Sequence record: PQ567651.1
Source: Escherichia phage cardinal
Direction: 5' to 3' (one strand)
Length of the DNA stretch: 64,000 nucleotides
Shown: positions 1 to 64,000 of the stretch, in pieces
How positions within the stretch are numbered: the first letter of the stretch is position 1
Layout of the letters: each line of letters opens with the position of its first letter
Position numbers and translations under genes: made by a program
The notes under the pieces: model-generated
Seen by the model: only the letters and a program-made list of their open reading frames with translations
Database searches by the model: none
What the model was told of the DNA's origin: nothing

Positions 1-168
1 TTCGCTTGCAATGTAAAAACACTATTGCCCTGTAATGCTTCCAGGTCATCATGTGCAAGGCGATACTCTTTAAAGCCTGATTCTATCATTTCAATAGCAT
101 CAAGTAAACGCGCGCGATGATAGAAAAAATCAGAGTTATCCAAATAAACACCGATCACAGATTTCATA
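1..168 (-). CDS. hypothetical protein, 3' part only (gene continues beyond window start)
   Basis: Minus-strand ORF with ATG at 168-166 reading MKSVIGVYLDNSDFF... and running off the window edge; not in the ORF track because truncated. Confidence 0.35.
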
Positions 169-496
169 ATTTTACCCTTTTGTTTGCGGCCTTTGCCGTT
201 TTCAAGATATAGTTTAAAGCATAACAAAAAATTGTCAAGCCTTTAAAGCGTACAACTATAAAACCTATTAAAACACAATGTATAACAACATGGCTATAGT
301 AGCAATACAACATAAAGCCATGCTTGTTTTCCTTCCTTCCTCGTATGCTGGATTTATTACGCTATATTGTACGGGAATAATTTTCATGCTGTTTCCTTAA
401 TGTCTTAAAACGTGGTTTACAATAGAAACAAGCATACAGAAGAAAAAAGATCCTGTCAATAAGATACCGAAAAATAAATGTAAATAGGGCATGGTT

Positions 497-799
497 TTAC
501 TCCTTAAAAAAATCATTGACAATTAAACTGATAACGCCCAGCACCAGATCACCAGGTAGTGCCGCGCTTTCGTTGTTGCTTGTTTGCACTTCCTCACTAG
601 TACCAGCACGATAGATTGCATGGTAAGCAATAGTATAATAACCTTTCGTTATTTCTTTAAGATTAATGATTAGCACGTTATTTGTTTCATCTTGAAACAA
701 TTTAGCGGTGATAGTATTGTTTTCTTTTACACTATCGACTTTTATTGATGGATCATTTACACCAGAAAAAAGAAAAAACGTTTTAGCTATGCCGTTCAT
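497..799 (-). CDS. hypothetical small early protein
   Basis: 100-aa ORF in a co-oriented minus-strand gene array; no recognisable motif. Confidence 0.45.
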   Translation of the reverse strand: MNGIAKTFFLFSGVNDPSIKVDSVKENNTITAKLFQDETNNVLIINLKEITKGYYTIAYHAIYRAGTSEEVQTSNNESAALPGDLVLGVISLIVNDFFKE

Positions 800-846
800 G
801 TAGTTCTCCTTTGTTGTGTGTATCTTATAACGTGCTTTCTATGTTG

Positions 847-1248
847 TCAATCTTTTATCTCGGTGCATTTTGCCAGGGTATACGTTGCAAGTGCTGACAC
901 TAGTTTTTCATTGCTACGATCTGCGGCTGTACTGTGTACTTTTTGAATACTTTTTAACCACGGCGTAAAATTTTGAGTAGTCAGCACACTGGTAATAATT
1001 TCACATGGCACATCTTCATTTAAGCCGTTAACAATAGATTTATCTATTTTTGCCGTTAGTTGTGTAACAGCACCATAAGCGATCATGTGTGAATCCTCCA
1101 TGATTTCATCGGGGATCGCATTATTAATAAGCATGACGTTTTCCATTGCATCAACGGCGCTTAATTCTGCTACTGTGGAGGATATCGCCGCGCTAGATGT
1201 TCCAACCATGCCAAAAGAGATTAAACCAGCGATCAATAATTTTTTCAT
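847..1248 (-). CDS. hypothetical secreted/periplasmic protein
   Basis: N-terminal MKKLLIAGLISFGMVGTSSAA looks like a signal peptide; start moved to second ATG, which has a GAGG RBS. Confidence 0.5.
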   Translation of the reverse strand: MKKLLIAGLISFGMVGTSSAAISSTVAELSAVDAMENVMLINNAIPDEIMEDSHMIAYGAVTQLTAKIDKSIVNGLNEDVPCEIITSVLTTQNFTPWLKSIQKVHSTAADRSNEKLVSALATYTLAKCTEIKD

Positions 1249-1256
1249 TTCTTGCC

Positions 1257-1439
1257 TCATATATGTTTTATTGAGATTATATTGTCACTATATACAACGT
1301 TTTTCAACGTGTCAATAAAAATCTTATTGCCTTCAATCCCCAGGATCACGCCGCTAGTTATGAAGCCATATTGATCACGATATCGGGCGCATAACCTTTG
1401 CCCCTGGGCTAGTGCCTTGCTTATTTCGTCTAATTTCAT
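1257..1439 (-). CDS. hypothetical small protein
   Basis: 60-aa ORF, co-oriented, tightly packed. Confidence 0.4.
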   Translation of the reverse strand: MKLDEISKALAQGQRLCARYRDQYGFITSGVILGIEGNKIFIDTLKNVVYSDNIISIKHI

Positions 1440-1534
1440 TTTTAAAGCTCCTGTAAAGCCGTCTAACGTTGATTTATAGGCTTATCCTGGCGTTACCATT
1501 GCCTATGGGTAACAAGCCTCTATATAAGCTAAAA

Positions 1535-1557
1535 GGGCGCTTATTGCGCCCTTTTTT
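1535..1557. terminator. intrinsic terminator hairpin (bidirectional)
   Basis: GGGCGC-TTATT-GCGCCC stem-loop flanked by an A-run upstream and a T-run downstream. Confidence 0.55.
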
Positions 1558-1711
1558 GTTATTCGTTCCAGTATCTTTTTGTGCTGCGATCTCTTTTTGT
1601 TTTGTTCCGCTTGTCGCCTTTTTTGGTGATCTCTTCGTTCCAATTTTTACGCGCCTTGCTGCGGTTGAATTTTTCGATCTGCTGTGATGCGTTCATGTTT
1701 CTTCCTCTTAA

Positions 1712-2071
1712 TTACGCCACGTTATGCTGTTTTGCCAGGATTACGATCATGCTTGCAATATATAACCAATAATTTTCCCGCTCACGGGTAACGGTTGTTT
1801 CTTTGCTTGTTTCTTTTATGTACTTCCATTCAATTAACAAGTGATCGATCTCGTTATAATCAAAAGCAATATTGATTTCTGACGGTAAACCTTGTAACCA
1901 GGAGGCTATCGCCTTGATCATGTTGTGATTGTAACGTTTTTGATTATCGGGATACCAGTATTCAGATGTAAAACGGCGCATCAGTTCGGTGATCTTTTCT
2001 TTTTCTGTTGTAGTACCCTCAAAAGAAATAGCCGACACAATGTAAGTTTTAATTGCTTTTACTGATTTCAT
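1712..2071 (-). CDS. hypothetical protein
   Basis: 119-aa ORF; promoter/palindrome module upstream at 2092-2112. Confidence 0.5.
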   Translation of the reverse strand: MKSVKAIKTYIVSAISFEGTTTEKEKITELMRRFTSEYWYPDNQKRYNHNMIKAIASWLQGLPSEINIAFDYNEIDHLLIEWKYIKETSKETTVTRERENYWLYIASMIVILAKQHNVA

Positions 2072-2091
2072 AATCTTATCTCTTTATTGTT

Positions 2092-2112
2092 GGCGGGAAA
2101 CCATTCCCCGCC
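2092..2112 (-). promoter_or_regulatory. GC-rich palindrome, member of a repeated leader/operator family
   Basis: ggcgggaaaccattccccgcc inverted repeat about 20 nt upstream of the start codon of 1712..2071; a TGTCAA (TTGACA on minus) lies about 45 nt further upstream. Confidence 0.5.
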
Positions 2113-2343
2113 GTTGTTGTTACTTTACTTATAAATGATGCTACTGTCAAACGGATATTATTTGTTTTTTAACGTTAATGTTCCCAGCTTATCAGCGTGA
2201 CGCAGACCAGGAAAGATCCATTTTCCTGATTCATCTTTTACCGGGGCTTTAAGCGTAGCGCCCAGGTTGGCGGCATTAACTTTACGTGCAACGTTGCGAG
2301 CGGCTTCACGGGTAGCGAAAGTGATCATGATGTTTTCCTCTTC

Positions 2344-2365
2344 TCTTTGTTAGGCGGTGGGCTAT
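2344..2365 (-). promoter_or_regulatory. GC-rich palindrome, same family
   Basis: ggcggtgggctattccaccgcc inverted repeat upstream of an unannotated ~56-aa minus-strand ORF (about 2163-2330). Confidence 0.4.
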
Positions 2366-2419
2366 TCCACCGCCTTGATGAATACAGTTTACTTTATTTT
2401 TGCAGTATTGCAAGCGGTT

Positions 2420-2635
2420 TTATGAAATAAATGTCAAAGTAAAATCATAATCTTTTGACAGTTTATATTGCACCTTGTTACCGTATATGTCACCTTTACG
2501 TAAAGATCCGCGAATACCTATTACATCCTTTACATCTTTAAGATTTTTCACGCCTGTAATGTCTTTATTGAAATGATCGTGATCAGAAAATAAAACCTGC
2601 TTTGCATTTTTTAACAGTGTGCGGATATTAGCCAT
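2420..2635 (-). CDS. hypothetical small protein
   Basis: 71-aa ORF preceded by palindrome 2656-2675. Confidence 0.45.
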   Translation of the reverse strand: MANIRTLLKNAKQVLFSDHDHFNKDITGVKNLKDVKDVIGIRGSLRKGDIYGNKVQYKLSKDYDFTLTFIS

Positions 2636-2655
2636 TTGATAATCTCTCTTACTAG

Positions 2656-2675
2656 GGGCGGCACTATTGCCGCCC
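2656..2675 (-). promoter_or_regulatory. GC-rich palindrome, same family
   Basis: gggcggcactattgccgccc followed by ctatgc..., then TGTCAA at the conserved distance. Confidence 0.45.
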
Positions 2676-2721
2676 TATGCATTACATTTTACTGATTTTA
2701 GTTATCTTGTCAATATTATTT

Positions 2722-2949
2722 TTAGTTTAATTGATCCAGGCACAACAAGCGATCAACATTCAGATCGGTTAGGCTAATCGTTGGCACCTGGTAGGATTCG
2801 ATGTACTCAACGCTCGACCATTGCCCGAAGTTAGCGACCGCCCAGCTATTCAAGGAAGAGTGAAGATCATCCCCTTTCTTCTCGGTGATAACTGCTACTA
2901 CCTGGGAGCTTCCAACCGTACCGGATACGCGAACAATAACGATAGCCAT
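2722..2949 (-). CDS. hypothetical small protein
   Basis: 75-aa ORF; GAAAGG RBS; palindrome 2972-2992 in the leader. Confidence 0.45.
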   Translation of the reverse strand: MAIVIVRVSGTVGSSQVVAVITEKKGDDLHSSLNSWAVANFGQWSSVEYIESYQVPTISLTDLNVDRLLCLDQLN

Positions 2950-2971
2950 AATGATAACCTTTCTTTGATTT

Positions 2972-2992
2972 GGCGGGAAACCATTTCCCGCC
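2972..2992 (-). promoter_or_regulatory. GC-rich palindrome, same family
   Basis: ggcgggaaaccatttcccgcc, identical to the copy at 5675-5695, followed by the conserved ctatgtgata box. Confidence 0.55.
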
Positions 2993-3003
2993 CTATGTGA
3001 TAT

Positions 3004-3031
3004 ATCTTACACTAATTTAAAACGTTGTCAA
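3004..3031 (-). promoter_or_regulatory. sigma70-like promoter (TTGACA, 16-nt spacer, TAAGAT)
   Basis: On the minus strand TTGACA at 3031-3026 and TAAGAT at 3009-3004; predicted transcript start falls at the edge of palindrome 2972-2992. Confidence 0.45.
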
Positions 3032-3126
3032 ATTATTTTCTATTTCTTCCGTAATAGCCCAATTTATGATCTAAGCTAAAACGTTTTGTGAGATAGGTCG
3101 AACGATGTTTCATTTTTATGTCTCCT

Positions 3127-3366
3127 TTACATTCCAACCATAGCGGCACGGATCGCGGTTTTACTGAACTTGAATCCGTCTGGCGTTTTATCTTGATCCA
3201 TACTTTCAAGAAATAACATCATATCCCGCGCTGCGTCATTCTTATTGGTGTTAGCTGCGATAAATTCACGCGCAAGATTATAAAAACCTTCATCGTTGTT
3301 GATCCAAAGGCTTACATTCCAATGAGTTTTGTTTTTGTGACCTAAGAACATTTTAGATTTAGCCAT
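3127..3366 (-). CDS. hypothetical small protein
   Basis: 79-aa ORF; palindrome 3391-3407 upstream. Confidence 0.5.
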   Translation of the reverse strand: MAKSKMFLGHKNKTHWNVSLWINNDEGFYNLAREFIAANTNKNDAARDMMLFLESMDQDKTPDGFKFSKTAIRAAMVGM

Positions 3367-3390
3367 GATGTTAATCTCTTTTTCAGTGAG

Positions 3391-3407
3391 GCGGGAACTA
3401 TTCCCGC
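3391..3407 (-). promoter_or_regulatory. GC-rich palindrome, same family
   Basis: gcgggaactattcccgc, identical core to the copy at 5227-5243; TGTCAA about 45 nt upstream on the minus strand. Confidence 0.5.
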
Positions 3408-3454
3408 TCTCGATATAAGTATTATATGCTTTTTATTCGTGCTGTCAATGCTTT

Positions 3455-3820
3455 TTATAAATCTTTTTTACGTTTAACATCGCTTGCATGACTGTATACA
3501 GCGATCCCATTATCACGGCAAAAACGGGAAAGATACGCGCCGCGTGAAAACTCTTTGCCCTCCAGGTTGATAACCTTGCTAAACTCTTCCAGGGCGACGG
3601 TATCAAAATGATCCCCATAACCATATTGAAACGGAACGTTAACGACTTCAATCAGTTTACCGCCGATCTCAACGTCAACCATCAAAGAGAAATAAGTATT
3701 ACCATAAGACTTTTGAAACCAGCGACGGGCGCTAATATGTACCGCTTCAATGCTGGATAGTTCAATTTTAGCAGTGTTAGCCAGGGTAGCATAAGCAGAA
3801 ACATTGATATTTTTAGCCAT
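3455..3820 (-). CDS. hypothetical protein
   Basis: 121-aa ORF in the co-oriented array. Confidence 0.5.
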   Translation of the reverse strand: MAKNINVSAYATLANTAKIELSSIEAVHISARRWFQKSYGNTYFSLMVDVEIGGKLIEVVNVPFQYGYGDHFDTVALEEFSKVINLEGKEFSRGAYLSRFCRDNGIAVYSHASDVKRKKDL

Positions 3821-4182
3821 AGTCTTTAATCTCTTTTGATTAGTTAGGAGTATTCCCGATAAAAGTTATTATGCTTGTACTATCGTTCGTTGTCAATAGC
3901 ACAAGACTAAAACTTTTAACGATAATCATCATAGGCTTTATTGACCTGGCGAATATAGCATTCAAAAGCTAGATCAATAGATTTATATTCACGGATATAA
4001 TCACCATAGGAAACCACATACATTTCTATAGCTTCCTCATATGCCAGGATGATAGAATCTAAACCTACGATCTCAGTCTTTGCAATAATAGCCATGCTTT
4101 TATTCCTTAGTAATGTTTCAATCTATATAAGCATTATAGCTTACTGATTTCAGGTGTCAAGTGATTTTTTATTTCACCTTAT

Positions 4183-4197
4183 GGGGCGTTGCCCCGC
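4183..4197 (-). promoter_or_regulatory. GC-rich palindrome, same family (degenerate)
   Basis: ggggcgttgccccgc followed by tttatgtggtacat and TGTCAA at 4233-4238. Confidence 0.35.
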
Positions 4198-4241
4198 TTT
4201 ATGTGGTACATATTACGGGGCTTGTTCGCATATGTCAAGCC

Positions 4242-4796
4242 TTACACAAGACAATTTTCATAATTTTTTAGGGCTTGTCTTTTTTCCTCTTCCGTCGGCA
4301 TGTATGGCTGGATCTCTTCCTCTTCCAGGGTAGGCATGATTTCTTCCTCTTCCTCCTGGTCGTCCTGGTCTTCCTCTTGCGCTACTGCAACAAGTTTATT
4401 GATCTTCTCCTGGGCTTTAATCAATTTTGCATCTAGCACCATTTTAGCGGTGTTGTATACCGTCCATGCCATGCGTTTTTCTTCGTATGCTTTATCTAGT
4501 GCGGCTAATTTAGCGGGATACTCTTCCAACACCTTAAAAGCCGGATCAATGCTGTATAAGGGATTATTTTTAGCGTCATCGCTTGGATCTGCGGCGCTTG
4601 CAATGTCAGCGTTGCCATTCGCCAGCCATCCAGGGCGAACGGATCGCGCCTTTGTGTTGCCGTTGCTCTTTGCCGCTCGATTTCCTATCTGCTCCCCGCT
4701 ATACCCTACCATGTGATCGATCATGTCATCTGGTATTATGCGCGGATCATTAGCGTCATGCTTTACCCAGGACTGGATCACATATTCACGCCCCAT
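4242..4796 (-). CDS. hypothetical protein with acidic glutamate-rich N-terminal region
   Basis: 184-aa ORF; poly-E tract in the N-terminal region (coded at the high-coordinate end on the minus strand). Confidence 0.5.
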   Translation of the reverse strand: MGREYVIQSWVKHDANDPRIIPDDMIDHMVGYSGEQIGNRAAKSNGNTKARSVRPGWLANGNADIASAADPSDDAKNNPLYSIDPAFKVLEEYPAKLAALDKAYEEKRMAWTVYNTAKMVLDAKLIKAQEKINKLVAVAQEEDQDDQEEEEEIMPTLEEEEIQPYMPTEEEKRQALKNYENCLV

Positions 4797-5058
4797 GTTC
4801 GTTCGCCTCTTCTGTTAGTAGTTTACATACCTTAAACATGCTTGCCGCGTCTTTTGACGGTAGCCAGCCTATGCGATACACTCCAGGATCTGGATTCGTT
4901 ATATCTGTTAATTGAGCGTTACGATGATTAAAAATAGTGTAACCGCCGCCAGCACGGGGATAAACATTATCTTTAAACCTGATAGCGTATCTCGCCAGGT
5001 TGAACGTTGTAGCATGTTCAAAAGCGATCACATTATCAAAAACTTTTAGAAAAAACAA
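4786..5058 (-). CDS. hypothetical small protein
   Basis: 90-aa ORF overlapping the upstream gene end by a few codons, typical phage packing. Confidence 0.45.
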   Translation of the reverse strand: MFFLKVFDNVIAFEHATTFNLARYAIRFKDNVYPRAGGGYTIFNHRNAQLTDITNPDPGVYRIGWLPSKDAASMFKVCKLLTEEANEHGA

Positions 5059-5226
5059 GATTATCCTCCCCAGCGTTTAAAGCCCGTTGCACGGTTATTT
5101 TTTAACTCTCGTTTTAGTCTCTTGCAACGGTTTACAAGTGCAAACCGTGCCGGAGTGGTAACAGTAGCGCCGTTTTTGGTGTGAATACTCATTACATATT
5201 GTTTCATAAAGTTTTATCCTATGTAA

Positions 5227-5243
5227 GCGGGAACTATTCCCGC
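5227..5243 (-). promoter_or_regulatory. GC-rich palindrome, same family
   Basis: gcgggaactattcccgc upstream of an unannotated ~43-aa minus-strand ORF; TGTCAA at the conserved offset. Confidence 0.45.
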
Positions 5244-5285
5244 TTTAAGATAGCTTATCAGGTTTTAGTGCAATGTCAACCGTTT

Positions 5286-5648
5286 TTATTCGTAAATTTT
5301 ACCGCTTTCTACCCATACCATAACGCGGCGCATATTATCCCATGCATCTTGTCGCAGATTTAAGGCATGCAATTCTTCGGTTGTGCTCATACCTGGTACG
5401 GGCTTGCTATATGTTACAAAGAGATCGCCAGCATATTCATAAGCCAGGGTAAGATCACATTGAATCATCTTTTTAAGCATAGCATTAAGCATCATATTAG
5501 CGGCATGTTGATCACGTTTTAGCGGTAGCGTTGCGATCTGTGAGCGATAGCTTTCGATCCGTGCATCCACTGCATCACGTGGAAGATTTTTCACGTCGTC
5601 GCGGAAAGATACCAGGTTTAACATGATAGTATTGATTTGCTTGCTCAT
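5286..5648 (-). CDS. hypothetical protein
   Basis: 120-aa ORF; palindrome and promoter module immediately upstream. Confidence 0.5.
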   Translation of the reverse strand: MSKQINTIMLNLVSFRDDVKNLPRDAVDARIESYRSQIATLPLKRDQHAANMMLNAMLKKMIQCDLTLAYEYAGDLFVTYSKPVPGMSTTEELHALNLRQDAWDNMRRVMVWVESGKIYE

Positions 5649-5674
5649 TGTGTTACCCTTTCTTTGATGGCCTG

Positions 5675-5695
5675 GCGGGAAACCATTTCCCGCCC
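5675..5695 (-). promoter_or_regulatory. GC-rich palindrome, same family
   Basis: ggcgggaaaccatttcccgcc plus ctatgtgata box, identical to the 2972-2992 copy. Confidence 0.55.
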
Positions 5696-5705
5696 TATGT
5701 GATAC

Positions 5706-5733
5706 ATCTTATCAGATTAAAAAACGTTGTCAA
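5706..5733 (-). promoter_or_regulatory. sigma70-like promoter (TTGACA, 16-nt spacer, TAAGAT)
   Basis: TTGACA at 5733-5728 and TAAGAT at 5711-5706 on the minus strand, same architecture as 3004-3031. Confidence 0.45.
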
Positions 5734-5752
5734 GAATATTTTTTAGATAATT

Positions 5753-6067
5753 TTAACTATATGATCCACATTGTTCGCAGTAGTGATCATCGTCGCCATC
5801 AGCTACCTGGCTGATAAAGTGATCTACTTTTGCTTTTAGGTTATTATAATTGTTTTCTACTTCCTTTAATCGCTCCTGATAGTAGCCCAGGGCTTTAATA
5901 TACGCCGCCTCTTCTGTTTTTTCACGCATGGCTAAATTCATGCCGCGCGTATCATCATACAGCCAAAAGCCATCGGTACATTCACTCATTGAAAGGGTAG
6001 GGCTTAACTCTTTATGATTAATTACCTTGCTCATAGTGTGCGCCTTATAGAATGATTGAAACAACAA
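5753..6067 (-). CDS. hypothetical protein with C-terminal cysteine cluster
   Basis: 104-aa ORF ending ...HYCEQCGSYS, possibly a small zinc-binding motif. Confidence 0.45.
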   Translation of the reverse strand: MLFQSFYKAHTMSKVINHKELSPTLSMSECTDGFWLYDDTRGMNLAMREKTEEAAYIKALGYYQERLKEVENNYNNLKAKVDHFISQVADGDDDHYCEQCGSYS

Positions 6068-6418
6068 TTGCTACAGTGATCCACACTGGAACGGCTAACA
6101 AAATAGCGTTAATCGTTCCAACCGTCAAGCTGTTTTCTTTCTTGATCATCGTTATCAACCTTTTATAAGTAATGTTATTGTGACGGTGGATTGTGGAGAT
6201 CCTCACCTTTGCCCGTCCTGCATTGCGCCCTCCTTTTGTTTATTGTCGTTGTGCCTCGCCCCCCTCGACAAGATGAATAATACGCTACCAGGTGAGGAAC
6301 GTCAACCCCTTTTTTAATCTTTTTTTCATTTCTTTTTTTTGCTTGCTATCTATAAAGGAAAGGGCTATTATCTTTCTACCACGCCAACCAGGGCGCACAT
6401 CAAAGAAAGGGCGATACC

Positions 6419-6685
6419 ATGACAAATACTACTTTACACCTCATGCACTCATTAGGCTGGCAAGGCGGCACGGTGCACCAGGTAGCAAGCGCAACGGGCT
6501 TAAAGGTTGAAACCGTTCTCAACCTGGGCGATCATAAGGTGGAAGAAATAGATCATTTTGATACGTTCGCAAATGGTTATCTATGGGCTTGCAGTGGCGG
6601 CGGGGAAAGCAAGATCCCACCAGGGGCGCGGGGTGATATATATTTTTGGTTAGGTGTCCTATCCTGGCAAGAAAACAAAAAATAA
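6419..6685 (+). CDS. hypothetical protein
   Basis: 88-aa ORF, first plus-strand gene after the divergent region. Confidence 0.4.
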   Translation: MTNTTLHLMHSLGWQGGTVHQVASATGLKVETVLNLGDHKVEEIDHFDTFANGYLWACSGGGESKIPPGARGDIYFWLGVLSWQENKK

Positions 6686-6835
6686 TATTGACAAGCCCAG
6701 GGATCGGGCTTATACTGTTTTACATACAGAAGAGGAAGCGCCACCCCCACGGCGTAAAGGCGGGGCTAACATACCAGGGCACTACTGGTTGGAAGGTTGA
6801 TCGCTGGTACAACGTATTTACAAAGGAGGTTAGCA

Positions 6836-7429
6836 ATGAAAAAAGTTTTTGGAGTAGGCATTAACGATAGTGCAAAGCCGATCAAAGGTTGTCGATTCTA
6901 TGCAACATGGCGCAACATGTTACAACGTTGTTATAGTGAATCATATCAGGACAAAAGGCCATCTTATAAAGGTTGTAGTGTTTGTGATGAATGGTTGACG
7001 TTTAGCACTTTTCGTGCTTGGATGGAACAGCAGGATCACCAGGGAAAACAATTAGATAAAGATATAATAACACCGGGTAATAAACTCTATTGTCCTGATC
7101 GTTGCGTATTTGTAACGCAAGAAATGAATAGTTTGTTAACAGTTACAAAGAGTAACAAAGGGGATCATCCTTTGGGTGTTTCATTTTTGAATCATAAACC
7201 ATTGCCGCGCCCTTATTTAGCAACAATACGTTATAATAACGTAGTGGAAAGATTAGGGTACTATGTAGATCCTTTATCCGCTCATTTGGCCTGGAATAGG
7301 CGCAAACGTGAAATAATCATAGAGATTATTAGTAATGAAACGGATTCAAGGATCGCCGCTGGCTTGGCTTTACGTGTTGACGCTCTCGATCTGGCTTATG
7401 AAAATAAAGCGGAAATAACTTGCTTATGA
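6836..7429 (+). CDS. putative homing-endonuclease-like / DNA-binding protein
   Basis: AGGAGG RBS then ATG at 6836; motif ATWRNMLQRCYSESY...YKGCSVCDEWLTFSTF, resembling the W..M..RC...Y.G..VC..W..F..F signature of phage HNH-associated proteins (assigned from memory). Confidence 0.4.
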   Translation: MKKVFGVGINDSAKPIKGCRFYATWRNMLQRCYSESYQDKRPSYKGCSVCDEWLTFSTFRAWMEQQDHQGKQLDKDIITPGNKLYCPDRCVFVTQEMNSLLTVTKSNKGDHPLGVSFLNHKPLPRPYLATIRYNNVVERLGYYVDPLSAHLAWNRRKREIIIEIISNETDSRIAAGLALRVDALDLAYENKAEITCL

Positions 7430-7432
7430 CGC

Positions 7433-7461
7433 TTGACAAGCGCCCGACAAGGGCGCATAAT
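7433..7461 (+). promoter_or_regulatory. sigma70-like promoter (TTGACA, 17-nt spacer, CATAAT)
   Basis: TTGACA at 7433-7438 and CATAAT at 7456-7461; fires into the non-coding repeat region. Confidence 0.45.
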
Positions 7462-7682
7462 CTCTTACATAGACAGGAACGCCTACCAATGGCGCTAAAC
7501 TTGGTGATGATAGCCGCAGGGCATCGACAGCTATAATCGCCGGTAGCTCGTCTAAAATAAATTTGTAAAGAAATGTAAAGATAAAAATAATCGCTTGCTT
7601 TTGTTGTTGGTTATGCTATTCTTATTGTATGGCGAGGGGACACGGGAGCGCGAGACAAACACCGCCCCTGCGCGTTATTTTC

Positions 7683-7800
7683 TAAATGAGAAAATTCTCA
7701 TTTGCTAATGATTCTCATTCTCTTACTGAGAATGATTATCACTTACATAATTAAATGATAATGATTCTCATTTACAAATGAGAATGATTATCATACGCAT
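7683..7800. promoter_or_regulatory. cluster of AT-rich palindromes resembling Fur boxes
   Basis: tgataatgattctcatt and aatgagaatgattatcat match the GATAATGATAATCATTATC Fur consensus at about 14-15 of 19 positions; 3-4 overlapping copies. Confidence 0.35.
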
Positions 7801-7810
7801 ACCTATAAAA

Positions 7811-8035
7811 ACACGAAATTGAACTTTTCATTTTTGATTTTTCTACGGAAAAAGGCAAAAAAACTTTAAATAAACTGGGGAATTTTTAAAAAATTGAAGT
7901 TTTCATTTTCAAAATCTGGATAGAAATACGTACAAAAACTTTAAATAATTTTGACCAAACTTGAACTTTTCATTTTCAAAATTTGTACCCAAAAATCTGT
8001 AAAAACTTTAAATAATTTTGTACTTTTTATAAAAA
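7811..8035. repeat. three tandem ~72-bp direct repeats (iteron-like)
   Basis: Each unit contains ttgaa(c/g)ttttcatttt(c/t)aaaat and aaaaactttaaataa; AT-rich, no ORF. Confidence 0.6.
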
Positions 8036-8171
8036 TGATTTTACTGTTCTGTTATAAGTAGTAGTTAAGAGATAGTATGCCTTTTAAAGATCAGATACCA
8101 TAGTCAAACAAACAAATTAAATACTTTATTAACAGAGTACAGAATAATATTTACTCTGGATATATTATTCA

Positions 8172-8210
8172 GAGGGTGGATTTCCGTACATGAAACCCAC
8201 ACCCCTTTTT
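8172..8210 (+). terminator. putative intrinsic terminator
   Basis: gggtggatttc / gaaacccac stem followed by ccccttttt; no plus-strand CDS upstream, so it may end a non-coding transcript. Confidence 0.4.
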
Positions 8211-8331
8211 ATAAAAATAAAAATTTTCAAAATATCAGTAAATATCAGATTGTGCTTTTAGATAAACAGCAAGGTCTGTATGCCATTTTCCTAAAAGATT
8301 TTGTCCTTTCCAACAGTCCTTATTTTCCACA

Positions 8332-8787
8332 TCACGATCCCACATTCCCATTTTTGATACCATAAATAGAATCATAAGGGCTTGCCTCTACGAACTCCTT
8401 ATCTGCGTAAGCGATAAGTTTATTTTTGAGATCTTCATTTTGTGTGTATTTAAGATACAAACCACGTTTGACAATCTTCTCCCGTAAAGAAGTCCAGGTA
8501 TCTTCATCATAATCTTTAACTAATCTGCCTAGACGTTTATAATATGCTTGTTCTTTTTCTCCTGTATATCTTAGATCTCCGGTTAAAATAGAAGATGCAA
8601 TATTGTAATCATAAAACAAACATGCTTTTCTCCACATCATATATTGTTCCACACAAGTAAATTCGACAGAACTTGTGATAGAATTATTATACTTGGGAGC
8701 TAAAGGTTCAATAAAAGATGATAGATACCAGTTGCTAAATTCATCTTTTGCCGAGAAAAAGAACACATACTTGTCAGTAATCCGCAT
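8332..8787 (-). CDS. NADAR (YbiA/DUF1768-like) domain protein, putative ADP-ribose N-glycosidase
   Basis: 151 aa; FFFS..DEFSN, CVEQYMMWRKA, YKRLGR, WTSLREKIVKRGLYLKYTQNEDLKNKL and SPYDSIYGIKNG align with the conserved blocks of E. coli YbiA. Confidence 0.65.
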   Translation of the reverse strand: MRITDKYVFFFSAKDEFSNWYLSSFIEPLAPKYNNSITSSVEFTCVEQYMMWRKACLFYDYNIASSILTGDLRYTGEKEQAYYKRLGRLVKDYDEDTWTSLREKIVKRGLYLKYTQNEDLKNKLIAYADKEFVEASPYDSIYGIKNGNVGS

Positions 8788-10185
8788 TTACACCTCCTTA
8801 TTGTATACTAATTTGCCACCATATTGTGTAACAATTTTTTGAAGATTTTCCAAATCAGAAACACTTACTGTTTCTGTATGACCATCTTTCAACTCTCTTG
8901 CCGTTAAAATACCAGTTTTTAATTTTTTCTTTATAGCTCTTTCAGCAGCCTTACATTGTTTCACTGTGCTAAAATCATATAAACAAATACGCTCCATAGG
9001 AAACATATTACAGCTATTTTGACGTTTTAATCGACTATCACTATTTTTAGCTATACCAAACTTAAGAGCAACTATAATATTATCATCCTTAACAATATTA
9101 ATATATAACTGCTGCTGACTATGACCAGCACACATAGGACAACCTCGACCGTGGCTTAATAAGGCATTAGCCCTCCCTGTCTGTTCCCCATGCACAAGAC
9201 AAAGATATTTAAACTTACCGTGACTTCTAGACGGTTTACCGATCCAACCTACCCAGACATACCCTTTCCCTTCTACTTCCTTTTTTACCCTGTAGGTAAT
9301 CTGATTTTCTGTATAGTGATAACTAGTTGCACAGCGGCAAGGGATACTTCCTTGTTTTAGGGGCCACCCTTTAGAGTAAAATTTACCATCGCAAACACCT
9401 GCTTGAACATATTCATCATGGGAGCAAACAGGACACTCAACCATCCATACTGCATCACGCTTGTTACGTTTCCCTGTATTGGTGAAGATAGTGCCTTCCT
9501 TAAATTTCCCTGTAGAAAAGAAATCTGCAATATGTTGATCGTCGGACATTGTTAGTGCCTTCCTTGTATTCTCATACCTACATAAAGGACAACCATAACC
9601 ACGTTTAAAATTGTTAATACTTGTAGTATCCCATTTATAACCACAGTGACACAACAAATCAAGTTTTGTTTTATGTCCTTTCCATTTTCCAACGTACCCT
9701 AACACCTGATACCCCTTCTTCTGTGCTATCTCTTCCAAGATCGGTAATTCTGTTTCCCATGCTAACGGTTTATTACTTGCACATGCCGGACAACCACGTC
9801 CATTCCTAAAATCAATAATGTTTGTGGTGTTCCACTCTCCATGTTTAGGGCAAATTATGCGAATTTTTGTTCGCACACCTCGCCACTCCTCGGCAAGACC
9901 TATAAAAGTAAACCCTCTTTCTTTAGCAATATCAACAAGGGAGATACATTCCTTTTCTTCTGTTACTTTTCTATGACCATTGCAATCGGAGCAACATTTA
10001 CCGCCTTTAGTTTTAAATACATTGATTATGGTACTTTCCCACTCTCCATGATCAGAGCAAGATAGCTTAAGCCTAGTCCTGCTACCTTTCCATTCACCAA
10101 CATAACCCAAGATTTGAATATTGTGATTTTTAGCAAGGGGTATTAATTCTTCTTTATATTGTTCCCATGATTTTAGTGCTACCAT
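8788..10185 (-). CDS. protein with five tandem zinc-ribbon-like repeats and a C-terminal T5orf172/GIY-YIG-like domain
   Basis: Five ~50-aa repeats of the form GY.G.WKG..T...L.C..HGEW......F..G.GC..C; C-terminus IVALKFGIAKNSDSRLKRQ...AERAIKKKL resembles the T5orf172 family. Confidence 0.5.
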   Translation of the reverse strand: MVALKSWEQYKEELIPLAKNHNIQILGYVGEWKGSRTRLKLSCSDHGEWESTIINVFKTKGGKCCSDCNGHRKVTEEKECISLVDIAKERGFTFIGLAEEWRGVRTKIRIICPKHGEWNTTNIIDFRNGRGCPACASNKPLAWETELPILEEIAQKKGYQVLGYVGKWKGHKTKLDLLCHCGYKWDTTSINNFKRGYGCPLCRYENTRKALTMSDDQHIADFFSTGKFKEGTIFTNTGKRNKRDAVWMVECPVCSHDEYVQAGVCDGKFYSKGWPLKQGSIPCRCATSYHYTENQITYRVKKEVEGKGYVWVGWIGKPSRSHGKFKYLCLVHGEQTGRANALLSHGRGCPMCAGHSQQQLYINIVKDDNIIVALKFGIAKNSDSRLKRQNSCNMFPMERICLYDFSTVKQCKAAERAIKKKLKTGILTARELKDGHTETVSVSDLENLQKIVTQYGGKLVYNKEV

Positions 10186-10223
10186 CTACTACTCCTTTTA
10201 TTAAATCTGGCATCAATACAAGA

Positions 10224-10246
10224 AAACCCGCCGAAGCGGGTTTTTA
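10224..10246. terminator. intrinsic terminator hairpin
   Basis: aaacccgccgaagcgggttttt with flanking A- and T-runs, between two minus-strand genes. Confidence 0.55.
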
Positions 10247-10259
10247 TTTGCTGGCTTAC

Positions 10260-11294
10260 TTAAAACACACTTGCCAAAGTTGCACCATTGGTGATAGTTG
10301 GTTCCAGAACAATACGGAAAGAATCTTCTGGATCATCACTAAACACAACGATTTTACCGCCTGTAATAAGGTCTGCTTTCATTTTTGTCGCATTCAATGG
10401 AATTCGAGCATCTCCTTCATCATCAAAAACCACGTAAGAGCTATTAGCAAGGGCTTCTTTAGAGTCTGCATCACTTGGAGATGACAAGTACACGTCTAGT
10501 GTGCACGAACCACCTAAAAAGATTGCAGGTGTGAAGTTATGCCAACTAGATACCCAGCTAACTTTCTGAAGTTTTCCATTAATAACAACGCTGCTGATAT
10601 CCCATTTATTACCACCACCTAAAGAAACACCCATCATAGAGATGCATTCTTTAAAGGATAAATCAGGGTAGAAATTAAGTTCTTCTACTATACCTTGGAT
10701 CACATCAAAGGACAACTCTAAACTTACATCCCAAAGTCTTTGGAAATTATCAAAGTGTGCTTTGTTATCCAGGTTTTTATCTAAATAGTCAATCATAGTT
10801 TCTAGTGAGATTTTATCATAATTAAAATTATAAAACACACGACTAGGACGATTTAAAAAGAATTCAGAGATAAAACCACTGTTTTTAGTCAGAATAAACA
10901 GTTTATTACCACTGCCAGTACCATCTAACAAAGTGAGAAGTGCTTCTTGATCTTGTTTCTTCTCATACACTTTATCAAACTCGTCAAAAATAATCACTGC
11001 TTTGTCGGTGATCTTGCTAATAAGTTCAATGAAATTAGCATCGCTGTAGGCTTGAGTAACCATAATAGTTGGAATACCTTCTTCTACAAGGTCACGACTA
11101 ATGAGTTTGGCTAACATAGTTTTACCACTGCCCTTAGTTCCTGTCAGGAGCAAACCTGTATTTTTACCTTGTGCACTCCGGCGATGGAATGTACGAATAA
11201 CGTGATTTGCTCGTTTTTCTGTTTCACCATACAGAACATCCGGTACACCTGTTAGATTACCACGGCTTAAAAAAATAATTGCCAAGGGGATCAC
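10260..11294 (-). CDS. AAA-type P-loop ATPase; N-terminal ~30 codons lie in another frame (to ~11388)
   Basis: Walker A GTKGSGKT and Walker B IIFDEFDK; clear paralog of 26400..27560; N-terminal homology continues in a different frame up to an RBS-preceded ATG at 11388. Confidence 0.6.
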   Translation of the reverse strand: MIPLAIIFLSRGNLTGVPDVLYGETEKRANHVIRTFHRRSAQGKNTGLLLTGTKGSGKTMLAKLISRDLVEEGIPTIMVTQAYSDANFIELISKITDKAVIIFDEFDKVYEKKQDQEALLTLLDGTGSGNKLFILTKNSGFISEFFLNRPSRVFYNFNYDKISLETMIDYLDKNLDNKAHFDNFQRLWDVSLELSFDVIQGIVEELNFYPDLSFKECISMMGVSLGGGNKWDISSVVINGKLQKVSWVSSWHNFTPAIFLGGSCTLDVYLSSPSDADSKEALANSSYVVFDDEGDARIPLNATKMKADLITGGKIVVFSDDPEDSFRIVLEPTITNGATLASVF

Positions 11295-11400
11295 GACTAA
11301 CAGTATAGAATCCAGGTGGAAGATAGTTAGATTCCACGCCCATATCTTTATTTACACTTACAATATCACCATAAATCGTGTATTTCATTTTAAACCCCTT

Positions 11401-11838
11401 TTATTTTTGTTGAGATGAACGAATTAAATCAGCAGCAAATTCAATCAGATACACTTTTGGTGCAATAATGATTTTTAGCCAATCAAAATTCGAAAAGAAA
11501 ATAACAAATCCTAAAAAGAAAAAGAAAGCACAGACAACAAGACCAACAATAGGTAAAGCAGATACTTCACCATAGCGATCTCGTGACCACAGGCATTCTT
11601 TATCTTTAATTGCTTTTACGAGGTTCCGTACAGCAATAAAAGTAATAAACATAAAGCAAATACTAAAAAGTTGCCATAAACCTGCGGATACTGCTTTCCA
11701 CAATAACAATTGATGGATTACTTCTGGAATTTGTTGTTTTCCAAACTCCACAACATCACTCATTGTTTGAATAGTGACGTTAACCATGTTCAGAAGTACA
11801 TCCGTTGCTTTATCTGCGATTGCGTTTGTTTTACTCAT
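11401..11838 (-). CDS. hypothetical membrane protein
   Basis: 145 aa with at least two hydrophobic helices (LWQLFSICFMFITFIAV, LPIVGLVVCAFFFFLGFVIFF). Confidence 0.45.
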   Translation of the reverse strand: MSKTNAIADKATDVLLNMVNVTIQTMSDVVEFGKQQIPEVIHQLLLWKAVSAGLWQLFSICFMFITFIAVRNLVKAIKDKECLWSRDRYGEVSALPIVGLVVCAFFFFLGFVIFFSNFDWLKIIIAPKVYLIEFAADLIRSSQQK

Positions 11839-12046
11839 TCTTTATTCCTCACTTACCTTTTAAGGAAACCAATCATAATGAAGAACCACATCCAGGCAGG
11901 AGAGATAATAAAGCCAAAGAAACCGCAAATAACCGCTTTCTTAATCTCTTCCAGACAACCCACCAGGAAAAGACCGAGTGAGACTACAATCCAGATAGCC
12001 ATAAATACTGTAACAAAGAAACTCATACCTTTCTCCCGTCTGTATT

Positions 12047-12298
12047 TTAAAATTCAACCACCACTTTATCGAGGTGCTCTGCTTCAACTTGATCTAATGT
12101 TAACACCTCAACTAAACCCTTGTCAATACCTAATTTAATAACATCAACATATTGTCCAAACAGATCCTGAATAGATATCTTGTGTTCGACAACAACCACT
12201 ACTTCATTCCCTTTTGTGAATTCTCTCCATACACGTCCACATTTGAAAATAAAGTCTGCTTCATCTGCTGTTATCATTTTAGGTTTGATACTTAACAT
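12047..12298 (-). CDS. hypothetical small protein
   Basis: 83-aa ORF; stop overlaps the start of the upstream gene. Confidence 0.4.
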   Translation of the reverse strand: MLSIKPKMITADEADFIFKCGRVWREFTKGNEVVVVVEHKISIQDLFGQYVDVIKLGIDKGLVEVLTLDQVEAEHLDKVVVEF

Positions 12299-12849
12299 TA
12301 TAAAACTCCGTATTCCGGCTCAAAATCATATTTTTCACAAATCATGTCCCAGCGTTCGTTGCCGAAGCTGCGACCACAAATTGCATCGTAAGCATAATGC
12401 TCTGCTAACCATTTTACAACAGTGTCTACATCGTTATCAAGTGGTAATCTGAATTCTTTGCCATATCGCATACGAAGAACAAATTCATCCCCTTCTTCAA
12501 ACAAGTGCATATGGCTTTTTGCATAAGAAGCCAAGTTGAAAAAAGATACCTCTTCCCAGCATTCTTTTTCCACTGCAATCCCGTGATCAACAACTAAAGC
12601 ACCGATAACGCGATACATAATAGGGCTAAACAGTGCGCTTGAGCTAGGCTGCTCTTCAACTACAGACCAACCTGTTCCCTGCCAAATTTCATTTTTGAAC
12701 CATTGTTGCATGTCATTCCCTTTTTCATCTACAAGGGATCGGTTACGCATTTCAAACCATTCTCCTTCGCAAAAGTATTTATGTTTAACACGTTTGCCTT
12801 TTAACATTGCTTCTTTGGCTTCTATCCAAGTCAGATCGGTGTTTTGCAT
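12298..12849 (-). CDS. hypothetical protein, possibly DUF2829-like N-terminal domain
   Basis: Start chosen at the GAGGAG-preceded ATG (MQNTDLTWIEAKEAMLKGKRVKHKYF...); the W.EA..A...GK.V pattern resembles DUF2829, family assignment uncertain. Confidence 0.4.
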   Translation of the reverse strand: MQNTDLTWIEAKEAMLKGKRVKHKYFCEGEWFEMRNRSLVDEKGNDMQQWFKNEIWQGTGWSVVEEQPSSSALFSPIMYRVIGALVVDHGIAVEKECWEEVSFFNLASYAKSHMHLFEEGDEFVLRMRYGKEFRLPLDNDVDTVVKWLAEHYAYDAICGRSFGNERWDMICEKYDFEPEYGVL

Positions 12850-12968
12850 TCGTTTATCTCCTCTCATTTGTGTATGCATTAAGATTAGCACAATAAAACA
12901 GTATGTCAATACTTGATCTGAAATTAATTTCTGGTATTCTGTGTGTATCGTAACAAAAGAGGTTAGAT

Positions 12969-13259
12969 ATGAACATCACACTAGCAACTAAGAATATTAC
13001 AGAAACTTTTGATGGTTTTGGCATTATTATTGCTGTTCATGGGCATAACGAAAAATGGTTAGCCTCTTTTGAAGAGGACAAAGAACGCAATGTACGTTTG
13101 AATGCACCAATCAAAGTTTTACACCAGGTAGGTGAGAATAAGAAACAATGGAGATCATACAAAGAGTGGAACATTACGAACGAGTTAATACACAAACTTG
13201 ACAAAGTGATAAACATGTTCGACAATGCACCAAGCAGTGCAAAACGTGTTTTACTATAA
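12969..13259 (+). CDS. hypothetical early protein
   Basis: 96-aa ORF, first gene of the long plus-strand block. Confidence 0.45.
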   Translation: MNITLATKNITETFDGFGIIIAVHGHNEKWLASFEEDKERNVRLNAPIKVLHQVGENKKQWRSYKEWNITNELIHKLDKVINMFDNAPSSAKRVLL

Positions 13260-13270
13260 AGGAGAGTGAT

Positions 13271-13624
13271 ATGAAAATTGTACACGATGAAATTCAATTT
13301 GAAGAGAGTGATCTTCTTGATCTAGATGTAGCACTAAGTAAACTGATCTACAATGCACTTTCTGCTTATCGTGCAAAAGTGATAGCCACAAACAATGTTA
13401 AAATTCCTAGTGGGTTACTTCGTCGGATGTACCCACACGCTAAAGGTGACTATCTACCTTATATGGAAGAACGAGCAGCAGAGCACTGGTTGGAAATTCT
13501 TGAAAAAATGGAGTCTTCTTTTAAGGACTCAACTCCACCAGAAGAAGTTAATGAAAAACAGCGGCAAGATCGTTTAGAAGGTCGTATTTTGTTTGCTAAG
13601 TATTTTCATAATCTGTGGATGTAA
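13271..13624 (+). CDS. hypothetical protein
   Basis: 117-aa ORF; AGGAG RBS. Confidence 0.45.
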   Translation: MKIVHDEIQFEESDLLDLDVALSKLIYNALSAYRAKVIATNNVKIPSGLLRRMYPHAKGDYLPYMEERAAEHWLEILEKMESSFKDSTPPEEVNEKQRQDRLEGRILFAKYFHNLWM

Positions 13625-13788
13625 CAAGGAGTAAACATGGTTATCTACAAAAATAAGTTCACTGGCTGTCTGCGTAAATTTATTGACAAAAAAGGGTATG
13701 TTTCTGTTGACAATGGTGTTACGTGGGTGCAAAATGGCACTTCAGAACAACTGATCAAGGCTTTACCTTACTATGAGGAGTTTACAAA

Positions 13789-13989
13789 ATGACAGGATGG
13801 GCAAAAGTAGAAGATCCATACGATATCCCACTAGGTGAGTATGTGGTGGTAATGGAAGATGGTGGAAAAGGGTATTGTGAAGTGCATAAAAGTATGTCTG
13901 GTAAGATTATTGTGGTGAACCATCATTTTCACTTTGATTACCCTCCCATTGTGGCATATATGCCTTTACCTAAATATGAAGGGGATTAA
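13789..13989 (+). CDS. hypothetical small protein
   Basis: 66-aa ORF. Confidence 0.4.
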   Translation: MTGWAKVEDPYDIPLGEYVVVMEDGGKGYCEVHKSMSGKIIVVNHHFHFDYPPIVAYMPLPKYEGD

Positions 13990-14132
13990 ATGTTATTCTT
14001 TAGACTTAATATTGCTTTTTGTTTGTTTGCAAACATTGCATTCTGGGTATTGGGTAGTGTAAAATTAGGCTACTTCTTTATTGTACTACAAGCTATTTGT
14101 TTAGCTGGTCAAATAATCACTAAGGGGCGAGT

Positions 14133-14561
14133 ATGACACAACAAATCCAAGACAAGTTTAATGAACTCTATCCAGCAAGCGAAAGCGGCACTCATAACGT
14201 GCGTAAATCGCTCTATAACGTCTTTAAAGCAGGATGGGAGGCTTGCCTTCAGGCTCAAGAAGAACCAGCTTCAGGGACGCGTAACGGCTTTTATATCCCG
14301 ATTGTTGAAAGTGAGGAAGGATGGGGTAGCAAACATGATGGTTATATGGTAGGATTCACCATAGAAGATCTTGAAGAACGCCGTAAAGTCTTTGAGGCAG
14401 CTAATACAGAAAAGTATGGCTACTATTATGAACGACCTGTTCGTTACATTCCTGTTGTGCTTAGTCCTAAAGCTGTTGAAACAATGTCTGCAACAGAAAA
14501 AGAAAGGACTCGCCATTGTGTATGGTTTGACGATATTGACGATTTTCGATTTGGAGAATAA
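14133..14561 (+). CDS. hypothetical protein
   Basis: 142-aa ORF. Confidence 0.5.
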   Translation: MTQQIQDKFNELYPASESGTHNVRKSLYNVFKAGWEACLQAQEEPASGTRNGFYIPIVESEEGWGSKHDGYMVGFTIEDLEERRKVFEAANTEKYGYYYERPVRYIPVVLSPKAVETMSATEKERTRHCVWFDDIDDFRFGE

Positions 14562-14564
14562 ATT

Positions 14565-14837
14565 ATGAAAAATAAACACCCTTACTACAAATTATTGCAT
14601 GTACTGCGCCGATTGCGCAATAAACAGATTGAAGATTTCCGTCACTTCAAGCGTGATCGTGTGAATCGTCAATGGATGGATCATCGTTTCTTCTCTTTAA
14701 CTGTACGTAAGTTCCGTGAAGAGATTAAGAAGACAGACCAGGTAATTGCAGGTGCTAAACGTGCAATCTCTATGTCAAAAATCACAGGTGTAAATCATAT
14801 GTACGACTTCAAAACAGACTCTGTTGTACCTATGTAA
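14565..14837 (+). CDS. hypothetical basic protein
   Basis: 90-aa ORF rich in R/K. Confidence 0.45.
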   Translation: MKNKHPYYKLLHVLRRLRNKQIEDFRHFKRDRVNRQWMDHRFFSLTVRKFREEIKKTDQVIAGAKRAISMSKITGVNHMYDFKTDSVVPM

Positions 14838-15001
14838 AAGTATTTTGTAAAGTTTTGTGGAGAGTATTGACTTTTTCAGAAAAACATGCTACCCTAAACC
14901 TGAAAGGTGACGAGCGAAGCGAGTTAGTATTCTCTATAGATATTGTTCCTGTCACTCATGGAGGGGCAGGAACAGAGTATATTACTGTATAGGAGAATGC
15001 T

Positions 15002-15208
15002 ATGGATATTACTACACTAAAGTTTATACTTCTCTTCTTACTTATAGTTATAGGCTTAATTGTTATACCCTATCTATATGTCTACATGTTATCTCGTAAG
15101 TATGGTTATGAGCGTATACCATTTTACTATTTAATACCTGTCTTAGTTATCTATCTATTTCTCTTTTGTAGATATTGTCCTGAACTAGTCCTGAACATTG
15201 GAAGTTAG
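15002..15208 (+). CDS. hypothetical small membrane protein
   Basis: 68 aa, two hydrophobic helices. Confidence 0.4.
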   Translation: MDITTLKFILLFLLIVIGLIVIPYLYVYMLSRKYGYERIPFYYLIPVLVIYLFLFCRYCPELVLNIGS

Positions 15209-15502
15209 AACCTGTTGAAGTTTACCATCGTGTATGGAAGACAAAATACAGATCTAACAGTAATTAGTTATTGACTCTATCTACTAAATAATCTAGACTC
15301 TATGTAAAGTTTACTAAGGAGATTACTATGCAAAACATTTCTATCACTAAAACAAAAAGATCTGTACCTAAACTTACTCACTCTACCTACCCTGTTATCA
15401 TCCGAAAAGGAAAAGAATGGATTAAAGATGATCATGGTGGTTATGTAGAAGTGTCAAAGCTGAAAGAAGCAGAAGTTAACTTTGTACGCTAAGGAGTAGA
15501 TT

Positions 15503-15784
15503 ATGACTGAAGAGTTTAAGCAATGGTTTGATAAAAACTTTCTACCACATCTGTGGCCTAATGAAGAAGAACGTCAAGAGATGATGATCTACACTTGGCT
15601 TGCCTGGCGGGATGGCATCCGTAGCAAAGAAGCACAGGAAGAGGAACCTATTGCTTACATCTTTAAACATCCAGCAGGTAAGTTGTTTTGGGCTTTAACA
15701 GATGAAAGTAATAAAGATCACGACGATGTTATTCCTGTGTATACCAAGAGCAATGTAAAGGATCAATCAGATGACAATGTATAG
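15503..15784 (+). CDS. hypothetical protein
   Basis: 93-aa ORF; RBS AAGGAG. Confidence 0.45.
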   Translation: MTEEFKQWFDKNFLPHLWPNEEERQEMMIYTWLAWRDGIRSKEAQEEEPIAYIFKHPAGKLFWALTDESNKDHDDVIPVYTKSNVKDQSDDNV

Positions 15785-16253
15785 CATATGGGGTAGAATG
15801 GGCGAAGACCATGATTACTATTGCTTGAAAAGTAATGTTGAACAGGCAGATGTTGATAAAATTATAAAGCACTACCTAAAAACATGGCGTGAAGTGGAGT
15901 TTAGAGAGTTCGCTATCCTCCATAGTCAAGAAGGAGAAAAGGAGATAGACATGAGTACACTAACTAAAGCAGTACAAACGCATAAAGAATATGAGGAAGC
16001 AGTTAAAGATGAAATAAACCCTACTTCACTGACCTTCGAAAACCTTACCCCTTTGTTTTGGTCATACGATGGTAATGAAATTCTTACACATCATACACCA
16101 GAAGCCGTTAAAAATTGGGAAGGCTGTTGTAATTCCTATGAGGTATTATATGTCGTAGAAGAAGATGATACGTACATTATGTTCCGCATAGATAACGGTT
16201 GTGGTGATCAATGGGATATTGTTCTTTCTAAACATTTGCAATTGGGTGGTTAA
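15771..16253 (+). CDS. hypothetical protein
   Basis: 160-aa ORF overlapping the previous stop. Confidence 0.5.
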   Translation: MTMYSIWGRMGEDHDYYCLKSNVEQADVDKIIKHYLKTWREVEFREFAILHSQEGEKEIDMSTLTKAVQTHKEYEEAVKDEINPTSLTFENLTPLFWSYDGNEILTHHTPEAVKNWEGCCNSYEVLYVVEEDDTYIMFRIDNGCGDQWDIVLSKHLQLGG

Positions 16254-16254
16254 A

Positions 16255-16617
16255 ATGCTAAAGTACCTGATGATCACTTGGTTATGTTTACTTTCATTTG
16301 CTGGACATGCAACAGAAGGTTTTAAACTTGGTGCTGACGGTACTAAATTCTTTACATATTGGGGTGGGAAAGCCTTATACCAAGAAGAAAAGAATAGCAT
16401 AGAGTGTACGGTTAGTAAGAAGATTAAATCAGTAGATCAATATGGGGATGCCTATACTGGTGTAGGTTTTAACTGTGGAAAAGATTTATTTCTATTTGTT
16501 AAGAAGTATTTAGATGTTAACCTTGTATTGCTTATTGTTGTAGATCCTGCTAAGTTTGAAGAGCGTAAAGCATATCGTGCAGATATGTTCTTAGAATATG
16601 ATGATAAGGAGAAATAA
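16255..16617 (+). CDS. hypothetical secreted protein
   Basis: Start at MLKYLMITWLCLLSFAGHA (signal-peptide-like), ATG overlapping the upstream stop. Confidence 0.45.
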   Translation: MLKYLMITWLCLLSFAGHATEGFKLGADGTKFFTYWGGKALYQEEKNSIECTVSKKIKSVDQYGDAYTGVGFNCGKDLFLFVKKYLDVNLVLLIVVDPAKFEERKAYRADMFLEYDDKEK

Positions 16618-16968
16618 ATGCTTGATGTAACTATTAATGGTGTTAAATATATTCCTTATGTAGAGAAAAGCAATCCTGATGCCTTGGATGTTATGTTTGA
16701 GGATTCAGATCTTGGTACTGTCACTGTACGGGAATATTTCCGACAACTACTCTCTACGTTATGGAGAGAAGAAGAGTGTTTTAATGGTAAACGTCCATTT
16801 GGTAACTCATGCTGGCAATTTGATATGATCCGCGCCTTAATTGAGGCAGGGTATATTGAAGGTACAGTTGTGTACGATGAAGATGGATATCCAGAAGAGA
16901 CTGACTACGACAGTAAAGAAGCTAATAAATTTATACAGGGCTTGATTGCACAGATGTGTTTGGGTTAA
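16618..16968 (+). CDS. hypothetical protein
   Basis: 116-aa ORF. Confidence 0.5.
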   Translation: MLDVTINGVKYIPYVEKSNPDALDVMFEDSDLGTVTVREYFRQLLSTLWREEECFNGKRPFGNSCWQFDMIRALIEAGYIEGTVVYDEDGYPEETDYDSKEANKFIQGLIAQMCLG

Positions 16969-16969
16969 T

Positions 16970-17356
16970 ATGAAAGTATTAAATTTTTACCACTTAGGTA
17001 AAGTAATACCTGAAGGTGCAGTGTACATTGGCAGAGCTATGCCTCATATGGGACTAAAAGCCTCAAAGTTTGCAAATCCTTTTAAGCTAAAGGATGATGA
17101 ACCACGAGGATCAACTATACAAAGATATAAAGAGTGGTTGTGGGAACAAATTCGTTGTGGTAAAATCACTCTTGAGGATTTGTTAGAATTAGAAGGGAAA
17201 GACTTAGTTTGCTTCTGCGCACCTCAACCTTGTCATGGTGATGTGTTGGTAGCAGCGGTTGCTTGGGCTAGAACAGAGTGGGATAAAAGGCATCCTACTT
17301 ACACAGATGATTATTGGATTTGGGAGGATATTTATGAAGACTACACAAGAAATTAA
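16970..17356 (+). CDS. DUF4326-like protein
   Basis: SKFANPF...YKEWL...GKDLVCFCAPQPCHGDVL matches the conserved signature of the DUF4326 family. Confidence 0.5.
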   Translation: MKVLNFYHLGKVIPEGAVYIGRAMPHMGLKASKFANPFKLKDDEPRGSTIQRYKEWLWEQIRCGKITLEDLLELEGKDLVCFCAPQPCHGDVLVAAVAWARTEWDKRHPTYTDDYWIWEDIYEDYTRN

Positions 17357-17699
17357 CGTATTTGATCTGTCAGGTTTAGATATGGAAAAAGCAACCCTGT
17401 ATCATCACGATAAAGATAACATTACATACATCTACATCGGAGCAGATAAATATAACATTCCTGAAAACTCCCTGGCAGTAATGAAGGAAGGGGATATGCC
17501 TTTGCAAGAGAAGATGATTGGTTTTTCCTTTCGTCAAGATGTTAAGATGGATGGTGTTATTGCTATCTTCCAGGTGGACGAGTTTTATATGGTTACTTTT
17601 GTCACACCAAATTTCACCAATATCAATGGGGAAGAGGCAGCAAACGATGTTATTGTTCTAACGTTGGGTAATGCCTTAAAAGATTTAGAAAACGTTTAA
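17334..17699 (+). CDS. hypothetical protein
   Basis: Start at GGGAGGA-preceded ATG (MKTTQEINVF...). Confidence 0.45.
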   Translation: MKTTQEINVFDLSGLDMEKATLYHHDKDNITYIYIGADKYNIPENSLAVMKEGDMPLQEKMIGFSFRQDVKMDGVIAIFQVDEFYMVTFVTPNFTNINGEEAANDVIVLTLGNALKDLENV

Positions 17700-17720
17700 C
17701 AAACCAATAAGGAAAATATA

Positions 17721-18236
17721 ATGTTTTTTGATGCTCAATCTCCACTTGTTGACTCTGTAAGCAGGGCGGTAATATATCCAGACTTTGATGAAAGAGAAAT
17801 ATGGCTTAAGGAACACCACTATGATCCAGAAAATGTCAACTGGTGCAATCTGGATGTTGGTAAGTATCCGCGAGATAAGGGCATCTTGAAATATTATGCT
17901 TGCTATACGGTGGATAACATCTATGAATACTACGTGTTTCGTAGTTTGATTATCCATCTAAATAAATTGGGTGCTCTAACAGGGGATTCTCAATTTACTC
18001 TAGGCCACTATAAACCATTTAAGAAAGGTGGAGAGCACTTTCCAAGCAATTGGATTATACAAACATTAAAAGATAATTCTCGTGCTAGTGATGTTATCCC
18101 AGACAAAAAAGAAAAGTGGACATGGCATGAGCAAATGGAGTATATTATACAACATATGCCACAACGTGTATTGTATGAGGAAAAGTTGGTCAACCGTTGT
18201 GCCGAGTTAATACAGATTGTTAAAGGGTTTTACTAG
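17721..18236 (+). CDS. hypothetical protein
   Basis: 171-aa ORF. Confidence 0.5.
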   Translation: MFFDAQSPLVDSVSRAVIYPDFDEREIWLKEHHYDPENVNWCNLDVGKYPRDKGILKYYACYTVDNIYEYYVFRSLIIHLNKLGALTGDSQFTLGHYKPFKKGGEHFPSNWIIQTLKDNSRASDVIPDKKEKWTWHEQMEYIIQHMPQRVLYEEKLVNRCAELIQIVKGFY

Positions 18237-18244
18237 GGGGAAAT

Positions 18245-18721
18245 ATGTCTAAACGTTTTGGTCGTAATCAAAAAAGAAAGTTAAGTGCTCAACTAGCAGC
18301 TTTGCAAAAAGAGGTTAACACTTTACAAAAAAGTGTTTGTGAACTTAAGGAACAAAACCAACTTGAAAAAGAGTGTATCCAGCTTACACAGGAAGTTATT
18401 GGTGAGTATTTTCCTTCACTAGTTCCTAAGAAGGTGGCTCTTAGGGAAAATCTACCTTTTACCTTGTCCTTAATGCAAGCAAATGATAGATTCCAAACTG
18501 AAACTGATGATTTGATGTTTGCAATGCATCAATTACATGGTTTAGAATATACAGCACAAGTGGATAAACTTCGTAACATGTTATATGTGCGGGTAGAAAC
18601 ACCTAAAGGTGAGACAGTAGCTTTTAATTATAATTTCCAACAGCTACCTGATCATATTATTGAACAAATTTTAAAACGAGATTTTGTTCCTATGCTTGTT
18701 AAACAAATTAAGAGAGGTTGA
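18245..18721 (+). CDS. hypothetical protein with N-terminal coiled coil
   Basis: 158-aa ORF; heptad-like QLAALQKEVNTLQKSVCELKEQNQLEKE. Confidence 0.5.
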   Translation: MSKRFGRNQKRKLSAQLAALQKEVNTLQKSVCELKEQNQLEKECIQLTQEVIGEYFPSLVPKKVALRENLPFTLSLMQANDRFQTETDDLMFAMHQLHGLEYTAQVDKLRNMLYVRVETPKGETVAFNYNFQQLPDHIIEQILKRDFVPMLVKQIKRG

Positions 18722-18722
18722 A

Positions 18723-21497
18723 ATGGCTAAGAAAGAGTTGAGCTTCACTCCGACAGAAGAGCAAACAGCTATTAAGGAGGCTTTTCCAGATCATCGCTTT
18801 TTAACTATCCAAGCTAAATCTGGATCAGGTAAAACGTCAACACTTTATTTGCTGGCTAACAGTACAGAAGATCGCATTCTTTACTTAGCTTTCAATAAAA
18901 GCATGGCAGAAGAAGCACGACGTAAGATGCCACCAAATGTAGAATGCCGTACATTGCATTCTATTTGCTATCAATTCCTGGATCATCGTTTACGTGCAAA
19001 ACTGTCACGACCAGAAGGACAGTATGTTAACGTTGCAGGTACAGGTAGCGAGATAGCAAAGAAATTTAAGATTAATAATCTTATTGATAAACGAGGGAAA
19101 ACACTTTTAACTCGTGCTATGATTGGTTTAATGATCAAGCAAACCGTAGGTAAGTTTGAATTTTCGGATGATCCTTTTATCAGCCGTAAACATTTTCCTA
19201 GTGTACATCTTGCAGATATTAAAAGAAAAGGTATTAACGAACACAAACTAATTACAGAAGTAGTTAAGTATGCAAAACAATTGTGGCGAGAGCGCATCGA
19301 TCCTAACACAGATACTTTGATGACGCATGACACCTATGTAAAATTGTTTGAATTGTCTGGTGCTGATCTTGGTTATGACATTATTTTTGGGGATGAATTC
19401 CAGGATGTTAACCCTGCATTCTTGTCTATTCTGCGAAATGCTAAATCTGCAAAACAAATTGTGGTAGTTGGCGATGAATTCCAATGTGTGTCGGAAAACA
19501 CGGTACTTAACACCGAGAATGGTCAGGTTACAATGAAAGACCTGCAAATCGGTGATAAGGTAGAGTCTTATTCTAATGGTAAAGTTACATTTAGAAAAGT
19601 AACAAATAAGACTTTATCTACACGTACAAAAGGTAGGAATATTATTACTGCTACAGGTAAAACTTTAGATATGACACATAACCATCGTATTTGGGCTTCA
19701 TCCTATGTTCTGAAAGATGACCAGATGGTGGTATACCTAATGTGGAGGAAAGATTTAGGTTTCCGAGTAGGGATCACTAACAAATTCGATGATAAAGAAG
19801 GTTTTTCTAAACTGGGGCAACGTACACGTTCTGAAAAAGCACAGAAATTATGGGTGTTGGACATTGTTGAAAATCGCGAAGCTGCTATGGAAAAAGAAAT
19901 GGCATACAGTTTACAATATGGCATTCCTACTTGTGTATTTGAAGCAAGTTCACGCGGCATTAATCAAGAAAGGATCAATAACATCTTTGAACAATTCGGA
20001 CAAAATGGTTTTAAACTTTTAGAGGATAAAGATTATCATTTTGCTTATCCACACTGGCACAGCATCAATTGTGCAGTAGATGAAAGAAAAATGCTAACAG
20101 TGACTTTGCGAGCACAAAGTTGTAAAGGAACACAAGTTAGTTTTGAGTGGACAGAAAGTGAAATGCCGATCTATTCTTCACTGATTAAAGCAGGTGTAAG
20201 CGTAAGTGCTGCTAAATTGGAAGGTCGTTACCGTGTACGTAAATATTTCAATTCTTATCGTGAAGCATTGAGTTTTGCACAAAAGATCCTTGAAATAGTT
20301 CCGTTTGCATCTTTAAAAGAATGCATGTCCTCTGTGAACAGTGCCAAATATAACTTAATTCCGGCAGCGGGTTTGTTTAAAGGCATGTCTGTGTTGGTAA
20401 AAGATGGTGATACTGTAACGGCAGAAGAGATTGTGGATATTGTAGATAGTGAGGGTATCTATTATGATATTGAAGTAGAGGATACTGCTAACTTCTTTGG
20501 CAATGAAATTCTTAGCCACAACTGCATTTATCAATTTAGAGGTAGCTCTAATATGATGATTGAAACAGCTAAGTATGGGGCAGAACTTCCATTAACTGCT
20601 TGCTTCCGTTTTGGCCCCAAAGTGGCAAACATTGCCAATATGATTTTAAGCGATAAAGAACCTTTGCGTCATCCTTTGGTTGGTAAAGGCTTTGATACTG
20701 TAGTAGGTAGCTACAAATCAGATGTTGTAGACTATACAAAACCTTACACTATCATCTTTCGCAAGAATTTAACCTTGCTTATGGAGGCAATGGATCGTAT
20801 TGCAGATGGGGAAGAAATTATTATTAACGTAGATACCAGGGATTTTATCTCTATGGTAGATAGTGTTAATGCTCTTCGGAGAGGAGATATTGAGAAAGTA
20901 AAACATGAAACTGTATTACCTTACGCAGACTGGGATGAATTTGTTGAGTGTGCAGAGGCTGATCCAGATGCTAAACGCTTGTTAAACATCGTAGTTTCTG
21001 GTAAGGCGAACACCATAGCACATACACTTAGAACGCACAGAAATTCTCCTACAGCAAAAGTCACACTTACTACAGCACACAAGTCTAAAGGTTTGGAGTG
21101 GGATCAGGTTATTGTTGCTAATGATTTTCCTTCCAACTATGATAAAAAGACTGGTGAATGGGTAGGACTAGAAGAGGCAGAGCGAAACCTACTGTATGTA
21201 GCGCATACCCGTTGTGTTAAATGCTTACAATGGAACACAACCGTACAGGAGATTATAGATATCAATCGTGTTGCAACAGAGAAAGTACCAACAAGCACCA
21301 CTTTACCGATCAATGGTATTAAACTTGGTGTATTTGGCGCTGGCACATCTCGAAAAACTGTAGAAAAATTTGTTGCAGATTCTTTTGATGGTAACTATAA
21401 TCATGCACAAGCATATGAGAGTTGGTTAGAGGAAGGTGAAGGTGATTTTTTAGGTGAAATAAATCTTTTACCAGACATAAATAAACTGGTAAACTAA
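18723..21497 (+). CDS. UvrD/PcrA-like SF1 DNA helicase containing an intein
   Basis: Walker A AKSGSGKTST, motif II FGDEFQDVN, motif III split as VVGDEFQ | intein | CIYQFRGSS; precursor 924 aa. Confidence 0.8.
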   Translation: MAKKELSFTPTEEQTAIKEAFPDHRFLTIQAKSGSGKTSTLYLLANSTEDRILYLAFNKSMAEEARRKMPPNVECRTLHSICYQFLDHRLRAKLSRPEGQYVNVAGTGSEIAKKFKINNLIDKRGKTLLTRAMIGLMIKQTVGKFEFSDDPFISRKHFPSVHLADIKRKGINEHKLITEVVKYAKQLWRERIDPNTDTLMTHDTYVKLFELSGADLGYDIIFGDEFQDVNPAFLSILRNAKSAKQIVVVGDEFQCVSENTVLNTENGQVTMKDLQIGDKVESYSNGKVTFRKVTNKTLSTRTKGRNIITATGKTLDMTHNHRIWASSYVLKDDQMVVYLMWRKDLGFRVGITNKFDDKEGFSKLGQRTRSEKAQKLWVLDIVENREAAMEKEMAYSLQYGIPTCVFEASSRGINQERINNIFEQFGQNGFKLLEDKDYHFAYPHWHSINCAVDERKMLTVTLRAQSCKGTQVSFEWTESEMPIYSSLIKAGVSVSAAKLEGRYRVRKYFNSYREALSFAQKILEIVPFASLKECMSSVNSAKYNLIPAAGLFKGMSVLVKDGDTVTAEEIVDIVDSEGIYYDIEVEDTANFFGNEILSHNCIYQFRGSSNMMIETAKYGAELPLTACFRFGPKVANIANMILSDKEPLRHPLVGKGFDTVVGSYKSDVVDYTKPYTIIFRKNLTLLMEAMDRIADGEEIIINVDTRDFISMVDSVNALRRGDIEKVKHETVLPYADWDEFVECAEADPDAKRLLNIVVSGKANTIAHTLRTHRNSPTAKVTLTTAHKSKGLEWDQVIVANDFPSNYDKKTGEWVGLEEAERNLLYVAHTRCVKCLQWNTTVQEIIDINRVATEKVPTSTTLPINGIKLGVFGAGTSRKTVEKFVADSFDGNYNHAQAYESWLEEGEGDFLGEINLLPDINKLVN
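19485..20522 (+). mobile_element. intein (346 aa) inserted in helicase motif III
   Basis: Begins with Cys (CVSENTVLNTENGQV...), ends ...EILSHN followed by +1 Cys; extein junction restores GDEFQ-CIYQFRG. Confidence 0.7.
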
Positions 21498-21507
21498 GGG
21501 GGTTAAA

Positions 21508-21759
21508 GTGGCAGGGTATCATTTGAAGGAGATTAGCAAAGAGGAATATGGTTCTATTGCTAAGATTCAAGAAGAGCTTTATGAACTTCAAGATGCTATT
21601 GATCAAGATTGCAAGCTGATGCAACTTATTGAGTTATCAGATATTGTAGGCGCTGTTGAAGGTGTTCTTGAACAACATTTTCCTGATATGACGCTTCAAG
21701 ATTTGATCACTATGTCAAACATTACTAAACGTGCATTCCGCAATGGAGGTCGATCATGA
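21508..21759 (+). CDS. hypothetical protein
   Basis: 83-aa ORF; GTG start after GGGGG RBS. Confidence 0.4.
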   Translation: MAGYHLKEISKEEYGSIAKIQEELYELQDAIDQDCKLMQLIELSDIVGAVEGVLEQHFPDMTLQDLITMSNITKRAFRNGGRS

Positions 21760-22328
21760 ATGTTGCAGTAATAGCTCAAGCTGTTGATTACTATGGTCGG
21801 TTTGCACAAATGTTGGAAGTTCCATATCTCGTGGATGCTGATATACTGGCGTACACACTACCAGAAAATAAAGAGGATCGCCCATTAGGGCATCCTAACG
21901 GTAAATACTATGTAGCTAGTGCAGAACAATCTTTCCTGCAAATGGAGAAGGATGGTTTTGAATTTGCAGCAGGAAATCCTTACATGGCACTAACACCATG
22001 TTACCGTACAGAAGAAAATTTAGATGATACTCATTTTAATATTTTCTTGAAATTGGAGTTGATTGAGTTCTACCCTGATGCTACAATTGAAGAGTATGCT
22101 AACTCTATGCGCTGTTTCTTCTCTACTTATTATGGAGTTAAAACATATTTAGTACCCACTAATATTGGGGTTGACGTAGAGGATGAATATGGTTTAGAAT
22201 TAGGTTCATTCGGTATAAGGGAGTCTCCAAAAGGTCATCCTTATATCTATGCAACAGGTATTGCGGAGCCTAGGGCTTCACTGGCAATAAACCGTGTTGT
22301 AAATAAGATTCAAAGCATTAGCAAATAA
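21756..22328 (+). CDS. class II aminoacyl-tRNA-synthetase-like / AsnA-like catalytic core (minimal)
   Basis: TPCYRTEENLDDTHFNIFLKLELIEFY resembles class II motif 2 (CFRNE...H.PEFT.LE.Y); only 190 aa. Confidence 0.35.
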   Translation: MNVAVIAQAVDYYGRFAQMLEVPYLVDADILAYTLPENKEDRPLGHPNGKYYVASAEQSFLQMEKDGFEFAAGNPYMALTPCYRTEENLDDTHFNIFLKLELIEFYPDATIEEYANSMRCFFSTYYGVKTYLVPTNIGVDVEDEYGLELGSFGIRESPKGHPYIYATGIAEPRASLAINRVVNKIQSISK

Positions 22329-22340
22329 GAGGAGAATAGA

Positions 22341-22775
22341 ATGTCTATTGTGACACAAATGAAAGCAGATCGTATCTTAGCACGTACAACCGATAAGGGT
22401 GCTTTTGCTTTGTTAACTAATATTATTGGTGAGTTTGACCTTGCTCGTACTCAAAAGGCAAATCTGAATAAATCAGAAGATGATATTATGATTAACATTG
22501 TTAAGATTGGTATTGCACACGCTAAAGAGGAACTAGACTCGCTTAAGAAAGTTAATGCCTCCATTAGCAAATGTGAGCGAGCTATGCGTGATATCACCAC
22601 TCTGGAGAAATATTTACCAGAAATGCTATCTGAAGATGATCTTCGAGCTATTGCCGAAGAATTTGCCTTGACAGGCAAGAAAATGCCAGATATGATGAAA
22701 CACCTTAAAGCAGAGTATCCGAATCAATATGATGGAAAACTTGCTTCTACCATTGCAAAAGAAATTTTAAACTAA
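22341..22775 (+). CDS. GatB/YqeY-domain protein
   Basis: LEKYLPEMLSEDDLRAIAEEF...DGKLASTIAKEIL aligns with the YqeY motif (YLP..LSDEEL ... DGK..S..V...L). Confidence 0.55.
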   Translation: MSIVTQMKADRILARTTDKGAFALLTNIIGEFDLARTQKANLNKSEDDIMINIVKIGIAHAKEELDSLKKVNASISKCERAMRDITTLEKYLPEMLSEDDLRAIAEEFALTGKKMPDMMKHLKAEYPNQYDGKLASTIAKEILN

Positions 22776-22792
22776 TTTAGAAGGAGAACATA

Positions 22793-23743
22793 ATGATTGC
22801 ATTTTACGCTAATAAACTGGAAGTTAAAAAAGCAGCAGAAGAGATGGGTATCCTGCATATTCTTAATGAAGCAATTCACAAAAGTTTTGGTTACACATCT
22901 GAAGCAGAAATCAATGATCTGATTCATAGTGTTAATGACTTGTTCTTCTATCCTAACTTCCTACAGCAATTAGATGGTTGTGGATTTGAATATATGGAAC
23001 TTCACCCTGAATACACATTTATGGAAGTAACACCTGAAGGTTTTCTGGAGATTATTCGTACTGAATATCTTGCCAACGAGGATAAAGAAATGGATATGGT
23101 TGCAAAAGTACAACTGACTGTGCATAATACGTGTTTCCTGGATACTAGTGCAACGGAAGAAGATATTAGTTATCTGCTTTCCGTTTGTAATCCGCATTGT
23201 CCACAACCACATTGGAAAGATGCAGACCATTATCTAACATATTCAACTGAAGAAAACATTACTTTCTTCGATGAAAACAGTGGTATTAATGGTGCACATA
23301 AGAATTCTCCATATAGGAAAGATCGGTTTGTAGTTGATGTAAAAACATTTACTAAACTGTTTGAGGAGTATTATTCAAAAAATGAAAGTAAGACTGAATC
23401 TTCACCAAAACCACGTTTTCGTCGTCCACGTAAACCTGTGCCTACTCGTTCTGTAAGTTATGTTCGTATCATTTACACTACGCAGCAGGTATATACTCTT
23501 AAGAACGTAAGCACTCTTACTGTACAAGAAGATGTAATTAATATTGTGCGTAATAATGTTATTACAGAGGGTATTGAGGAAAAGATTATGTCTGTTATCG
23601 ATCCTAAACTTGTTATGGCAATCATTATTAATGAACCAAAAGGTGTAACAACATTGTTCCGAAATATTCATGGCACTTGGGAAACTCAAGTTGACGGTTT
23701 GACTTCTGACGGTTGTACACGTATTACCAAAAACCTTGACTAA
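22793..23743 (+). CDS. hypothetical protein
   Basis: 316-aa ORF with AAGGAG RBS; no recognisable domain; terminator downstream. Confidence 0.55.
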   Translation: MIAFYANKLEVKKAAEEMGILHILNEAIHKSFGYTSEAEINDLIHSVNDLFFYPNFLQQLDGCGFEYMELHPEYTFMEVTPEGFLEIIRTEYLANEDKEMDMVAKVQLTVHNTCFLDTSATEEDISYLLSVCNPHCPQPHWKDADHYLTYSTEENITFFDENSGINGAHKNSPYRKDRFVVDVKTFTKLFEEYYSKNESKTESSPKPRFRRPRKPVPTRSVSYVRIIYTTQQVYTLKNVSTLTVQEDVINIVRNNVITEGIEEKIMSVIDPKLVMAIIINEPKGVTTLFRNIHGTWETQVDGLTSDGCTRITKNLD

Positions 23744-23791
23744 GATCAAGGACAATCTTACGAAAAAGATTTAAAATAAAGATCCACCCTA

Positions 23792-23819
23792 AAGCCAGCA
23801 TTAAGCTGGCTTTTATTTT
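23792..23819 (+). terminator. intrinsic terminator
   Basis: aagccagc-atta-gctggctt stem-loop followed by ttattttc. Confidence 0.55.
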
Positions 23820-23832
23820 CCACGGAGGATTA

Positions 23833-24690
23833 ATGACCCAAAAACTATATGAGGATGTAATCGGATTCCTCGAACAAACATCCGAAGAATTTACTCGTGA
23901 AAATGCAAACAAACCTGCAATGATTGTTAATACTCACCGAGATTTACTAGCAGGTATCCTAAGCAAGCACATGGCAATGACCCATATTTTACCTGAAGAT
24001 TTAGCAGAATGGCATAAAAGTGGGTATGGTCACATCCACGATTTAGATTATTTACTCTCACCTTTAACTAATTGTTGCCTGGTAAATTACCAAGATATGC
24101 TTGAGAACGGTTTCCGTATTGGTAATGCACATATTGAAAAACCAAAATCTATCGGTGTAGCGACTACTGTCCTAACTCAAATTATTCAAGCAGTAGCTTC
24201 TAGCCAATATGGTGGACAAACTTGTGCACATGTTGATACTGGGCTTAGTCAATACGTTAAAGCAAGTTTTAATAAAATATATGCCGATGTTGGCGATTAT
24301 GATATTGCTATGCGTATGGTAGATAAACAGGTCTATGATGCAATGCAAACTTTAATCTACCAGGTGAACACTCTAATGAGTGTAAATGGTCAGTCACCTT
24401 TTATAACAATTAGTTTAGGTTTGGATACCTCTGCTTTTGGTAGAATGATCACTAAAAACTACCTAATGGTGCACAAACAAGGATTGGGAAAAGATAGGGT
24501 AACTCCTGTGTTTCCTAAAGTTATCTTCTTCTTGGAAGATGGTGTTAACATGAAAGCTGGCGATCCAAACTATGATTTGAAGCAACTGGCAATGGAGTGT
24601 TGTGCTGAACGCATTTATCCTGATTTTATCTCTGTACCTTTAAACAAAGAAGTTACAGGATCTTCAGATGGTCGCGTCACAAGCATGGGT
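23833..24690 (+). CDS. nrdD: anaerobic ribonucleoside-triphosphate reductase, exon 1
   Basis: Aligns with E. coli NrdD from NENANK...RDLLAGI through GDPNYDLKQLAMEC to ...VTGS...MG; exon ends on U after the Gly codon. Confidence 0.85.
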
Positions 24691-24970
24691 AAACTATAAC
24701 TGCTCATGTAAAATCTGCCTAAACGGGGGAACTCTCAACGAGACAATCCCGTGCTAAACGTAACAGAACTCCCAACACAGAAGAAGGGGGGTACTATTAC
24801 GAAATGCCTAACGACTAGCTGTGATGAATGTAGCAGCGTAGGGTGTAAGCCTATGACACCCCAAATGGTAGACATGCTTTAAGCATGAAGATATAGTCTG
24901 ATCTGCATGGTGACATGCAGCAGCACGTAATGGTGCGGGAGTGGCCTTGCGAGCCACTTTGAACATAATG
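24691..24970 (+). mobile_element. group I self-splicing intron (ORF-less) in nrdD
   Basis: 280 nt separating two NrdD halves that sit in different frames; core element ctaaacgggggaactctc...gacaatcccgtgctaaa closely resembles the phage T4 td/nrd intron core; 5' exon ends in U and intron ends in G. Confidence 0.75.
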
Positions 24971-25912
24971 TGTAGAAGTTTCTTGTCATACTATGCAACA
25001 GAGCAAGGTGAAAAATATGATGGTCGTTTCAACTTAGGCGTAGTTTCTTTAAACTTACCTATCATTGCAGCAGAGTCCCGTGAAAAGGGCATCTTATTTA
25101 CTGAACTGTTGGAACAACATATGGAGATGGCGTATAAGGCACATATGCTACGTGTTAACCGTATTAGACATACCAAAGCATCTCAAAACCCTACATTGTT
25201 TATGGAAGGGGCTTTAGCTCGACTAGAAGCTAATGAAGAGATTGGTAAACTATTTGAAGGTGGTTATGCCTCTATTAGTATCGGTTATGTAGGTTTAGCA
25301 GAAGCTATGGAGATTTTATACCCAAATAACACCAATCCAAAAGCAATGGGTAAAAACATCCTTCAATATATGAAGGATATCTGTTGCACATTTAAAGAAC
25401 GTTCTGGTTTAGCTTTTAGTTTGTATGGAACACCAGCAGAATCCTTGTGCTATAAATTTGCCAAAGCGTTAAATGATCGCTATCCTGGCTCTATTGATCG
25501 TGACTATTTGACAAACTCTTTCCATCAACCTGTATGGATGCACACTACCCCGTTCCAAAAGTGGGATTATGAGGAAGGTTTTGCACAAATTAGTAATGGT
25601 GGGAACATAGGTTATGTAGAAACACCAAACCTTAAAAATAACTTGCAAGCACTGGAAACTCTTGTAGATTATGCCTACAATAAAATTCCTTATTTTGGCG
25701 TGAACCAACCTGTAGATCAGTGTTTCAAATGTGGTTTTCATGGTGAATTTAAGGCAACAGCTAAAGGCTTCGAGTGTCCAAGTTGTGGAAATCATGAAGA
25801 AGAATCCATATCTGTGATCAGAAGAGTGTCAGGATACCTTTCTGCTCCTAACTCTCGCCCTTATAATAAAGGTAAGATGCAAGAGGTACTAGAAAGGGAG
25901 AAACACTTTTGA
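24971..25912 (+). CDS. nrdD: anaerobic ribonucleoside-triphosphate reductase, exon 2
   Basis: Begins CRSFLS (E. coli MGCRSFLG), contains NLGVVSLNLP, the C..C...C..C zinc ribbon and glycyl-radical motif RRVSGYL. Confidence 0.85.
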   Translation, partial: CRSFLSYYATEQGEKYDGRFNLGVVSLNLPIIAAESREKGILFTELLEQHMEMAYKAHMLRVNRIRHTKASQNPTLFMEGALARLEANEEIGKLFEGGYASISIGYVGLAEAMEILYPNNTNPKAMGKNILQYMKDICCTFKERSGLAFSLYGTPAESLCYKFAKALNDRYPGSIDRDYLTNSFHQPVWMHTTPFQKWDYEEGFAQISNGGNIGYVETPNLKNNLQALETLVDYAYNKIPYFGVNQPVDQCFKCGFHGEFKATAKGFECPSCGNHEEESISVIRRVSGYLSAPNSRPYNKGKMQEVLEREKHF

Positions 25913-26379
25913 ATTACGCCGGATATGAACCTGTTGACATGCTCAACGGTGACGGTGTAAGATGCTCTTTGTGGGTGAGCGGTTGTAGCCACGGTTGCCG
26001 TGGCTGCTTTAACCAGAAAGCCTGGTCGTATAACTACGGACAAGAGTTCACTGCTGAAACATTAGATCTTATCTTGGAAGATTTATCTCGACCTTTCATT
26101 AAAGGATTAACAGTTTTAGGTGGTGAACCTCTTGACAAAGAGAACATTGACACTGTAGAGTATGTTCTTGAGAAGGTAAGAGATTGTTTTGGAAACAAAA
26201 AAGATATTGTCTTATATACAGGATATCTTTTTGAAGAAATTCCAGAGAAAATTAAAAAACTGGTTGACATAGTGATAGATGGTAAGTATGATATGAATCA
26301 ACCAACAACGAAACGTTATAGAGGTTCAGATAATCAACGAATGTGGGTTAAGAAAGACAACATTTGGGAATCTGACTAA
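25909..26379 (+). CDS. nrdG: anaerobic RNR activating protein (radical SAM)
   Basis: CSLWVSGCSHGCRGCFN cysteine-cluster motif; immediately downstream of nrdD; TTG start overlapping the nrdD stop. Confidence 0.8.
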   Translation: MNYAGYEPVDMLNGDGVRCSLWVSGCSHGCRGCFNQKAWSYNYGQEFTAETLDLILEDLSRPFIKGLTVLGGEPLDKENIDTVEYVLEKVRDCFGNKKDIVLYTGYLFEEIPEKIKKLVDIVIDGKYDMNQPTTKRYRGSDNQRMWVKKDNIWESD

Positions 26380-26399
26380 ATTAAATAGAGGAGAAAACT

Positions 26400-27560
26400 A
26401 TGTTTACAGTATTCGGCAATCAAATCTTTCTGCGTCAGAAATCTGGTACAGATATTGAAGAAATTCCAGCAGGAACTTTTGGTGTAGGTGTTACTCAAAG
26501 TGGTGAGTTCTTCCTGTATCCTAAAAACGATATGGAAGTCCCTTCAGTAACATACGGTGATACTGATGATAAATCAGAACGTATTATCAAAACGTTCCTT
26601 AGCCGCAAAGGTAAAAACACAGGTGTTCTCCTTGAAGGTACGAAAGGTAGCGGTAAAACTTTGCAAGCTAAAATGCTGTCTTCTGCTCTTCGTGAAATGG
26701 GTATTCCTACTATTTCTATCGGTAGTGCTTTTAATGGTGAAGGCTTTATCAATTTTATGTCTAAAATCACACAACCTGTGATGATTATGATCGATGAATT
26801 TGATAAACTGTATGCTGAAAAAGATGCACAAGATGGTTTGCTTACCCTGCTGGATGGTGTTGGTGGCTACGACAAACTGTTTGTATTGACTAAAAATGAT
26901 GGTTATGTATCAGAATTTTTGCGTAATCGTCCTAGCCGTATTTTCTACAGTTTTAGCTATAAGAAACTACCTAAAGCTACTATGGATGATTATCTGGCTA
27001 AAAATCTGGAGAACAAAGCCTTCTTACCAGACTTTGAAACGCTTTATAATCTCTCCGTGGATTTGAACTTTGATATTGTTCAGTCATTAGTAGAAGAACT
27101 TAACCGTTACCCTAATGACAAATTTTCTGATGCACTTGCACTAATGGGTATCAGTATTACTGAACACCGCTATGCTGCAAAAGAGGTTAAACTTCTGAAA
27201 GTTAACGGTGTAGATCGTACAGGAGATGTTTCGGCAGATACCGATATTGACGGTATGACAGCACAAGGTTTGTTTAGTGGTAATCGTTATGTTGTAGCTG
27301 TAGACCATAAACTAGGTGAAGAGCATCTTCCTGAAATGGAAGGGATCGTTACCGTAGAAGATAAAGATGAAGAAGGTGACTACTACTGGGGTGTAGACCG
27401 TATCTTGCTAACGTATGATGAAAAACACATCCGTACAATGGGTGGTGACGGTTATCACTTTATGTTCACCGATGATAAAGGTAACAACATTGAAGTTGTT
27501 ATTAAAAACAAAGAACGTAAAAACTACACAGAGTATGTGTTTGGTGGTCGTTCTTACTAA
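26400..27560 (+). CDS. AAA-type P-loop ATPase (paralog of 10260..11294)
   Basis: Walker A GTKGSGKT, Walker B MIMIDEFDK, LLTLLDG and LTKN blocks shared with the minus-strand paralog. Confidence 0.65.
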   Translation: MFTVFGNQIFLRQKSGTDIEEIPAGTFGVGVTQSGEFFLYPKNDMEVPSVTYGDTDDKSERIIKTFLSRKGKNTGVLLEGTKGSGKTLQAKMLSSALREMGIPTISIGSAFNGEGFINFMSKITQPVMIMIDEFDKLYAEKDAQDGLLTLLDGVGGYDKLFVLTKNDGYVSEFLRNRPSRIFYSFSYKKLPKATMDDYLAKNLENKAFLPDFETLYNLSVDLNFDIVQSLVEELNRYPNDKFSDALALMGISITEHRYAAKEVKLLKVNGVDRTGDVSADTDIDGMTAQGLFSGNRYVVAVDHKLGEEHLPEMEGIVTVEDKDEEGDYYWGVDRILLTYDEKHIRTMGGDGYHFMFTDDKGNNIEVVIKNKERKNYTEYVFGGRSY

Positions 27561-27566
27561 GTGATA

Positions 27567-27593
27567 AAAGGAGGCGAAAGCCTCCTTTATTTA
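27567..27593 (+). terminator. intrinsic terminator
   Basis: aaaggaggc-gaaa-gcctccttt followed by atttat. Confidence 0.5.
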
Positions 27594-27594
27594 T

Positions 27595-27798
27595 ATGGAG
27601 GGTATTATGGATCATTATTTTGTTTTTAAAGATAAAGTTGATACAGCAGGTGGTCACGTTGCTAAAAATGATCGTGACATTAAAGAAGTATTAGGAGATC
27701 TGATTAACATTTTAGAACAAAAAGAGTTGCTTTTAGATAAGGATATTGCTAGACTTCTTGGTGTGGGGATAAGTGATATACAAAGATTACCATTCTAA
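27595..27798 (+). CDS. hypothetical small protein
   Basis: 67-aa ORF. Confidence 0.4.
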   Translation: MEGIMDHYFVFKDKVDTAGGHVAKNDRDIKEVLGDLINILEQKELLLDKDIARLLGVGISDIQRLPF

Positions 27799-27967
27799 AG
27801 GGGAAGAAAATGCTTACAGATGATGAATATAAAGCTATCCAAGAAAAACTAACGGAGCTTGAAATTCTTGCTGTCAATATTAAAGATCAATCACATGCTG
27901 GAAAGTTACTACATCAAGAGATCAATAAAATTAAGCAGATGATATTCTTTTGGACGGAGGATTAAAA

Positions 27968-28624
27968 ATGACTGTTAAGCATATTTCTTTTGATGTATGG
28001 AACACTCTTATTACTGCTAATCCTTTGTATGCAGAAGAGCGCAACAAGGTAATTGCCGAGTATGCCTCTTGTTCTGAGGCAGAAGCAGCAACTGTATATA
28101 AAGAAGTAAAAACTCTCCTGGATTTAAGAGCAGAAAAAGGCATTTGTGGAACATCTAGAAATGCTTGGGAAACACTTTCTGCTCATTTGAACATTGATCT
28201 TGATAAAGTAGATGGGTTAAAAAGAGACTGTTTAGCAATGTTTATAAAACATCCTCCAATATTAAACCCTGAACTTTGCAAGAAGTTGGAAGAGCTAAGT
28301 TCAACCTATTCTTTGAGTATTAAAAGCAATACCAATTTTGTACCTGGTAGTTTCTTAGCTGTATATTCTGGCTTGACAAAATTACCATTTGACTTTATGC
28401 ATTTTTCTGATGAGTTTTGCTTGTGTAAACCAGATCCCAGGTTTTTTAAACTCTCTTTTGATGAAATGGTAACGTTTGATCTCGCACCAGAGGAGATCTT
28501 ACACGTTGGAGATAGTTTGATCTATGATGGAAAAGCTGTTGACATAGGGATGAAGTTCTGTCATATTATTAATCCAGAAGACTTGTTGGCTAAACTTAAA
28601 AAAGAGGAACTTATTAATGCGTAA
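27968..28624 (+). CDS. HAD-superfamily hydrolase-like protein with atypical motif I
   Basis: Motif I ISFDVWNTL (Asp nucleophile, but Trp where the second Asp is expected), motif III CKPDPRFF, motif IV HVGDSLIYDGKAVD. Confidence 0.55.
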   Translation: MTVKHISFDVWNTLITANPLYAEERNKVIAEYASCSEAEAATVYKEVKTLLDLRAEKGICGTSRNAWETLSAHLNIDLDKVDGLKRDCLAMFIKHPPILNPELCKKLEELSSTYSLSIKSNTNFVPGSFLAVYSGLTKLPFDFMHFSDEFCLCKPDPRFFKLSFDEMVTFDLAPEEILHVGDSLIYDGKAVDIGMKFCHIINPEDLLAKLKKEELINA

Positions 28625-29474
28625 TCAAATTCAACATTTTGCTAATATTTTTACTAACCTGAAGGAAGCAAAATTTAACATTGCAGATTATTCCAAGCTA
28701 AAGTTTGGTAGTAACCAGGCAGCAAAAAGAATGGGGCGCATTCTGGCTGAAAGTTTCTTTTCCAAGTATGAAGAACGACTGGTAAATGAAAGTTTTGTTG
28801 TTATTCCATCTCCATATAACTATGTGAAAAATGCAGCTACAGTGTTATCTGAACATTTTGTAGATCACCTCAACTACCTAATCTCTATCAAAGGAGGTAA
28901 AGCAGTGGAGTGGGATATCGTTCATCGTAAAGTGAGCTATATCAATGATTATGGATTTCTTAGCAAAGAAGATCGTAAGGCTTTGATCGATGGTGACACT
29001 TTCTCTATCAATCGTGATTTCTGGGGTAATAAAACTCTGATTTTCATTGATGATGTTAATATTACAGGAACGCACGAAGAAAAACTTATTGAAATTTTAG
29101 ACAAAGAAGGTGTTGAAAACGATACGTTTTTCCTGTACTTTGCAAAGTATGAAGGTACAGAAGCCAACACCGAAGCTGCACTTAACTTCAACTATATCAA
29201 TAACCTGGCAGCTTTTATTAAAATGATTAAGCAAGAAACTGATGCTAAATGTTTGGTTCGTCCTATTAAGTATCTAATGAGTCAAAGCGAAGTTGATTTT
29301 AAAATTGCACTTTCACAGCTTCCTTTGTATTATGTAGAACAACTGTTCTTTGGTTGCCTTGCAGAAGGCTACAATAACATTGAAAAATATAAAGAGAACT
29401 TTGATTTCCTGCGTCAATTTTTTGAAAGCAACATTATCAACAAATCTAATGTTAAAGGGGATTATTATGTCTAA
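28617..29474 (+). CDS. phosphoribosyltransferase (PRTase type I) domain protein
   Basis: PRPP-binding loop LIFIDDVNITGTH (hydrophobic-DD-xx-TG-T); overlaps the HAD gene stop, so probably co-translated. Confidence 0.55.
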   Translation: MRNQIQHFANIFTNLKEAKFNIADYSKLKFGSNQAAKRMGRILAESFFSKYEERLVNESFVVIPSPYNYVKNAATVLSEHFVDHLNYLISIKGGKAVEWDIVHRKVSYINDYGFLSKEDRKALIDGDTFSINRDFWGNKTLIFIDDVNITGTHEEKLIEILDKEGVENDTFFLYFAKYEGTEANTEAALNFNYINNLAAFIKMIKQETDAKCLVRPIKYLMSQSEVDFKIALSQLPLYYVEQLFFGCLAEGYNNIEKYKENFDFLRQFFESNIINKSNVKGDYYV

Positions 29475-30183
29475 TAAAGTAATGACTTTCGGAGATCCTA
29501 TCACCAATATTACAGAAAAAGATTTTGGGCGTGTAGCAACAGATAAAGATGGTGTCTTAAGAATTCGTGTACAAGGTATTACAGCACAGGATGAATATGC
29601 TGTGTATGTTTCAGGTCTTAACTATATTGATGATCGCATTACACAAAACTTTGCACTGATCGGTGGTGTAGAGAAAATGTATTGGGAAGATGAAATTGTA
29701 ACAAGTTATCCGGCAGGTATCATTGAGGTATACGGTGATCTTTTAGCAGCAGCCGAGAGAGGCGATATAGACGCTATAGCACACTGCTGTAACTGTTTTT
29801 GCACTATGGGTAGTGGTATTGCACCAAAAATTAAAAGCAAGTGGCCTGGTGCGTTTAAAGCAGATTGTGCCACTAAACGTGGTGATTATAAAAAATTAGG
29901 TACGTTTACCAAATATACAGAAAACAATTTGACAATTTATAATTTATATGGACAATATGGTTATAGTCGTCGTGAGGAAGGTAAGCGTGACCTGAATTAT
30001 GAAGCTATCTACAATGCGTTAGATAGTATGGGAGACGATGTTGTATCTTCAGGCGGTAAAGTTGTAGGTTTACCGATGCTGGGTTGTGGTTTGGCTGGAG
30101 GGTCTTGGAATATTGTAAAACTTATGATCGAAGAAACTCTAGTAAACAAAGGTTTAAATGTAATTGTTTACAAACTGAAATAA
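29467..30183 (+). CDS. macrodomain protein (TARG1/DarG-like), putative ADP-ribosyl hydrolase
   Basis: C-terminal ~150 aa align with human TARG1 as recalled: AIAHCCNCFCTMGSGIAPKIKSKW vs [23 protein letters not shown], and VGLPMLGCGLAGGSWNIVKLMIEETL...VIVYKL vs [26 protein letters not shown]...ITVYTL; N-terminal ~90 aa unassigned. Confidence 0.65.
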   Translation: MSNKVMTFGDPITNITEKDFGRVATDKDGVLRIRVQGITAQDEYAVYVSGLNYIDDRITQNFALIGGVEKMYWEDEIVTSYPAGIIEVYGDLLAAAERGDIDAIAHCCNCFCTMGSGIAPKIKSKWPGAFKADCATKRGDYKKLGTFTKYTENNLTIYNLYGQYGYSRREEGKRDLNYEAIYNALDSMGDDVVSSGGKVVGLPMLGCGLAGGSWNIVKLMIEETLVNKGLNVIVYKLK

Positions 30184-30192
30184 GGAGAAAGT

Positions 30193-30399
30193 ATGGCAGG
30201 TGTTTTAGCAGTATTAGGTTGTTTTATTGTTGTGTTTTTGATTGTGTTAATCCCTAGTTGGCTGCTGCTTTTAGCATACAACTATATGATTGACATTATC
30301 GGTTTAGACTGGCATCATGTTCCTGTAACGTTTTGGAGTGTAGTCTGTGTGACGTTCATTCTTGCGGTACTTCGTGGTATCTTTCAATCTAACAAATAA
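30193..30399 (+). CDS. hypothetical small membrane protein
   Basis: 68 aa, two hydrophobic helices. Confidence 0.4.
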   Translation: MAGVLAVLGCFIVVFLIVLIPSWLLLLAYNYMIDIIGLDWHHVPVTFWSVVCVTFILAVLRGIFQSNK

Positions 30400-30426
30400 G
30401 AGAGGATTTTTATATGCGTAAAGTAA

Positions 30427-30663
30427 ATGTTGAAGTGCTTGAAAAAATTTAGAAACACTCGTGATTGTACTATCGGCAAGGTTTACGAGGCTATTCTCCT
30501 TGAAGATGGAGATCAAGTTCCTGCCCCGTATCACGCCTTTAATGGTCAGATTAGCAAAGTGGAAGGTGGTATTGCTATTTGCTTTATTGATGACGTAGGT
30601 GATGCTGTAGCTTTCCCTATCATTAACAAAGAAGATAAACTTAAAATTACAGAACTGAACTAG
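30427..30663 (+). CDS. hypothetical small protein
   Basis: 78-aa ORF; start uncertain (a 12-codon ORF with a better RBS lies just upstream in another frame). Confidence 0.35.
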   Translation: MLKCLKKFRNTRDCTIGKVYEAILLEDGDQVPAPYHAFNGQISKVEGGIAICFIDDVGDAVAFPIINKEDKLKITELN

Positions 30664-30740
30664 TTGACTTTCTTTAAAAACAGTTTATAGTATAAGACAT
30701 AGAGCGGAGGATTGTCCTCCGCATTAAAGAGGAGAAAAGA

Positions 30741-31718
30741 ATGCAACTGGGTTTCCCAATTATTGATGTGGTTGTTTTAGTGGGTATTTTAGTCTTGTCG
30801 ATTTGTATTGACTTCTTTGGACACAGAGAAAACAAAGAAATTTCATTTAAATCGGCAGTTGGTTGGTCAATTTTCTGGATTGGAGTATCATTAGCCTACT
30901 ATGGTTTTGTATACTTCCAACACGGTGCTGATTTTGCGAGCTTGTTCTTGAGTGGGTATGTGTTGGAGAAATCTCTTTCTGTAGATAACTTAGTAGTATT
31001 TGTGGCAGTATTCGCAAGTTTTGGTATTAAAAGCACACACTTGCAACACAAGATTCTACTTTGGGGTATTGCAGGTGCGATTGTCTTCCGAGGTGTGTTT
31101 GTAGCAGTAGGCACTTACTTGTTGAGTTTGGGCTGGTATGTTAATATCTTCTTCGGTGCTGTCATCCTTTTCTGTGCGGCTAAAATGGTATTCGCTGGAG
31201 ATAATGATGCAGAAGTTGATTACTCTAAACACTGGGCTACTCGCATTGTTCGTAAGCTGTTCCCTGTATCTGATCAGATGGATGGTGAGAAGTTCTTCAC
31301 AATCAAAAATGGTGTTCGTGTAGCAACTCCGGCTCTGGTTTGTGTGTTTGTAATGGAAATGGTTGACGTAATCTTTGCAGTAGACTCTGTTCCAGCAGTA
31401 ATTGCAGTGACACAAGAACCTCTGCTTGTATTTTCTTCGATGCTCTGTGCAATCTTAGGTTTACGTGCTCTGTTCTTTGTTCTTAGTGTTGCACTGAAGT
31501 ATTTGGTTCATCTGGAGAAAGCAGTTATCGTAGTCCTGGTATTTGTGGGTGCAAAACTGATGTATCATCCGTTTGCAGAAACTCTGCACGCAAAAATGAG
31601 TTTCCTGCCAGCACACATTGATCCGACGATCAGTATGTATATTGTGTTAGGTACTCTTGGGTTGGGTGTTGTTGCAAGTTTAATCTTCCCTGAAAAAGAA
31701 GATCAGACTGTTGCTTAA
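30741..31718 (+). CDS. TerC-family integral membrane protein
   Basis: Multiple transmembrane helices and both TerC signature repeats: LEKSLSVDNLVVFVAVF and MVDVIFAVDSVPAVIAVT. Confidence 0.75.
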   Translation: MQLGFPIIDVVVLVGILVLSICIDFFGHRENKEISFKSAVGWSIFWIGVSLAYYGFVYFQHGADFASLFLSGYVLEKSLSVDNLVVFVAVFASFGIKSTHLQHKILLWGIAGAIVFRGVFVAVGTYLLSLGWYVNIFFGAVILFCAAKMVFAGDNDAEVDYSKHWATRIVRKLFPVSDQMDGEKFFTIKNGVRVATPALVCVFVMEMVDVIFAVDSVPAVIAVTQEPLLVFSSMLCAILGLRALFFVLSVALKYLVHLEKAVIVVLVFVGAKLMYHPFAETLHAKMSFLPAHIDPTISMYIVLGTLGLGVVASLIFPEKEDQTVA

Positions 31719-31724
31719 TTCATT

Positions 31725-31746
31725 AAGCCCCTTCGGGGGCTTTGTT
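31725..31746 (+). terminator. intrinsic terminator
   Basis: agcccc-ttcg-ggggct followed by ttgttg. Confidence 0.5.
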
Positions 31747-31950
31747 GAGGTGATCTGATGGTGGTTTTACGTGTTCTTTGGATTCTGTTTGAAAATATTT
31801 GTTTTGCTCTAGGGTTGTTTTGTTTGATTTTTATCTTGACAACATATATTGATAACCATACAATTACTATCAACAGGAACGGAGAACAGATGTATTGTTT
31901 CTCTAGGGATTTTAAAAATTGTGTTGAGACTTTAAATGAGAGGGTTACAA

Positions 31951-32541
31951 ATGAAAAACATTAAATCTTTTATTGTTGCAGTTGTTTTAGGTAGTGCATT
32001 GCTGGTAGGTTGTGATGATTCTGAAAATGTACAAAATCAACGTTACCAACAAACACCAAATCAGATGGTAGATGAACAATATGTAAATCAGCCTGCACCT
32101 CAAGTTGTTCAAGCAGCACCTGCACAACCTTCAACAGTTGTTGTGCAAGGAGGCGGCAGTGGTTCTTCTGGCGTAGGTGAGTTTGCTACAGGTATGCTTC
32201 TTGGTCATATGTTGAGTGGTAATAGTGGCGGTGGTGGTTATAGAGATGGCGGTAGCAATACAACAATTATTAATAACAACGCTGCTCCTACAACTAACAG
32301 TAAAGCATATACAACACAAAAACATAGTTTTTATGATAAACAAGGGAATACATATACAACAACTAAACAAAACACAATTAAGCAGCAAAGTGTACAAACG
32401 TATTCACGCCCATCAACAACAAAAGTGAATAGTGATTACTCTGCTCGTAAGTCTTACTCAAGCCCTATTAGCTCTTATAGTAAGTCTTCGAAAAGTTATT
32501 CTTCGTCGAAACGTAGTTTTAGTAGCTCACGTCGTCGTTAA
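31951..32541 (+). CDS. lipoprotein with low-complexity S/T/N-rich C-terminal region
   Basis: Signal peptide with lipobox LLVGC; remainder rich in Q/S/T/G with SYS..SK repeats. Confidence 0.55.
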   Translation: MKNIKSFIVAVVLGSALLVGCDDSENVQNQRYQQTPNQMVDEQYVNQPAPQVVQAAPAQPSTVVVQGGGSGSSGVGEFATGMLLGHMLSGNSGGGGYRDGGSNTTIINNNAAPTTNSKAYTTQKHSFYDKQGNTYTTTKQNTIKQQSVQTYSRPSTTKVNSDYSARKSYSSPISSYSKSSKSYSSSKRSFSSSRRR

Positions 32542-32576
32542 TAATTTAATACAGATTAAATAAGAAGGAGAAACAG

Positions 32577-33428
32577 ATGAAACTAGAAGTTGGTAAAGTG
32601 TATCGCCTGGAAGGTTGGATCTTTAATCAAGAAATTCTTGAGAAGAATAAAGATGGTTTTGAGTTTGTTGGTACTACCAAAGAAAGTATGCACGATGACG
32701 AATACTGTAAATTCGTTGGTAAAAATACAGGTCAAGAACAATTTTGCTTTAAAAGCGCAATCGGTGATTATGCTTCTGTAATGCCAACACCAGAAAAGAC
32801 TTCGAAGCAATATACTGTCTTTGGTGTAAAACTTGAAGAACTTGTAGAACACCCACGTTTTGAAGAGTTCAAGGTTGCTGCAATGCGCAAGCATTCTGAA
32901 ATTAAAATACATAATTTGTTTGATTTAGAAGATCGGTTTGATATCTTTATGTATGATCGCAGGGAAAAGCATTTTGATGCAACGACTTCAAAATTTGCTG
33001 CAACAGAGGATATTAAAATCCTTGATGTTGATACCTTTCTTGAGAGTGTATCGTTTGTATTCATCCATAAATACAAGAAACGTAGTGATCATAAACGTGT
33101 GAAAGGAACTCCTCGTAAGAAACGTACTGTAAACAAAGCAACTTTGCACTTCACTTCTGGTGATAAATATACTCTCAAAGGGTTTGAAAGTGTTTTGTAT
33201 GATGCTGGAACGGGTAATATCAAGTTTATTATTAAGGCAACCTACAAAGGTACGGTATTGCACGAAGAGGCTGTTACACTACCTGTATTCGATATCTCTC
33301 GTGTTGAGGTACGGGGTGTTAAAGAGTCCTTCGATCTGGATTTCTTAACTGCTAATACCACGGGTTATGTTAATCTGGAAGCAGATGGAGCATTTATTAC
33401 TACAAATTATTTAGATATGTTTGTTTAA
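32577..33428 (+). CDS. hypothetical protein
   Basis: 283-aa ORF with AAGGAG RBS. Confidence 0.5.
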   Translation: MKLEVGKVYRLEGWIFNQEILEKNKDGFEFVGTTKESMHDDEYCKFVGKNTGQEQFCFKSAIGDYASVMPTPEKTSKQYTVFGVKLEELVEHPRFEEFKVAAMRKHSEIKIHNLFDLEDRFDIFMYDRREKHFDATTSKFAATEDIKILDVDTFLESVSFVFIHKYKKRSDHKRVKGTPRKKRTVNKATLHFTSGDKYTLKGFESVLYDAGTGNIKFIIKATYKGTVLHEEAVTLPVFDISRVEVRGVKESFDLDFLTANTTGYVNLEADGAFITTNYLDMFV

Positions 33429-33496
33429 TACTTAACTTGTGTTATGATGGTGGTACAGAGGTATCACCATTTACTAAAGAATATGGAGGAAATTGA

Positions 33497-34600
33497 ATGT
33501 CCAGTCCTTTTATCAGTGCCGTAAAAAGCAAACCGTCTGAAATGAGTGTATTCACGGCAACAACAGAAAAAAGTAAGTCTTTGTTTGCTCCAAGTGCTAT
33601 GGATGCAAGCCCTGTATATGCCCCTGCTGTTGCACGCCCTGTACAAATGCTGCCTCCAATGTCTCGTGAAGAGATTGAACAGGTTGGTGCTGATGCAGGA
33701 CTTACTCTTCGTAACCTTAATGCTGAAGTGCTTAAACACCAGCGTTCATCTCAGGGAGATGAAATGAGTGAACGTTTAACTGCGCTTATTAAGCAAGCAA
33801 AGCAACTTGATCCTAACTCTATTAAACAATCTAAAGGTTTAGGTAAACTAGTTAAGAAAGTTTTAGGTATGAAAGAAGATTTGTTTGGAGAATTTGACAC
33901 CATCAATAACCGTATTGAAGGTTTGGTAAAGACACTCCAAACAGACTTGAAAAAAGAAGAAGATTCTTTACGATATCTGCAACGTTTAGAGGAAGCTATT
34001 GCAAAATATGCTCTTAGCTTAAACAGGGATATAGAGCTTCTAACAGCTACTTATGAAAAAGAAGAAGTTCGCCTTAATACACTACCTGAAAATGAGGTAG
34101 AAGAGCGTCAACGTACTCGTGATACTATGGATCTGCTTGAAATTCGTATTGCAGACCTGAAAGCCTTACGCTTACTATGTGTTCAGATGGGGCCACGTGT
34201 ACAAAGTATGCAGAAAGTATCTGCAAGTTTGATGCGATCAGCCCGTAATATTGTGAATAATGTTATTCCTGCTTACTCTGCAAACTTTTCTATGTATATT
34301 GAAAGTCTACGCCAGAAGAAAGCAGCCGATACACAGAACAATGTACTGAATGAATTTAATGCTGCTATTGCAATGGGTAGTGATCTGGCTGCACAAAACC
34401 AGATTGAAGCTACACAACTTGCTAATCGTCAAGTATTGGATATTGAAACATTGCGTCGTGATCAAGAAAACTTAGTTAAAATGTTGGAAGAAACTAACCG
34501 AATCAACACTGAAGCCCGTGCTGCTCGTATTGATTACATTCAAGAAGTGCAGTCTCTTGAAGATGGTATGATTCAAACTGTTAAACGTGGTCTACTTTAA
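33497..34600 (+). CDS. TelA-like (toxic anion resistance / KlaB family) protein
   Basis: 367 aa, coiled-coil-rich; C-terminal blocks VIPAYSANFSMYIESLRQKKA, NEFNAAIAMGSDL and IDIETLRRDQENLVKMLEE match the TelA family pattern (assigned from memory). Confidence 0.55.
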   Translation: MSSPFISAVKSKPSEMSVFTATTEKSKSLFAPSAMDASPVYAPAVARPVQMLPPMSREEIEQVGADAGLTLRNLNAEVLKHQRSSQGDEMSERLTALIKQAKQLDPNSIKQSKGLGKLVKKVLGMKEDLFGEFDTINNRIEGLVKTLQTDLKKEEDSLRYLQRLEEAIAKYALSLNRDIELLTATYEKEEVRLNTLPENEVEERQRTRDTMDLLEIRIADLKALRLLCVQMGPRVQSMQKVSASLMRSARNIVNNVIPAYSANFSMYIESLRQKKAADTQNNVLNEFNAAIAMGSDLAAQNQIEATQLANRQVLDIETLRRDQENLVKMLEETNRINTEARAARIDYIQEVQSLEDGMIQTVKRGLL

Positions 34601-34613
34601 GGAGAAATATATT

Positions 34614-34820
34614 ATGAATATTAAAATTTACAAACTGTCTGGTTCTATGATTGCTGTTCAGTATGACAATGAAGATCGTTATGTTCTCCTCCAGGATGCT
34701 TGGTTAGATGATCCTAATGTATTCACTGTCCTGCGAGAACTACGTGCTGTCTATACCTATTCTTCTAAAGATGGTTTTGACAATTCAACAATGGAATTGG
34801 TAAAAGAGGAGAATGTGTAA
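34614..34820 (+). CDS. hypothetical small protein
   Basis: AAGGAG RBS then ATG (MNIKIYKL...). Confidence 0.4.
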   Translation: MNIKIYKLSGSMIAVQYDNEDRYVLLQDAWLDDPNVFTVLRELRAVYTYSSKDGFDNSTMELVKEENV

Positions 34821-35020
34821 TGAGTAAAGATATTCACTTAACTCGTGAAGAATTGCAAACCATTATGGAAGATGCTTTCATTGATGGTTGGAAACAAGGT
34901 CAAGAATCAGATTGGTATGATGCCGAAGATTTTTTGTATTATCATATGACTGCACCTGTAGACGAGCAAACACACTCTGAAACAACTTTGGCTTTAATTG
35001 ATCTTAAGGCTGGTGTATAA
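34820..35020 (+). CDS. hypothetical small acidic protein
   Basis: 66-aa ORF, translationally coupled. Confidence 0.4.
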   Translation: MSKDIHLTREELQTIMEDAFIDGWKQGQESDWYDAEDFLYYHMTAPVDEQTHSETTLALIDLKAGV

Positions 35021-35583
35021 TGGGGTGTTTTAGTTTCTTGTGCAAAGAGTCTGGTAATGCTGCTCTTTCTACCTCTTTCGATGGCTCTCCTTGCTACCTA
35101 TTTCTTTTGAAAGGTGGTAAGGTTGTCGAAGAGATGTATGGGAATTATGATAGCTATGGTAGTGTTTTCTCTAACGAAGAAGATAAACATGGCAATCGTA
35201 AAAGATTCAAGTGGTCTATGCCTTGGGAAGAAGTTTGTAATTTGATGTTCTCTTCCGATCTTGGAGATGGGATTGCTCTGGTATTAGAAGAGCACTTTAC
35301 AGGCGAGATCCCAACAGAAAGATCTGAAGAAGATCCTAACCAGGGTTGGGGTGATGGGGAAGAAGATCCAGATTGCTTCTTCAGCACTGAAAATAATAAA
35401 TTTAAACGTGTTGACAATCCTTACCACAAAGTGCATAATACTTGCATTGAGACAGAAGAAGACTCAAAGCTAGAAATTGAAGATGATTTAGTTGTAACTA
35501 TCTCTTTAAACGAGTTGCAAAAGATCACCAGAGAGGCTTTCTATTTAGGCTTGAGAGCAGGTAAAGGAGAAGACAGTGCTTAA
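35020..35583 (+). CDS. hypothetical protein
   Basis: 187-aa ORF, acidic. Confidence 0.45.
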   Translation: MGCFSFLCKESGNAALSTSFDGSPCYLFLLKGGKVVEEMYGNYDSYGSVFSNEEDKHGNRKRFKWSMPWEEVCNLMFSSDLGDGIALVLEEHFTGEIPTERSEEDPNQGWGDGEEDPDCFFSTENNKFKRVDNPYHKVHNTCIETEEDSKLEIEDDLVVTISLNELQKITREAFYLGLRAGKGEDSA

Positions 35584-35845
35584 ATTTAATATCAAAGACG
35601 ACAAATCAGATGAACCTAAATGTTTTGGAGAACTTGACGTAGGTGATACATTTGTATATTATGTTGCCTATCAAGATTCTGGTTTAGATACGTTCAGAAA
35701 CTTAGTGTTTATTAAAGTTAATACAAACCAAGCAATGTGTCTGAACGGTTCGCAAAGAGGTCAAATTAGCTGTATTTCGTATGATACAGAAATGGTAGAA
35801 GTGGATTTAGAAGTTACTAACATTACACTCAGAAAGGAGAAATAA
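35576..35845 (+). CDS. hypothetical protein
   Basis: 89-aa ORF. Confidence 0.4.
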   Translation: MLKFNIKDDKSDEPKCFGELDVGDTFVYYVAYQDSGLDTFRNLVFIKVNTNQAMCLNGSQRGQISCISYDTEMVEVDLEVTNITLRKEK

Positions 35846-35846
35846 T

Positions 35847-36640
35847 ATGTCCAATAAAATCAGTCTTAAAAAACGTCAAGAAACTCTTACCGTATCTCTG
35901 CGTAAGAAAAAGATTAACGATGTTGTTCTTCGTGTCGGTAGCGCCTTAGATATTTCGGGTAGTATGTGTGAGCTGTATCGTGATGGCACTGTTAGTGATT
36001 TTGTAGGTAAGCTGCTGCCGTTTGGTATGAAGTTTGATGATAATGCACAGATTGACATGTGGGCTTTCAATAGTTCTTCTTTTGAACTGCCTCCTGCAAC
36101 GGCTGATGTATATGATGATTATGTCGGCTCTTGTATGTCTAACGTTTGCATCAATGGTGGTACAGCTTATGCTCCAGTAATGCAAGAGATCTATGATACA
36201 TACTTCGGTAGTGTACCTATGAAAAATATTACACGCGAAGTCGTTGAGTATGAAGAAGTTCCGGCTAAGGGTTTCCTTGCTAAACTAACTGGTAAAAAGA
36301 ACTTGTAGAAGTAACACGTACTGTTGTAGAACAGGTTGTAGATACTGATGCACAAGTTGATCGTACTCCTGCAATGATTTTCTTCCAAACTGACGGGGAG
36401 AACATGGATACTTCAGCAGTACGTAGCTTACTGAACAAACACCGCAATACGCCTGTTTACTGGTTTATGGTTGGTGTAGGTAATGCAAACTTTAAATTCC
36501 TGAAAGACTTGGCAAAGGAATACGATAATGTTGACTTTATCGGTATTGCAGATTTGTCCTTGTCTGATGAAGAACTTTACGATAAACTGTTATCCGAAGA
36601 GTTTGGTGAGTGGGTTAAAAAATTTGGAGCAAAAGCGTAA
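35847..36640 (+). CDS. vWA-domain protein (TerY-like), reading frame interrupted by a -1 shift near 36291-36300
   Basis: MIDAS motif DISGSM in frame 0 (35847..36308); the vWA domain continues as IFFQTDGENMD in the -1 frame (36296..36640); junction at ggT AAA AAG. Confidence 0.55.
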
Positions 36641-36712
36641 AAAACGCTTGACTTTGTAGAAAAGATTAGTAAAATAGACAACGTAAATTAACAACAAAGG
36701 AGATAATAAATT

Positions 36713-37309
36713 ATGACTCAGAAAATTTCCCTGAAAAAAGGTTCTAGCGAAAAAGTTTCTCTGAAAAAGATCGCACCAGCACTGAAACGCATTCGTCTGG
36801 AATTCTCTTGGAAATCTAACGAAAAACTGGATCTGGATGTTAGTGCTCTGATTTGCCGACACAATGCATCTGGTCTGCCGGAACTGTTGTCTCCTCGTCA
36901 CCTGGTGTGCTACGCGCAGAAATTTGATCCTGAACGTTCTACTTTTGCAGGTGAAGATGTTCGTGATGGTGTAGGACAGATGGAGCAGATCGATGTTACT
37001 CTGGATAATATCTCTGCTGAAGCACAGGAAATTGCATTCGTAATTACTATTGATGACGAAACGGGTAAGAAACGCCTTGGTCACGCTACCGAAGGTTTCC
37101 TTAAAATCTTCGATGATGAACGTAACGTTGAACTGCTGGATTTTGACTTCTTGGCTCCAGAACTTGCAGGTAATACCATTTGCCACGTTGCCTCCCTGGT
37201 GCGGGAAGATAATGAATGGAAACTGAAAGCATATGGTGTAGGTAAAGCTGGACTTGACATTTATGATGTAGTTAAAGCGTTTGGCGCTGGTGACGATTGG
37301 TTCGAGTAA
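36713..37309 (+). CDS. TerD-domain protein
   Basis: ISLKKG...VSLKK...LEFSWKS...LDLDVSALI...GEDVRDGVG..EQIDV...IAFVITI....FDFLAPELAGNT matches TerD/TerZ family blocks. Confidence 0.75.
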   Translation: MTQKISLKKGSSEKVSLKKIAPALKRIRLEFSWKSNEKLDLDVSALICRHNASGLPELLSPRHLVCYAQKFDPERSTFAGEDVRDGVGQMEQIDVTLDNISAEAQEIAFVITIDDETGKKRLGHATEGFLKIFDDERNVELLDFDFLAPELAGNTICHVASLVREDNEWKLKAYGVGKAGLDIYDVVKAFGAGDDWFE

Positions 37310-37317
37310 TAAATCAT

Positions 37318-37342
37318 AGCGCCCTTCGGGGCGCATATTTTA
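37318..37342 (+). terminator. intrinsic terminator
   Basis: agcgccc-ttcg-gggcgc followed by atatttt. Confidence 0.5.
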
Positions 37343-37361
37343 AATAGAAGAGGAGAAAACA

Positions 37362-37964
37362 ATGGGTATTACTTTAGAAGGTCAAAAACTTATTCGTAGC
37401 GGTAATTTTCTTGTAGATATTGACAACAATGAAGATTATGCTTTAGAAGTTAGTGATGTACTGTTTGATGCTTTGCAGTCTGGTTTCAATTTTGAAGTTT
37501 ATGAAGTAATCCGTGGAACTAAACTCAGAGAAACCCTTGGATCAACTAGTGATGTTTATTCTGCGATCTGGCAATATTTCGGGTTAATGGATGGTAAGAC
37601 ATACCTTACTGATAGTTATTCTGAAGATGTTGTTTATCTTGATATGGAAGAGTTTCGTCGTCTGTTCAAGAATGAAGAAAATGAAGAAGAGGGCGAACTT
37701 TTTGAAGGAATTACTCTCGAAGGTAATGTTGAAATTGTGTATAAAGCAGGAAAAACATTCCACTTGCGCGAAAACGGTAAAGCAAAAGTTGATTTTGTAA
37801 ACAAGACAGTGACAACCGAACATAATTATCTTAAAGATGGTCAACCAGCTTTTGAACGTGTAAAAATTAAATTTAAAGTGTTGTCTGCACTAGTTACGGA
37901 TCAAGAACGTATTGATTTTGTAGAAGATGGTGTAGTAACTCATACAAAGGTTTACAATATCTAA
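37362..37964 (+). CDS. hypothetical protein
   Basis: 200-aa ORF with GAGGAG RBS. Confidence 0.5.
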   Translation: MGITLEGQKLIRSGNFLVDIDNNEDYALEVSDVLFDALQSGFNFEVYEVIRGTKLRETLGSTSDVYSAIWQYFGLMDGKTYLTDSYSEDVVYLDMEEFRRLFKNEENEEEGELFEGITLEGNVEIVYKAGKTFHLRENGKAKVDFVNKTVTTEHNYLKDGQPAFERVKIKFKVLSALVTDQERIDFVEDGVVTHTKVYNI

Positions 37965-38056
37965 CAGAGTGTAAGAGGGGGATAGTCCCCCTCCACTTGC
38001 AAAATAGCCTCTTCTGTGTTACAATAAAAGTTCGTTTAACAAAATAGGAGGCAAGT

Positions 38057-38566
38057 TTGTCAATAAAAACCTTTGTCGCAATTGCGTTACTATCCTTAAC
38101 TGCTTTTACATTTACACCTGTTGTGGCGCAAGCCGAAGCTGCAAACGTAAAAACTGCTAAAGTAGTTCACAAGTGTACAAAGCGTGATAGTAAAGAAAAT
38201 CTATTAGCTTGTGCAATCTATGCAGAAAGTCGTAATCAAGGAAAGCGCGGTATGTCTGCTGTTGGTAATGTAGTATTGAATAGGGCTAGAGATTCATATT
38301 TCCCTGATACTATAAAAGAAGTTTTGTTTCAAAAAGGACAATTCTCTTACACAAAGACATTCAACGTTATGGAACGTGATAAGTGGAAAGACGCTAAAGC
38401 TATAGCAGAACGTCTACTTTATCTCGATAACCATTTTCCAGAATTACGAATTGCATTAGATATTACAAAAGGAGCATTATACTTTAAAAAATCTACAATA
38501 AGAGCACACTGGGAAAAAGATATGGTTCTAGTGTACCGCTACAAAGAACATCAATTCTATCGCTAA
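38057..38566 (+). CDS. SleB-like cell wall hydrolase (Hydrolase_2 family) with signal peptide
   Basis: Signal peptide MSIKTFVAIALLSLTAFTFTPVVAQA; LACAIYAESRNQGKRGMSAVGNVVLNRA matches the cell wall hydrolase signature; TTG start after AGGAGG. Confidence 0.6.
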   Translation: MSIKTFVAIALLSLTAFTFTPVVAQAEAANVKTAKVVHKCTKRDSKENLLACAIYAESRNQGKRGMSAVGNVVLNRARDSYFPDTIKEVLFQKGQFSYTKTFNVMERDKWKDAKAIAERLLYLDNHFPELRIALDITKGALYFKKSTIRAHWEKDMVLVYRYKEHQFYR

Positions 38567-38576
38567 GGAGATATAG

Positions 38577-38855
38577 ATGAAAGATGGCGTTATCGTTGCA
38601 AGTTATCTTGTTATTGGTCTTACAGAAGAGGATGTACATTACATTAGGAAACATTTAGAACAGTTTGCAATGATGTTCATCGAAGACGAAGACAATGTGG
38701 ATGTTTATTCAATTGAAATGATCAATGATAACGTCTATCCTTGTGTAGCTTTACGAGTCGATGAAGATGTTTGGGAACGTTTTTCACGTAGTCACGATAA
38801 TGTTGAATGTTCTATGGTTATGTCACAAAGCAACATACTGGGAGTGTTACACTGA
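38577..38855 (+). CDS. hypothetical protein
   Basis: 92-aa ORF. Confidence 0.4.
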   Translation: MKDGVIVASYLVIGLTEEDVHYIRKHLEQFAMMFIEDEDNVDVYSIEMINDNVYPCVALRVDEDVWERFSRSHDNVECSMVMSQSNILGVLH

Positions 38856-39085
38856 TGGCTGATGTTATTGAAGTTAACTTTAAAACAAAAAAGAAAGTTG
38901 ATAAGTATACAATCTTAAAAAATATTTGCGTTGTGTGCTTCAATTCTGTAATATATGACTCACGTAAGGGCGAAAATGAAAATGAACCTTACATCCAGAT
39001 TTCTAAAGGTAAAGGGCAGTGTATCTGCAAAAACTGTGCTGTAGCAATTAAGGAGGTTGTAGATGAAAACCATTGGGATCAATGA
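38855..39085 (+). CDS. hypothetical zinc-ribbon protein
   Basis: CVVCF ... CICKNC cysteine pairs; ATG overlaps the upstream stop. Confidence 0.4.
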   Translation: MADVIEVNFKTKKKVDKYTILKNICVVCFNSVIYDSRKGENENEPYIQISKGKGQCICKNCAVAIKEVVDENHWDQ

Positions 39086-39257
39086 TACTGGTGAAGTTGT
39101 AAAGTCTTGGGATGATCTTAGTGGTATCCCTACAGATAAACTGATTAAACTGCGTGATGTTTGTCGTGATCATCTTAATGAAACATATAAAGAGTATATG
39201 GAAGCACGAGATCACAGTTTAGCTATCCAGATGGAACTCGCAAAACGTAATCAATAG
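39063..39257 (+). CDS. hypothetical small protein
   Basis: 64-aa ORF. Confidence 0.4.
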   Translation: MKTIGINDTGEVVKSWDDLSGIPTDKLIKLRDVCRDHLNETYKEYMEARDHSLAIQMELAKRNQ

Positions 39258-39314
39258 GTAAAACCATTTGGACTTTTTAGTCTAAAAATGCTAAAGTAAT
39301 AATACGGAGGGAGT

Positions 39315-39878
39315 ATGATATTTCACATAACTCCCTATCTTTCTGGAGATATTGGAAAAGGTATCAATGACACAATAAGTGTCTTACCAGAAGATAGTTG
39401 GATTTGCCTAAGAGACATTGATACAATGTTTCTTCTTCCAGAACAACCTGCTTGGTTGGAATCAATAGTCCGTTCAAATCCTGATTTTGATGTTCTTGGT
39501 GCATCTTGTAATAGATTGGGATCAACATATCAATTATTTAATAATGAAAGAAGTGAAGATCCAAATATATTACACCACATTGAGATTGCAAAAAGAGCAC
39601 ATCTAGAATGGGGAAACTCAATAGAGGAAGTACCTACAGATGCTATCTTAGCAGGATTCTTTCTTCTCTTTCGTAAGAGTCTGTGGAATGAAATCCCTTT
39701 TGAGGAAAGATCAATACAGTTTGATATAATTTTCTCTAAAGCATTACACGCTAACAATAAAAGGCTAGGTTTATTACGTGGGCTATATTTATTTCACACA
39801 TACCGTTTAGGTAGTGATGATCCTAGGAAAGCTGTTTCACACCTTTTACATTGTCAAGACATGAATAAAATTATTTAA
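39315..39878 (+). CDS. putative glycosyltransferase-like protein
   Basis: 187 aa with D.D-like CLRDIDTMF; first gene of a four-gene cassette; weak assignment. Confidence 0.3.
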   Translation: MIFHITPYLSGDIGKGINDTISVLPEDSWICLRDIDTMFLLPEQPAWLESIVRSNPDFDVLGASCNRLGSTYQLFNNERSEDPNILHHIEIAKRAHLEWGNSIEEVPTDAILAGFFLLFRKSLWNEIPFEERSIQFDIIFSKALHANNKRLGLLRGLYLFHTYRLGSDDPRKAVSHLLHCQDMNKII

Positions 39879-39887
39879 GGAGTTATT

Positions 39888-40574
39888 TTGGAAAATACAA
39901 AAATTGGTGTTGGTGTTATTACTGTAGGTAAGCGTCCTCTTAAAGATTATCTTGTGACTGATCCTAATGCTACTTTTGTTGTACAGTATGATCGGGAACG
40001 AAAAGGTGTTGCATATGCCCGTAATGAACTGATGAAAAAGTTTTATGATGAAGGGTATGATTACTGGTTTATTTTTGATGATGATTGTTATCCGGTTGTG
40101 CCAGGTTGGGAAACATATTTTGTAAAACAGGCTAAGGAAAATGGTTGGGATTTCTTTGGTATGCCTGAATACTTTAAAGATAAAGTAAAAGGTATTGAAG
40201 GTGAAGTGGTTATTTGGGAACTAGGTATGTGCCAGTTTGGTATGTATTCCCGTGCAGTTATTGAGAAAGCTGGCTATTTCCGTTCATACACCCACGGTTA
40301 TGGATATGAAGATGCAGAGTGGATTCAGCGCGTTCCACTGGCAGGTTTGAACCGAGGTATTCTCGGCGTACCATGTCCTATTCGAATTATGGCGTTTATC
40401 CATCCTGACGATGTGTTTGGAGATAATCCTTTACCTTTTGCGAATCTGTCAAAAGAAGAGAAAGAACAGGGGATTGGTGTAAACTGGGAACAATATAAAC
40501 AATCACTGGAGGATCTTCGCAATGGTAAAACTTTTATCTCTTATGAGGAGGCTCAAAAATATGGTAAGTCCTAA
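39888..40574 (+). CDS. putative GT-A-fold glycosyltransferase
   Basis: DxD motif in YDYWFIFDDDCYPV preceded by a nucleotide-binding-like N-terminus; YGYEDAEW block. Confidence 0.5.
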   Translation: MENTKIGVGVITVGKRPLKDYLVTDPNATFVVQYDRERKGVAYARNELMKKFYDEGYDYWFIFDDDCYPVVPGWETYFVKQAKENGWDFFGMPEYFKDKVKGIEGEVVIWELGMCQFGMYSRAVIEKAGYFRSYTHGYGYEDAEWIQRVPLAGLNRGILGVPCPIRIMAFIHPDDVFGDNPLPFANLSKEEKEQGIGVNWEQYKQSLEDLRNGKTFISYEEAQKYGKS

Positions 40575-41535
40575 TACTCCTGTACTTAAGTGTGATAATA
40601 AGTTAGGCAGTGGTTGTGATTACCATCGTATTGTAATGCCGTTTGCGGGAAATACATTTAAACCTAAGAAAGACGTTTTGGTTTTTAATAGAGTGTATTC
40701 TCGTGGATCAGACGAGGTTAAACGCCTGAAGGCACAAGGTGTTAAGATTATTGTTGACTTAGATGACTTTTATTCACTTAACCCTGAACATTATATGGCT
40801 GGCGTATTTACTAATCACTCAAAGACTATTGTAGAGATGATTAAGTTAGCAGATGTTGTTACTGTAACAACAGAATATCTAGCTTACAAAATTCGTCATT
40901 TAAACCGTAATGTTGTCGTTATTAGAAACGCACTGCCTTACGACGAAGGTCAATTTACTTTGACAAAAGACCGTTATTCTGACACGCCTATTATTTGGGC
41001 TGGAGGAGCAAGCCATGAGCCTGACTTATCTCTTGTAGCTAATACATTTGATGATACACTATTGACAATTGCAGGGTATGAAGTGTATCCTTCTGCACCT
41101 GTTGGAAATAATAGTCAGTATCTAACTACTGCGGAGTGGGTTAAAGTAAAACGTAAAATTCCAAATGCACAGTATAAACCAGCTATTAAAAATTTAGGTG
41201 AGTATATGTCTGTGTATGACGGTCACAGTATTGCAATTGCTCCTCTGGTAGATAACGACTTCAACAACTGTAAAAGTAATTTGAAGATTTTGGAAGCAGG
41301 TGCAAAGGGTCTTCCTATTATCTGTTCTCCTGTGCTGCCGTACTTCAATCCGGTAGATGCAAAGGCTGTTATCTATGCAGACTCTAAAGCATCTTGGCAT
41401 TATGAAGTTGTCAAGCTAATGAGAAACCCTAGATACACAGAAGATCGTGGTATGATGCTTGCAGAACACGTTCGTCTTAATTATAATCTTGCAGATGCCA
41501 ATGAACTGCGTCGTCAAGTTATTGAAAGTCTTTAA
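40561..41535 (+). CDS. putative GT-B-fold glycosyltransferase (tandem paralog 1)
   Basis: C-terminal KSNLKILEAGAKGLPIICSP resembles the GT1/GT4 EAmA.G.PvV block; paralogous to the next gene. Confidence 0.45.
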   Translation: MVSPNTPVLKCDNKLGSGCDYHRIVMPFAGNTFKPKKDVLVFNRVYSRGSDEVKRLKAQGVKIIVDLDDFYSLNPEHYMAGVFTNHSKTIVEMIKLADVVTVTTEYLAYKIRHLNRNVVVIRNALPYDEGQFTLTKDRYSDTPIIWAGGASHEPDLSLVANTFDDTLLTIAGYEVYPSAPVGNNSQYLTTAEWVKVKRKIPNAQYKPAIKNLGEYMSVYDGHSIAIAPLVDNDFNNCKSNLKILEAGAKGLPIICSPVLPYFNPVDAKAVIYADSKASWHYEVVKLMRNPRYTEDRGMMLAEHVRLNYNLADANELRRQVIESL

Positions 41536-41546
41536 TAAGGAGCGAT

Positions 41547-42491
41547 ATGCCTAATATTATTCTTGACACACGTGGGCATGAGAGGTATAGTGTATGTGAT
41601 TTTCATAGAATCATTTTGCCATATAAACGCAAACTGACCATTAATCCTAAGCATAATATTTTTGTGTTTAATGGAGTACCAACCCGTGGAAAGCCAGGTT
41701 TCCTGGCTCTTAAACAACTTGGGTTTAAATTGGTAATGGATCTGGATGATTCTTTAATTATTCCTGAAGGGCATATGCTGGAAGGATTATTTGAAAATCA
41801 AATCCGAGATGACCTAAAATGGTTCCTTGAAAGAAGCGATCTTGTAACTACAACAACTCCGGCATTAAAGGTTGAACTAAGCCAATACAATGATAATGTA
41901 CATATTGTGCCTAACGGACTACCTTTTGATGAAGGACAGTTTGTTCTTACTAAAGATCGTTATTCTAAAAGTCCACTGGTTTGGGCGGGAAGTGAAACAC
42001 ATAAACATGATTTAGCAATTCTTCCTGATTTTGGTAAAGATTTAACTTTATGTGGATTTCGTAGAGATCACGAAGAGTTAAGTAGTGCTCAATGGTTGCA
42101 AATTAAAGAAAATATTCAACCAGATTGTGTTTATGAAGGTATTCGTCCTTATGAGTGTTATATGGAAGCATACGATGGTCATCAAATCTCCATAGCTCCA
42201 TTAGTAAATAATCATTTTAATAATGCCAAAAGTAATTTAAAAATTCTTGAAGCTGGTGCTAAAGGTTTGCCACTCGTTTGTTCGCCACGAGAGAACTATT
42301 ATACTGAAGAATTTAAAGATCTAATCTTCTTTGCTGATTCAGTTAAAGAGTGGAAAGATATTGTAGAATACTTAATCGAATCCCCTGATGTTTGTATTGA
42401 GAAAGGATTGGCTCTTGCTAAGTATGTAAGAGATAACTACAATATTGATGATTTAAATGAAACCCGCAGACTGCTTATCGAGGATTTATAA
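41547..42491 (+). CDS. putative GT-B-fold glycosyltransferase (tandem paralog 2)
   Basis: Shares CD(Y/F)HRI, DLDD, LTKDRYS, WAG, DGH.I(A/S)IAPLV.N.FNN.KSNLKILEAGAKGLP blocks with 40561..41535. Confidence 0.45.
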   Translation: MPNIILDTRGHERYSVCDFHRIILPYKRKLTINPKHNIFVFNGVPTRGKPGFLALKQLGFKLVMDLDDSLIIPEGHMLEGLFENQIRDDLKWFLERSDLVTTTTPALKVELSQYNDNVHIVPNGLPFDEGQFVLTKDRYSKSPLVWAGSETHKHDLAILPDFGKDLTLCGFRRDHEELSSAQWLQIKENIQPDCVYEGIRPYECYMEAYDGHQISIAPLVNNHFNNAKSNLKILEAGAKGLPLVCSPRENYYTEEFKDLIFFADSVKEWKDIVEYLIESPDVCIEKGLALAKYVRDNYNIDDLNETRRLLIEDL

Positions 42492-42760
42492 TGCACACTT
42501 TTGATTTTGAGTATAAACAAGATAATAAAGAACCTATTATTGTTGAAGTAGATTACTATTATGAAGAACCTAACCCTTTCTCACGAGAAAGTGATTGGGA
42601 TTATTATGGTGGTCTTATTGTTGATGGTATTAGGTTTTATTCTGGTACAAAAGACCTTTTTGATATAGATATTTCCCCATCGGAAATTGTTTACCAATTT
42701 AAGAAACATATGGAAGATTTGGAAATGCAATATATTATGGAGACAAACGAATCATTTTAG
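42491..42760 (+). CDS. hypothetical protein
   Basis: 89-aa ORF. Confidence 0.4.
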   Translation: MHTFDFEYKQDNKEPIIVEVDYYYEEPNPFSRESDWDYYGGLIVDGIRFYSGTKDLFDIDISPSEIVYQFKKHMEDLEMQYIMETNESF

Positions 42761-42772
42761 TAGGAGAATCCT

Positions 42773-44545
42773 GTGTCTTATGTTGTAAATAAATATGGGT
42801 ATAACATTGATCTAAGTCAAGAAGGACATACTGGGTGTCCTCGTTGTATGAAAGGAGGGCGTGATCGATCACAAAACAATTTGATGGTATATGGCTTAGA
42901 TGCCGATGAAGACCATCGAGGCGCACATTGTTTTTCTTGTGGCTTTACTATCCCTGATCAAAAATGGTTAAATGCACACGGCGAAGAAATTGAAGAGGAG
43001 GATATCTTGGGTAGTGAGTTTAATCCAGAAGTACATGATAAACTAAAAGCCAGCACTGGAACTAATCCAAAAGGTTATCGCGGTATTCGTGAAGATATCT
43101 CTAAGCCTTTCGGTGTACGTTATATGTACGATGAAGCTACTGGCGAAGTAATTTCAACACTATACCCTACAACTAAAGATTACAATATTGCTGGGTATAA
43201 ACAACGTATCGATCCAAAAGATTTCTCACATCCTATAGGTGAAACAGGAAAGGATTGTGATCTTTTTGGGGAGTTTAAATATCGTAACCACAGCGGTACT
43301 ATTCTAATCGTTGGTGGTGAACACGATATGCTGGCTGCAACACAGATGCTAAAAGATTATAACAAGGGTGGTAAATATCCTGTTCCTGCTGTAGTATCTG
43401 GTACTTGTGGCGAAACATCTCTGCATAAGCAGCTTCAACATCGTTATAAATTCTTAGATCAATTTAAAAAGATTGTTCTATGTATGGATAATGATGAAGC
43501 TGGACGTGCAGCAGTTGAGAAATGTGTTAAAATCTTACCACGTAATAAAGTTTACGTGATGGAACTAACGGATGTTAAAGATCCTAACCAGGCACTAGTA
43601 GAAGGAAAAATTGATCATTTTATTGATCGCTTTTTCAAAGCTAAACTGTACACACCTGCTGGTGTTTACGCTTCTAACGTACTATATGAAGCAGCCTTGG
43701 AATGCCTGGAAGCTAAAATGATCACCCTTCCTCCATTCATGCGTGTTGCTTCTAACATGTTAGGTGGAGGCTTGGTAGAAGAAGAAATTACTGTTATACT
43801 TGCAAAAACAAGTATCGGTAAAACACTGTTGGTTAACGAGATTACGAAGCACATTATTCTTGCACACCCAGAACATACTCTTGGTATTTTATCTTTGGAG
43901 GCAACGTATAAGAAGTATTCTCGTAACTTACTGTCTTCATTCTTGCACATCCCTCTTCACCGTAAAACAAAAGAAGAGAAGGAAAAGATTTTAAAAGATA
44001 ATGAAGAAAAGATTCGTGATTTTTACGAACGAGAAGATGGAACACCACGTTTCTATGTTTGTGATGATCGTGGAGCTAACGTAGATGTGATTAAAGAGAA
44101 GGTTCTGGAAATGATTATTTATTTCGGAGTAACCATTCTTGTTATCGACCCTTATTCTGACTTGCTTTCTGGTATGGACGTGTCACAACAAGAGGAACTT
44201 GCGACGTGGCTCAAACGCATTATGAAAGAGTACGCAATTACCATTGTTGTAATTTCACACGTTAAAAAGTCTTCTAACAATAGTAATGAACATATTGTAG
44301 AAGATGATGCAATGGGTAGTAGCTTCCTTGCTAAAGGTGCTGGTATCACAATTGCGCTGGAGCGTGATAAACAAGCTGAAGATCCTATGGAACGTAACCG
44401 CACATATTGCTACATTCTAAAGAACCGTGAGTTCTCAGAGACTGGTGCAGCAGGTAGTTTCTTCTATGAGATTAAAACAGCGACACTTCACGATTACGAT
44501 CAATACACAAGTAACCCAGAGAATATTCCTGATGGTTCTTATTAA
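42773..44545 (+). CDS. T7 gp4-like bifunctional primase-helicase
   Basis: N-terminal zinc finger CPRC...CFSC, central TOPRIM-like region (ILIVGGEHDMLA, CMDNDEAG), C-terminal DnaB-like helicase with Walker A AKTSIGKT. Confidence 0.8.
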   Translation: MSYVVNKYGYNIDLSQEGHTGCPRCMKGGRDRSQNNLMVYGLDADEDHRGAHCFSCGFTIPDQKWLNAHGEEIEEEDILGSEFNPEVHDKLKASTGTNPKGYRGIREDISKPFGVRYMYDEATGEVISTLYPTTKDYNIAGYKQRIDPKDFSHPIGETGKDCDLFGEFKYRNHSGTILIVGGEHDMLAATQMLKDYNKGGKYPVPAVVSGTCGETSLHKQLQHRYKFLDQFKKIVLCMDNDEAGRAAVEKCVKILPRNKVYVMELTDVKDPNQALVEGKIDHFIDRFFKAKLYTPAGVYASNVLYEAALECLEAKMITLPPFMRVASNMLGGGLVEEEITVILAKTSIGKTLLVNEITKHIILAHPEHTLGILSLEATYKKYSRNLLSSFLHIPLHRKTKEEKEKILKDNEEKIRDFYEREDGTPRFYVCDDRGANVDVIKEKVLEMIIYFGVTILVIDPYSDLLSGMDVSQQEELATWLKRIMKEYAITIVVISHVKKSSNNSNEHIVEDDAMGSSFLAKGAGITIALERDKQAEDPMERNRTYCYILKNREFSETGAAGSFFYEIKTATLHDYDQYTSNPENIPDGSY

Positions 44546-44555
44546 GGAGAGAAAT

Positions 44556-44951
44556 ATGAAAGACAACGAAAATATCCTCTATGGAGTATCCCCTTCTGCG
44601 TTAGGGTATGATTATACGAAAACTATTGCTAAGTTTAAATTTCAAGATGGATCGGAGTTAGAACCATACGGTTATGCTTATGGTGAACATTTGTGGTTTG
44701 AGGATGGTTGCCTATACCTTCTCATTCAAACTACCAGTGGTTTTGTGGGAGAGCTTGTAGATCGTATGCTGAAAAATGTTAGTGATAAAGTTGTTCTTGA
44801 TATCGCTAGTAAGGATGAAAACATTAATAACATTGTTTCCACTTTTAATGGTTTGACAGGCACTGTTAAAATTGAACGTGTAGGCTTGAGAAATACCAAT
44901 GGTGTCCCTAATTGCCTTATTAAAGTACAACTAAGTGCTGACAATAAATAA
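44556..44951 (+). CDS. hypothetical protein
   Basis: 131-aa ORF with GGAGAG RBS. Confidence 0.45.
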   Translation: MKDNENILYGVSPSALGYDYTKTIAKFKFQDGSELEPYGYAYGEHLWFEDGCLYLLIQTTSGFVGELVDRMLKNVSDKVVLDIASKDENINNIVSTFNGLTGTVKIERVGLRNTNGVPNCLIKVQLSADNK

Positions 44952-45041
44952 CAAGAAGGGGCGAAAGCCCCTTTACAAAACAATTAATTTGTGGTACAGT
45001 ATTAACAAATTAAGACTTTAGAAATATTTTAAGGAGGGAGA

Positions 45042-48000
45042 ATGGGAGCTTTTACTTTCGACATTGAAAGTAACAACTTGCTTAATGACGAAAGTGTAGA
45101 TTACTTGGCAAGTCCATATCGTTTAAAAGATAGTTTTGCAATGCACTGTATTGTGTGCGAAAGTCATGAGACTGGAGAGATTATTGCTTTCCATGATGGT
45201 GATAAATATCTTTTCGATGGTCGTCCGTATATTGAGACTGACGGAAAGTATGAATACCGACTGGAGGAATATGAGCATTTAGAATATACCCATTTCCCTC
45301 TTAAAGATTTTCCTGATTTTGTAAATGGAACAGGTAAATTTAAAGGTAATTCAAACTATAAAATTACCAAAGTAGTTGGACATAACATCATTAACTTTGA
45401 CTTACTGGCAATTAAATTATTTTTTAAACTCAACTACAGTATTAAGTACAATACTTGGGGTAATAGTAACATTGAAATTTGTGATACTATGATCTTAAGT
45501 AAGACACTAAACCCTGATCGCTTCGGTGGTCATAGTCTGGCAGAGTTATCTAAGAAAGCTGGAGGGGATGTTAAAATTGATTTTAGAAAAAACATCCCTG
45601 AAACTGAAAGATTTAAAACATTTGCAGCAGATATGCTGTATTACTGTATTTACGATAACAAAGCTAACACCGCAGTGTTCCGTTATTTGATGGAAGAGTG
45701 GGGTGATTATAATAAGTGGTCTGAACCATTTAACTTAGAACAACGTGTAGCTGATATTATTACACGTCAAGAGCACCGTGGCTTTGCTTTCAATATGAAG
45801 CAAGCAGAAGATAATATTCGTGATCTGGATGCTCGAATGGAAGCATGTCGTTTAGAGGCAGAACCTGTGCTACCTCCTAAACCTGCTACTAAAGGTTATT
45901 TGAAATCATTCATTCCACCTAAACTACAGTTTAAAAAGAATGGTGAACCTTCAAGTAACATGATAAAGTTTGCAGAGAAACATTCTGGTGAACTTGTACA
46001 AAAAGAAGATGGTTGGTGGTTATTTGCATTAGGTAAAGAGTTTAAACTGCCTATTCCAGCAGAAGAACCTATTTGTGATCCTACAGTACCTGCTACTTTA
46101 GACGACACTACACATATTAAAAATTGGTTAGTTGGTTTAGGTTGGAGTCCATCTGAATATAAAGATAAAGATATCACTCTTAAATCTGGCACTAAGATTA
46201 AGAAAGATGAAGCACAAATGGAGAAAGCTATTCGTGACTATGTTGATCAAACGTTAGCATCTAACTTCTGCCAGGACAGATGTGATCATCTGGAGTGCAC
46301 ACCAGAAACTTTGGAATGGAAACTAAGAGATCGTATTGCTAAAGCTAAAGGTCGTGGTGTTAAAGTGCTTACTAACCCTTCCTTTACAAAAGGGCAAGAG
46401 AAAGATATTTGTCCTAATTTGGAAGCACTAGGTGAAAAGTTTCCTTATGCTACGCAGATTGTGCAGTATCTTACGTATAAACACCGTAGGAACTCTATTC
46501 TAGGGGGTGGTGCTGATTGGGAAGAAGATGAAGAGGATTACGATAAAGGTTATCTGGCAGCAGTAAGGGCTGATGGTCGTATACCAACCCCTGCTGCAAC
46601 GTGTGATGCAGCTACGTCTCGTATGAAACATAGGTTAGTAGCAAATATCCCACGTGTAACATCTCTGTACGGATATGAAATGCGTAATTTATTTGGTGTA
46701 GAAGTTCCAAAATACTTCCAAATTGGTTATGACTTTGATTCTCTTGAGGCAAAAATAGAATCACACTACTGTGTACCTATGGATGCACAAGCACTAACCC
46801 GTAAAGGTTGGGTTGGTTATCACGATCTACAAGAAGGGGATGAAATCTTAGGATATAACCCAGAAACAGGACTTAAAGAATGGACTAAAGTAAAAGGTAA
46901 GGTCTTCTATAAAAATAGTAAGACGTTTGAGATTAAAGGGAAATCACACACTTACCGTGCAACAGCAGATCACCGTTGGTATGTTAATACCCGTAGTAAA
47001 GGGAATACTTATGTGCCTAAAGTCAGAACAACTGCCGAGCTTTGCACAGGAGATAATATTATTTGTAATGCTCCATTTAACATGGAACAAGATCAGGTAA
47101 ATAGTTTAACTTCTGTTCAACAAGGTAAATGGGATGTTCCGTGGGTAGAGCGTGTAGTTAATATGTCTCATGCCGAGCGTGTGGCTTTCTTGGAAGGTTT
47201 TTTGATTGCGGATGGTTACTGGCATGAACATAAACAAAAACCTGTTTGGCGTTGGGCGCAGAACCCAGGTGAACTTTTTGAAGCAGCTTTAACTGCCTCG
47301 TACCTGGTGCATGGAGGCAATATCTCTGTAGCTTTCAATACAAAAGAGCAGAAAGTAAAAGTGGCAACATTGGCTAACCGCTCTCACATTCCTGTTCAAA
47401 GTTTGACTATTGAAGAGTGGGGTGTAGAGGATGTTTGGTGTCCACAAACAGAACTTGGTACGTGGGTCATGCGTCAGAAAGACTGCATTACCATCACAGG
47501 AAACTGTTGGCGGTACGAGCAGGAACCACACGAATATTGTAATGCTCTATTATTGGAAAAACCTAATGATGTTCATACAATGATGGCTCGACGTATTTCT
47601 GACACTATTGGTCGTAAGTTTGAACGAAGCCCTGCTAAATCTGTTAAGTATGGTATTACTTATGGTGCTCAAGCTGCAAAAGTAGCAAAAACTATAGGTA
47701 GTGATATGTATACAGGACAGCTTGTATACGATGCTTTCTGGGAAGCTGCAAAACCTCTTGCGCTTCTTAAAGAACGTCTGCATGATTTTTGGGTTAAAAC
47801 AGGTAAGAAATACATTCTTGGTATTGATGGTAGGAAAGTACCTACACGATCTGCACACGCAATACTTAACTCTCTGTTCCAGAGTGGTGGTGTTATTTGT
47901 GCAAAAAGAGCAATGGTTATCTACGACGATCTTATCGAAGAAGAAGGATTAGCTGTTGACTTTTTTGTTGATGACTGGAAAAATAAGTCATTCGTTCAAC

Positions 48001-48356
48001 AAATGATTGCATATCACGATGAAGCACAGCTTGAAGTAACTCGTGATCTGGTGCATTTTAAATGGTTCTCTAAAGAATCTTTAGGTTGGACTCAAGTTGA
48101 TGATCCAGAGGAACAAAAGAAAATTGATAAAGAATGTTTGGATAAAGTTAATGCCTGGAAAGAAGAGGAAGAGAAGCGTACTGGCAAGATTTGGGCTAAC
48201 GTACATGAATCTCCAAAAGGTGGTTGGTTTACAGCCTACAGTCGTGCTGGAGAATTAGCATCTATTGCTGTTAATAAAGCTGGTGAGTATTACAATCTTA
48301 ATGTACCTCTCACTGCTGGATACGATGTTGGTAGTTCATGGTCAACTTGTCACTGA
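45042..48356 (+). CDS. family A (Pol I/T7-like) DNA polymerase containing an intein
   Basis: N-terminal 3'-5' exonuclease motif FDIESNNL; motif A region GYDFDSLEAKIESHY | intein | CWRYEQ...; downstream AKSVKYGITYGAQAAKVAKTIG aligns with T7 Pol AKTFIYGFLYGAGDEKIG. Confidence 0.85.
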   Translation: MGAFTFDIESNNLLNDESVDYLASPYRLKDSFAMHCIVCESHETGEIIAFHDGDKYLFDGRPYIETDGKYEYRLEEYEHLEYTHFPLKDFPDFVNGTGKFKGNSNYKITKVVGHNIINFDLLAIKLFFKLNYSIKYNTWGNSNIEICDTMILSKTLNPDRFGGHSLAELSKKAGGDVKIDFRKNIPETERFKTFAADMLYYCIYDNKANTAVFRYLMEEWGDYNKWSEPFNLEQRVADIITRQEHRGFAFNMKQAEDNIRDLDARMEACRLEAEPVLPPKPATKGYLKSFIPPKLQFKKNGEPSSNMIKFAEKHSGELVQKEDGWWLFALGKEFKLPIPAEEPICDPTVPATLDDTTHIKNWLVGLGWSPSEYKDKDITLKSGTKIKKDEAQMEKAIRDYVDQTLASNFCQDRCDHLECTPETLEWKLRDRIAKAKGRGVKVLTNPSFTKGQEKDICPNLEALGEKFPYATQIVQYLTYKHRRNSILGGGADWEEDEEDYDKGYLAAVRADGRIPTPAATCDAATSRMKHRLVANIPRVTSLYGYEMRNLFGVEVPKYFQIGYDFDSLEAKIESHYCVPMDAQALTRKGWVGYHDLQEGDEILGYNPETGLKEWTKVKGKVFYKNSKTFEIKGKSHTYRATADHRWYVNTRSKGNTYVPKVRTTAELCTGDNIICNAPFNMEQDQVNSLTSVQQGKWDVPWVERVVNMSHAERVAFLEGFLIADGYWHEHKQKPVWRWAQNPGELFEAALTASYLVHGGNISVAFNTKEQKVKVATLANRSHIPVQSLTIEEWGVEDVWCPQTELGTWVMRQKDCITITGNCWRYEQEPHEYCNALLLEKPNDVHTMMARRISDTIGRKFERSPAKSVKYGITYGAQAAKVAKTIGSDMYTGQLVYDAFWEAAKPLALLKERLHDFWVKTGKKYILGIDGRKVPTRSAHAILNSLFQSGGVICAKRAMVIYDDLIEEEGLAVDFFVDDWKNKSFVQQMIAYHDEAQLEVTRDLVHFKWFSKESLGWTQVDDPEEQKKIDKECLDKVNAWKEEEEKRTGKIWANVHESPKGGWFTAYSRAGELASIAVNKAGEYYNLNVPLTAGYDVGSSWSTCH
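46770..47504 (+). mobile_element. intein (245 aa) with LAGLIDADG-like endonuclease motif in DNA polymerase
   Basis: Starts CVPMDAQALT, ends ...ITITGN with +1 Cys; internal VAFLEGFLIADGYW resembles a LAGLIDADG motif. Confidence 0.65.
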
Positions 48357-48493
48357 CATCTCTTTGATTTTAAAGGAGTTTTTATGTGGAACAATCTGTG
48401 ATTGCCAAGGTTGTTCCGCACTTTTAAACCATTTCATAATTAGATGTTTGAACATCTAGAATAACGCAAAGACCATAAAAGATAGGAGAAAAT

Positions 48494-49087
48494 ATGAATA
48501 TTGAAGATCAAAAAGTACGAGCTTTAGAAGTATTACGTATGTGCCAACTGGTAGATCCGTTTGCAATTGTAGCTGGCGGCGCTGTACGTGATTGGCGATT
48601 AGAGAAACCTGCGCAAGATATTGACATTTACTTGCGTATGCCTAACCACAATACACTCGTACTAGTAGAGAAATTTTTGATGTTGGGTGTTGGTGCACGT
48701 AATGTTAAACAACTTACTAAGCAAACAGAACACACTTATGCCGAACTACCACATTTGAAATGGGTATTTGAAGCATACTATAAAGATCTTAAGTTTAACT
48801 TTATGATCATGGAAGAAGGTGTACGTAGTGAAATCGTATGGAACTTTGATGTAGCTATCTGCCTGTGTTACTGGGATGGTCAAAATTATGTATATCATCC
48901 AGATTTTGAATTTGCATTGAAGACTAATATTTGCACTATTAATCACCGATACACAGGTAAAGAAGCACACGTCCGTAAAATGGCAGAACGTTTCCCTATG
49001 TTCCGCTTTGTAAAAGACGTTTTCATTCCCAAAGAACCAGAAGTACGTACACTAGATTCATTTAACAGTGAAGAATTTAAAATTTAA
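48494..49087 (+). CDS. Pol-beta-superfamily nucleotidyltransferase (CCA-adding enzyme head-domain-like)
   Basis: FAIVAGGAVRDWRLEKPAQDIDIYL matches the GGaVRD...DiD head-domain signature of tRNA nucleotidyltransferases and poly(A) polymerases. Confidence 0.5.
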   Translation: MNIEDQKVRALEVLRMCQLVDPFAIVAGGAVRDWRLEKPAQDIDIYLRMPNHNTLVLVEKFLMLGVGARNVKQLTKQTEHTYAELPHLKWVFEAYYKDLKFNFMIMEEGVRSEIVWNFDVAICLCYWDGQNYVYHPDFEFALKTNICTINHRYTGKEAHVRKMAERFPMFRFVKDVFIPKEPEVRTLDSFNSEEFKI

Positions 49088-49130
49088 GTGTTGACAAACA
49101 TTATAATTATGTGTTATTATGAGGACTTGA

Positions 49131-49529
49131 ATGACAGATAATCGTTCTAAAATCTTAGTCGAGACGTTTTACAGTAGAGAAACTAATCGTCTTGAGCTAA
49201 CCAAAAAAGATGTTGAACCTCAAGATAATACCTTTTTTATTCAAATACTATGTCTCTTTGGTGGATACAATCGTTTAACAGTGAGAGTAGAAAACAAAGA
49301 GATATCTGAAACCACTATCACAAAACGTGAACTTATGCTACTACAGGATACAATACGAGATGTTTTGGATAATCCTGGAAAAGCAAAAGTAATTAATCTT
49401 GGTGGAGAAAAGATACAAATTCTCCATTTTGAAAGTGGTGAAATAGGCTTTGGTATTGGTCTTGGTAAATACCTGTTGGAAGAAACTGACGCTACTCTTT
49501 TACGAGAGTTTTGTGTTAAAGTAATGTAA
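49131..49529 (+). CDS. hypothetical protein
   Basis: 132-aa ORF. Confidence 0.45.
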   Translation: MTDNRSKILVETFYSRETNRLELTKKDVEPQDNTFFIQILCLFGGYNRLTVRVENKEISETTITKRELMLLQDTIRDVLDNPGKAKVINLGGEKIQILHFESGEIGFGIGLGKYLLEETDATLLREFCVKVM

Positions 49530-49545
49530 CTATAGAGGAGAATTT

Positions 49546-50493
49546 ATGCCAGTAATTAATTCTGAAATCGACCGCCGTACTAAAAAAGAAGCATTCTGGG
49601 CTGAAGGTATCGTCGAATATGTCAAACTAGATAAGTTTGATGAAATGAAAGTCTCTTATATTAAGGTTGCAGGTCAGCCAGATAAGAAAATTGAATCAAC
49701 TCACAAAGCATCTCTGCTTATTAAAGAGAAAGGTGCTGGTGCTGATGATAAGGGTGTTTGGGTTAGCCTAGGTGAAGTTAAACTGCACCCAGAACATGAA
49801 AACCTGCAAGTTAAAGATGGTGATAAGTGGATTACTATCGAAAAAGGTGTAGAAGTAACTATGGATGTTAAACCTTCCGAATGGAATGGCAAAACATACT
49901 ACAACTCCTCTAAAGGTAAAATCACTGTTCTTTCAACAGAAGGTGTTCAGCAAGCACAATCTTCTTCAAAAGGTGGAAATAAGCCATCTAATAACGAAGG
50001 TAGCAAGCCTAACTACAAAAAACGTGATACCGTAGGGATTGAAACAGGACACGCTGTAAACGGCGCTCTGGAGCTTCTACGTGCTGGTGTGAAAGGTGAT
50101 GCTTTCGACTTGGCTGGTGTGGTACAATCTGCAACTGTTACTCTGAAAGCAGAAATTGCTAAAGATCGTGGCGTTGATGTGACTGACTATGATCTTGGTG
50201 CTTCAGTTGGACATGCAATTCTTAACGCTTGTCGTGATCATACAGGTAAAACTGTAACGGCAGAAGAGATTATTGAAGCTGCTCGTGAAGTTCTTGCTTT
50301 GTCTGATAAAGTAGCTGCTGCTATCCGTGGAATGTCTACCCCGGTACAAGAAGTTAAGAAAGAAACTAAAAAAGTAGAGAAGAAAGAGCCAGCACCGAAA
50401 GAACCAGAACCTGTTGTTCAAGATTTCGATGATGATATCCCATTTGCTCCTATTGGTTTGCAGTATGGTCGAAACTTCCTGCACTGTTTCTAA
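49546..50493 (+). CDS. putative ssDNA-binding protein with SSB-type acidic tip motif
   Basis: N-terminal OB-fold-like region, G/S/N-rich linker, and DFDDDIPF (the E. coli SSB C-terminal tip) located 15 residues before the actual C-terminus. Confidence 0.45.
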   Translation: MPVINSEIDRRTKKEAFWAEGIVEYVKLDKFDEMKVSYIKVAGQPDKKIESTHKASLLIKEKGAGADDKGVWVSLGEVKLHPEHENLQVKDGDKWITIEKGVEVTMDVKPSEWNGKTYYNSSKGKITVLSTEGVQQAQSSSKGGNKPSNNEGSKPNYKKRDTVGIETGHAVNGALELLRAGVKGDAFDLAGVVQSATVTLKAEIAKDRGVDVTDYDLGASVGHAILNACRDHTGKTVTAEEIIEAAREVLALSDKVAAAIRGMSTPVQEVKKETKKVEKKEPAPKEPEPVVQDFDDDIPFAPIGLQYGRNFLHCF

Positions 50494-50515
50494 TAGTTAA
50501 ATATTGTGTGAATAT

Positions 50516-50541
50516 AAGGAGCCTAACGGCTCCTTTTCTTT
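50516..50541 (+). terminator. intrinsic terminator
   Basis: aaggagcc-taac-ggctcctt followed by ttctttg. Confidence 0.55.
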
Positions 50542-50553
50542 GAAGGAGATATA

Positions 50554-51285
50554 ATGAGCGAATTTGTAAACAACACCGCATTAAACTACCTGCAAACCCT
50601 CGAAAGCAATAGTGTAGATTTGATTCTTACTGACCCGCCATATGCTATTTCTCGTGACACAAATTTTCAGTCTGGAGAGCCTACTGGAAAAGATACGGAT
50701 AGATTCCGTGTATCTTACAACTTTGGTGATTGGGATGTTGTAGATATTCCTTACTTTAAAGAAGTATTCAAAGAAGCCTACAGGGTGCTTAGAAAAGGTG
50801 GTACTTGCATAGTTTGGTATGATATCTGGAAGATCCAGGAGCTACGTGAAATCCTTGAACCGCTTGGTTTTCGTATGTTCCGTACTATCGAATGGATTAA
50901 AACAAACCCTGTACCCATCAACAGTGGTGTTAACTACCTTAGTAACGCTAAAGAGATGGCTATTGTTTGTGTTAAAGGTTCGAAGCCAACCTTCAATGCT
51001 TCCTACCATAAGGGTGTGTTTGAGTATCCTATCTATCAAGGAGCAGATCGTTTTCATCCAACACAAAAACACTTGACTTTGTTTTGTGACCTTATTAATA
51101 TACACACCAACGAAGGAGATGTAGTCTTAGACTTCTTCTCTGGAAGTGCAACAACACAAGTTGCGGCACTTTTAACAGGTAGAGAATACTTAGGCTGTGA
51201 AGCCGATGTAAATATTTTTAAGCAAGCGGAGGAACGACTAAATGAGTACACTGAACAGCAAAATCACCCTGAAAGCACTGATTAA
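50554..51285 (+). CDS. DNA N6-adenine / N4-cytosine methyltransferase (beta class)
   Basis: Motif IV DLILTDPPYAIS near the N-terminus and AdoMet-binding VLDFFSGSATT near the C-terminus. Confidence 0.75.
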   Translation: MSEFVNNTALNYLQTLESNSVDLILTDPPYAISRDTNFQSGEPTGKDTDRFRVSYNFGDWDVVDIPYFKEVFKEAYRVLRKGGTCIVWYDIWKIQELREILEPLGFRMFRTIEWIKTNPVPINSGVNYLSNAKEMAIVCVKGSKPTFNASYHKGVFEYPIYQGADRFHPTQKHLTLFCDLINIHTNEGDVVLDFFSGSATTQVAALLTGREYLGCEADVNIFKQAEERLNEYTEQQNHPESTD

Positions 51286-51673
51286 CAATGGTATGAACCT
51301 GGACTCTGGTCTGTCTCCAAAGATTTCTATGGCACGACTGGAACAAGTTACTGGTCTTCGTCAAGTAAGTAATGGCGGTAAGATTATTCGTGATGACGCT
51401 GTACCTTTTAATAAATTTCAGATTGAACGTCACTACGATCCTGTAACTGCAAGTCTCACTGGTGTAACTTTCTCAGGTTATCGTACTGCCGGATACCAGC
51501 GTAAGGTTGTAGCTGAACGTATTAAGAGTCGCAAACAGAAAATTGCAACATTGAAGAAACTGGTAGAGAAAGATGTTTCAGAACTTCTTAACCTGTATGA
51601 AACTCTTGAAACAAAAGGTGAAGATCATAAACTCTTCTCTAAAGAAGATGTAAGCGTAATTTTCACTGATTAA
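51242..51673 (+). CDS. hypothetical protein
   Basis: 143-aa ORF overlapping the methyltransferase 3' end; true start may be further in. Confidence 0.4.
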   Translation: MSTLNSKITLKALINNGMNLDSGLSPKISMARLEQVTGLRQVSNGGKIIRDDAVPFNKFQIERHYDPVTASLTGVTFSGYRTAGYQRKVVAERIKSRKQKIATLKKLVEKDVSELLNLYETLETKGEDHKLFSKEDVSVIFTD

Positions 51674-51683
51674 GATAAAAGAA

Positions 51684-51710
51684 AAGGAGCCTATTGGCTC
51701 CTTTTTGTTT
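51684..51710. terminator. bidirectional intrinsic terminator between convergent blocks
   Basis: aaggagcc-tatt-ggctcctt flanked by an A-run and a T-run; separates plus-strand replication genes from minus-strand tail genes. Confidence 0.6.
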
Positions 51711-53595
51711 ATGTAACATTGACTGTAAATCTGACAAGAGGTGATAACACGTCATTATCAGCATCATAGTGTGCAACATCAAACGCTGTTGTACCTGCTG
51801 CAAATCCATATTGTTCAACCTGATCTGCATAAGTAAATGTGTAAGTGTTAGTATCCAGGGTTTGTTCTGTAAGAGTTGCTGTTGTGAGGACGTTTACATT
51901 TCGGAAGTAATGTTTAGTATATCCTGCTGGTTCCCAAGAGATAATTGCATCTTGGTTAGCTTGTCTTACAGCGGCTCCTCCTGTTGGAACAGACATATCA
52001 ACCCAAACAGGTGACGTTGATGTTAAATCTGTACCGTCTGCTGCTGATTTAGCAAGTTTTGTAGCTGCTGTTTGGTATACAGAAGAAATATAATGGATAC
52101 GACCATCAATACCTTCTTCATAAACATAACCACTGTAACGTTCAGCACCATCTACCCAAGAACCAATGATAACATCATCACGTGCTGTAGAGATGGTTCT
52201 TTGTACATTTCTGTACTTCTGCCAATCCACACCATTAACTTCTACACCATATAAATAAGAACGTCCTAGGATCTGCCAAACAATTTTTGCTTGAGAAGCA
52301 GGAACTATTGTACGCATCTTATCAAAGATAGCTATCGTAGCATCATGGTAACGTGTAGTGTTACTGTACCTACCTGCAACAGTCGAAGATGCTGATACAG
52401 CATCATTTTCACCTTGTCCCCAAATAATTGCTTTAACCTTACTTGCATAAGGTGTGACTTTAGTGATAAAGTTAGTTAAGCATGGCCCATCTGCTGTGTT
52501 ATCCAGATCATACCAGTAGTTGTCTGGTGTACCTGTTCCAGCTTTATCGTCAGCATATTTATCTGCTGCTGATGATCCAGAAGCTGTATTTAACGGAAGA
52601 ACTTCAGCATTTGCTAAACCACGTTGCGTAGCATATGCATTACGGGCTGTTGTGCTACCCATTGCTGCTTTATTTGCACCAGATAGTTCTGTAAAGTGTG
52701 CATTTACGTTATCTTGTCCAGCAAAGACAATAACTTCTTTAATGAACGAATCATCTGTAGCTATTGAGTTATTAAAGATAACGGCTGCTGCTTTGGTGCT
52801 CTTAACGCTAATTTTAAGGTATGTTGGAGCAAACCCATAAAGAGGAATAGAGTCAGAGATATCAAAGTAGGCGTAAGTATTCGTGGTTGTTGTAGTCCAC
52901 TGAACACTATTATTACTTAAATCTAATACTTCTACAGTATAAGTATCACCATCTAGCGGATCAGCTACATCCCAAGCAACACGAACGTCTCCATAGCTGT
53001 TTGCCACGGCTGTTACATTAGAGATAACAGGAATAGCATTAACACCTAAATAAGAACTATCAGAGGCCACCACTGTTCCTTGATAAGTTGCAGTACAACC
53101 TATACGGCAATTACCATCTTTAAGAGCAGTTATTAATCCTGTAGGGCTTACAGTAGCTACTTCTGGATCTGTTGTGGTGTACGTAATTACCATGTCTGGA
53201 AGATCTTTAGCACCTTCTGGACTGATTGTAGCAACCAACTGTTGAGTAGTGCCTACATCCATAGCCGATAGACTTTCAGAGTACACACTTAATTCTGAAG
53301 CATAACCACCAGATTGATCAGTTAAGACAGCACCTAAATTATTTTTAGCTGTCATTATTGCATCAAAACCACCTTCGGCAACAAACTCCATCATACCACT
53401 ATTATCTATAACCATTTTGGTATTATCTGAAGATGAAAAAGCTATATCAAATAATGCACCATCTTCCGGTGTAACTGTGTATGTCAGTTGTTTTTTACCA
53501 CCAACTATTGCAATACCAATAGAGGAAGTAGTTATAGATGTAGCTGTTACTACTGAAGCTGATGTTGTTGACATAAATAAAGGAATAGGATACAT
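51709..53595 (-). CDS. tail fibre / tailspike protein with Big_2-like domain and SASA/SGNH-like esterase domain
   Basis: YTTTDPEVATVSPTGLITALKDGNCRI (bacterial Ig-like); VIVFAGQDNVNAHF and KAIIWGQGENDA resemble the GQSNM and QGESD blocks of sialate-O-acetylesterase-type esterases. Confidence 0.55.
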   Translation of the reverse strand: MYPIPLFMSTTSASVVTATSITTSSIGIAIVGGKKQLTYTVTPEDGALFDIAFSSSDNTKMVIDNSGMMEFVAEGGFDAIMTAKNNLGAVLTDQSGGYASELSVYSESLSAMDVGTTQQLVATISPEGAKDLPDMVITYTTTDPEVATVSPTGLITALKDGNCRIGCTATYQGTVVASDSSYLGVNAIPVISNVTAVANSYGDVRVAWDVADPLDGDTYTVEVLDLSNNSVQWTTTTTNTYAYFDISDSIPLYGFAPTYLKISVKSTKAAAVIFNNSIATDDSFIKEVIVFAGQDNVNAHFTELSGANKAAMGSTTARNAYATQRGLANAEVLPLNTASGSSAADKYADDKAGTGTPDNYWYDLDNTADGPCLTNFITKVTPYASKVKAIIWGQGENDAVSASSTVAGRYSNTTRYHDATIAIFDKMRTIVPASQAKIVWQILGRSYLYGVEVNGVDWQKYRNVQRTISTARDDVIIGSWVDGAERYSGYVYEEGIDGRIHYISSVYQTAATKLAKSAADGTDLTSTSPVWVDMSVPTGGAAVRQANQDAIISWEPAGYTKHYFRNVNVLTTATLTEQTLDTNTYTFTYADQVEQYGFAAGTTAFDVAHYDADNDVLSPLVRFTVNVT

Positions 53596-53612
53596 TTAAT
53601 CTCCTTAAACAA

Positions 53613-53632
53613 TAAGCCCCCGAAGGGGCTTT
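53613..53632 (-). terminator. intrinsic terminator
   Basis: agcccc-cgaa-ggggct followed on the minus strand by ttattgttt. Confidence 0.5.
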
Positions 53633-53634
53633 GA

Positions 53635-55596
53635 TTATGTGCGTTTAGCAACAATAGCATCCACGTAATCACCAACACCACAATATGTTAGTTGTAGTAT
53701 TGTTACTCCGTTAGGATTTGTATTAATATCACTAGAACCAATTACTTTGTAAGATGGGTCTAAAGTAACAGTACGACCCCCAGTGGCATCTTGGATAAGA
53801 TAAACTATTGCAGAGAATGGTTTAGGTTTTGTGCTATCTTCGACACCAGGCCATGCTTTTATAGTAGAGTTACCAGTAAGATTCAACACATTCATGTTAT
53901 GTGTTCCTGGAGGTGTCCAGTCCCCTGTAACAGAGTTGTTGGTGTATGCTGTAACCTCTATAAAATTAGTTGTTACTTTTGTTGGAACTATATCTTGACC
54001 ATCTACAGAACTAGTGAGTTCTTCCCATGCTCCATCTTTACGAGCATAGATCTTACCGTCACTAGGTGCATCTGTGATGCTAGGTAGTGTACCTTGAGAA
54101 GTCCAGACAGTTGCAGATGTTTTTAAGAACACCTCACCAGTGGAGATATTAAAGGCATAATCACCTTGTTTACCATCACTAGAAATTGGATCTGTTGTTT
54201 TAACAATCCAATTTGCACCATCCGTACCGTTAGTACCAGCGTCACCTTTCTCACCCTTATCACCTTTCAAACTACCCATATCTACATATTCAGCAGTTTG
54301 AGTTTGTTCATTATAGGTGTAAATGTAAAGATGACCTGTATCTTCCGTCAGATAAGCATCACCGTAATTGGCTGTAGGAGGAAGCGCACTTGCAGACGCA
54401 ACGTGTCCTTTTGCAGTGATTGGAGTACCAGCTAAACGACCAACATTTGTCCACTCTGTGGCTCCTTGCAACCAGACCCAAAGTTCATTATTGATCAGAT
54501 AACCATCACCCTCTTCTCCAGTTTGTGGTAGTTCAGAAGTGTCAGTCAGAATATCAATAATGGTCAACCCTGCACCAGTTGGCCCCGTCAAGCCTTGTAT
54601 ACCCTGCTTACCTTGATCACCCTTGTCTCCCTTATCACCTTTTTCTCCTTTCAGAGAGGCAATATATTCGTCAATAGTACCAACGTTACCAGCGTTTAAC
54701 CAGACTTGATAAGCTGAATCACCAGTGTTACCCTTATCTCCTTTGTCGCCTTTATCTCCTTTTGGCCCCACTATAGCACCCATATTGATCCATTCTACAC
54801 CGTTTGACACGTATAGATATGTACCAATACTCCATGCTTGAGATGTGTTTCCAGGAGATGCAGAAGGAAGATCTGAAACGGAATTAGCTGCACCTTGGTA
54901 ATCAAAACCATTAGCATTGTTACCTGGTACACCTTGTGGCCCCTCTGGGCCAGGCTCCCCTTTATCACCTTTAATTGAAGCAAGATAATCTAGTTCTGTA
55001 CCTTGGTTTCCTGCTGCAAGCCAAACTTGATAAGCTGATTTACCTTCTGGCCCCTGTGAGTTTACTTTTCTCCAAGCAGTACCATCCCAAGCATACATAT
55101 TCTCGCCTACAATCCATGCATCTCCTGCATTGTTTCCGGTTGTAGGTAATTGGTTGGTATTAGATAGTGTCCCTAGCAGCTTTAATGGAGCACCTGGATC
55201 ACCTTTTAAAGAAGCCAACCAGTCTGTCTCAGTACCTTGGAAACCATTGTCTACGGCAATCTGGTAAGCTGATTTACCAGCTTCTGGAATGGATTCTCTA
55301 AGATCTTCAATTTCAGCTTCAATAGCATCTAATTCTGATTCTATTTGAGCAATGTCATCTGCATTACCCACATTTTTCCAAGCTGTATCTGAAATCCCTC
55401 CAGTAGATGTAGGAGTAGAGTTAGCAGGTACAACTTTAGGTAGAGAACCTTTCCACTGATAGTAGTTACCGTCAGTTTCAAAGAGCAATGCTTCACGAGC
55501 ATCTCTTAAGGTAAAACCACTTGCAAAACTTCTACGCTTTCTATAGCGAGACTCTACCATGTCTGCAATGGCACTATTTGGACGTGTTAAAATCAC
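53635..55596 (-). CDS. tail fibre protein with collagen-like Gly-X-Y tracts and phage tail-fibre repeats
   Basis: GDKGEPGPEGPQGVPG, GPKGDKGDKGDKGNTG, GEKGDKGDKGDQGKQGIQG tracts; three copies of SAYQ(V/I)..(A/N)G..GTE.D(W/Y)(L/I)ASLKG. Confidence 0.75.
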   Translation of the reverse strand: MILTRPNSAIADMVESRYRKRRSFASGFTLRDAREALLFETDGNYYQWKGSLPKVVPANSTPTSTGGISDTAWKNVGNADDIAQIESELDAIEAEIEDLRESIPEAGKSAYQIAVDNGFQGTETDWLASLKGDPGAPLKLLGTLSNTNQLPTTGNNAGDAWIVGENMYAWDGTAWRKVNSQGPEGKSAYQVWLAAGNQGTELDYLASIKGDKGEPGPEGPQGVPGNNANGFDYQGAANSVSDLPSASPGNTSQAWSIGTYLYVSNGVEWINMGAIVGPKGDKGDKGDKGNTGDSAYQVWLNAGNVGTIDEYIASLKGEKGDKGDKGDQGKQGIQGLTGPTGAGLTIIDILTDTSELPQTGEEGDGYLINNELWVWLQGATEWTNVGRLAGTPITAKGHVASASALPPTANYGDAYLTEDTGHLYIYTYNEQTQTAEYVDMGSLKGDKGEKGDAGTNGTDGANWIVKTTDPISSDGKQGDYAFNISTGEVFLKTSATVWTSQGTLPSITDAPSDGKIYARKDGAWEELTSSVDGQDIVPTKVTTNFIEVTAYTNNSVTGDWTPPGTHNMNVLNLTGNSTIKAWPGVEDSTKPKPFSAIVYLIQDATGGRTVTLDPSYKVIGSSDINTNPNGVTILQLTYCGVGDYVDAIVAKRT

Positions 55597-55613
55597 TTTA
55601 CTACTCCTTTTAT

Positions 55614-55636
55614 AAAGGGGCTTTCGCCCCTTTTTA
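55614..55636 (-). terminator. intrinsic terminator
   Basis: ggggc-tttc-gcccc flanked by T-runs. Confidence 0.5.
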
Positions 55637-55637
55637 A

Positions 55638-58052
55638 TTAAGCATTGTTGACAGTAACAAAAGTAACAGGGTTCAGAGCTTTAATTTGTGTATTCTCTGC
55701 TGTAGGTGTTACAATTGGATCTGCAATATCTATTGTGTACAAACTATTTGTCACATATGTAGCACGTGCTATAGTTGTCACAAGATCGCCGCCATTTGCA
55801 CCTGCACCTGGAATAACAATCTTAGTACCTGCTGCTTTAGCGTAGCCATTACTAGCCCAGTTTAAAGCATTAGACTGTAGATAGGTTTGACCTGTAACAG
55901 TTGCTTTTATTTTCTCGTTGGCACTAAAGAAAGCACCACCTACTGTAACAACATGTTTTTTACCGCTTGCACAATGAATAACTGTTCCAGTAGGGAATTC
56001 ACGCCCACCTGGGAATTCATCATAAGCTGTAAAATATTGTTCAGAAATAGTAGTTAAAACTGGCCCACGATGACCTGTACCATCAACAGCAGTTGGAACA
56101 CCAAAGTTATTTCCAACCTGATCGCAACGATCAGTGTAGATTTTAGCAAAAGAAACTGTTGTTTCATCTCCGCTAAGTGCTGTGCATCCTACCCACTTCA
56201 TATACGTGAATTGACTGCGAGTATAGAAACCGCCACCACTTCCTTCTCCGCTTCCGTGTTGACCAATAAAGTCAATACTACGGCAACGAATATTATTAAA
56301 GGTAGAGCTAGATGGTAGCCCACGCCATTTAAAAACATTACAATTGATATTACTAACAATTGTAGAGTTTTCCCAGGCATCTGATCCAGCCGTTGCAATC
56401 TCAATTGAAGATTCTGGAATATCCAAATTCTTAATTGTAAAGTTAATTGGTGGCCCCGCATATCTTCCACTGTTAACACCCCAGTCAATAAAGACCATGC
56501 GTGTTGAAACAGATGGATCATTAAGCAGATAACCAGTTAAACCATCAACTTCAAAATCTTGGCATCCGTATAATGCAACACCACAAGTAGTTAAACCTGT
56601 ACCTGTTGAAACTGCTGTGTTAGGATAAACTTCATTATCACGTATCGTGAAGTTTTTACCCATTTCAACGTGTAGACATTGACGGCAATTGTAAACCCTA
56701 TTCCCAACGATACTGAAGTTACGTACATATTGTGAATCAGGAACATCAACACCATATGGGCCACTACCTGCTACACCAATACCAATACCCCAGTTTGCAC
56801 CTTGTCCAGAAGCATCTACGTTAGCAATGTGGTTATTCTCGATAATCAAACCTTCAGTGTAGTGCTTTTGAACTACGTTAAGTTCAATAGCATCACCTTT
56901 GATATCGTGAATATAGTTGTTAGAGTAACGCCCATAGGTCATTACTTCTCCAGTACCTTGTTGCAGGATCGCATATTTACAACCATACATTTCGTTGTAA
57001 CTGAAGTCCAACGTACCTTCACTTGTCATTGCTTGCATTAAGAATGCTGCTGTAGATGTGGCGTTGGAGAAGATATTACGATAGAATCGGCAATCCCCAC
57101 CTAACATCTTAACATAACATTTTTCAAAGCGAACGTTTTCAATCCAGCAGGATACAGTAGAAATCATTGTTCCACCGTTACCAGTGAATGTACCACCATA
57201 CCAACGAATACCAGACATAGCAATTGAGCTTGTGAATCTATAATTCTTATCTGCACGTACTTGAATGTTATTCGTGTTAGCGAAAGTAATGGTTTTTAAA
57301 ATTGCTTGAGTATCATCGGTAACTCCATCACCAATTGCACCAAACTGCTCAGGCGTTACAAAGTATTGAGCTTGTAACAGGTTGCCTCCAGATGGAAGAC
57401 CAACCATTGCTGCACCAGTGGTAGATGACAAAAGGTTTTTCTCTACGTAAGAAGTAGAGGCTGTTGTTTTACCAATAAAAGCAAACAATTTGTTAGGTAG
57501 ACCAGTAGACGGATCTAAACCTAATGGTTCTGCCAGAATAATTTTACTATCTTTGATAGTAAATGCTTCACCTTGAATCTGAATTACACCGTTAATGGTG
57601 ACAATAGCATTATCAAAGATATAAGGAGGACTGATTTCTGTTTCATATCCTGTAGCACCTTTAAAATACCAAGGATATACATCTGAAGCTAACTGTTCAG
57701 TTTTAAGAGCGTACAGAGTCCAGTTACTGTCTCCTACAGGTGTACCCTGCATAGGTACAGGGTTCGCAGTAGTGGCAGATGGAGCATAATAGTACCCACT
57801 CAAGATACCGTTTTCAAAATAACGTAACTGGTTAAATACAGTTTCAGTTGATCCTGCTGACCAAGCAACAGGACTCTTAAAGAAGAAGTTATCAACAAGT
57901 GCTTTACGCAGTGTAGGTATTAAACCTGTTTCGGTTTCTACAGTTGCTGTAGCATCCCCATTAATAACATCATGCATCTGGTTAGACGAGAATATAACCA
58001 GATCAACACCTTGTTCTAGTGTCGTAGCAGGATATGTTGGAAAATTCGCCAT
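55638..58052 (-). CDS. tailspike protein (right-handed beta-helix / pectate-lyase-like)
   Basis: 804 aa; repetitive beta-helix-like segments (NNYIHDIKGDAIELN, IIENNHIANV, FSIVGNRVYN), typical of phage depolymerase tailspikes. Confidence 0.65.
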   Translation of the reverse strand: MANFPTYPATTLEQGVDLVIFSSNQMHDVINGDATATVETETGLIPTLRKALVDNFFFKSPVAWSAGSTETVFNQLRYFENGILSGYYYAPSATTANPVPMQGTPVGDSNWTLYALKTEQLASDVYPWYFKGATGYETEISPPYIFDNAIVTINGVIQIQGEAFTIKDSKIILAEPLGLDPSTGLPNKLFAFIGKTTASTSYVEKNLLSSTTGAAMVGLPSGGNLLQAQYFVTPEQFGAIGDGVTDDTQAILKTITFANTNNIQVRADKNYRFTSSIAMSGIRWYGGTFTGNGGTMISTVSCWIENVRFEKCYVKMLGGDCRFYRNIFSNATSTAAFLMQAMTSEGTLDFSYNEMYGCKYAILQQGTGEVMTYGRYSNNYIHDIKGDAIELNVVQKHYTEGLIIENNHIANVDASGQGANWGIGIGVAGSGPYGVDVPDSQYVRNFSIVGNRVYNCRQCLHVEMGKNFTIRDNEVYPNTAVSTGTGLTTCGVALYGCQDFEVDGLTGYLLNDPSVSTRMVFIDWGVNSGRYAGPPINFTIKNLDIPESSIEIATAGSDAWENSTIVSNINCNVFKWRGLPSSSTFNNIRCRSIDFIGQHGSGEGSGGGFYTRSQFTYMKWVGCTALSGDETTVSFAKIYTDRCDQVGNNFGVPTAVDGTGHRGPVLTTISEQYFTAYDEFPGGREFPTGTVIHCASGKKHVVTVGGAFFSANEKIKATVTGQTYLQSNALNWASNGYAKAAGTKIVIPGAGANGGDLVTTIARATYVTNSLYTIDIADPIVTPTAENTQIKALNPVTFVTVNNA

Positions 58053-58393
58053 TAATTTTTGTCCTTACTTTGTGTGCGCTTTGTAATCTCCTCTAGCATT
58101 AATTGAACAGGAGCATTTTTTAAATCCATTATTTTTTCAATCTTCTGTTCTAAGGCAGTATTATTTGCCATTAATGTAGAGTTGATCTGGTTAAGCATTT
58201 GAGCAAGTTCTGCTTTGGTAGCATAAGTGGATTCAACAAACACCAACTTCTTTTCTAGTTCGCGGTACTTGTCTTCCATTTTGTCCAAATCACTTGCCAT
58301 ATCATCTATCTTCTGTTTGAAGACCACCCAGATTACGCCAATAAGAGGGATAATCGCCTCTTTAGCGATATCCCATACTTCTGTTAGCTCCAT
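58052..58393 (-). CDS. hypothetical protein with N-terminal hydrophobic helix and coiled coil
   Basis: 113 aa; AIIPLIGVIWVVF then heptad-like region; possible holin-like or fibre-assembly role, uncertain. Confidence 0.4.
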   Translation of the reverse strand: MELTEVWDIAKEAIIPLIGVIWVVFKQKIDDMASDLDKMEDKYRELEKKLVFVESTYATKAELAQMLNQINSTLMANNTALEQKIEKIMDLKNAPVQLMLEEITKRTQSKDKN

Positions 58394-58402
58394 ACATTAC
58401 CC

Positions 58403-58954
58403 CTATTTCTTAGGTCTTGTAGGCCAAGTTATATTAGGTGCATCTTCAACGTTAATTTGAATTAATGTTGCACGATAGAGTTTAACTTTTCCTAACCAAT
58501 CTTTTTGTTCTTCAGATAAACCTTGTAATTCCTCTAAATCTTGAATCGCAGACACTTGATTCGTAGCCCAAGTTAACTCCTTTTCTAACTTAAGAGTAGC
58601 ATCTTCAATAGCAAGACTATTGTGAGGAACAAATTTACCTTCAACATATTGCCAAGAGCCAATATTACTTTCATCTTCTATTTTATCTGGTGCATTATAT
58701 GTAACTAAAATAGATTGTCCGGCAGGGAAATAGGTAGTAACATCTTTAGTAGCACCACGTACAATATTATTATCATCTAAGGTAATAAAATAAGCGTCGG
58801 GATATTCAGCCATCAAGGTTTTTTGAAGTTGATACCAATCATTACCATCCTTGTCTTGCAAAAAACCACCGCCAACAGAAAGATAAAGAATGTTTTCCTC
58901 TGTTAATTCCGGTTCGTACAATTCAAAACCTGTAAAAATAACATCTTTTTTCAT
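58403..58954 (-). CDS. hypothetical tail-associated protein
   Basis: 183-aa ORF inside the late tail block. Confidence 0.45.
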   Translation of the reverse strand: MKKDVIFTGFELYEPELTEENILYLSVGGGFLQDKDGNDWYQLQKTLMAEYPDAYFITLDDNNIVRGATKDVTTYFPAGQSILVTYNAPDKIEDESNIGSWQYVEGKFVPHNSLAIEDATLKLEKELTWATNQVSAIQDLEELQGLSEEQKDWLGKVKLYRATLIQINVEDAPNITWPTRPKK

Positions 58955-58963
58955 AGACTCTCC

Positions 58964-59947
58964 TTATGAAACGTTGGTTACTGTTATCCAGCTACCATTA
59001 ATATAATATTGTAGCGGGGCTGACCAATACCAAGCACCACGAAGTTCTTTCTTATCACCAAAGCCCCAACCTGTGATCACGTGACCAGCATAGAAACGAG
59101 ACTCAGACACACCAGCTTGGATACGTGCTCCTAGACGGATAGCAGACACAACAGAAGAAACTCTATTGTTAATGTTATTAATTTGGCCTTGCAAGTTGCT
59201 ATTAACGTTGTTAATATTATTTTGCAGTGTGCTTTGCAATGAGTTTAGTCTTGAGTTAAGATAATCTAATCTTACAAGGGCATTACCATTACCAGTATCT
59301 TGACCAGAATTAGAACGAGGGTTGTCTATTAAAACATAACCTGCATCATACAAACGGACTCCACAAGATGTTCCTCCAGTAGATGGATTTATTCTATAAA
59401 TATAGAGTTGACCACCTGCACCTGGTTCAGAAGACATATTGCCTACTGTTTGTCCGTTATAGTTTCTAAAAAATAATGTTGCAGGATCTGTAGCACTTGT
59501 ACCACAAGTGTAAATATCACCTGCATAGATAGCACCACCATTATCACGCTTAACAAGGACATTCCCTACAACTTGGTTTGATGTTGCGTCTGTAATGTTA
59601 GCTGATAAGTGATTATGGCTGTTATCTACTACTTGAATAGACAATGTTACAGCAGCATTACCATTCCATGTAACTTCACCTGTAGTATCACCTGCCATTG
59701 TAATTTTAGTACCGACTATAGGAAGATATGTCGTAGGCAATGTTGGGAAGAATTCATCTTGCATATAGCGAATCCAAGACCCAATATTGTTTAAGATCCA
59801 GTTCATTTCTTCACAAGTCATAATCTGACCAAAGTCCATACCAACATTACGGATGGTTTCTTTTGGTCTAATCTTGTTTGTGTTTCCCGTTCCTGGGAGG
59901 GTTACTGTTTGTGTCGCCCAGTCAGGGTAGTATTGTGGCTTTGCCAT
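58964..59947 (-). CDS. putative tail fibre / receptor-binding protein
   Basis: 327 aa; N/Q/S-rich repeats (NNINNVNSNLQGQINNINN) typical of fibre shafts. Confidence 0.45.
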   Translation of the reverse strand: MAKPQYYPDWATQTVTLPGTGNTNKIRPKETIRNVGMDFGQIMTCEEMNWILNNIGSWIRYMQDEFFPTLPTTYLPIVGTKITMAGDTTGEVTWNGNAAVTLSIQVVDNSHNHLSANITDATSNQVVGNVLVKRDNGGAIYAGDIYTCGTSATDPATLFFRNYNGQTVGNMSSEPGAGGQLYIYRINPSTGGTSCGVRLYDAGYVLIDNPRSNSGQDTGNGNALVRLDYLNSRLNSLQSTLQNNINNVNSNLQGQINNINNRVSSVVSAIRLGARIQAGVSESRFYAGHVITGWGFGDKKELRGAWYWSAPLQYYINGSWITVTNVS

Positions 59948-59960
59948 TAAGGGTAACTCC

Positions 59961-60590
59961 TTATTCTATTTGAGCTATCAGCATAGTCATTCGCCCTGTA
60001 TCATCTCCTTCAGCCTCTGTGTAAAGAGAACCTAAACCACCTATACCATGAGGTGGCTTAGTGGCATAATAGGAAGTGAAACCAAAGGCTGCACCCGCTT
60101 TCGCACCTAAGCGATAACTGCTTAGTATCGGGAAAACGTTAAGTAACTGTGCTACTGCCTGATCGGATTGTAGACACAAATTATAAAAGAATACGTCGAA
60201 TGTTTTATTTAATCCAACGTATGTATTAATCGTTTCTTTTTCTGTTCCTGTAAAACGAGCGAACATATCAATGATATCATCTCGCGTACCAGAAGACGCA
60301 ACACGATAAGCCCTGATTTTTAATATTGTACGATACTCTTCATCTGTAGCACCATTTCTTTCCATCCCCATTTCTTCACCAATAAGATCTAAATACTTAC
60401 CAGTTGCAGTAGAGATTAAGCGGTGTTTGGCAAGATAGATCATTGCCTGATCTATCTTTTGTTTTTCGCTAGAAATGATATAGAGTAGTTTGACAATGTT
60501 CGGAGAAGATTTAAAATCTTCAATCAGTAGGTCTTTAACATCTTCATTGATACTATCCCACGTTGTCACATGGTCAACACTCACTGCCAT
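59961..60590 (-). CDS. putative baseplate protein
   Basis: 209-aa ORF immediately upstream of the baseplate J-like gene, translationally coupled. Confidence 0.4.
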   Translation of the reverse strand: MAVSVDHVTTWDSINEDVKDLLIEDFKSSPNIVKLLYIISSEKQKIDQAMIYLAKHRLISTATGKYLDLIGEEMGMERNGATDEEYRTILKIRAYRVASSGTRDDIIDMFARFTGTEKETINTYVGLNKTFDVFFYNLCLQSDQAVAQLLNVFPILSSYRLGAKAGAAFGFTSYYATKPPHGIGGLGSLYTEAEGDDTGRMTMLIAQIE

Positions 60591-60592
60591 TT

Positions 60593-62080
60593 TTAGACTC
60601 CGTACTCGTAGGAAATATTATCAAGGTCAAAGGATGGTACAACATTGTACGCTGGAGTGATATCTCCCTCATTATATTTACTGTCATCCTCAGTATTAAG
60701 TTTAACATAAACACGGAGAGAAGTCAAGCGTCCGAACGCAAGTGCAGAATAAATTACACCTTTTATCTGATCGTTAGTTACTGTTGACCCTAACTCAAAA
60801 TAAGCCTGTAGATTTGAAAGAGCAGAAACAATATTTTCTCTTTCTGTTGTACTTAACACACTACCATTGCCAGTTTGATATATTAGTTTAAGTGAATATT
60901 CAGCATTGTCACCAGGAGAAAAACGAATTACTTCTTGACCGCCATCTTCTGTTACGATAGTAATTGCTGTTGTACCATAGGTTAAGGTGTTAATAGGCTT
61001 AGTATTATAAATAACCTGTGCAACTTCTTCTGCTGTACCACCATACACAATAGTCTGGAATGTCATAGCTGGAGCATGTTCCTGATCATGTAATGTAGGG
61101 TTATCATAAATCTTAACCTTTGTCACACCATCTGTCAGTAGCAGGGCTTTAACAATAGCAGCACGAGTAGCAGCATTAGCTTCATCCATATTATCATTGA
61201 AACGAGAACGGAATTCTGCATCTGTTTCAACATCCGTACCTGGAGAGAATGGGTAGAAGTTACCTGTATCTAAAAAGCCTGTAAACGTTGAAGAAATACC
61301 TGTAATACTTTCTGTACCTACTGGATTATAACCAACGTCTGAACACGTAACTGGAATTTCACTCCATTTTGTACCAATTGCAATAGATGCGTAAAATTTC
61401 ACTGGTGTTACTAGACCTATTGGGTTAACATTATCTTCTGGATTATAACCCATGTAAACATTACTAGCATCATTCCATACTAAAGCACGATCTGTTGTTG
61501 ATACGTTAGCTTTAATGAAATTCGTGAGATCTACAATAAAGTTTGTATTGCTAGGACTTAGTGTTTTACTGTTAAGCCCACCATCAATGGCACTTTGAAT
61601 GTAGAAAGTAATGGAAGTTTCACCAGAAGCTGTTGCGTTTGCTTTAGAAATGGTATATGCTCCAATCTTAGCATTCAACATTGTCGGTGCACTGACATAA
61701 TATGTTAAATCGTTATCAGCATTAAAATAAACATCTGTGCTTAGTTCATAAGTCCAAGCTGCCTTATTGTTAGATTTAACATAAGCATAACCACTACCAG
61801 CAGAAGCAGCTTTACGATAAAAACCTCTTTTAGAGAAGATTTCATCAAGGTAAATACCTTCTGCACCATCTAAGGTTTGGGTATTGTAAACACCTTGCAT
61901 ACCTTCCCAAAGGGTGTAATCTGTATATGCAATAATACGAAACAGTTGACCAAAGACAGTATCTTCGGATGTAGCTGTATCTGCACCGAAAGTGTTTTTC
62001 AATGCTGTCATATAATTATTTAAAATATCATCAAACGTTGGAATTACAAAACCAGCATCTGTTAAACCATAATCTGCCAT
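60593..62080 (-). CDS. baseplate J-like (baseplate wedge) protein
   Basis: N-terminal GFVIPTFDDILNNYMTALKNTFGAD...GQLFRIIAY...AEGIYLDEIFSKRGFYRKAASAGSG resembles the Baseplate_J family. Confidence 0.5.
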   Translation of the reverse strand: MADYGLTDAGFVIPTFDDILNNYMTALKNTFGADTATSEDTVFGQLFRIIAYTDYTLWEGMQGVYNTQTLDGAEGIYLDEIFSKRGFYRKAASAGSGYAYVKSNNKAAWTYELSTDVYFNADNDLTYYVSAPTMLNAKIGAYTISKANATASGETSITFYIQSAIDGGLNSKTLSPSNTNFIVDLTNFIKANVSTTDRALVWNDASNVYMGYNPEDNVNPIGLVTPVKFYASIAIGTKWSEIPVTCSDVGYNPVGTESITGISSTFTGFLDTGNFYPFSPGTDVETDAEFRSRFNDNMDEANAATRAAIVKALLLTDGVTKVKIYDNPTLHDQEHAPAMTFQTIVYGGTAEEVAQVIYNTKPINTLTYGTTAITIVTEDGGQEVIRFSPGDNAEYSLKLIYQTGNGSVLSTTERENIVSALSNLQAYFELGSTVTNDQIKGVIYSALAFGRLTSLRVYVKLNTEDDSKYNEGDITPAYNVVPSFDLDNISYEYGV

Positions 62081-62325
62081 TAGTTATCCTCCTTATCAGG
62101 GGCAGGTGATCTGCCCCAACGTAAATCTATTAAATTCTTCATTAGTCTGGATGGTGTGATCATAAAAACAAAAGCCCAGCCCATCCATTCAGGAATTTCT
62201 TTTTCTATTCCTAAAAAGATAAACATGCCTGTCATGGTTAGCATTCCCAGTGCGTTCCACACTTTAGTAGAACTGATTTTGTTGTTTGGATAAGTACAAA
62301 ATATTCCGATTAAAAACTTTCTCAT
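62080..62325 (-). CDS. hypothetical small membrane protein
   Basis: 81 aa with hydrophobic helices. Confidence 0.4.
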   Translation of the reverse strand: MRKFLIGIFCTYPNNKISSTKVWNALGMLTMTGMFIFLGIEKEIPEWMGWAFVFMITPSRLMKNLIDLRWGRSPAPDKEDN

Positions 62326-62656
62326 GGTGCGTTCTCATTACTTTTTAAATCACGATATACAGCTAATTCCCCAAGGTCTACAGAACAGAGGCTAAAGAGG
62401 CCTTTCTCGTGGCATCAGGTTGATCCACGACAAGATCGTTTGATAAAGTTACAACCCCAGTGCTATCAAGATCTGAGATAGCTACTGTTGGGCGACTAGT
62501 GGTGTAATTTAACATTTACTTTTCCTTTTATACGTTATGCACTGAACACCACCTGAAGGAGATGATTTCCCCTTCAGGGTGATGATACTCAGTCGCTTGT
62601 TCTTGTTGTGTCGTAAAGTGCGGCAAGCCACACAAACCATCTATTAACGTGTGTGC

Positions 62657-62685
62657 ATTATAACTTGTGCACACAAAGTTGTCAA
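62657..62685 (-). promoter_or_regulatory. consensus sigma70 promoter (TTGACA, 17-nt spacer, TATAAT)
   Basis: On the minus strand a perfect TTGACA at 62685-62680 and a perfect TATAAT at 62662-62657, embedded in a gtgtgca/tgcacac palindrome. Confidence 0.55.
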
Positions 62686-62773
62686 TGTTTTTGAAACATT
62701 GCGGTGTGATGATACTCTGTTTTGATAAATAGCATCAAAAGAAGAGGAGCACTTAACCCCTATTGATCAATAT

Positions 62774-64000
62774 TTATTCGGTTACGGTTTTTCTAGATAT
62801 TTCATCCCATTGGTTCGTGTAAAATTTAGTTAACGTCAATGTTTCTCCAGCTTGCATAGAGAATGAGGTATTCCCTTTAAGACGTATACCGGATGAATTA
62901 TGAGAAATAACCGTTCCATTAACTGTGGCCCTAATCTTAATTGTCTGGCCCAACACACCATCAGTGAAATCGGTTATGGTAGTGGCATCGCTCAGGATGA
63001 TCGTATCTCTGTCTTTGACTGATGGTGTAGAGTTACCTTTGTAGGACAAAATTGGACCGAAATCCCCAGAATAATCTGTAGTATTACCAGCTACATAAGC
63101 AGAAATCAACTTATAACTAAGAGTAGATAATATTCCTGTAGTATTCCCTGTGACTCTACCGCCCATTATTGAACAACCGGAAGCTGCAATCACGATCCCT
63201 CTGTTGTTCCGAATTACGCTCCCCACTTTGATAACAGCATTTATTGAAGAACAATAGATTCCATCTCCCGAATTATCCTTACATTCTGATACATCAATCG
63301 TAGGGGTATCACATTTTGTTATTGACAGACCAGCCATAGTATTTTCTCTGGAAGTGTGCGAAAGAATTTCAATATTGTTTAAAGTTGGATATAACGCATT
63401 ATCAGCACCTGTGAGAACCCCATTTTGTGTGTTGGAAATAGTGATATTACCCACACATTTAACATTATGATGATTAAAGATATACAACCCGCTACGGGAA
63501 CATGCTTTAATAATATTGTTAGCAACAACGACAGTAGAATTTGGTTTAAATGATTCAGAATTGGCGTTAGTCCCTACCCCCTGCTGTAGTGCATCTGAAA
63601 TCATAATCCCATAATAAGCCCCACGAGAAATTATATTATTGGAAATAATGGCTTCAGATGTTGCGTTCACACCAATACACGCTGGTGAAAGTGTCGTAGA
63701 ATCGGTGTTTTGATTTGTGAGATCTATGGTATTCCCAATCACTTTGATACCTTCGGCAGACAAAATGTATATCCCTGATCCGTAAGTATATGTTTGGGTT
63801 GTGGTATTAAGAACATTACCATAAATATTCTTAATGGTGTTCCCTTGTACCAATGTATTGGTGAGTGTCCCTGTCTTTGTTTCCAGATTGTTATAAACGA
63901 CTATACCATACCGCGTACAATTTTCAATAGTATTGTTAACTATTCTGTTGGCATTAGAATGGTCCCCATCATCAATTGTTTGCAAAACAATAGCAGTATC
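62774..64000 (-). CDS. beta-helix tailspike-like protein, 5' end beyond window
   Basis: Repetitive beta-helix-like segments (NTIENCTRYGIVVYNN, NNIISRGAYYGIMISD, NNIIKACSRSGLYIFNHHN); frame remains open to the window edge. Confidence 0.55.
   Translation of the reverse strand, partial: DTAIVLQTIDDGDHSNANRIVNNTIENCTRYGIVVYNNLETKTGTLTNTLVQGNTIKNIYGNVLNTTTQTYTYGSGIYILSAEGIKVIGNTIDLTNQNTDSTTLSPACIGVNATSEAIISNNIISRGAYYGIMISDALQQGVGTNANSESFKPNSTVVVANNIIKACSRSGLYIFNHHNVKCVGNITISNTQNGVLTGADNALYPTLNNIEILSHTSRENTMAGLSITKCDTPTIDVSECKDNSGDGIYCSSINAVIKVGSVIRNNRGIVIAASGCSIMGGRVTGNTTGILSTLSYKLISAYVAGNTTDYSGDFGPILSYKGNSTPSVKDRDTIILSDATTITDFTDGVLGQTIKIRATVNGTVISHNSSGIRLKGNTSFSMQAGETLTLTKFYTNQWDEISRKTVTE

Follow-up and report, generated by a model that had tools for sequence, protein, structure and literature searches.

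Promoter-hairpin cassettes repeated through the early-gene block of a phi92-like Escherichia phage

The early-gene block and its cassettes

The DNA analysed (the window; 64,000 nucleotides of Escherichia phage cardinal, record PQ567651.1) belongs to a phi92-like myovirus of the genus Justusliebigvirus, whose host is E. coli; it is 96.5% identical to Escherichia phage AV123 (Justusliebigvirus) and encodes homologues of phi92 gp225-gp240. The minus strand between positions 2069 and 5745 bears seven intact copies of a promoter-hairpin cassette and three further ones, of which one has a 5-bp stem and no gene, one is decayed and one consists of the promoter only. An outlying copy is found away from the main block, at 30664-30743 on the plus strand. 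The cassette is a unit of ~85-100 bp, repeated before many small early genes, in which an A-tract is followed by TTGACA, 16-17 nt, TAnnnT, ~10 nt (often with CACATAG), a hairpin, a ribosome site and the ATG. In the hairpin, GGCGG and CCGC(C/U) enclose an inner stem and loop that vary, while the ribosome site, of the AAAGAGA type, is unpaired and lies in an unstructured, A/G-rich leader of ~20 nt. In the window copies the hairpin is found 6-14 nt past TAnnnT, and TTGACA (TTGCAA in one) 16-17 nt before it. The genes driven by the cassettes are all of unknown function.

Cassette I (5646-5745, minus strand, as are all those of the block) stands upstream of a 120-aa ORFan (5286-5648). It has an A-tract, a -35 at 5733-5728, a TGn-extended -10 (TAAGAT, 5711-5706), the box gtatcacatag and the hairpin GGCGGGAAATGGTTTCCCGCC at 5694-5674, a perfect inverted repeat of 9 bp with a 3-nt loop; the ATG is at 5648 and the leader folds with -16.6 kcal/mol (z -2.7). 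Cassette H (5205-5290), upstream of a 48-aa ORF (5061-5207; ATG 5207), has its -35 at 5279-5274, the -10 TAAGCT at 5257-5252 and the perfect inverted repeat AAGCGGGAATAGTTCCCGCTT at 5245-5225 (fold -15.1 kcal/mol, z -3.9), with a loop that reads TAG in the window and CTA in AV123 and A150. Orphan cassette G2 (4176-4245) serves no gene, the next promoter starting directly after it; its -35 (4238-4233) and -10 (TAATAT, 4215-4210) precede a short hairpin of 5 bp at 4195-4183 (GGGGC/GCCCC) with a weak fold (z -1.5). Cassette G (4093-4160), upstream of a 59-aa ORFan (3916-4095), is a hairpin-less promoter, TTGACA-16-TATAAT, that matches the consensus at 12/12 positions. In the decayed cassette F (3818-3896), upstream of a 121-aa ORFan (3455-3820), a -35 (3896-3891) and the -10 CATAAT (3873-3868) are followed by a hairpin remnant (gggaatactcc, 3857-3847).

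Cassette E (3364-3448) precedes a 79-aa ORF of the DUF7249 family (3127-3366), with a -35 at 3448-3443, the -10 TATAAT at 3426-3421 and the perfect inverted repeat GCGGGAATAGTTCCCGC at 3407-3391, which a bulge extends to 3411-3388 (7 bp, a bulged A and 3 bp; fold -15.3 kcal/mol, z -3.5). The hairpin of cassette D (2947-3031; upstream of a 75-aa ORFan, 2722-2949) is a perfect inverted repeat at 2992-2972 with the same sequence as that of cassette I, preceded by a -35 at 3031-3026, the -10 TAAGAT at 3009-3004 and the box atatcacatag; it folds with -15.4 kcal/mol (z -3.4) and scores 59.4 bits with the covariance model. That model also matches cassette C (2633-2713; upstream of a 71-aa ORFan, 2420-2635), where the -35 (2713-2708) and the -10 TAAAAT (2691-2686) lead to the perfect inverted repeat GGGCGGCAATAGTGCCGCCC at 2675-2656 (8 bp, 4-nt loop; fold -16.9 kcal/mol, z -4.9). 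Cassette B (2326-2413), upstream of a 56-aa ORFan (2158-2328), has a weak -35 (TTGCAA, 2413-2408), the -10 TAAACT (2391-2386) and the perfect inverted repeat AGGCGGTGGAATAGCCCACCGCCT at 2375-2352 (9 bp, 6-nt loop; fold -18.7 kcal/mol, z -4.9), whose inner stem, TGG/CCA, is unlike that of the other copies. Cassette A (2069-2150), upstream of a 119-aa ORFan (1712-2071), has its -35 at 2150-2145, the -10 TAAAGT at 2127-2122 and a hairpin at 2112-2092 with a single G.U (G.T in DNA) among its 9 pairs (fold -15.0 kcal/mol, z -3.3; 50.9 bits). The outlying cassette precedes the gene for a 325-aa TerC-like membrane protein (30741-31718, a label taken from the AV123 annotation) and comprises TTGACT-16-TATAGT, the box ataagacataga and the hairpin GCGGAGGATTGTCCTCCGC at 30704-30722 (fold -15 kcal/mol, z -4.2; 20.8 bits, E 0.02).

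These coordinates bear out the minus-strand palindromes reported by the first-pass annotation, and its count of at least eight copies agrees with seven strong hairpins and one short one, to which the decayed remnant can be added. Its distance of 20-30 nt to the start codon was roughly right (17-25 nt measured from hairpin end to ATG), and its tatcacatag box is exact in two window copies only, variants occurring in the others. The claim that nearly every small early gene has such an element was too broad, an intact cassette being present for only 7 of the ~12 ORFs in 2069-5745. Promoters at 4160, 1315, 850, 459 and 238 in the block (n = 5) have no hairpin, so a hairpin is not required for expression.

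Promoters, hairpin position and distribution

Among 89 distinct cassettes, TTGACA is perfect in 85, and the spacer between -35 and -10 is 16 nt long in 63 cassettes and 17 nt long in 26. The consensus includes an upstream A-tract and a TGn-extended -10, and many copies carry both, in agreement with the promoters proposed in the first-pass annotation. The cassettes thus appear to carry near-consensus sigma-70 promoters, their activity, exact start and early timing being predicted from these features. The first paired base lies 10-11 nt past the end of the -10 in 68 of the 89 cassettes (mean 10.4, sd 1.6), while the distance from hairpin to ATG is more variable (mean 20.8, sd 5.4). Since E. coli RNA polymerase initiates ~6-9 nt after the -10, this spacing would place the hairpin at the 5' end of the transcript, as had been proposed. 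Literature searches yielded no mapped 5' ends, mRNA half-lives or measured promoter activities for phages of the phi92-like group.

The combination of promoter and hairpin exceeds chance: a strict scan for both returned nine matches in the window and 0-1 in each of 30 shuffles. Over 210 kb, on both strands, the covariance model matched only the early block and one copy at 30690-30730, and in 11 phages all of its 111 matches lay on the gene strand. In the complete AV123 genome, 12 of 14 GCGG..CCGC hairpins belong to the early block, within its first 9 kb; of the other two, one precedes the TerC-like gene and one (95675-95691) lies inside an annotated CDS. Given this restriction, the finding that the first-pass annotation had named as telling against its reading, a similar density of the motif in coding DNA, does not occur. 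The family extends past the left edge of the window in relatives, with six more cassettes at 85.4-88.4 kb in AV123.

Structure and possible functions of the hairpin

Hairpins are 17-24 nt long in the window and 17 to 30 nt among the cassettes of relatives, with stems of 5-10 bp. The leaders, the weak G2 apart, fold with -15 to -19 kcal/mol (z -2.7 to -4.9) and leave the ribosome site unpaired. In an alignment of cassettes from 11 related phages, fitted to the model and made up of paralogues and orthologues that are not independent events, 98.2% of stem cells are paired, 6 of 9 stem pairs show changes on both sides (46 cells), and the gene strand has 49 G.U cells against 6 A.C cells; none of 500 shuffles matched the values for pairing and double changes. 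Part of the G.U excess could stem from C-to-T mutation that is biased towards the non-template strand. Together with the variable spacing of the arms, these data fit an RNA hairpin in the sense transcript, probably starting near +3 to +5.

The same data weigh on the idea that the palindromes are DNA operators, at which a dimeric repressor bound at +4 to +25 would shut off the early promoters. The elements are palindromic, cover a start region used by many repressors and have conserved half-sites (GGCGG, CCGCC), but a length that varies from 17 to 30 nt argues against a site of fixed geometry, the inner positions covary rather than being conserved, the inner stem differs between copies, and an asymmetry of 49 G.T to 6 A.C is not expected of duplex DNA. 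This explanation is thus very improbable. Even less credible, to the point of being barely worth retaining, is a role in RNA processing, in which RNase III would cleave at the hairpins and so divide polycistronic early RNA into single-gene units, as in T7. RNase III sites do lie between the cistrons of T7 early RNA, an arrangement like that seen here, but the enzyme needs roughly 20 bp, about two helical turns, far more than stems of 5-10 bp provide, and a promoter before every gene leaves processing unneeded. Of the three functions offered by the first-pass annotation, the 5' stem-loop therefore seems to fit best, given the compensatory changes and the G.U pairs on the gene strand only.

It is also conceivable, though quite unlikely, that the hairpin RNA, possibly with the CACATAG box, binds a phage or host factor that regulates the whole early class (it might, for example, repress translation, guide a nuclease in early-mRNA shut-off or act as an antitermination-type modifier). 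The element belongs to the sense strand and keeps a fixed position in the transcript, and the GGCGG/CCGCC clamp and a loop centre AAT(A/G)GT recur despite differing inner stems. However, common descent of the cassettes can account for common sequence, in some sets of orthologues the loop changes freely (TAG, CAC, TAC, TTG, CTA), stems range from 5 to 10 bp and no candidate protein was identified.

Rather doubtful, too, is a role as terminators or attenuators that insulate the small genes from transcription from the cassette upstream, as proposed for one stem-loop of the promoter-early stem-loop (PeSL) cassettes of the T4-type phages RB49, phi1, PST and nt-1 (Arbiol et al. 2010, PMC2839356; Comeau et al. 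2014, PMC4122927), an already described system that the first-pass annotation had missed. The PeSL211/210 stem-loop of RB49/phi1 lowered lacZ expression to an extent similar to that of the rrnB T1 terminator (PMC2839356), annotation programs label the palindromes as terminators in Paula and ASO2A, and an intergenic position and gene-strand G.U tolerance are compatible with termination as well. Yet a T-run is absent at all copies, on both strands, so that, as the first-pass annotation had concluded, these are not intrinsic terminators, and a consensus scan makes no call. The real terminators of this genome form a separate class with an A-run and a T-run inside the stem, such as the canonical bidirectional one at 1531-1555 (AAAAGGGCGC-loop-GCGCCCTTTT) that closes the first early-gene run and whose type recurs throughout AV123. 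Rho-independent terminators share with the cassette hairpins a GC-rich, intergenic character, and several annotation pipelines call the cassette copies terminators, but the former follow a stop codon and have a T-run while the latter lie downstream of a promoter; the 'terminators' annotated in Paula are on the strand opposite the genes. Finally, the hairpin always lies past its own promoter (~+4 to +25), where efficient termination would be self-defeating, aborting its own transcript.

Under the preferred reading, that of a 5' stabilising hairpin, host RNA polymerase would fire every cassette immediately upon infection, and the sense RNA would fold the hairpin from ~+3/+5 to +25, leaving few 5' nucleotides unpaired. 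It might thereby shield phage mRNA from 5'-end-dependent decay (RppH, RNase E) and, in read-through RNA from an upstream cassette, could serve as a barrier to 3' exonucleases. For protection by 5' stem-loops, work on ompA reportedly puts the upper edge of tolerance at 2-5 unpaired 5' nucleotides, the number predicted here, which makes a role in mRNA stability plausible, not secure. Precedents are the 5'-terminal stem-loops that stabilise the E. coli mRNAs ompA and papA against decay of this kind (Emory 1992, Bouvet & Belasco 1992, Arnold 1998, Bricker 1999; cited in the review PMC3997798). In both cases a stable hairpin stands a few nucleotides from the 5' end and the ribosome site after it is accessible; the difference is that ompA and papA are single chromosomal genes with measured effects on half-life, whereas the cassettes are a multi-copy phage family with a predicted transcript start.

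Recombination at cassettes and related systems

Paula and phi92 have an extra gene with a cassette on each side, and cassette I is a chimera of these two: its 5' part equals that of the Paula cassette upstream of gp226 and its 3' part that of the cassette upstream of gp227, with the crossover within CATAGGGCGG. In A150 an extra gene is inserted at the site of cassette E, with cassette copies on both flanks. Both phi92 and PD211 lack the 59-aa gene together with cassette F, the junction being at ATGGCTA, and the indel ends 5719, 5687, 4089/3820, 3462/3393 and 3039 are all in or at cassettes. Five genes that are bounded by cassettes or lie next to one show independent assortment among 11 phages. 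By these comparisons the cassettes are the points at which related phages have gained and lost genes, an aspect that the first-pass annotation, whose interpretation is partly supported overall, had overlooked. Where the breakpoints fall is by itself a weak argument, since indels between genes are expected anyway and nearly all of the intergenic DNA here consists of cassettes; the case rests on the chimeric cassette and on the duplicated copies to either side of insertions.

Among known systems, the PeSLs come closest. Both have a strong sigma-70-like early promoter, an AT-rich upstream region and a stable stem-loop, conserve ~100 bp through the Shine-Dalgarno sequence and start codon, are dense upstream of ORFans in hyperplastic regions, and recombine between copies to give gene indels and chimeric cassettes, with crossovers in or beside the stem-loop. 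They differ in that the PeSL stem-loop, described as an effective terminator, varies in position, usually lying between the -35 and -10 or overlapping them, whereas the phi92-like hairpin, without a T-run, is always transcribed, ~10 nt past the -10. PeSLs belong to T4-like phages and the present cassettes to Stephanstirmvirinae and Vequintavirinae; a cassette blastn gave no T4-type phage among the best 60 of 136 matching records, and no sequence similarity to PeSLs was detected.

Lambdoid morons and the SPO1 'host-takeover module' likewise comprise small accessory genes that have their own strong host-type promoters and are gained or lost as units, as in the phi92-like block. SPO1 host-takeover genes cluster at the genome end, much as the early block of phi92 reaches the right terminal repeat. 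Morons typically have a terminator after the gene and no common repeated cassette sequence, whereas the phi92-like genes have a repeated cassette with a 5' hairpin, a feature with which, to our knowledge, neither morons nor the SPO1 module has been described. Both are reportedly treated in Juhala/Hendrix 2000 and Stewart 1998.

The model as a whole, a hyperplastic early-gene block of repeated promoter-hairpin cassettes with a 5' stabilising role and recombination at the cassettes, is considered reasonably probable. The ~50-90 nt common to cassette copies would permit recombination between them, which may delete, insert and reshuffle the genes they flank and would make this block the part of the genome that varies.

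Cassette copies in the early block and their anatomy

The 2000–6000 interval of the window matched ∼275 phage records, the top match being Escherichia phage AV123 (Justusliebigvirus, Stephanstirmvirinae) with 96.5% identity over the full length. The minus-strand genes of this early block are homologous to phi92 gp225–gp240, every one of them annotated as hypothetical, and those located downstream of cassettes (promoter, GC-rich hairpin and ribosome site) all fall in PHROGs without known function. In phi92 the block of small genes extends as far as the right terminal repeat, and in AV123 it opens a series of small genes, all on the same strand, that spans 23 kb (79.2–102.5 kb).

The first-pass annotation had reported palindromes ahead of minus-strand start codons, and these were confirmed by minus-strand reading and an exhaustive hairpin scan. 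Perfect inverted repeats were found on the minus strand at 5694–5674, 5245–5225, 3407–3391, 2992–2972, 2675–2656 and 2375–2352; the minus-strand hairpin at 2112–2092 contains a single G·T, while a short copy is present at 4195–4183 (−) and a decayed remnant at 3857–3847 (−). The further statement that a cassette precedes nearly every small gene proved too broad, since an intact one stands at only seven of the ∼12 ORFs of the interval. Five promoters in the block lack a hairpin (4160, 1315, 850, 459 and 238). In the window copies the hairpin is located 6–14 nt past a TTGACA-N16/17-TAnnnT promoter, with 17–25 nt between its end and the ATG. A promoter scan placed the cassette promoters among the top-ranked sites of the region; of 16 sites that agreed with the consensus at 10 or more of 12 positions, 14 lie on the minus strand. 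When promoter and GC hairpin were sought together in a strict combined scan, nine matches were obtained in the window, against 0–1 in shuffled sequences.

The minus-strand cassette at 4176–4245 has a complete promoter and a short hairpin but no ORF, the next promoter (4160) following directly; it looks like a solo cassette remaining after gene loss or deletion. Distant from the early block, a plus-strand cassette at 30664–30743 (TTGACT-16-TATAGT, a cataga box and hairpin GCGGAGGATTGTCCTCCGC) precedes the gene for a 325-aa TerC-like membrane protein. Its −35 element directly adjoins the preceding ORF's stop codon, and the cassette is kept in AV123.

Cassette anatomy was derived from 89 distinct cassettes. 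The −35 hexamer is TTGACA in 85 of them, and the spacer to the −10 is 16 nt in 63 and 17 nt in 26; the consensus shows an A-tract upstream of the −35, and a TAnnnT −10 often preceded by TGn. Judged by these elements, the cassettes carry a putative strong sigma-70-like early promoter with an AT-rich upstream region. A gTAtcaCaTAG segment is conserved between the −10 and the stem. The first paired base occurs 10–11 nt past the end of the −10 in 68 of the 89 cassettes (mean 10.4, SD 1.6). The hairpin spans 17–30 nt (17–24 nt in 85/89), has a mean energy of −14.8 kcal/mol and ends 20.8 nt on average (SD 5.4) before the ATG. Escherichia coli RNA polymerase starts transcription about 6–9 nt past the −10. 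Because of this usual distance and the gap between −10 and stem, the first hairpin nucleotide is expected near +3 to +5; with such a geometry it cannot lie upstream of the predicted transcript start. A 10–11-nt gap, with the start assumed at 6–8 nt, predicts two to five unpaired 5′ nucleotides. In the predicted leaders the hairpin folds at −15 to −19 kcal/mol (z-scores of −2.7 to −4.9 versus shuffles), and neither the A/G-rich ribosome site nor the ATG is paired.

Structure and possible roles of the hairpin

Base pairs were counted in a model-based alignment of 76 distinct sequences (A5), produced by building a covariance model from a gap-free seed of 16 sequences (A4) and realigning all matches to it. 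Whole cassettes and hairpin contexts had also been aligned with MAFFT, but those alignments placed gaps in one arm only and were not used for the counts. In A5, which is model-fitted and whose sequences share descent, 98.2% of the cells are paired, and six of the nine pairs show changes on both sides (46 cells). One stem pair is G-C or C-G (49 against 22) and another A-U or G-C (40 against 17). None of 500 shuffles reached the observed pairing values, which collapse in slid registers.

The non-Watson-Crick cells, read on the gene strand, comprised 49 G·U, 6 A·C and 5 others. No preference for G·T over A·C would be expected of an antisense RNA or of a site in duplex DNA. The asymmetry is supportive only, the cells not being independent events. 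A by-eye tally by lineage was nearly even (about 5–6 G·U versus 4 A·C), and part of the excess may stem from C-to-T mutation with a strand bias. Together with the variable spacing of the arms, the G·U excess argues for the palindrome being an RNA hairpin of the sense strand, and disfavours a dimer operator.

The hairpin would most likely act as an mRNA stabiliser; in predicted place and in shape it matches the 5′-terminal stem-loops by which ompA and papA mRNAs are stabilised (see references in PMC3997798). The first-pass interpretation is retained in part; it had offered stabilising stem-loops beside two candidates disfavoured here. An RNase III processing site is unlikely because the stems have just 5–10 bp, against about two turns of double-stranded RNA, and a palindromic DNA operator because of the hairpin length (17–30 nt), the covarying inner stem and the 49-to-6 ratio of G·T to A·C. 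Two other candidates were dropped: a promoter-proximal pause element dependent on sigma-70, since nothing in the box convincingly resembles a −10 hexamer, and a hairpin promoter of the N4 type, ordinary −35 and −10 elements being there.

A terminator or barrier role for the hairpin is possible, and GenBank records do carry cassette hairpins as rho-independent terminators (phages Paula, LR865361, and ASO2A, MZ726793). However, the hairpin of a rho-independent terminator is directly followed by a U-run, while a T-run is absent after every cassette hairpin on both strands, the tails being A-rich or mixed. A terminator scan called none of them either, so the earlier view that these are not intrinsic terminators holds. 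In Paula the ‘terminators’ are annotated opposite the gene strand, and in ASO2A pairs of ‘promoter’ then ‘terminator’ stand directly before the start codon of each gene; these labels are probably software false positives. A canonical bidirectional terminator of the window (AAAAGGGCGC..GCGCCCTTTT, 1531–1555), after a 45-aa ORF (1559–1696), belongs to a genome-wide AAAGGGGC/GCCCCTTT-type class clearly unlike the cassette hairpins. In the literature on phi92-, phAPEC8- and rV5-like phages, in which promoters and terminators are only counted, no transcript map or cassette description was found. A protein-binding role for the hairpin is another possibility.

Distribution of the cassette family

In the complete genome of AV123, GC-rich hairpins form two classes. 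One consists of ordinary terminators, found genome-wide and with A-runs/T-runs within the stem; the other is a GCGG...CCGC family without a T-run, with 12 copies at 80.0–88.4 kb (within the initial 9 kb of the early block), one before the TerC-like gene, and one (95675–95691) within the annotated CDS 95631–95849. The covariance model of the hairpin built from the 16-copy seed (R1) gave matches only at the early block and the TerC cassette when 210 kb were scanned on both strands. Similar density inside coding regions, which the first-pass annotation had named as a finding against its reading, was thus not observed. Across 11 phages the model gave 111 matches, all on the gene strand; these counts are lower bounds because R1 is narrow and does not detect hairpins of the GCGGGAATAGTTCCCGC and TGG/CCA types, present in window cassettes E (3364–3448), H (5205–5290) and B (2326–2413).

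A blastn search with a 91-nt cassette located the cassette at 450 places in 136 phage records, mainly of phi92-like and phAPEC8-like phages. The rV5-like phage FV3, of another subfamily (Vequintavirinae), has the same promoter-hairpin cassette at lower density (529–567, 4027–4064 and 4302–4339); the family is therefore either older than Stephanstirmvirinae or exchanged between subfamilies. In Rfam, at a permissive threshold, no match overlapped any hairpin, and four sub-threshold matches were unrelated. A pattern scan of IMG/VR for the commonest cassette type returned just two contigs, of the same phage group.

Cassette recombination and likeness to T4-type elements

When the window was compared with ten relatives, indel ends were found in or at cassettes at 5719, 5687, 4089/3820, 3462/3393 and 3039. 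The position of a breakpoint proves little by itself in a region whose intergenic DNA consists almost wholly of cassettes; the real evidence for cassette recombination is the existence of chimeric and duplicated cassettes. In its 5′ part, up to and including CATAGGGCGG, cassette I (5646–5745) is identical to the Paula cassette before gp226, and in its 3′ part to the cassette before gp227; a crossover at the stem base therefore deleted gp226. The gene content is gp225, gp226 and gp227 in phi92, gp226 and gp227 in Paula, and gp225 and gp227 in the window. A 59-aa gene (3916–4095) and the decayed cassette F (3818–3896) are absent from phi92 and PD211, where the junction reads ATGGCTA. In A150 an additional gene sits between two copies of cassette E, and the extra genes of phi92 and A150 are flanked by duplicated cassette copies. 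ESCO13-type phages carry the 184-aa and 120-aa gene modules in reversed order, and among 11 phages five genes assort independently in a mosaic of presence and absence. Recombination between copies thus inserts, deletes and replaces the genes they flank.

Between the stop codon of a 79-aa gene and cassette D (2947–3031), 87 nt are inserted at 3033–3127 (−), with a strong ribosome site (AAGGAG) and a mini-ORF of 26 aa; the window, AV123, Paula, alia-like OZ035770 and ASO2A have this insertion, which is absent in phi92, A150 and PD211. At 6123–6305 (−), two TTGACG promoter-like sites (6305–6300 and 6128–6123) flank 177 nt missing from AV123, in which one TTGACG remains and the sequence is continuous; the AV123 loss is, to judge by these ends, a deletion between two −35 hexamers that takes away the beginning of an ORF for a small membrane protein (MIKKENSL...). 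The 184-aa ORFan (4242–4796, −) contains a strongly acidic run (...EEEDQDDQEEEEEIMPTLEEEEIQPYMPTEEEK...), at which similarity to phAPEC8-like homologues stops (HSP end 4342). The record of ‘Campylobacter phage A150’ (MG065639) and its sisters are ∼19 UNVERIFIED Campylobacter phage records, ∼93% identical to the present E. coli phage group and classified as Justusliebigvirus; their host label looks doubtful.

The hairpin at 5245–5225 and that of AV123 at 80033–80053 (30033–30053 in L003, the AV123 stretch) are the same except for a 3-nt loop, which is the exact reverse complement. The loop is TAG in the window, Paula and alia-like OZ035770, CTA in AV123 and A150, and TTG in phi92 and PD211. The TAG/CTA exchange points to a flip of the palindrome or a template switch in DNA, rather than to three point changes. 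It is conceivable, although improbable, that the CACATAG box and the GC-clamped hairpin do more than stabilise passively and are recognised by a dedicated system that acts on all early transcripts or on the cassettes. A phage factor might then shut off or process the whole early class via the 5′ hairpin. Alternatively, a hairpin-directed template switch or a structure-specific nuclease might actively copy and move the cassettes, which would then be mobile promoter elements that propagate themselves. Both the exact TAG-to-CTA inversion of the loop and the crossover at the stem base are compatible with such hairpin events at the DNA level.

The element is best described as a family of PeSL-like (promoter-early stem-loop) expression cassettes, consisting of a promoter and a 5′ hairpin, that also serves as a gene-shuffling substrate. 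The PeSLs of T4-type phages combine a sigma-70-like early promoter with a stem-loop, conserved over ∼100 bp to the start codon, and precede ORFans in hyperplastic regions, where they mediate the shuffling of gene modules, the crossovers falling within or next to the stem-loop (PMC2839356, PMC4122927). The cassettes described here share the early-type promoter with an AT-rich upstream region (by sequence match), the stable stem-loop within the cassette, the location mainly before ORFans in variable regions, and the reshuffling of genes by copy-to-copy recombination. They differ in belonging to another phage lineage and in having a stem-loop that is fixed and predicted to be transcribed, whereas that of T4-type PeSLs is variable and mostly over the promoter. 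The PeSL stem-loop is described as a terminator or attenuator; the sequence features of an intrinsic terminator are missing here. Circular excision products (mini-circles) are a PeSL trait of T4-type phages. No sequence relatedness to T4-type PeSLs was detected by blastn: the 60 matches listed, of 136, are phi92-, phAPEC8- and rV5-like phages with no T4-type phage among them.

These results extend the PeSL idea, of cassettes that express and shuffle accessory genes, beyond T4-like phages, to a family that is unrelated in sequence and found in phi92-, phAPEC8- and rV5-like phages, groups in wide use in phage-therapy collections. They also correct a recurrent annotation error, in which hairpins were deposited as ‘terminators’, on the wrong strand in one record. 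Cassettes targeted by a factor or propagating themselves, doubtful as this reading is, would be of high interest if true. The ∼90 variants of promoter plus 5′ hairpin offer a compact natural library for relating 5′ structure to mRNA life span during infection. Cassette shuffling accounts for the early block varying more than any other part of these genomes, and the small ORFans behind the cassettes are likely candidates for host-takeover or anti-defence functions.

Follow-up and report, generated by a model that had tools for sequence, protein, structure and literature searches.

The operators of Fur, the host iron regulator, are textbook elements, and fecI, fhuE, ryhB, fhuA and exbB are established Fur-repressed genes. 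Fur sites that overlap with an offset of 6 bp accommodate two dimers on opposite faces of the helix. Such overlap with a 6-bp shift is a feature of E. coli Fur clusters, 83% of which overlap a promoter (PMC2189734). On temperate phages, Fur boxes are located upstream of cargo genes, namely stx1 and sitABCD on lambdoid phages (PMC6969025). The other close point of reference is the injection stop signal (iss) of phage T5, which corresponds to Repeat Region 3 and contains DRC/DRE repeats and the palindromes palE-palJ. The repeats of the iss region are nowhere called Fur boxes in the T5 literature searched, and a literature search identified no paper connecting Fur with T5-like, rV5-like or phAPEC8-like phages.

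The window analyzed here (64,000 nucleotides of Escherichia phage cardinal, sequence record PQ567651.1) comes from a virulent, Justusliebigvirus-type E. coli myophage and contains an array of Fur boxes that is a fixed part of a non-coding module of about 1.5 kb common to two phage subfamilies. The module consists, in this order, of a strong constitutive promoter, a conserved leader (about 220 nt), the Fur boxes, iteron-like repeats and a terminator-like hairpin; it is flanked by two leftward gene blocks and, judged from the sister phage BME3 (8.1%), probably located at about 8% of the genome from the left end.

A Fur weight matrix derived de novo from 16 E. coli K-12 MG1655 Fur-regulated promoters, for which the training sites score a median of 16.4 and a maximum of 22.2 bits in a leave-one-out procedure, identifies a near-consensus array of four boxes at 7701-7801, namely B (7701-7719), C (7725-7743), D (7754-7772) and E (7777-7795), with scores of 18.3, 18.2, 25.0 and 22.8 bits, respectively. 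Every box has a weaker partner 6 bp away (7707, 7731, 7760 and 7783, with 10.0, 9.9, 6.8 and 15.7 bits). The 7-1-7 Fur core TGATAATnATTATCA, with up to two mismatches allowed, matches four times within 7703-7793 (three boxes with one mismatch and one with two) and only twice elsewhere in the 64 kb, against an expectation of 0.93 for the whole window. An earlier note on this DNA had put the agreement with the classical Fur 19-mer at 14-15 of 19 positions; the boxes are indeed Fur-like, but the figure is an underestimate given that 16 of 19 positions match twice inside the array, against an expectation of 0.06 per 64 kb. In 5000 dinucleotide shuffles of 7683-7800, neither the maximum score of the real sequence nor its four sites of at least 10 bits are ever attained, an equally AT-rich control (7801-8250) peaks at 6.6 bits, and no site of 12 bits or more is found among 71,880 non-training E. 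coli positions. Chance AT-rich palindromes are ruled out by the shuffles and the AT-rich control. The scan with a Fur matrix that the earlier note had suggested as a check thus yields scores far above those of shuffled AT-rich sequence and at or above those of proven E. coli operators.

The three palindromes quoted in that note are all present, tgataatgattctcatt at 7756-7772, aatgagaatgattatcat at 7777-7794 and aatgagaaaattctcatt at 7685-7702. The palindrome at 7685-7702 (box A, AATGAGAAAATTCTCATT), however, is a degenerate Fur box with a 7-0-7 arrangement, one A short of 7-1-7, and scores below 5 bits. The orthologue of box A is intact in the sister isolates OZ035770 and BME3 (19.9 bits). The TGAGAAT half-site also occurs in the best motif sites upstream of fecI, fhuE, ryhB, fhuA and exbB, and the best plasmid match to boxes D-E is located 20 nt upstream of an IucA/IucC siderophore operon. 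Being short and compared with a very large collection (5,426 E. coli genomes), the array gave only BLAST matches with E > 1, which are uninformative. Zur, ArgR, FNR and CRP were set aside as binders on the basis of their consensus half-sites, which differ from TGAGAAT/TGATAAT. Judged from the sequence, binding of Fur to the array is very likely.

Independent support for the identity of the motif comes from the phages themselves. A motif learned from 13 phage regions alone, AATGAGAATGATTCTCATT, correlates with the E. coli Fur matrix at r = 0.96 (null maximum 0.70). Its only variable positions are 6, 10 and 14, the three that carry the least information in the Fur matrix; the 16 informative positions all coincide with those of the host. 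The suggestion of the earlier note that a different protein binds these AT-rich palindromes is therefore disfavored, the phage-only motif varying just where Fur does not read. One form of this suggestion, that the palindromes are operators for a phage-encoded DNA-binding protein with a coincidentally Fur-like specificity, appears quite improbable. The usage of G and T at position 6 does differ from that in the host (TGAGAAT accounts for 58 counted half-sites, compared with a G frequency of 0.22 in E. coli), and the pre-early protein A2 of T5 is a dimeric DNA-binding protein without a known site. Such a protein would, however, have to match the host matrix at all informative positions, and the same motif recurs in phage families without a detectable A1 or A2 homologue in common and in contigs ranging from 21% to 49% GC; furthermore, the genes flanking the module encode no recognizable DNA-binding regulator.

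Comparison of the modules shows that box 1 comes immediately after the conserved leader in Justusliebigvirus, Phapecoctavirus, a Klebsiella relative, Seunavirus and Certrevirus, with invariant Fur-informative bases in an alignment with a mean column identity of 66%. Unlike the iterons, which differ between the subfamilies, the boxes stay the same, as would be expected if a conserved host factor worked alongside phage-specific proteins. The number of boxes within the same module varies from 1 (in Seunavirus) to 5, and one box has been lost in phage cardinal, so that the exact dose of boxes is not critical. The geometry of the array also differs between genera, as in phAPEC8 with its direct 29-bp spacing, while the box itself is constant. 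The sister genome contains 11 sites of at least 15 bits, compared with 0.56 expected; 10 of these 11 are in two non-coding regions, and a second set of Fur boxes is located at the genome terminus. Equivalent arrays are present in T5-like phages, where they fall within the annotated injection stop signal, in the jumbo phage RaK2 and in pelagiphage-like contigs. The contexts of the arrays in other lineages differ, e.g., near terL or inside the T5 long terminal repeat, and a position-independent role such as sequestration therefore fits at least as well as gating in cis.

The palindromic nature of the boxes also raises the question of whether the element works through secondary structure, as a cruciform, a hairpin terminator or an RNase III site in a transcript. 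Folding of boxes D and E yields an 18-bp hairpin (-18.8 kcal/mol, z = -6.5), and the weak miRNA-like Rfam matches of the region reflect the same hairpins. Among 82 distinct strong phage boxes, however, the two variable positions that would pair, 6 and 14, are complementary in 40 but fail to be so in the other 42, which indicates that base-pairing is not selected. Given also that conservation tracks the Fur information profile rather than base-pairing, and that the geometry of the array varies between genera around a constant box, a structural function is very improbable.

The architecture of the module is best seen from its left edge. The plus-strand island starts with an 88-aa ORF (6419..6685, plus strand) that is conserved in Stephanstirmvirinae, corresponds to inny_195 and belongs to PHROG 19316 (labelled unknown function), with no match in a Pfam search. 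It is followed by the ancestral copy of the promoter, a strong sigma-70-type promoter (6688..6716, plus strand; TTGACA-17-TATACT with a hairpin in the spacer, 11/12 consensus) that is also present in alia, phAPEC8, Klebsiella phi1_175008 and CR3. An HNH homing-endonuclease gene (6797..7429, plus strand; PHROG 953, E = 4e-82) is inserted in the module leader; it is missing from the closest relatives, the top phage matches start only at 7536, and the insertion point is evident from comparison with relatives. The second copy of the promoter (TTGACA-17-CATAAT, 7433..7461, plus strand, 11/12 consensus), 240 nt upstream of the array, arrived together with the HNH insertion. This is the promoter reported in the earlier note, which was also correct about the tandem repeats downstream (7816-8036) and about the lack of a protein-coding gene between the promoter and the repeats, an interval with only ORFs of 38 aa or less.

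The non-coding leader spans 7462..7684 (plus strand); alignment across the two subfamilies shows conservation of 7536-7684, with the segments TTTGTAAAGAAATGTAAAGA, CATGGCGAGGGGACACGGGAGCGCGAGACAAACACC and CCTGCGCG. A structured RNA in the leader is unsupported because the RNAalifold covariation term is positive (+1.17), i.e., provides no covariation support. Rfam searches at gathering and permissive thresholds identify no family for the region, and the weak miRNA and PrrF matches are hairpin artefacts. A candidate intrinsic terminator just before the array (7631-7682) was not accepted as a clear terminator, its stability being no better than that of shuffled sequence (z = -0.1). Beyond the array lie three iteron-like repeats of 67-75 bp (7816..8036; GAACTTTTCATTTT ... 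AAAAACTTTAAATAAT), a terminator-like hairpin followed by a T run (8174..8210, plus strand), which would end transcripts crossing the array, and AAATATCA direct repeats (8230..8250) that lie at the right edge of the module and are conserved across subfamilies in 2-5 copies. The 61-nt stretch that includes the hairpin (8155-8215) folds with -15.4 kcal/mol (z = -2.06). The sequence of the iteron-like repeats is subfamily-specific, with different repeats in the same place in Seunavirus and Certrevirus.

The genes around the module encode a NADAR-domain protein, a CapR/T5orf172 endonuclease, an AAA ATPase and the HNH endonuclease. Downstream of the array there is no ORF, and comparison of the flanking proteins with PHROG and Pfam detects no iron-homeostasis gene. 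The iteron stretch (75% A+T) combines direct repeats with AT-richness at 7816-8036, as is typical of iteron-type replication origins. The module contains no DnaA boxes and no adjacent identified initiator, the nearest candidate being the AAA ATPase, which is 2.5 kb distant and only weakly similar to DnaC, and the GC skew merely mirrors gene orientation. In the absence of DnaA boxes and of a GC-skew signal, an origin function of the iterons is unsupported.

Three outcomes of Fur binding can be envisaged, namely gating of the module in cis, sequestration of Fur, and a T5-like boundary of the early region. These are inferred, as are Fur occupancy itself and the part played by the iterons, whereas the Fur motif, its conservation and the architecture of the module are directly shown. 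The reading that we tentatively prefer, with slightly less than even confidence, is that the array consists of authentic, very-high-affinity Fur operators that recruit host Fur onto the module in cis. Iron-loaded Fur dimers would occupy all four boxes and their 6-bp-shifted partners and would coat about 100 bp (7701-7801). The resulting nucleoprotein block, present in an iron-replete cell and absent in an iron-scarce one, would separate the iteron region, probably an element of replication or regulation, from the promoters upstream of the array. Titration of Fur by these sites would be an inevitable by-product as the phage genome multiplies.

The earlier note had proposed iron-responsive control of a non-coding transcript. 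This idea agrees with the promoter 240 nt upstream, the lack of a downstream gene and the hairpin at 8174-8210, but not with the fact that the boxes do not overlap a strong promoter. A promoter scan detects no strong promoter over the boxes; the promoter-like matches inside the array reach only 9/12 (7765-7794 on the plus strand and 7784-7755 on the minus strand). A candidate promoter TTACTG-17-CATAAT over box C was discarded, its -35 element agreeing with the consensus at only 2 of 6 positions and the site being absent from the promoter-scan list. The lack of an overlapping strong promoter and of a downstream gene also counts against gating in cis, as does the weak repression by Fur bound 240 nt downstream of the transcription start in known E. 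coli cases (PMC2189734).

The boxes might instead mainly sequester Fur in trans. Under this scenario, at least nine super-consensus sites per genome in hundreds of copies would strip Fur from host operators and switch the cell to the iron-starvation mode (siderophore uptake, RyhB iron sparing, nrdHIEF), providing iron or dNTPs for the phage, and the array would be a non-coding "auxiliary metabolic" element. The scores of the boxes, at or above those of the best host operators, are compatible with this scenario, as are the distribution of the sites over two or more non-coding regions (the terminus in addition to the internal array), their lack of overlap with strong promoters, their variation from 1 to 9 copies among isolates and lineages, and the occurrence of arrays in unrelated phages in varied contexts, including a pelagiphage-like contig from iron-poor seas. 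Multiple sites of at least host-operator strength are thus at hand, and a high-copy state is to be expected from lytic replication. There is also a working precedent in the FURTA assay, in which multicopy Fur boxes reportedly de-repress the Fur regulon in vivo, and an E. coli cell is said to contain only about 5,000-10,000 Fur monomers. The phage resembles that system in carrying many (here predicted) high-affinity Fur sites on a high-copy replicon; FURTA is, however, a laboratory cloning artefact, whereas the phage array is a conserved natural element.

Against these points, T5-like phages, which have the largest arrays, destroy the DNA of the host and silence its transcription in a matter of minutes, so that de-repression of host genes cannot benefit them. 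Moreover, the Seunavirus module has a single box, and the strict position of box 1 after the leader would be unnecessary for sequestration. All considered, sequestration as the main function seems rather unlikely. The earlier note had arrived at a similar idea, a Fur-titrating decoy that de-represses host TonB-dependent receptors. The decoy itself is plausible, with many super-consensus sites in at least two places of the genome, but the rationale of TonB-dependent receptors is weak because further receptors are of no use to a phage that is already inside the cell, and because T5-like phages with the same arrays destroy the host DNA early.

The resemblance to T5 suggests a further possibility, that the array is where a host factor binds within a boundary that closes off, on the inner side, the immediate-early tenth of the genome, the part to enter first. 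Such a boundary would be an analogue or homologue of the T5 iss and would affect either the entry of DNA or how the early region is insulated. The T5 boxes are located at 9552-9715, inside the annotated iss (9140-10149) and 33 nt from the major nick at 9748; at 7.9% of the genome, this position matches the length of the first-step-transfer DNA, and the calculated T5 shear point falls among DRE/DRC repeats and palindromes that correspond to the boxes. In BME3, the termini of which were mapped by PhageTerm (a 342-bp terminal repeat), the array at 11,877-11,988 is 8.1% from the left end with only small leftward genes in the interval; the terminal repeat and its immediate surroundings contain additional Fur boxes. 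The Vequintavirinae phage KP12 has the same layout, and BLAST directly links the T5 and cardinal arrays. The T5 iss and the cardinal module share arrays of the same boxes (TAAATGAGAATCATT..., at 20-25 bits in T5), a large conserved repeat-rich untranslated region after a terminator and before other repeats, the location about 8% from the left genome end (that of BME3 for the cardinal group), and an HNH endonuclease insertion nearby.

T5 differs from the cardinal module in having eight DnaA boxes, nine DRD repeats and an array that is part of a 10-kb terminal repeat. The region in the window has no clustered DnaA boxes (none of the sequence TTATNCACA within 12 kb of the array, and 4 in the window compared with 4.8 expected) and no DRD repeats (the one match to GTGCAAATCCGACA with one mismatch in the window, at 39397, is unrelated to the array), and a long terminal repeat is apparently lacking, that of BME3 being only 342 bp in length. 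There is no detectable homologue of A1 or A2: tblastn searches with T5 A1, A2 and dmp against the window and a complete sister genome yield only matches with E > 0.8, although proteins that are small and evolve fast can easily escape such searches. Two-step transfer is not known from the Justusliebigvirus group, a DNA-binding protein in the cytoplasm should favor the entry of DNA rather than stop it, and the coincidence at 8% depends on one PhageTerm result. A boundary function is, accordingly, considered improbable here.

A broader generalization would be that super-consensus Fur-box arrays are a general, unrecognized non-coding phage element that hijacks the host iron regulator, with Fur being, in the strongest form, the missing host factor of the T5 iss or, alternatively, the arrays being a Fur sink that drives the infected cell toward iron acquisition. 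This class, which we consider unlikely in that general form, would span T5-like, rV5-like, phAPEC8-like, RaK2-like and pelagiphage-like genomes, and the rV5/phAPEC8 group would have an equivalent boundary 8% into the genome. Rows of Fur boxes in gene-free regions of virulent phages, with higher scores than the sites of the host and conserved across unrelated families, are undescribed in the literature searched. If Fur binds them, these phages would read or manipulate the iron status of the host without encoding a protein for this purpose; the T5 injection stop signal, the repeats of which have been unexplained for about fifty years, would gain a concrete host factor; and non-coding transcription-factor "sponges" would join auxiliary metabolic genes in the reprogramming of nutrient acquisition. 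Phage Fur sponges, if real, would matter both in oceans poor in iron and in phage therapy of host tissues where iron is restricted.

Among the other described systems, iteron origins (lambda ori, P1 oriR, R6K gamma) resemble the module in combining AT-rich non-coding sequence, phage-specific iterons, sites for a host factor and transcription that enters from a nearby promoter, but their host factor is DnaA or IHF, not Fur. The Fur boxes of temperate phages likewise represent a host Fur site (a predicted one in cardinal) on a phage genome; those are single operators on promoters of iron-related cargo in prophages, whereas here there are arrays, no cargo and a virulent phage. The E. coli Fur operators (ryhB, fecI, fhuF and fepA-fes, and the iucA type) share with the array the 19-bp palindrome AATGAtAATnATTaTCATT, tolerated variation at positions 6, 10 and 14, sites overlapping by the 6-bp shift, and a cluster length of about 100 bp, and the best plasmid match is directly upstream of an iucA-family gene. 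Unlike these operators, the phage array is in a virulent phage and has neither an adjacent iron-homeostasis gene nor an overlapping strong promoter; host operators usually contain one to three strong sites, whereas the phage array has four or five, all at 18-25 bits.

The palindromes lie in a region (7536–8250, 715 bases) that is 97–99% identical to Justusliebigvirus phages, including outra, alia, inny and EmilieFrey, all virulent E. coli myophages of 145–150 kb from the subfamily Stephanstirmvirinae. They are located within a gap of ~2.3 kb (6068–8331) flanked on both sides by leftward gene blocks, the left one ending at 6067 and the right one starting at 8332–8787. Inside this gap sits a plus-strand island with an 88-aa ORF (6419–6685), a strong promoter (6688–6716) and an inserted HNH endonuclease gene (6797–7429), followed by a second plus-strand promoter copy carried in by the insertion (7433–7461), a conserved leader (7536–7684), the palindromes, three repeats of ~70 bp (7816–8036) and a plus-strand terminator-like hairpin (8174–8210). 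The HNH homing-endonuclease gene interrupts the leader, a divergent second promoter and 5' leader having come along with it (6688–6795 vs 7433–7545), and is absent from the closest relatives; HNH genes also adjoin Fur-box regions in T5 and in the IMG/VR contig L042. Elsewhere in the window, a group I catalytic intron (24645–24920; Rfam RF00028, 72.3 bits, full-length match) is placed between ORFs 23833–24699 and 24941–25912, which suggests an intron-split gene.

The three palindromic strings quoted in an earlier note are all present at the positions it assigned, and their likeness to the classical 19-mer Fur consensus holds, but the agreement of 14–15 positions claimed there is too low: 16 of 19 are matched twice inside the array (0.06 expected per window). 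The 7-1-7 Fur core TGATAATnATTATCA, with at most two mismatches, has four matches within 7703–7793 and two more elsewhere in the 64 kb, against 0.93 expected overall. The weight-matrix scan that the note proposed was run with a matrix built de novo on 16 MG1655 regions upstream of well-established Fur-repressed operons (fepA-fes, fepD-entS, fepB-entC, fhuA, fhuE, fecA, fecI, cirA, tonB, exbB, fiu, ryhB, fhuF, sufA, fur and bfd). An expectation-maximisation search, started from 1,107 unbiased seeds, settled on AATGATAATAATTATCATT (15.4 bits of information), in which the least informative columns are position 6 (T 0.55, G 0.22), position 14 as its mirror, and the centre. Four boxes score 18.2–25.0 bits, far beyond shuffled sequence: B (7701–7719, 18.3 bits), C (7725–7743, 18.2 bits), D (7754–7772, 25.0 bits) and E (7777–7795, 22.8 bits), with 6-bp-shifted sites at 7707 (10.0 bits), 7731 (9.9 bits), 7760 (6.8 bits) and 7783 (15.7 bits), respectively. 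By comparison, the leave-one-out median for the E. coli training sites is 16.4 bits, and the best in-sample score, at ryhB, is 22.2 bits. Chen et al. (PMC2189734) described such 6-bp overlaps in footprinted Fur operators. Neither the top score nor the number of sites was equalled in any of 5000 dinucleotide shuffles of 7683–7800; 7801–8250, just as rich in A+T, reaches only 6.6 bits, and across 71,880 positions of E. coli DNA outside the training set every score stays below 12 bits. The palindrome at 7685–7702 (box A), taken earlier for a Fur site, proved to be degenerate: it lacks one A, and the resulting 7-0-7 arrangement does not match Fur in this isolate. The sister genomes OZ035770 and BME3 have an intact orthologue (19.9 bits). 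At the level of sequence, the array agrees with the Fur motif at each informative base. The sole further site above 15 bits in the window (54900–54918, AATCAAAACCATTAGCATT, 17.2 bits) falls within a tail-fibre gene (53635–55596) and is probably fortuitous; it is kept in a sister genome at 33081. A weak Fur-like site (8.9 bits) is found in 20022–20053, inside a 937-aa ORF (18684–21497), 5 nt from a perfect DnaA box, TTATCCACA (20045–20053).

Motif discovery on 13 phage regions alone, with neither a palindrome constraint nor any input from E. coli, gave AATGAGAATGATTCTCATT. Its correlation with the E. coli matrix is r = 0.96, compared with at most 0.70 in column-permuted controls, and it varies solely at positions 6, 10 and 14, the three least informative Fur columns. 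This match makes it quite improbable that the boxes serve a phage-encoded protein that only looks like Fur. The half-site favoured by the phages, TGAGAAT, is present in the best motif sites upstream of fecI, fhuE, ryhB, fhuA and exbB, which are established Fur-repressed genes. A purely structural role of the palindromes is very improbable: of 82 distinct strong phage boxes, 40 have complementary bases at the two variable positions that a hairpin would pair and 42 do not, which indicates selection on a protein site with degenerate half-sites and not on a stem. In a plasmid collection, the best match to boxes D–E is located 20 nt upstream of the IucA/IucC-IucD siderophore operon on Moraxella plasmids; operons of this type are an archetypal context of Fur control. 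By the features examined, the array is, as a sequence, a member of the Fur-operator family, and E. coli Fur very probably binds it; the exceptions are control of an iron gene, of which there is no sign, and promoter overlap, for which the array offers nothing better than promoter-like matches at 9 of 12 positions.

The array is conserved and occupies a fixed place within a conserved non-coding module. The order of the module elements is common to Justusliebigvirus, Phapecoctavirus (phAPEC8) and one Klebsiella phage of the Stephanstirmvirinae, and is found also in the Vequintavirinae, namely Seunavirus (EspYZU14) and Certrevirus (CR3). The 5' part consists of a promoter with a spacer hairpin and a leader of ~150–220 nt with long invariant blocks (TTTGTAAAGAAMTGTAAAGA; CATGGCGAGGGG.ACGGGA.CGCGAGACAAACACC). 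This leader, 3' of the strong promoter, is kept across both subfamilies (also in loci L001, L005–L008 and L114); it matches no Rfam family, and its alignment yielded no covariation support for a fold. The first Fur box lies directly 3' of the leader end, ...CCTGCGCG-YATTCT, and is followed by more boxes, 3–4 iteron-like repeats and AAATATCA repeats. There are four boxes with an exact 29-bp spacing in phAPEC8 (25.0, 18.2, 23.0 and 10.5 bits), four each in the Klebsiella phage and CR3, and one in EspYZU14 (24.2 bits). The iteron-like repeats, 65–75 bp long, lie 3' of the boxes in every genus and are subfamily-specific in sequence: GAACTTTTCATTTT...AAAAACTTTAAATAAT in the window (7816–8036) and GAGAATACG...CTCGATCGAGACC in Seunavirus and Certrevirus (L007 1700–1900; L008 1770–1960). 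Between the subfamilies, the iterons are wholly different and the boxes constant, as would be expected if a phage-specific protein bound the iterons and a conserved host protein the boxes. At the right edge of the module, 2–5 direct AAATATCA repeats are kept in both subfamilies (window 8230–8250; L008 2190–2270; L007 2145–2240; L005 2190–2205).

Strong Fur boxes, scoring up to 24.4 bits, form a second cluster in the largest non-coding region of the genome, which holds the physical terminus (BME3, PP239276, 1–1235 and 147030–147371; OZ035770 91355–92572; KP12, L149, 398–1184). The complete OZ035770 genome (148,442 bp) contains 11 sites of at least 15 bits, against 0.56 expected (200 shuffles, maximum 4), and 10 of these belong either to the array or to the largest ORF-free gap, both of them non-coding. 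The BME3 termini were assigned by PhageTerm to a 342-bp direct terminal repeat (PMC12210895), and record positions 1–342 recur at 147,030–147,371. The repeat holds Fur sites of 24.4 and 17.4 bits, with two further sites at 1159–1235; the internal array (11,877–11,988) lies 8.1% of the genome from this terminus, across an interval containing only small leftward genes of unassigned function. KP12, a member of the Vequintavirinae, has the same layout.

Among the possible roles, we tentatively rank first the recruitment of Fur to the module in cis, because the placement of box 1 is invariant across subfamilies, a constraint that would be superfluous for a pure sponge. Up to two iron-loaded Fur dimers on each box would cover ~100 bp of the stretch that separates the iterons from the strong upstream promoters, and this coating could form an iron-dependent nucleoprotein block. 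The weaknesses of cis recruitment are that no strong promoter overlaps the boxes, no gene lies downstream of the array, the number of boxes is flexible among relatives, and an origin role for the iterons gets no support from DnaA boxes or skew. Box strength above that of host sites, several clusters per genome and varied genomic contexts favour the main rival, sequestration of Fur in trans. In quantitative terms it is plausible, since a cell contains a few thousand Fur molecules and the Fur titration assay (FURTA) sets a precedent; however, T5-like phages break down host DNA early, and we consider sequestration possible but rather unlikely. It and cis recruitment are not mutually exclusive.

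A BLAST search with the array alone retrieved 347 phage records, from Stephanstirmvirinae, Vequintavirinae, T5-like Demerecviridae and the 346-kb jumbo phage RaK2. In T5 (NC_005859), sites of 20.2, 25.0 and 21.0 bits (9552–9715), each with a 6-bp-shifted partner, fall within the annotated "injection stop signal" (iss, 9140–10149), 33 nt from the major nick at 9748 and at 7.9% of the genome, matching the size of the first-step-transfer DNA. T5-like phages have 3–7 boxes of 20–25 bits within this signal (e.g., PHZ191, L003, 2974–3166; L004 2588–3102). PHZ191 also carries single boxes left of the array (2343–2361 and 2616–2634), one by a terminator and one just upstream of a small-gene start. In order and coordinates, the T5 boxes match features of Davison's Repeat Region 3, namely the DRC/DRE repeats and palindromes palE–palJ, and the calculated T5 shear point falls in this region; the T5 preprint treats DnaA boxes at length and makes no mention of either Fur or iron.

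An exact-pattern scan of IMG/VR gave at least 120 loci, and 26 of the 120 listed have three or more sites of at least 15 bits within 250 nt; among the matches listed, most of these array loci lack T5 or rV5 signatures, and the array loci span 21–49% GC. Arrays of 3–9 strong boxes are present in unrelated viral contigs (L042, L070, L075, L097, L133, L139 and L028, the last being Klebsiella phage RaK2). The large-terminase gene lies within ~0.5–2 kb of the array in six of eight annotated lineages, and in one of these, a pelagiphage-like contig, TerL is 72% identical to that of Pelagibacter phage HTVC115P. A literature search found no paper tying Fur boxes to these virulent phages, and the phenomenon looks both general and unreported. 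The sequence evidence is strong, the function is what we infer from it, and the old question of the T5 iss host factor becomes a simple experiment.

The identical boxes at the identical ~8% position make a striking parallel with T5, and small early genes separate the terminus from the array; nevertheless, an iss-like boundary role is improbable, given that features defining the T5 region are missing: the cardinal-type array has neither clustered DnaA boxes nor DRD repeats, the terminal repeat of the sister phage BME3 measures only 342 bp as against the long one of T5, and tblastn, a weak test for small, fast-evolving proteins, detected none of the DNA-transfer proteins A1/A2 in the window or the sister genome. 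E. coli Fur operators control iron genes, whereas the phage array is associated with no such gene. Phage-borne Fur boxes have been reported only upstream of cargo genes, e.g., sitABCD on lambdoid prophages (PMC6969025). In contrast, the arrays described here appear to represent a new arrangement, shared by the T5 injection stop region as well, in which super-consensus Fur boxes stand without a cargo gene in conserved non-coding control regions and at the termini of virulent phages.

Follow-up and report, generated by a model that had tools for sequence, protein, structure and literature searches.

The DNA analysed here (the window) is a stretch of 64,000 nucleotides from the phi92-like Escherichia phage cardinal (Justusliebigvirus; PQ567651.1). 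Between the HNH ORF at 6797-7429 on the plus strand and the convergent NADAR-domain gene on the minus strand, no ORF of at least 40 aa was present within 7430-8234. The first-pass annotation had correctly described the region as ORF-free, A+T-rich and bordered by converging genes; the A+T content was 79% for the repeat array and 74.5% for the whole region noted there (7811-8210). It had also placed a strong promoter at 7433, and the sequence found, TTGACA-17-CATAAT, agrees with the consensus at 11 of 12 positions. Its remark that no plus-strand gene lies upstream was mistaken, as both the HNH ORF and a promoter-driven sRNA gene are located there on the plus strand. The 5' part of the sRNA contains a covarying pseudoknot; its 3' part has a hairpin (7631-7674) whose loop, CGCGAGACAAACACC, is invariant and which precedes UUAUUUUCU. 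The positions of all features are given in Table 1.

Table 1. Features of the non-coding region of the window and of its borders
Feature	Position	Strand	Remarks
HNH homing-endonuclease cassette	6797-7535	+	insertion within the sRNA gene; phi92, inny and alia lack it
Sigma-70 promoter of the sRNA	7433-7461	+	copy brought by the HNH cassette; native copy at 6688-6716
sRNA gene, unannotated, conserved	7468-7683	+	about 215-225 nt, with inferred ends
Four Fur-box-like 7-1-7 palindromes	7703, 7727, 7756, 7779 (cluster 7703-7793)		for example TGAGAATGATTATCA
Weak promoter-like TTCTCA-18-TATCAT	7765-7794	+	9/12; inside the last Fur-like box
Repeat unit 1	7816-7890		block A TTGAACTTTTCATTTTTGATTT 7819-7840; block B AAAAACTTTAAATAA 7859-7873
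Repeat unit 2	7891-7957		block A TTGAAGTTTTCATTTTCAAAAT 7894-7915; block B 7934-7948
Repeat unit 3	7958-8036		block A 7961-7982; block B 8001-8015
End of unit 3	8023-8036		14-mer CTTTTTATAAAAAT, contains a palindrome
A+T-rich fast-evolving segment	8037-8171		between array and hairpin; with unit 3, the helix-stability minimum of the window
Terminator-like hairpin	8172-8210	-	25 nt from the NADAR stop; across 9 genomes, 1 of 44 bp varies
AAATATCAGT, two copies	8230-8248		one of the AAATATC short-repeat cluster; in the window, extends into the NADAR reading frame at its 3' end
NADAR-domain gene	8235-8787	-	homologue of phi92 gp223; last gene of the convergent minus-strand operon

The palindromes downstream of the sRNA gene were compared with the Fur 7-1-7 consensus TGATAATnATTATCA. 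Three of them differ from it by one mismatch and one by two, all within 90 bp, so that they count as a cluster; four of the six matches in the window fall here, against 0.93 expected per 64 kb. A search of the E. coli genome with the cluster gave no match at E<=1, a result that is uninformative because the sites are too short for such a search. In a comparison with plasmid origins only the Fur-like part was matched, in Moraxella plasmids, and a similarity of the region to plasmid origins was rejected on this ground.

The three tandem direct repeats of about 72 bp reported by the first-pass annotation were confirmed at 7816-8036. A repeat search aligned the copies 7816-7894, 7891-7969 and 7958-8036 in register, with 66-72% identity and spacings of 75 and 67 bp, and Tandem Repeats Finder called 7890-8020 (period 67, 2.0 copies, 81% matches). 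Each unit consists of two invariant blocks separated by variable spacers. The 15-mer of block B, AAAAACTTTAAATAA, occurs exactly at 7859, 7934 and 8001, and these are its three occurrences in the window; with up to two mismatches, four matches were found (the three units and one chance match) against 1.44 expected, a number reached in 5 of 100 shuffles. The block A sequence TTGAACTTTTCATTTTCAAAAT was found with at most one mismatch at 7894 and 7961, where none was expected, and in a more diverged copy at 7819. The AACTTT cores of the two blocks are exactly 40 bp apart in all three units, and the array comprises six direct blocks of 15-22 bp with successive spacings of 40/35/40/27/40 bp, grouped as three units of about 70 bp.

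The blocks were absent from the rest of the 64-kb window, and in the complete 148-kb genome of alia tandem units and block clusters occurred at the array locus only. Being confined to a single locus in both window and genome, they do not represent a general class of phage promoters. Scanning of IMG/VR with the block B 14-mer returned only chance matches in A+T-rich contigs.

The A/T tracts of the array are phased: their periodicity of 10-11 bp was the strongest among 2,534 sub-windows of the 64-kb sequence, although this signal may partly be a harmonic of the ~70-bp repetition. The array was also the most periodic part of its own locus in 8 of 10 lineages, the other two having no signal. The least stable stretches of 100, 200 and 400 bp in the window all lie within 7731-8170 (that of 200 bp starts at 7969); over the whole 148-kb genome the locus comes second or third. 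The variable segment up to 8204 is flanked by copies of CTTTTTATAAAAAT at 8023-8036 and 8205-8218 (repeat family D4, inverted pair I10).

The array is part of a non-coding region of about 1 kb that is common to hundreds of related phages; 361 records hold it, and in nearly all of them it is blank or filled with spurious ORFs. GenBank entries of inny, alia and tuntematon carry "repeat_region" features, that of inny covering the same DNA (window 7894-8019), but these are descriptive, comprise two copies and give neither a function nor a link to the wider conserved module. In the literature searched (papers on rV5, CB7, PhiTE and T5), the array was not described and no experimental data on it were found; the same literature leaves the replication origin(s) of the phi92/rV5 group undescribed beyond an inconclusive skew analysis of rV5, and their early regulatory circuitry likewise.

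Absence of the repeats from syntenic relatives, which the first-pass annotation had named as counting against its proposal, was not observed. At the syntenic position, exactly three repeats of about 63-78 bp were present in each of the seven genera sampled from Stephanstirmvirinae and Vequintavirinae, and in two unclassified Klebsiella-phage-like lineages (window/phi92, KP2025, tuntematon, IMG/VR contig L161, rV5, PVP-SE1, Seu621, pEp_SNUABM_01 and DU_PP_I). The array always lies 3' of the conserved, unannotated sRNA gene and the Fur-box-like palindromes, and the order of the module is as follows: a strong promoter with the ~225-nt sRNA, the palindromes, three repeats of about 70 bp, an A+T-rich variable segment and the terminator of the convergent operon. 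In Vequintavirinae an additional extended -10 promoter is found between palindromes and repeats.

The repeat sequences are largely unrelated between lineages, whereas the distance from the first to the third repeat is constant at 138-145 bp. Where both spacings were measured (seven lineages), they were anticorrelated (r=-0.94) and the SD of their sum was 1.8 against about 5 for each spacing, a statistic that does not come from independent samples because the lineages are related. Conservation within the array was selective: among nine Justusliebigvirus genomes, the blocks (120 bp) contained 1 variable site and the spacers (106 bp) 6 (one-sided Fisher p=0.04), and the array as a whole had 7 in 226 bp against 22 in the next 135 bp (p=1e-5).

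These repeats might simply be functionless products of slippage or duplication in a spacer between convergent operons. A+T-rich intergenic DNA is prone to repeats, and the neighbouring 135 bp evolve fast; against this, the copy number is three in all relatives examined, the blocks are kept while the spacers vary, and architecture and span are kept across two subfamilies despite different sequences, which leaves this explanation very improbable.

The best reading of the three-repeat array, although a tentative one, is that a nucleoprotein complex assembles on it, most likely at a transcription-activated origin. Judged from their sequence, the repeats are most likely a protein-binding stretch of bent DNA and perhaps a replication origin. 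The three units would form a single-copy, cis-acting array with six short recognition blocks in bent, easily melted A+T-rich DNA, on which a protein complex probably assembles, and they could serve as long composite iterons of the phage origin. The least stable DNA (about 7969-8170, in the third unit and the adjoining variable segment) would then be the unwinding element, transcription from the left would activate or prime initiation, and the Fur-like palindromes would gate this transcription. Transcription towards the array is plausible, given the 11/12 promoter of the sRNA and the extended -10 promoter between palindrome and repeats in Vequintavirinae; the promoter directly upstream of the array matches at 9/12 in the window (7765-7794) and, with the extended -10, at 10/12 and 9/12 in Vequintavirinae.

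An origin had already been proposed as a candidate by the first-pass annotation. This proposal remains the leading one because the repeats are real, conserved, present at a single locus, iteron-like in layout and adjacent to the least stable DNA, but an initiator gene, DnaA or IHF sites and a GC-skew signal were not found. Cumulative GC skew, suggested there as a check, tracked gene orientation and had its extreme (a minimum) at about 13 kb, not at the locus. No initiator gene was recognised adjoining the array: gp224 gave a confident model (pLDDT 94) with no fold match, and the other neighbours are the NADAR protein and homing endonucleases. The AAA ATPase gp221 was considered as an initiator and rejected; its best matches are of the p97/Cdc48 type, it resembles the classical Cdc48/Vps4 clade, its scores for Hda, DnaC and Orc fell well short of the family cut-offs, and the AAA proteins related to it are widespread in phages. 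None of the matches to the DnaA and IHF consensus was conserved across the ten loci scanned, the isolated ones being TTTTCCACA inside the NADAR gene in the window and TTATCCACA in EspYZU14. GATC sites were likewise dismissed as not conserved; each unit has one in PVP-SE1 and EspYZU14, and some fall within the units of DU_PP_I, Seu621 and, in part, rV5, but the units of pEp_SNUABM_01 and of the array analysed here have none.

Comparison with known origins gives a mixed picture. As in the iteron origins of lambda (ori), P1 (oriR) and P4 (ori/crr), several direct short sites lie in bent DNA, the array is single-copy, and lineage-specific sites are combined with a conserved layout; the A+T-rich unwinding element of such origins has its counterpart in the adjoining least stable stretch. 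The 120-bp direct repeats of P4 ori/crr each contain several short sites. However, iteron origins usually have initiator sites of 17-22 bp about two helical turns (about 22 bp) apart, whereas the subsites here are 27-40 bp apart, and units of about 70 bp that each contain two subsites depart from the classical iteron; an adjacent initiator gene, DnaA/IHF boxes and a skew signal were not found. The T7 primary origin consists of the tandem promoters 1.1A/1.1B and an A+T-rich region, and T4 oriF and oriG of a promoter and an unwinding element. The present locus likewise has one or more predicted promoters that would read into easily melted A+T-rich non-coding DNA, with a short upstream transcription unit that has no protein product, but the directly upstream promoter is strong in Vequintavirinae only, and the repeats are not promoters.

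The stem-loop and T-run at 8172-8210 had been taken by the first-pass annotation for a plus-strand terminator. A hairpin at 8172-8205 with T5 at 8206-8210 does exist, but its plus-sense stem is weak (-11.8 kcal/mol, z -2.2, with a perfect U5 run), and the minus-sense RNA folds much better (-19.9 kcal/mol, z -3.7, with a poor U-run). In relatives the minus-sense hairpin was significant throughout and much more stable, and the plus-sense hairpin reached significance in Phapecoctavirus only, not in the Klebsiella-type KP2025 and IMG/VR contig L161. Because of the better minus-sense fold and its position beyond the NADAR stop, the hairpin is predicted to be first of all the terminator of the convergent NADAR operon; it may act in both directions, the T5 run being on the plus side. 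The argument that a plus-strand terminator implies a plus-strand transcript is weakened by the far greater stability of the minus-sense hairpin in every lineage tested.

This bears on the main rival to the nucleoprotein array, namely an unstructured A/U-rich plus-strand repeat RNA, transcribed from a promoter under the control of the Fur-box-like palindromes, ending at or before the hairpin and titrating, as a sponge or decoy, for example a host RNA-binding protein, ribonuclease or small RNA. Such an RNA is possible but doubtful. It would fit the sigma-70 promoters with extended -10 between palindrome and first repeat in three Vequintavirinae genera (PVP-SE1, TTGACA-18-TGaGAAAAT, 10/12; pEp_SNUABM_01, TGGACG-17-TGtCATAAT; Seu621, TTGACT...TGaGATACT), the weak TATCAT -10 in the last palindrome of the window and of tuntematon, and the T5 run 3' of the hairpin on the plus side. 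It would also account for a possible plus-sense hairpin at 8133-8158, in which two A-to-G changes retain pairing, as G-U, only in plus-sense RNA. On the other hand, the window promoter reaches 9/12 only, the hairpin of the window would terminate plus-sense transcripts poorly and was not significant in the KP2025/L161 type, and the conserved 138-145-bp span with phased A-tracts is more natural for DNA geometry.

The folding data also argue against this RNA and against the structured RNA suggested by the first-pass annotation, which was not supported. The covariance-model scan gave no Rfam match at the gathering score or at E<=5, no tRNA or tmRNA was found, and folding of the repeats did not differ from that of shuffled sequences on either strand (z +0.23 and +0.10; -1.1 for 8030-8220). 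The repeats of PVP-SE1 alone gave a signal (z -3.9, via pairing between units) and those of pEp_SNUABM_01 gave z 0, so that there is no consistent structure of a repeat RNA.

A precedent for tandem non-coding repeats, possibly transcribed, in an rV5-like phage is the pseudo-ToxI of PhiTE (PMC3475682). Synteny with it was rejected, the PhiTE locus lying elsewhere in the genome, beside tRNA genes and the terminase gene. An assignment to type III antitoxin or pseudo-ToxI RNA was discarded as well: ToxI-type repeats are 34-45 nt long, near-identical and form pseudoknots, whereas the present units are twice that length (67-75 bp), imperfect (66-72% identity) and without a fold, and no plus-strand gene follows them.

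Alternatively, the array could be regulatory DNA rather than an origin, serving early transcription units nearby either as tandem promoters or as a bent-DNA enhancer upstream of them. Curved A-tract DNA is common beside strong promoters; promoter-like matches across 5800-9000 were about twofold in excess (20 against 10.3 expected from shuffles), and divergent early promoters lie 1.5 kb to the left. Nevertheless, this is unlikely. Sigma-70 promoters inside the units were rejected, as a single 9/12 match (7921-7949) was found in the array and is not conserved between units, and the minus-strand TTTACA-18-CAAAAT matches of tuntematon are absent from the window. The blocks occur nowhere else in the genome, in neither direction is the array followed by a gene, and it is situated downstream, not upstream, of the sRNA promoter.

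Still less probable is that the whole non-coding module is a host-factor docking site or DNA-entry checkpoint, analogous to the T5 injection-stop (iss), which would close off on its inner side an early segment of about 11.5 kb that enters first. In phi92, where 7.8-8.2 kb of the window corresponds to about 136.5-137.0 kb, the right end is 11.4-12.2 kb (7.7-8.2%) away from the locus; in T5, first-step-transfer DNA makes up 7.9% of the genome (bioRxiv 10.1101/866236). The segment from locus to end is full of small early-type genes transcribed away from the locus. T5 Repeat Region 3, the injection-stop locus, is likewise large, conserved, untranslated, dense in repeats and palindromes and about 8% from one end. 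T5-like phages carry the same Fur-like palindromes in this untranslated terminal-repeat region (70-83% identity over 73-131 bp by blastn), and the terminal repeat of phi92 contains such palindromes as well. At the same time, the T5 region has paired DnaA boxes, placed in inverted repeats with a fixed 52-bp spacer (bioRxiv 10.1101/866236), together with 23-bp tandem repeats and TGTGCAAATCCGAC repeats, but no three ~70-bp units. No DnaA boxes are conserved at the array locus, and none of the paired T5 type occur there. Moreover, the T5 region lies within a terminal repeat of about 10 kb, against 343 bp in phi92, two-step injection was never reported for phi92/rV5-type phages in the literature searched, and the positional match may be a coincidence.

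Repeats in A+T-rich non-coding DNA can mark pac sites. A packaging or terminus-related site, which the first-pass annotation had offered as an option and which some deposited records starting near the region might suggest, was nevertheless rejected as extremely unlikely, as these records are circular assemblies with arbitrary or repeat-induced break points, and the 343-bp direct terminal repeats of phi92 sit at the record ends, 11.4-12.2 kb from the locus.

Taken as a whole, the ~1-kb stretch shows the make-up of a conserved modular control region, with a predicted sRNA containing a covarying pseudoknot, putative operators resembling Fur boxes and an array of bent DNA whose three units keep a constant span. 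The phi92- and rV5-group phages are among the most often isolated therapy candidates against E. coli, Klebsiella and Salmonella. If the array is an origin, it would offer a handle for phage engineering and replication studies; should Fur bind the palindromes, the development of the phage would be coupled to the iron status of the host; and the palindromes common to the T5 injection-stop region provide a new testable lead on an old T5 problem. One could go further and suppose that sRNA, palindromes and array belong to a single, ancient control unit in the rV5/phi92 supergroup, through which Fur would make the entry of phage DNA, or the onset of its replication, respond to host iron. In it the constant ~141-bp array would provide the surface for the wrapping of a hitherto unknown nucleoprotein complex, and the unit would be functionally related to the T5 injection-stop region, with which it has the palindromes and the ~8% position in common; this is speculative and, in our estimation, improbable.

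On the right side of the module, the NADAR gene of the window is represented by two ORFs, split by an extra T near 8351-8355. The AAATATC short-repeat cluster lies at the right edge of the non-coding module in most lineages.

The three tandem direct repeats that the first-pass annotation had placed between convergent genes proved to be real, with in-register copies that were 66–72% identical in a gapless repeat finder, and the retention of this three-unit architecture across two phage subfamilies is the main new result of the analysis. Tandem Repeats Finder reported the array with a period of 67, two copies and 81% matches. The similarity between units was concentrated in two blocks, A, TTGAACTTTTCATTTT(CAAAAT), and B, AAAAACTTTAAATAA, the latter without a single difference among the three units. 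In each unit, exactly 40 bp separated the AACTTT core of A from that of B, and the distance from B to the next A varied (35 bp, then 27 bp). The array was 79% A+T and free of ORFs, as had been described, and the records of the related phages inny, alia and tuntematon mark it with no more than a "repeat_region" feature.

Features of the locus, with unit spacings in related phages
Feature	Genome	Position or distance	Strand	Remark
gp224	window	6419-6685	+	small gene, left boundary of gap
sRNA promoter, native copy	window	6688-6716	+	promoter plus 5' half 6688-6800
HNH cassette	window	6797-7535
sRNA gene	window	7433-7683	+
sRNA promoter, cassette copy	window	7433-7461	+
sRNA 3' hairpin	window	7631-7674
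Four Fur-box-like palindromes	window	7703-7793
Repeat units	window	7816, 7891, 7958		start positions
Hairpin	window	8172-8210
NADAR gene gp223	window	8235-8787	-	convergent, right boundary of gap
Fur-like boxes	alia	91355, 91412, 92350-92575
Unit spacings	window/phi92	75+67
Unit spacings	Klebsiella phage KP2025	75+66
Unit spacings	rV5	74+65
Unit spacings	PVP-SE1	67+75
Unit spacings	Seu621	67+74
Unit spacings	pEp_SNUABM_01	71+74
Unit spacings	DU_PP_I	63+78
Outer-unit distance	tuntematon	138 bp		middle unit degenerate
Outer-unit distance	IMG/VR contig L161	144 bp		middle unit degenerate

The window was assigned by Megablast to a phi92-like E. coli myophage of Justusliebigvirus (Stephanstirmvirinae), with 97–99% identity to outra, inny, phi92 and others. 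The array sits within a gap without protein-coding genes, the flanking genes of which are convergent, as noted earlier; gp223 is followed on the minus strand by genes for a CapR/T5orf172 endonuclease and an AAA ATPase. The gap measures ~800 bp in phi92 and is longer in the window because of the insertion of an HNH homing-endonuclease cassette (phrog_953), which is missing from phi92, inny and alia. The NADAR (YbiA-like) gene is present as two ORFs (8235-8375 and 8332-8787) due to one extra T in the T-run at ~8351-8355, as judged against phi92 and the IMG/VR contig L181, which represents either a sequencing error or a pseudogene.

The array is preceded on its left by a small-RNA gene that is conserved and unannotated, and the strong promoter previously noted at 7433 was confirmed as the near-consensus sigma-70 site of this gene. 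The sRNA is ~225 nt long; its 3'-terminal hairpin has a loop, CGCGAGACAAACACC, that does not vary, and is followed by UUAUUUUCU. In Stephanstirmvirinae and Vequintavirinae, 361 phage records contain the gene, which is almost never annotated in them, and no Rfam family matched it. Its 5' end is able to form an H-type pseudoknot, in which stem 1 (CGCC/GGCG) is invariant and stem 2 is CCCC/GGGG in most phages, ACCAA/TTGGT in the cassette copy of the window and CCAA/TTGG in Erwinia phage pEp_SNUABM_01, a double compensatory change relative to CCCC/GGGG. The HNH cassette is inserted inside this gene after GGAAGGTTGA and brings its own promoter and an alternative 5' half resembling the pEp_SNUABM_01 version, so that the sRNA gene is whole again on the downstream side of the insertion.

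The syntenic gap was present in all Stephanstirmvirinae sampled and in Vequintavirinae, with exactly three tandem direct repeats in each lineage examined. The unit sequences belong to at least two families that are largely unrelated to each other, with AAACTTTAAAT-type blocks in Stephanstirmvirinae and AAAAATTTTTTCG...GAAAAAATACG...CGATCGAGTACC in Vequintavirinae. Across these families, the distance from the first to the third unit was 138–145 bp in all lineages. The two spacings were strongly anticorrelated (r=-0.94, a descriptive value for the seven lineages with both measured, which are related to each other), and in the same seven lineages the SD of their sum was 1.8 versus about 5 for each spacing. 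This pattern points to a constraint that acts on the overall array geometry and not on a specific sequence. Most lineages also share TTTGAGATAA motifs 3' of the array and AAATATC repeats at the right edge of the non-coding module (8230-8248 in the window). Past the third repeat, Phapecoctavirus, Seunavirus, Henunavirus and Mydovirus have between one and three copies of the form TTTGAGATAA(G/C), a degenerate copy of which lies at 8067-8077 of the window, and the right edge of the Vequintavirinae module is additionally marked by 12-bp AAACCATTTYGA repeats.

An alignment of nine Justusliebigvirus genomes over 7600-8330 showed three units in all nine and only 7 variable sites in the 226 bp of the array, one in 120 bp of blocks versus six in 106 bp of spacers (one-sided Fisher p=0.04); the adjoining 135 bp (8037-8171) contained 22 (p=1e-5 versus the array), and the hairpin at 8172-8210 only one. 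The 14-mer CTTTTTATAAAAAT, containing the palindrome TTTTTATAAAAA, occurs at both 8023-8036 and 8205-8218 and thus brackets a fast-evolving 168-bp segment that includes this hairpin; the pair could be the mark of an old insertion or recombination joint.

When the 64-kb sequence was scanned in 2,534 sliding windows, the array had the strongest 10–11-bp A-/T-tract periodicity of all (1.97; background median 0.17, maximum 0.82), and it was the periodicity peak of its own locus in eight of ten lineages, the exceptions being tuntematon and DU_PP_I. This signal could partly be a harmonic of the ~70-bp repetition; however, A-tracts within a unit, read by eye, fall near multiples of 10.5 bp. Helix stability in the window reaches its minimum within 7731-8170 at stretch lengths of 100, 200 and 400 bp alike; genome-wide, the locus comes second or third in helix instability. 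Intrinsic bending is predicted from the phased A-tracts and easy melting from the low helix stability.

The combination of conserved short blocks with free spacers, a unit number and span fixed despite sequence turnover, single-copy occurrence, DNA predicted to be bent and meltable, and the lack of an RNA fold favours a DNA-level, cis-acting role, in which a protein complex would assemble on the array. Among known kinds of element, a replication origin, as had been suggested, fits best and is put forward tentatively: the units would serve as composite iterons, the unwinding region would adjoin them, and transcription would come in from upstream, as at the lambda, T7 and T4 origins. The array resembles an origin-like iteron array, but with an unusual unit size. 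Our confidence in an origin is low, since neither an initiator nor a host-factor site nor a skew signal speaks for it. No DnaA or IHF consensus was conserved, and GC skew tracked gene orientation with no extreme at the locus. The conserved, helix-turn-helix-looking N-terminus of gp224 belongs to a confidently predicted structure (pLDDT 94) for which no fold match was found; the AAA ATPase gp221 best matched the Cdc48/p97 type, with Hda, DnaC and Orc scores far below the cut-offs. A DNA helicase gene ~10 kb from the locus says little about an origin, and no similarity to a plasmid origin was found.

The main rival, rather unlikely in our estimation, is an unstructured repeat RNA that would be transcribed from a palindrome-gated promoter. 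Between the sRNA gene and the array, a 90-bp stretch of the window contains four Fur-box-like palindromes, against 0.93 expected per 64 kb; three differ from TGATAATnATTATCA at one position, and every lineage has at least one such box. The promoter in question is well conserved in Vequintavirinae: in three genera, a sigma-70 site with an extended -10 is located between the Fur-like box and repeat 1; the window has only a weak TATCAT site, inside the last Fur-like box. In a small hairpin at 8133-8158, within the fast-evolving segment, two A-to-G changes keep G-U pairing only in plus-sense RNA, a weak hint of possible plus-strand transcription. The structured RNA proposed earlier was not borne out, as folding z values over the repeats were +0.23 (plus) and +0.10 (minus), and the covariance-model scan gave no Rfam match at the gathering score or E<=5; no tRNA or tmRNA was found either. 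The origin and repeat-RNA readings are compatible if transcription activates the origin. The pseudo-ToxI locus of PhiTE lies elsewhere in the genome, not at the position of the array.

The hairpin between the array and the NADAR gene, previously read as a plus-strand terminator, was present with its T-run, but its stem was far stronger in the minus sense (14 pairs, -19.9 kcal/mol, z -3.7, none of 200 shuffles as good) than in the plus sense (-11.8 kcal/mol, z -2.2), because several pairs are G-U only in the minus sense. It starts 25 nt past the NADAR stop codon, and a hairpin at the same position was significant in the minus sense in all relatives tested (tuntematon z -5.2, phiWec181 -5.1, L161 -3.1, KP2025 -3.0); plus-sense significance was limited to Phapecoctavirus (tuntematon z -2.5, phiWec181 z -5.4), and the plus-sense folds of KP2025 and L161 were no better than shuffles. 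A terminator serving the convergent operon is therefore the best reading of the hairpin; in the window it may be bidirectional because of its T5 run. As evidence for a plus-strand RNA gene, the hairpin is poor.

Smaller probabilities were given to four other readings. A promoter or enhancer region would have to accommodate a single, weak sigma-70-like match inside the array, and a phage promoter class was rejected since the 64-kb window has the blocks nowhere else and the units and block clusters are single-copy in the complete 148-kb genome of the close relative alia. A T5-like entry checkpoint would draw on the Fur-like boxes, whose other occurrences in the phage are confined to the region around the genome end: in phi92, the 343-bp terminal repeat carries AATGATAATCATTATC within nt 76-94, an exact match to consensus positions 4-19, with further boxes at nt 258-296 and more ~1 kb before the repeat. 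By blastn, the palindrome part of the locus matches the untranslated terminal-repeat region of T5-like phages, which has a dense cluster of the same palindromes and holds the T5 injection-stop locus. The phi92 locus lies 7.7–8.2% of the genome length from the right end, and the first-step-transfer DNA of T5 is 7.9% of its genome (bioRxiv 10.1101/866236); this agreement may be a coincidence. The same preprint, which reviews the T5 region, does not mention Fur. In the T5-like Escherichia phage Gostya9, the palindromes form 23-bp tandem repeats (1340-1600), and a hairpin in the T5-like region, GGCGAG...CCCTGCGC, is similar to the stem of the sRNA terminator. Neutral repeats would have to coexist with the low variability of the blocks, and the packaging site proposed earlier is contradicted by the 343-bp terminal direct repeats annotated at the phi92 record ends, 11.4–12.2 kb of sequence separating the locus from the right end. 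The remaining probability falls to a function of another kind.

The searchable literature yielded no description of the conserved architecture of three units with its constant span, of the sRNA next to it or of Fur-like boxes, whether beside the array or in and just before the terminal repeat, and the wider context of this non-coding element makes it worth experimental follow-up.

Elsewhere in the window, two paralogous AAA ATPases, both phrog_2376, are encoded at 10260-11294 (-) and 26400-27560 (+). The former has a GTG start in the ORF list, giving 344 aa versus 375 aa in close homologues, and translation probably starts upstream of the listed GTG. A group I intron (Rfam RF00028, 72 bits) at 24645-24920 interrupts the anaerobic ribonucleotide reductase gene nrdD, with flanking ORFs at 23833-24699 and 24941-25912.
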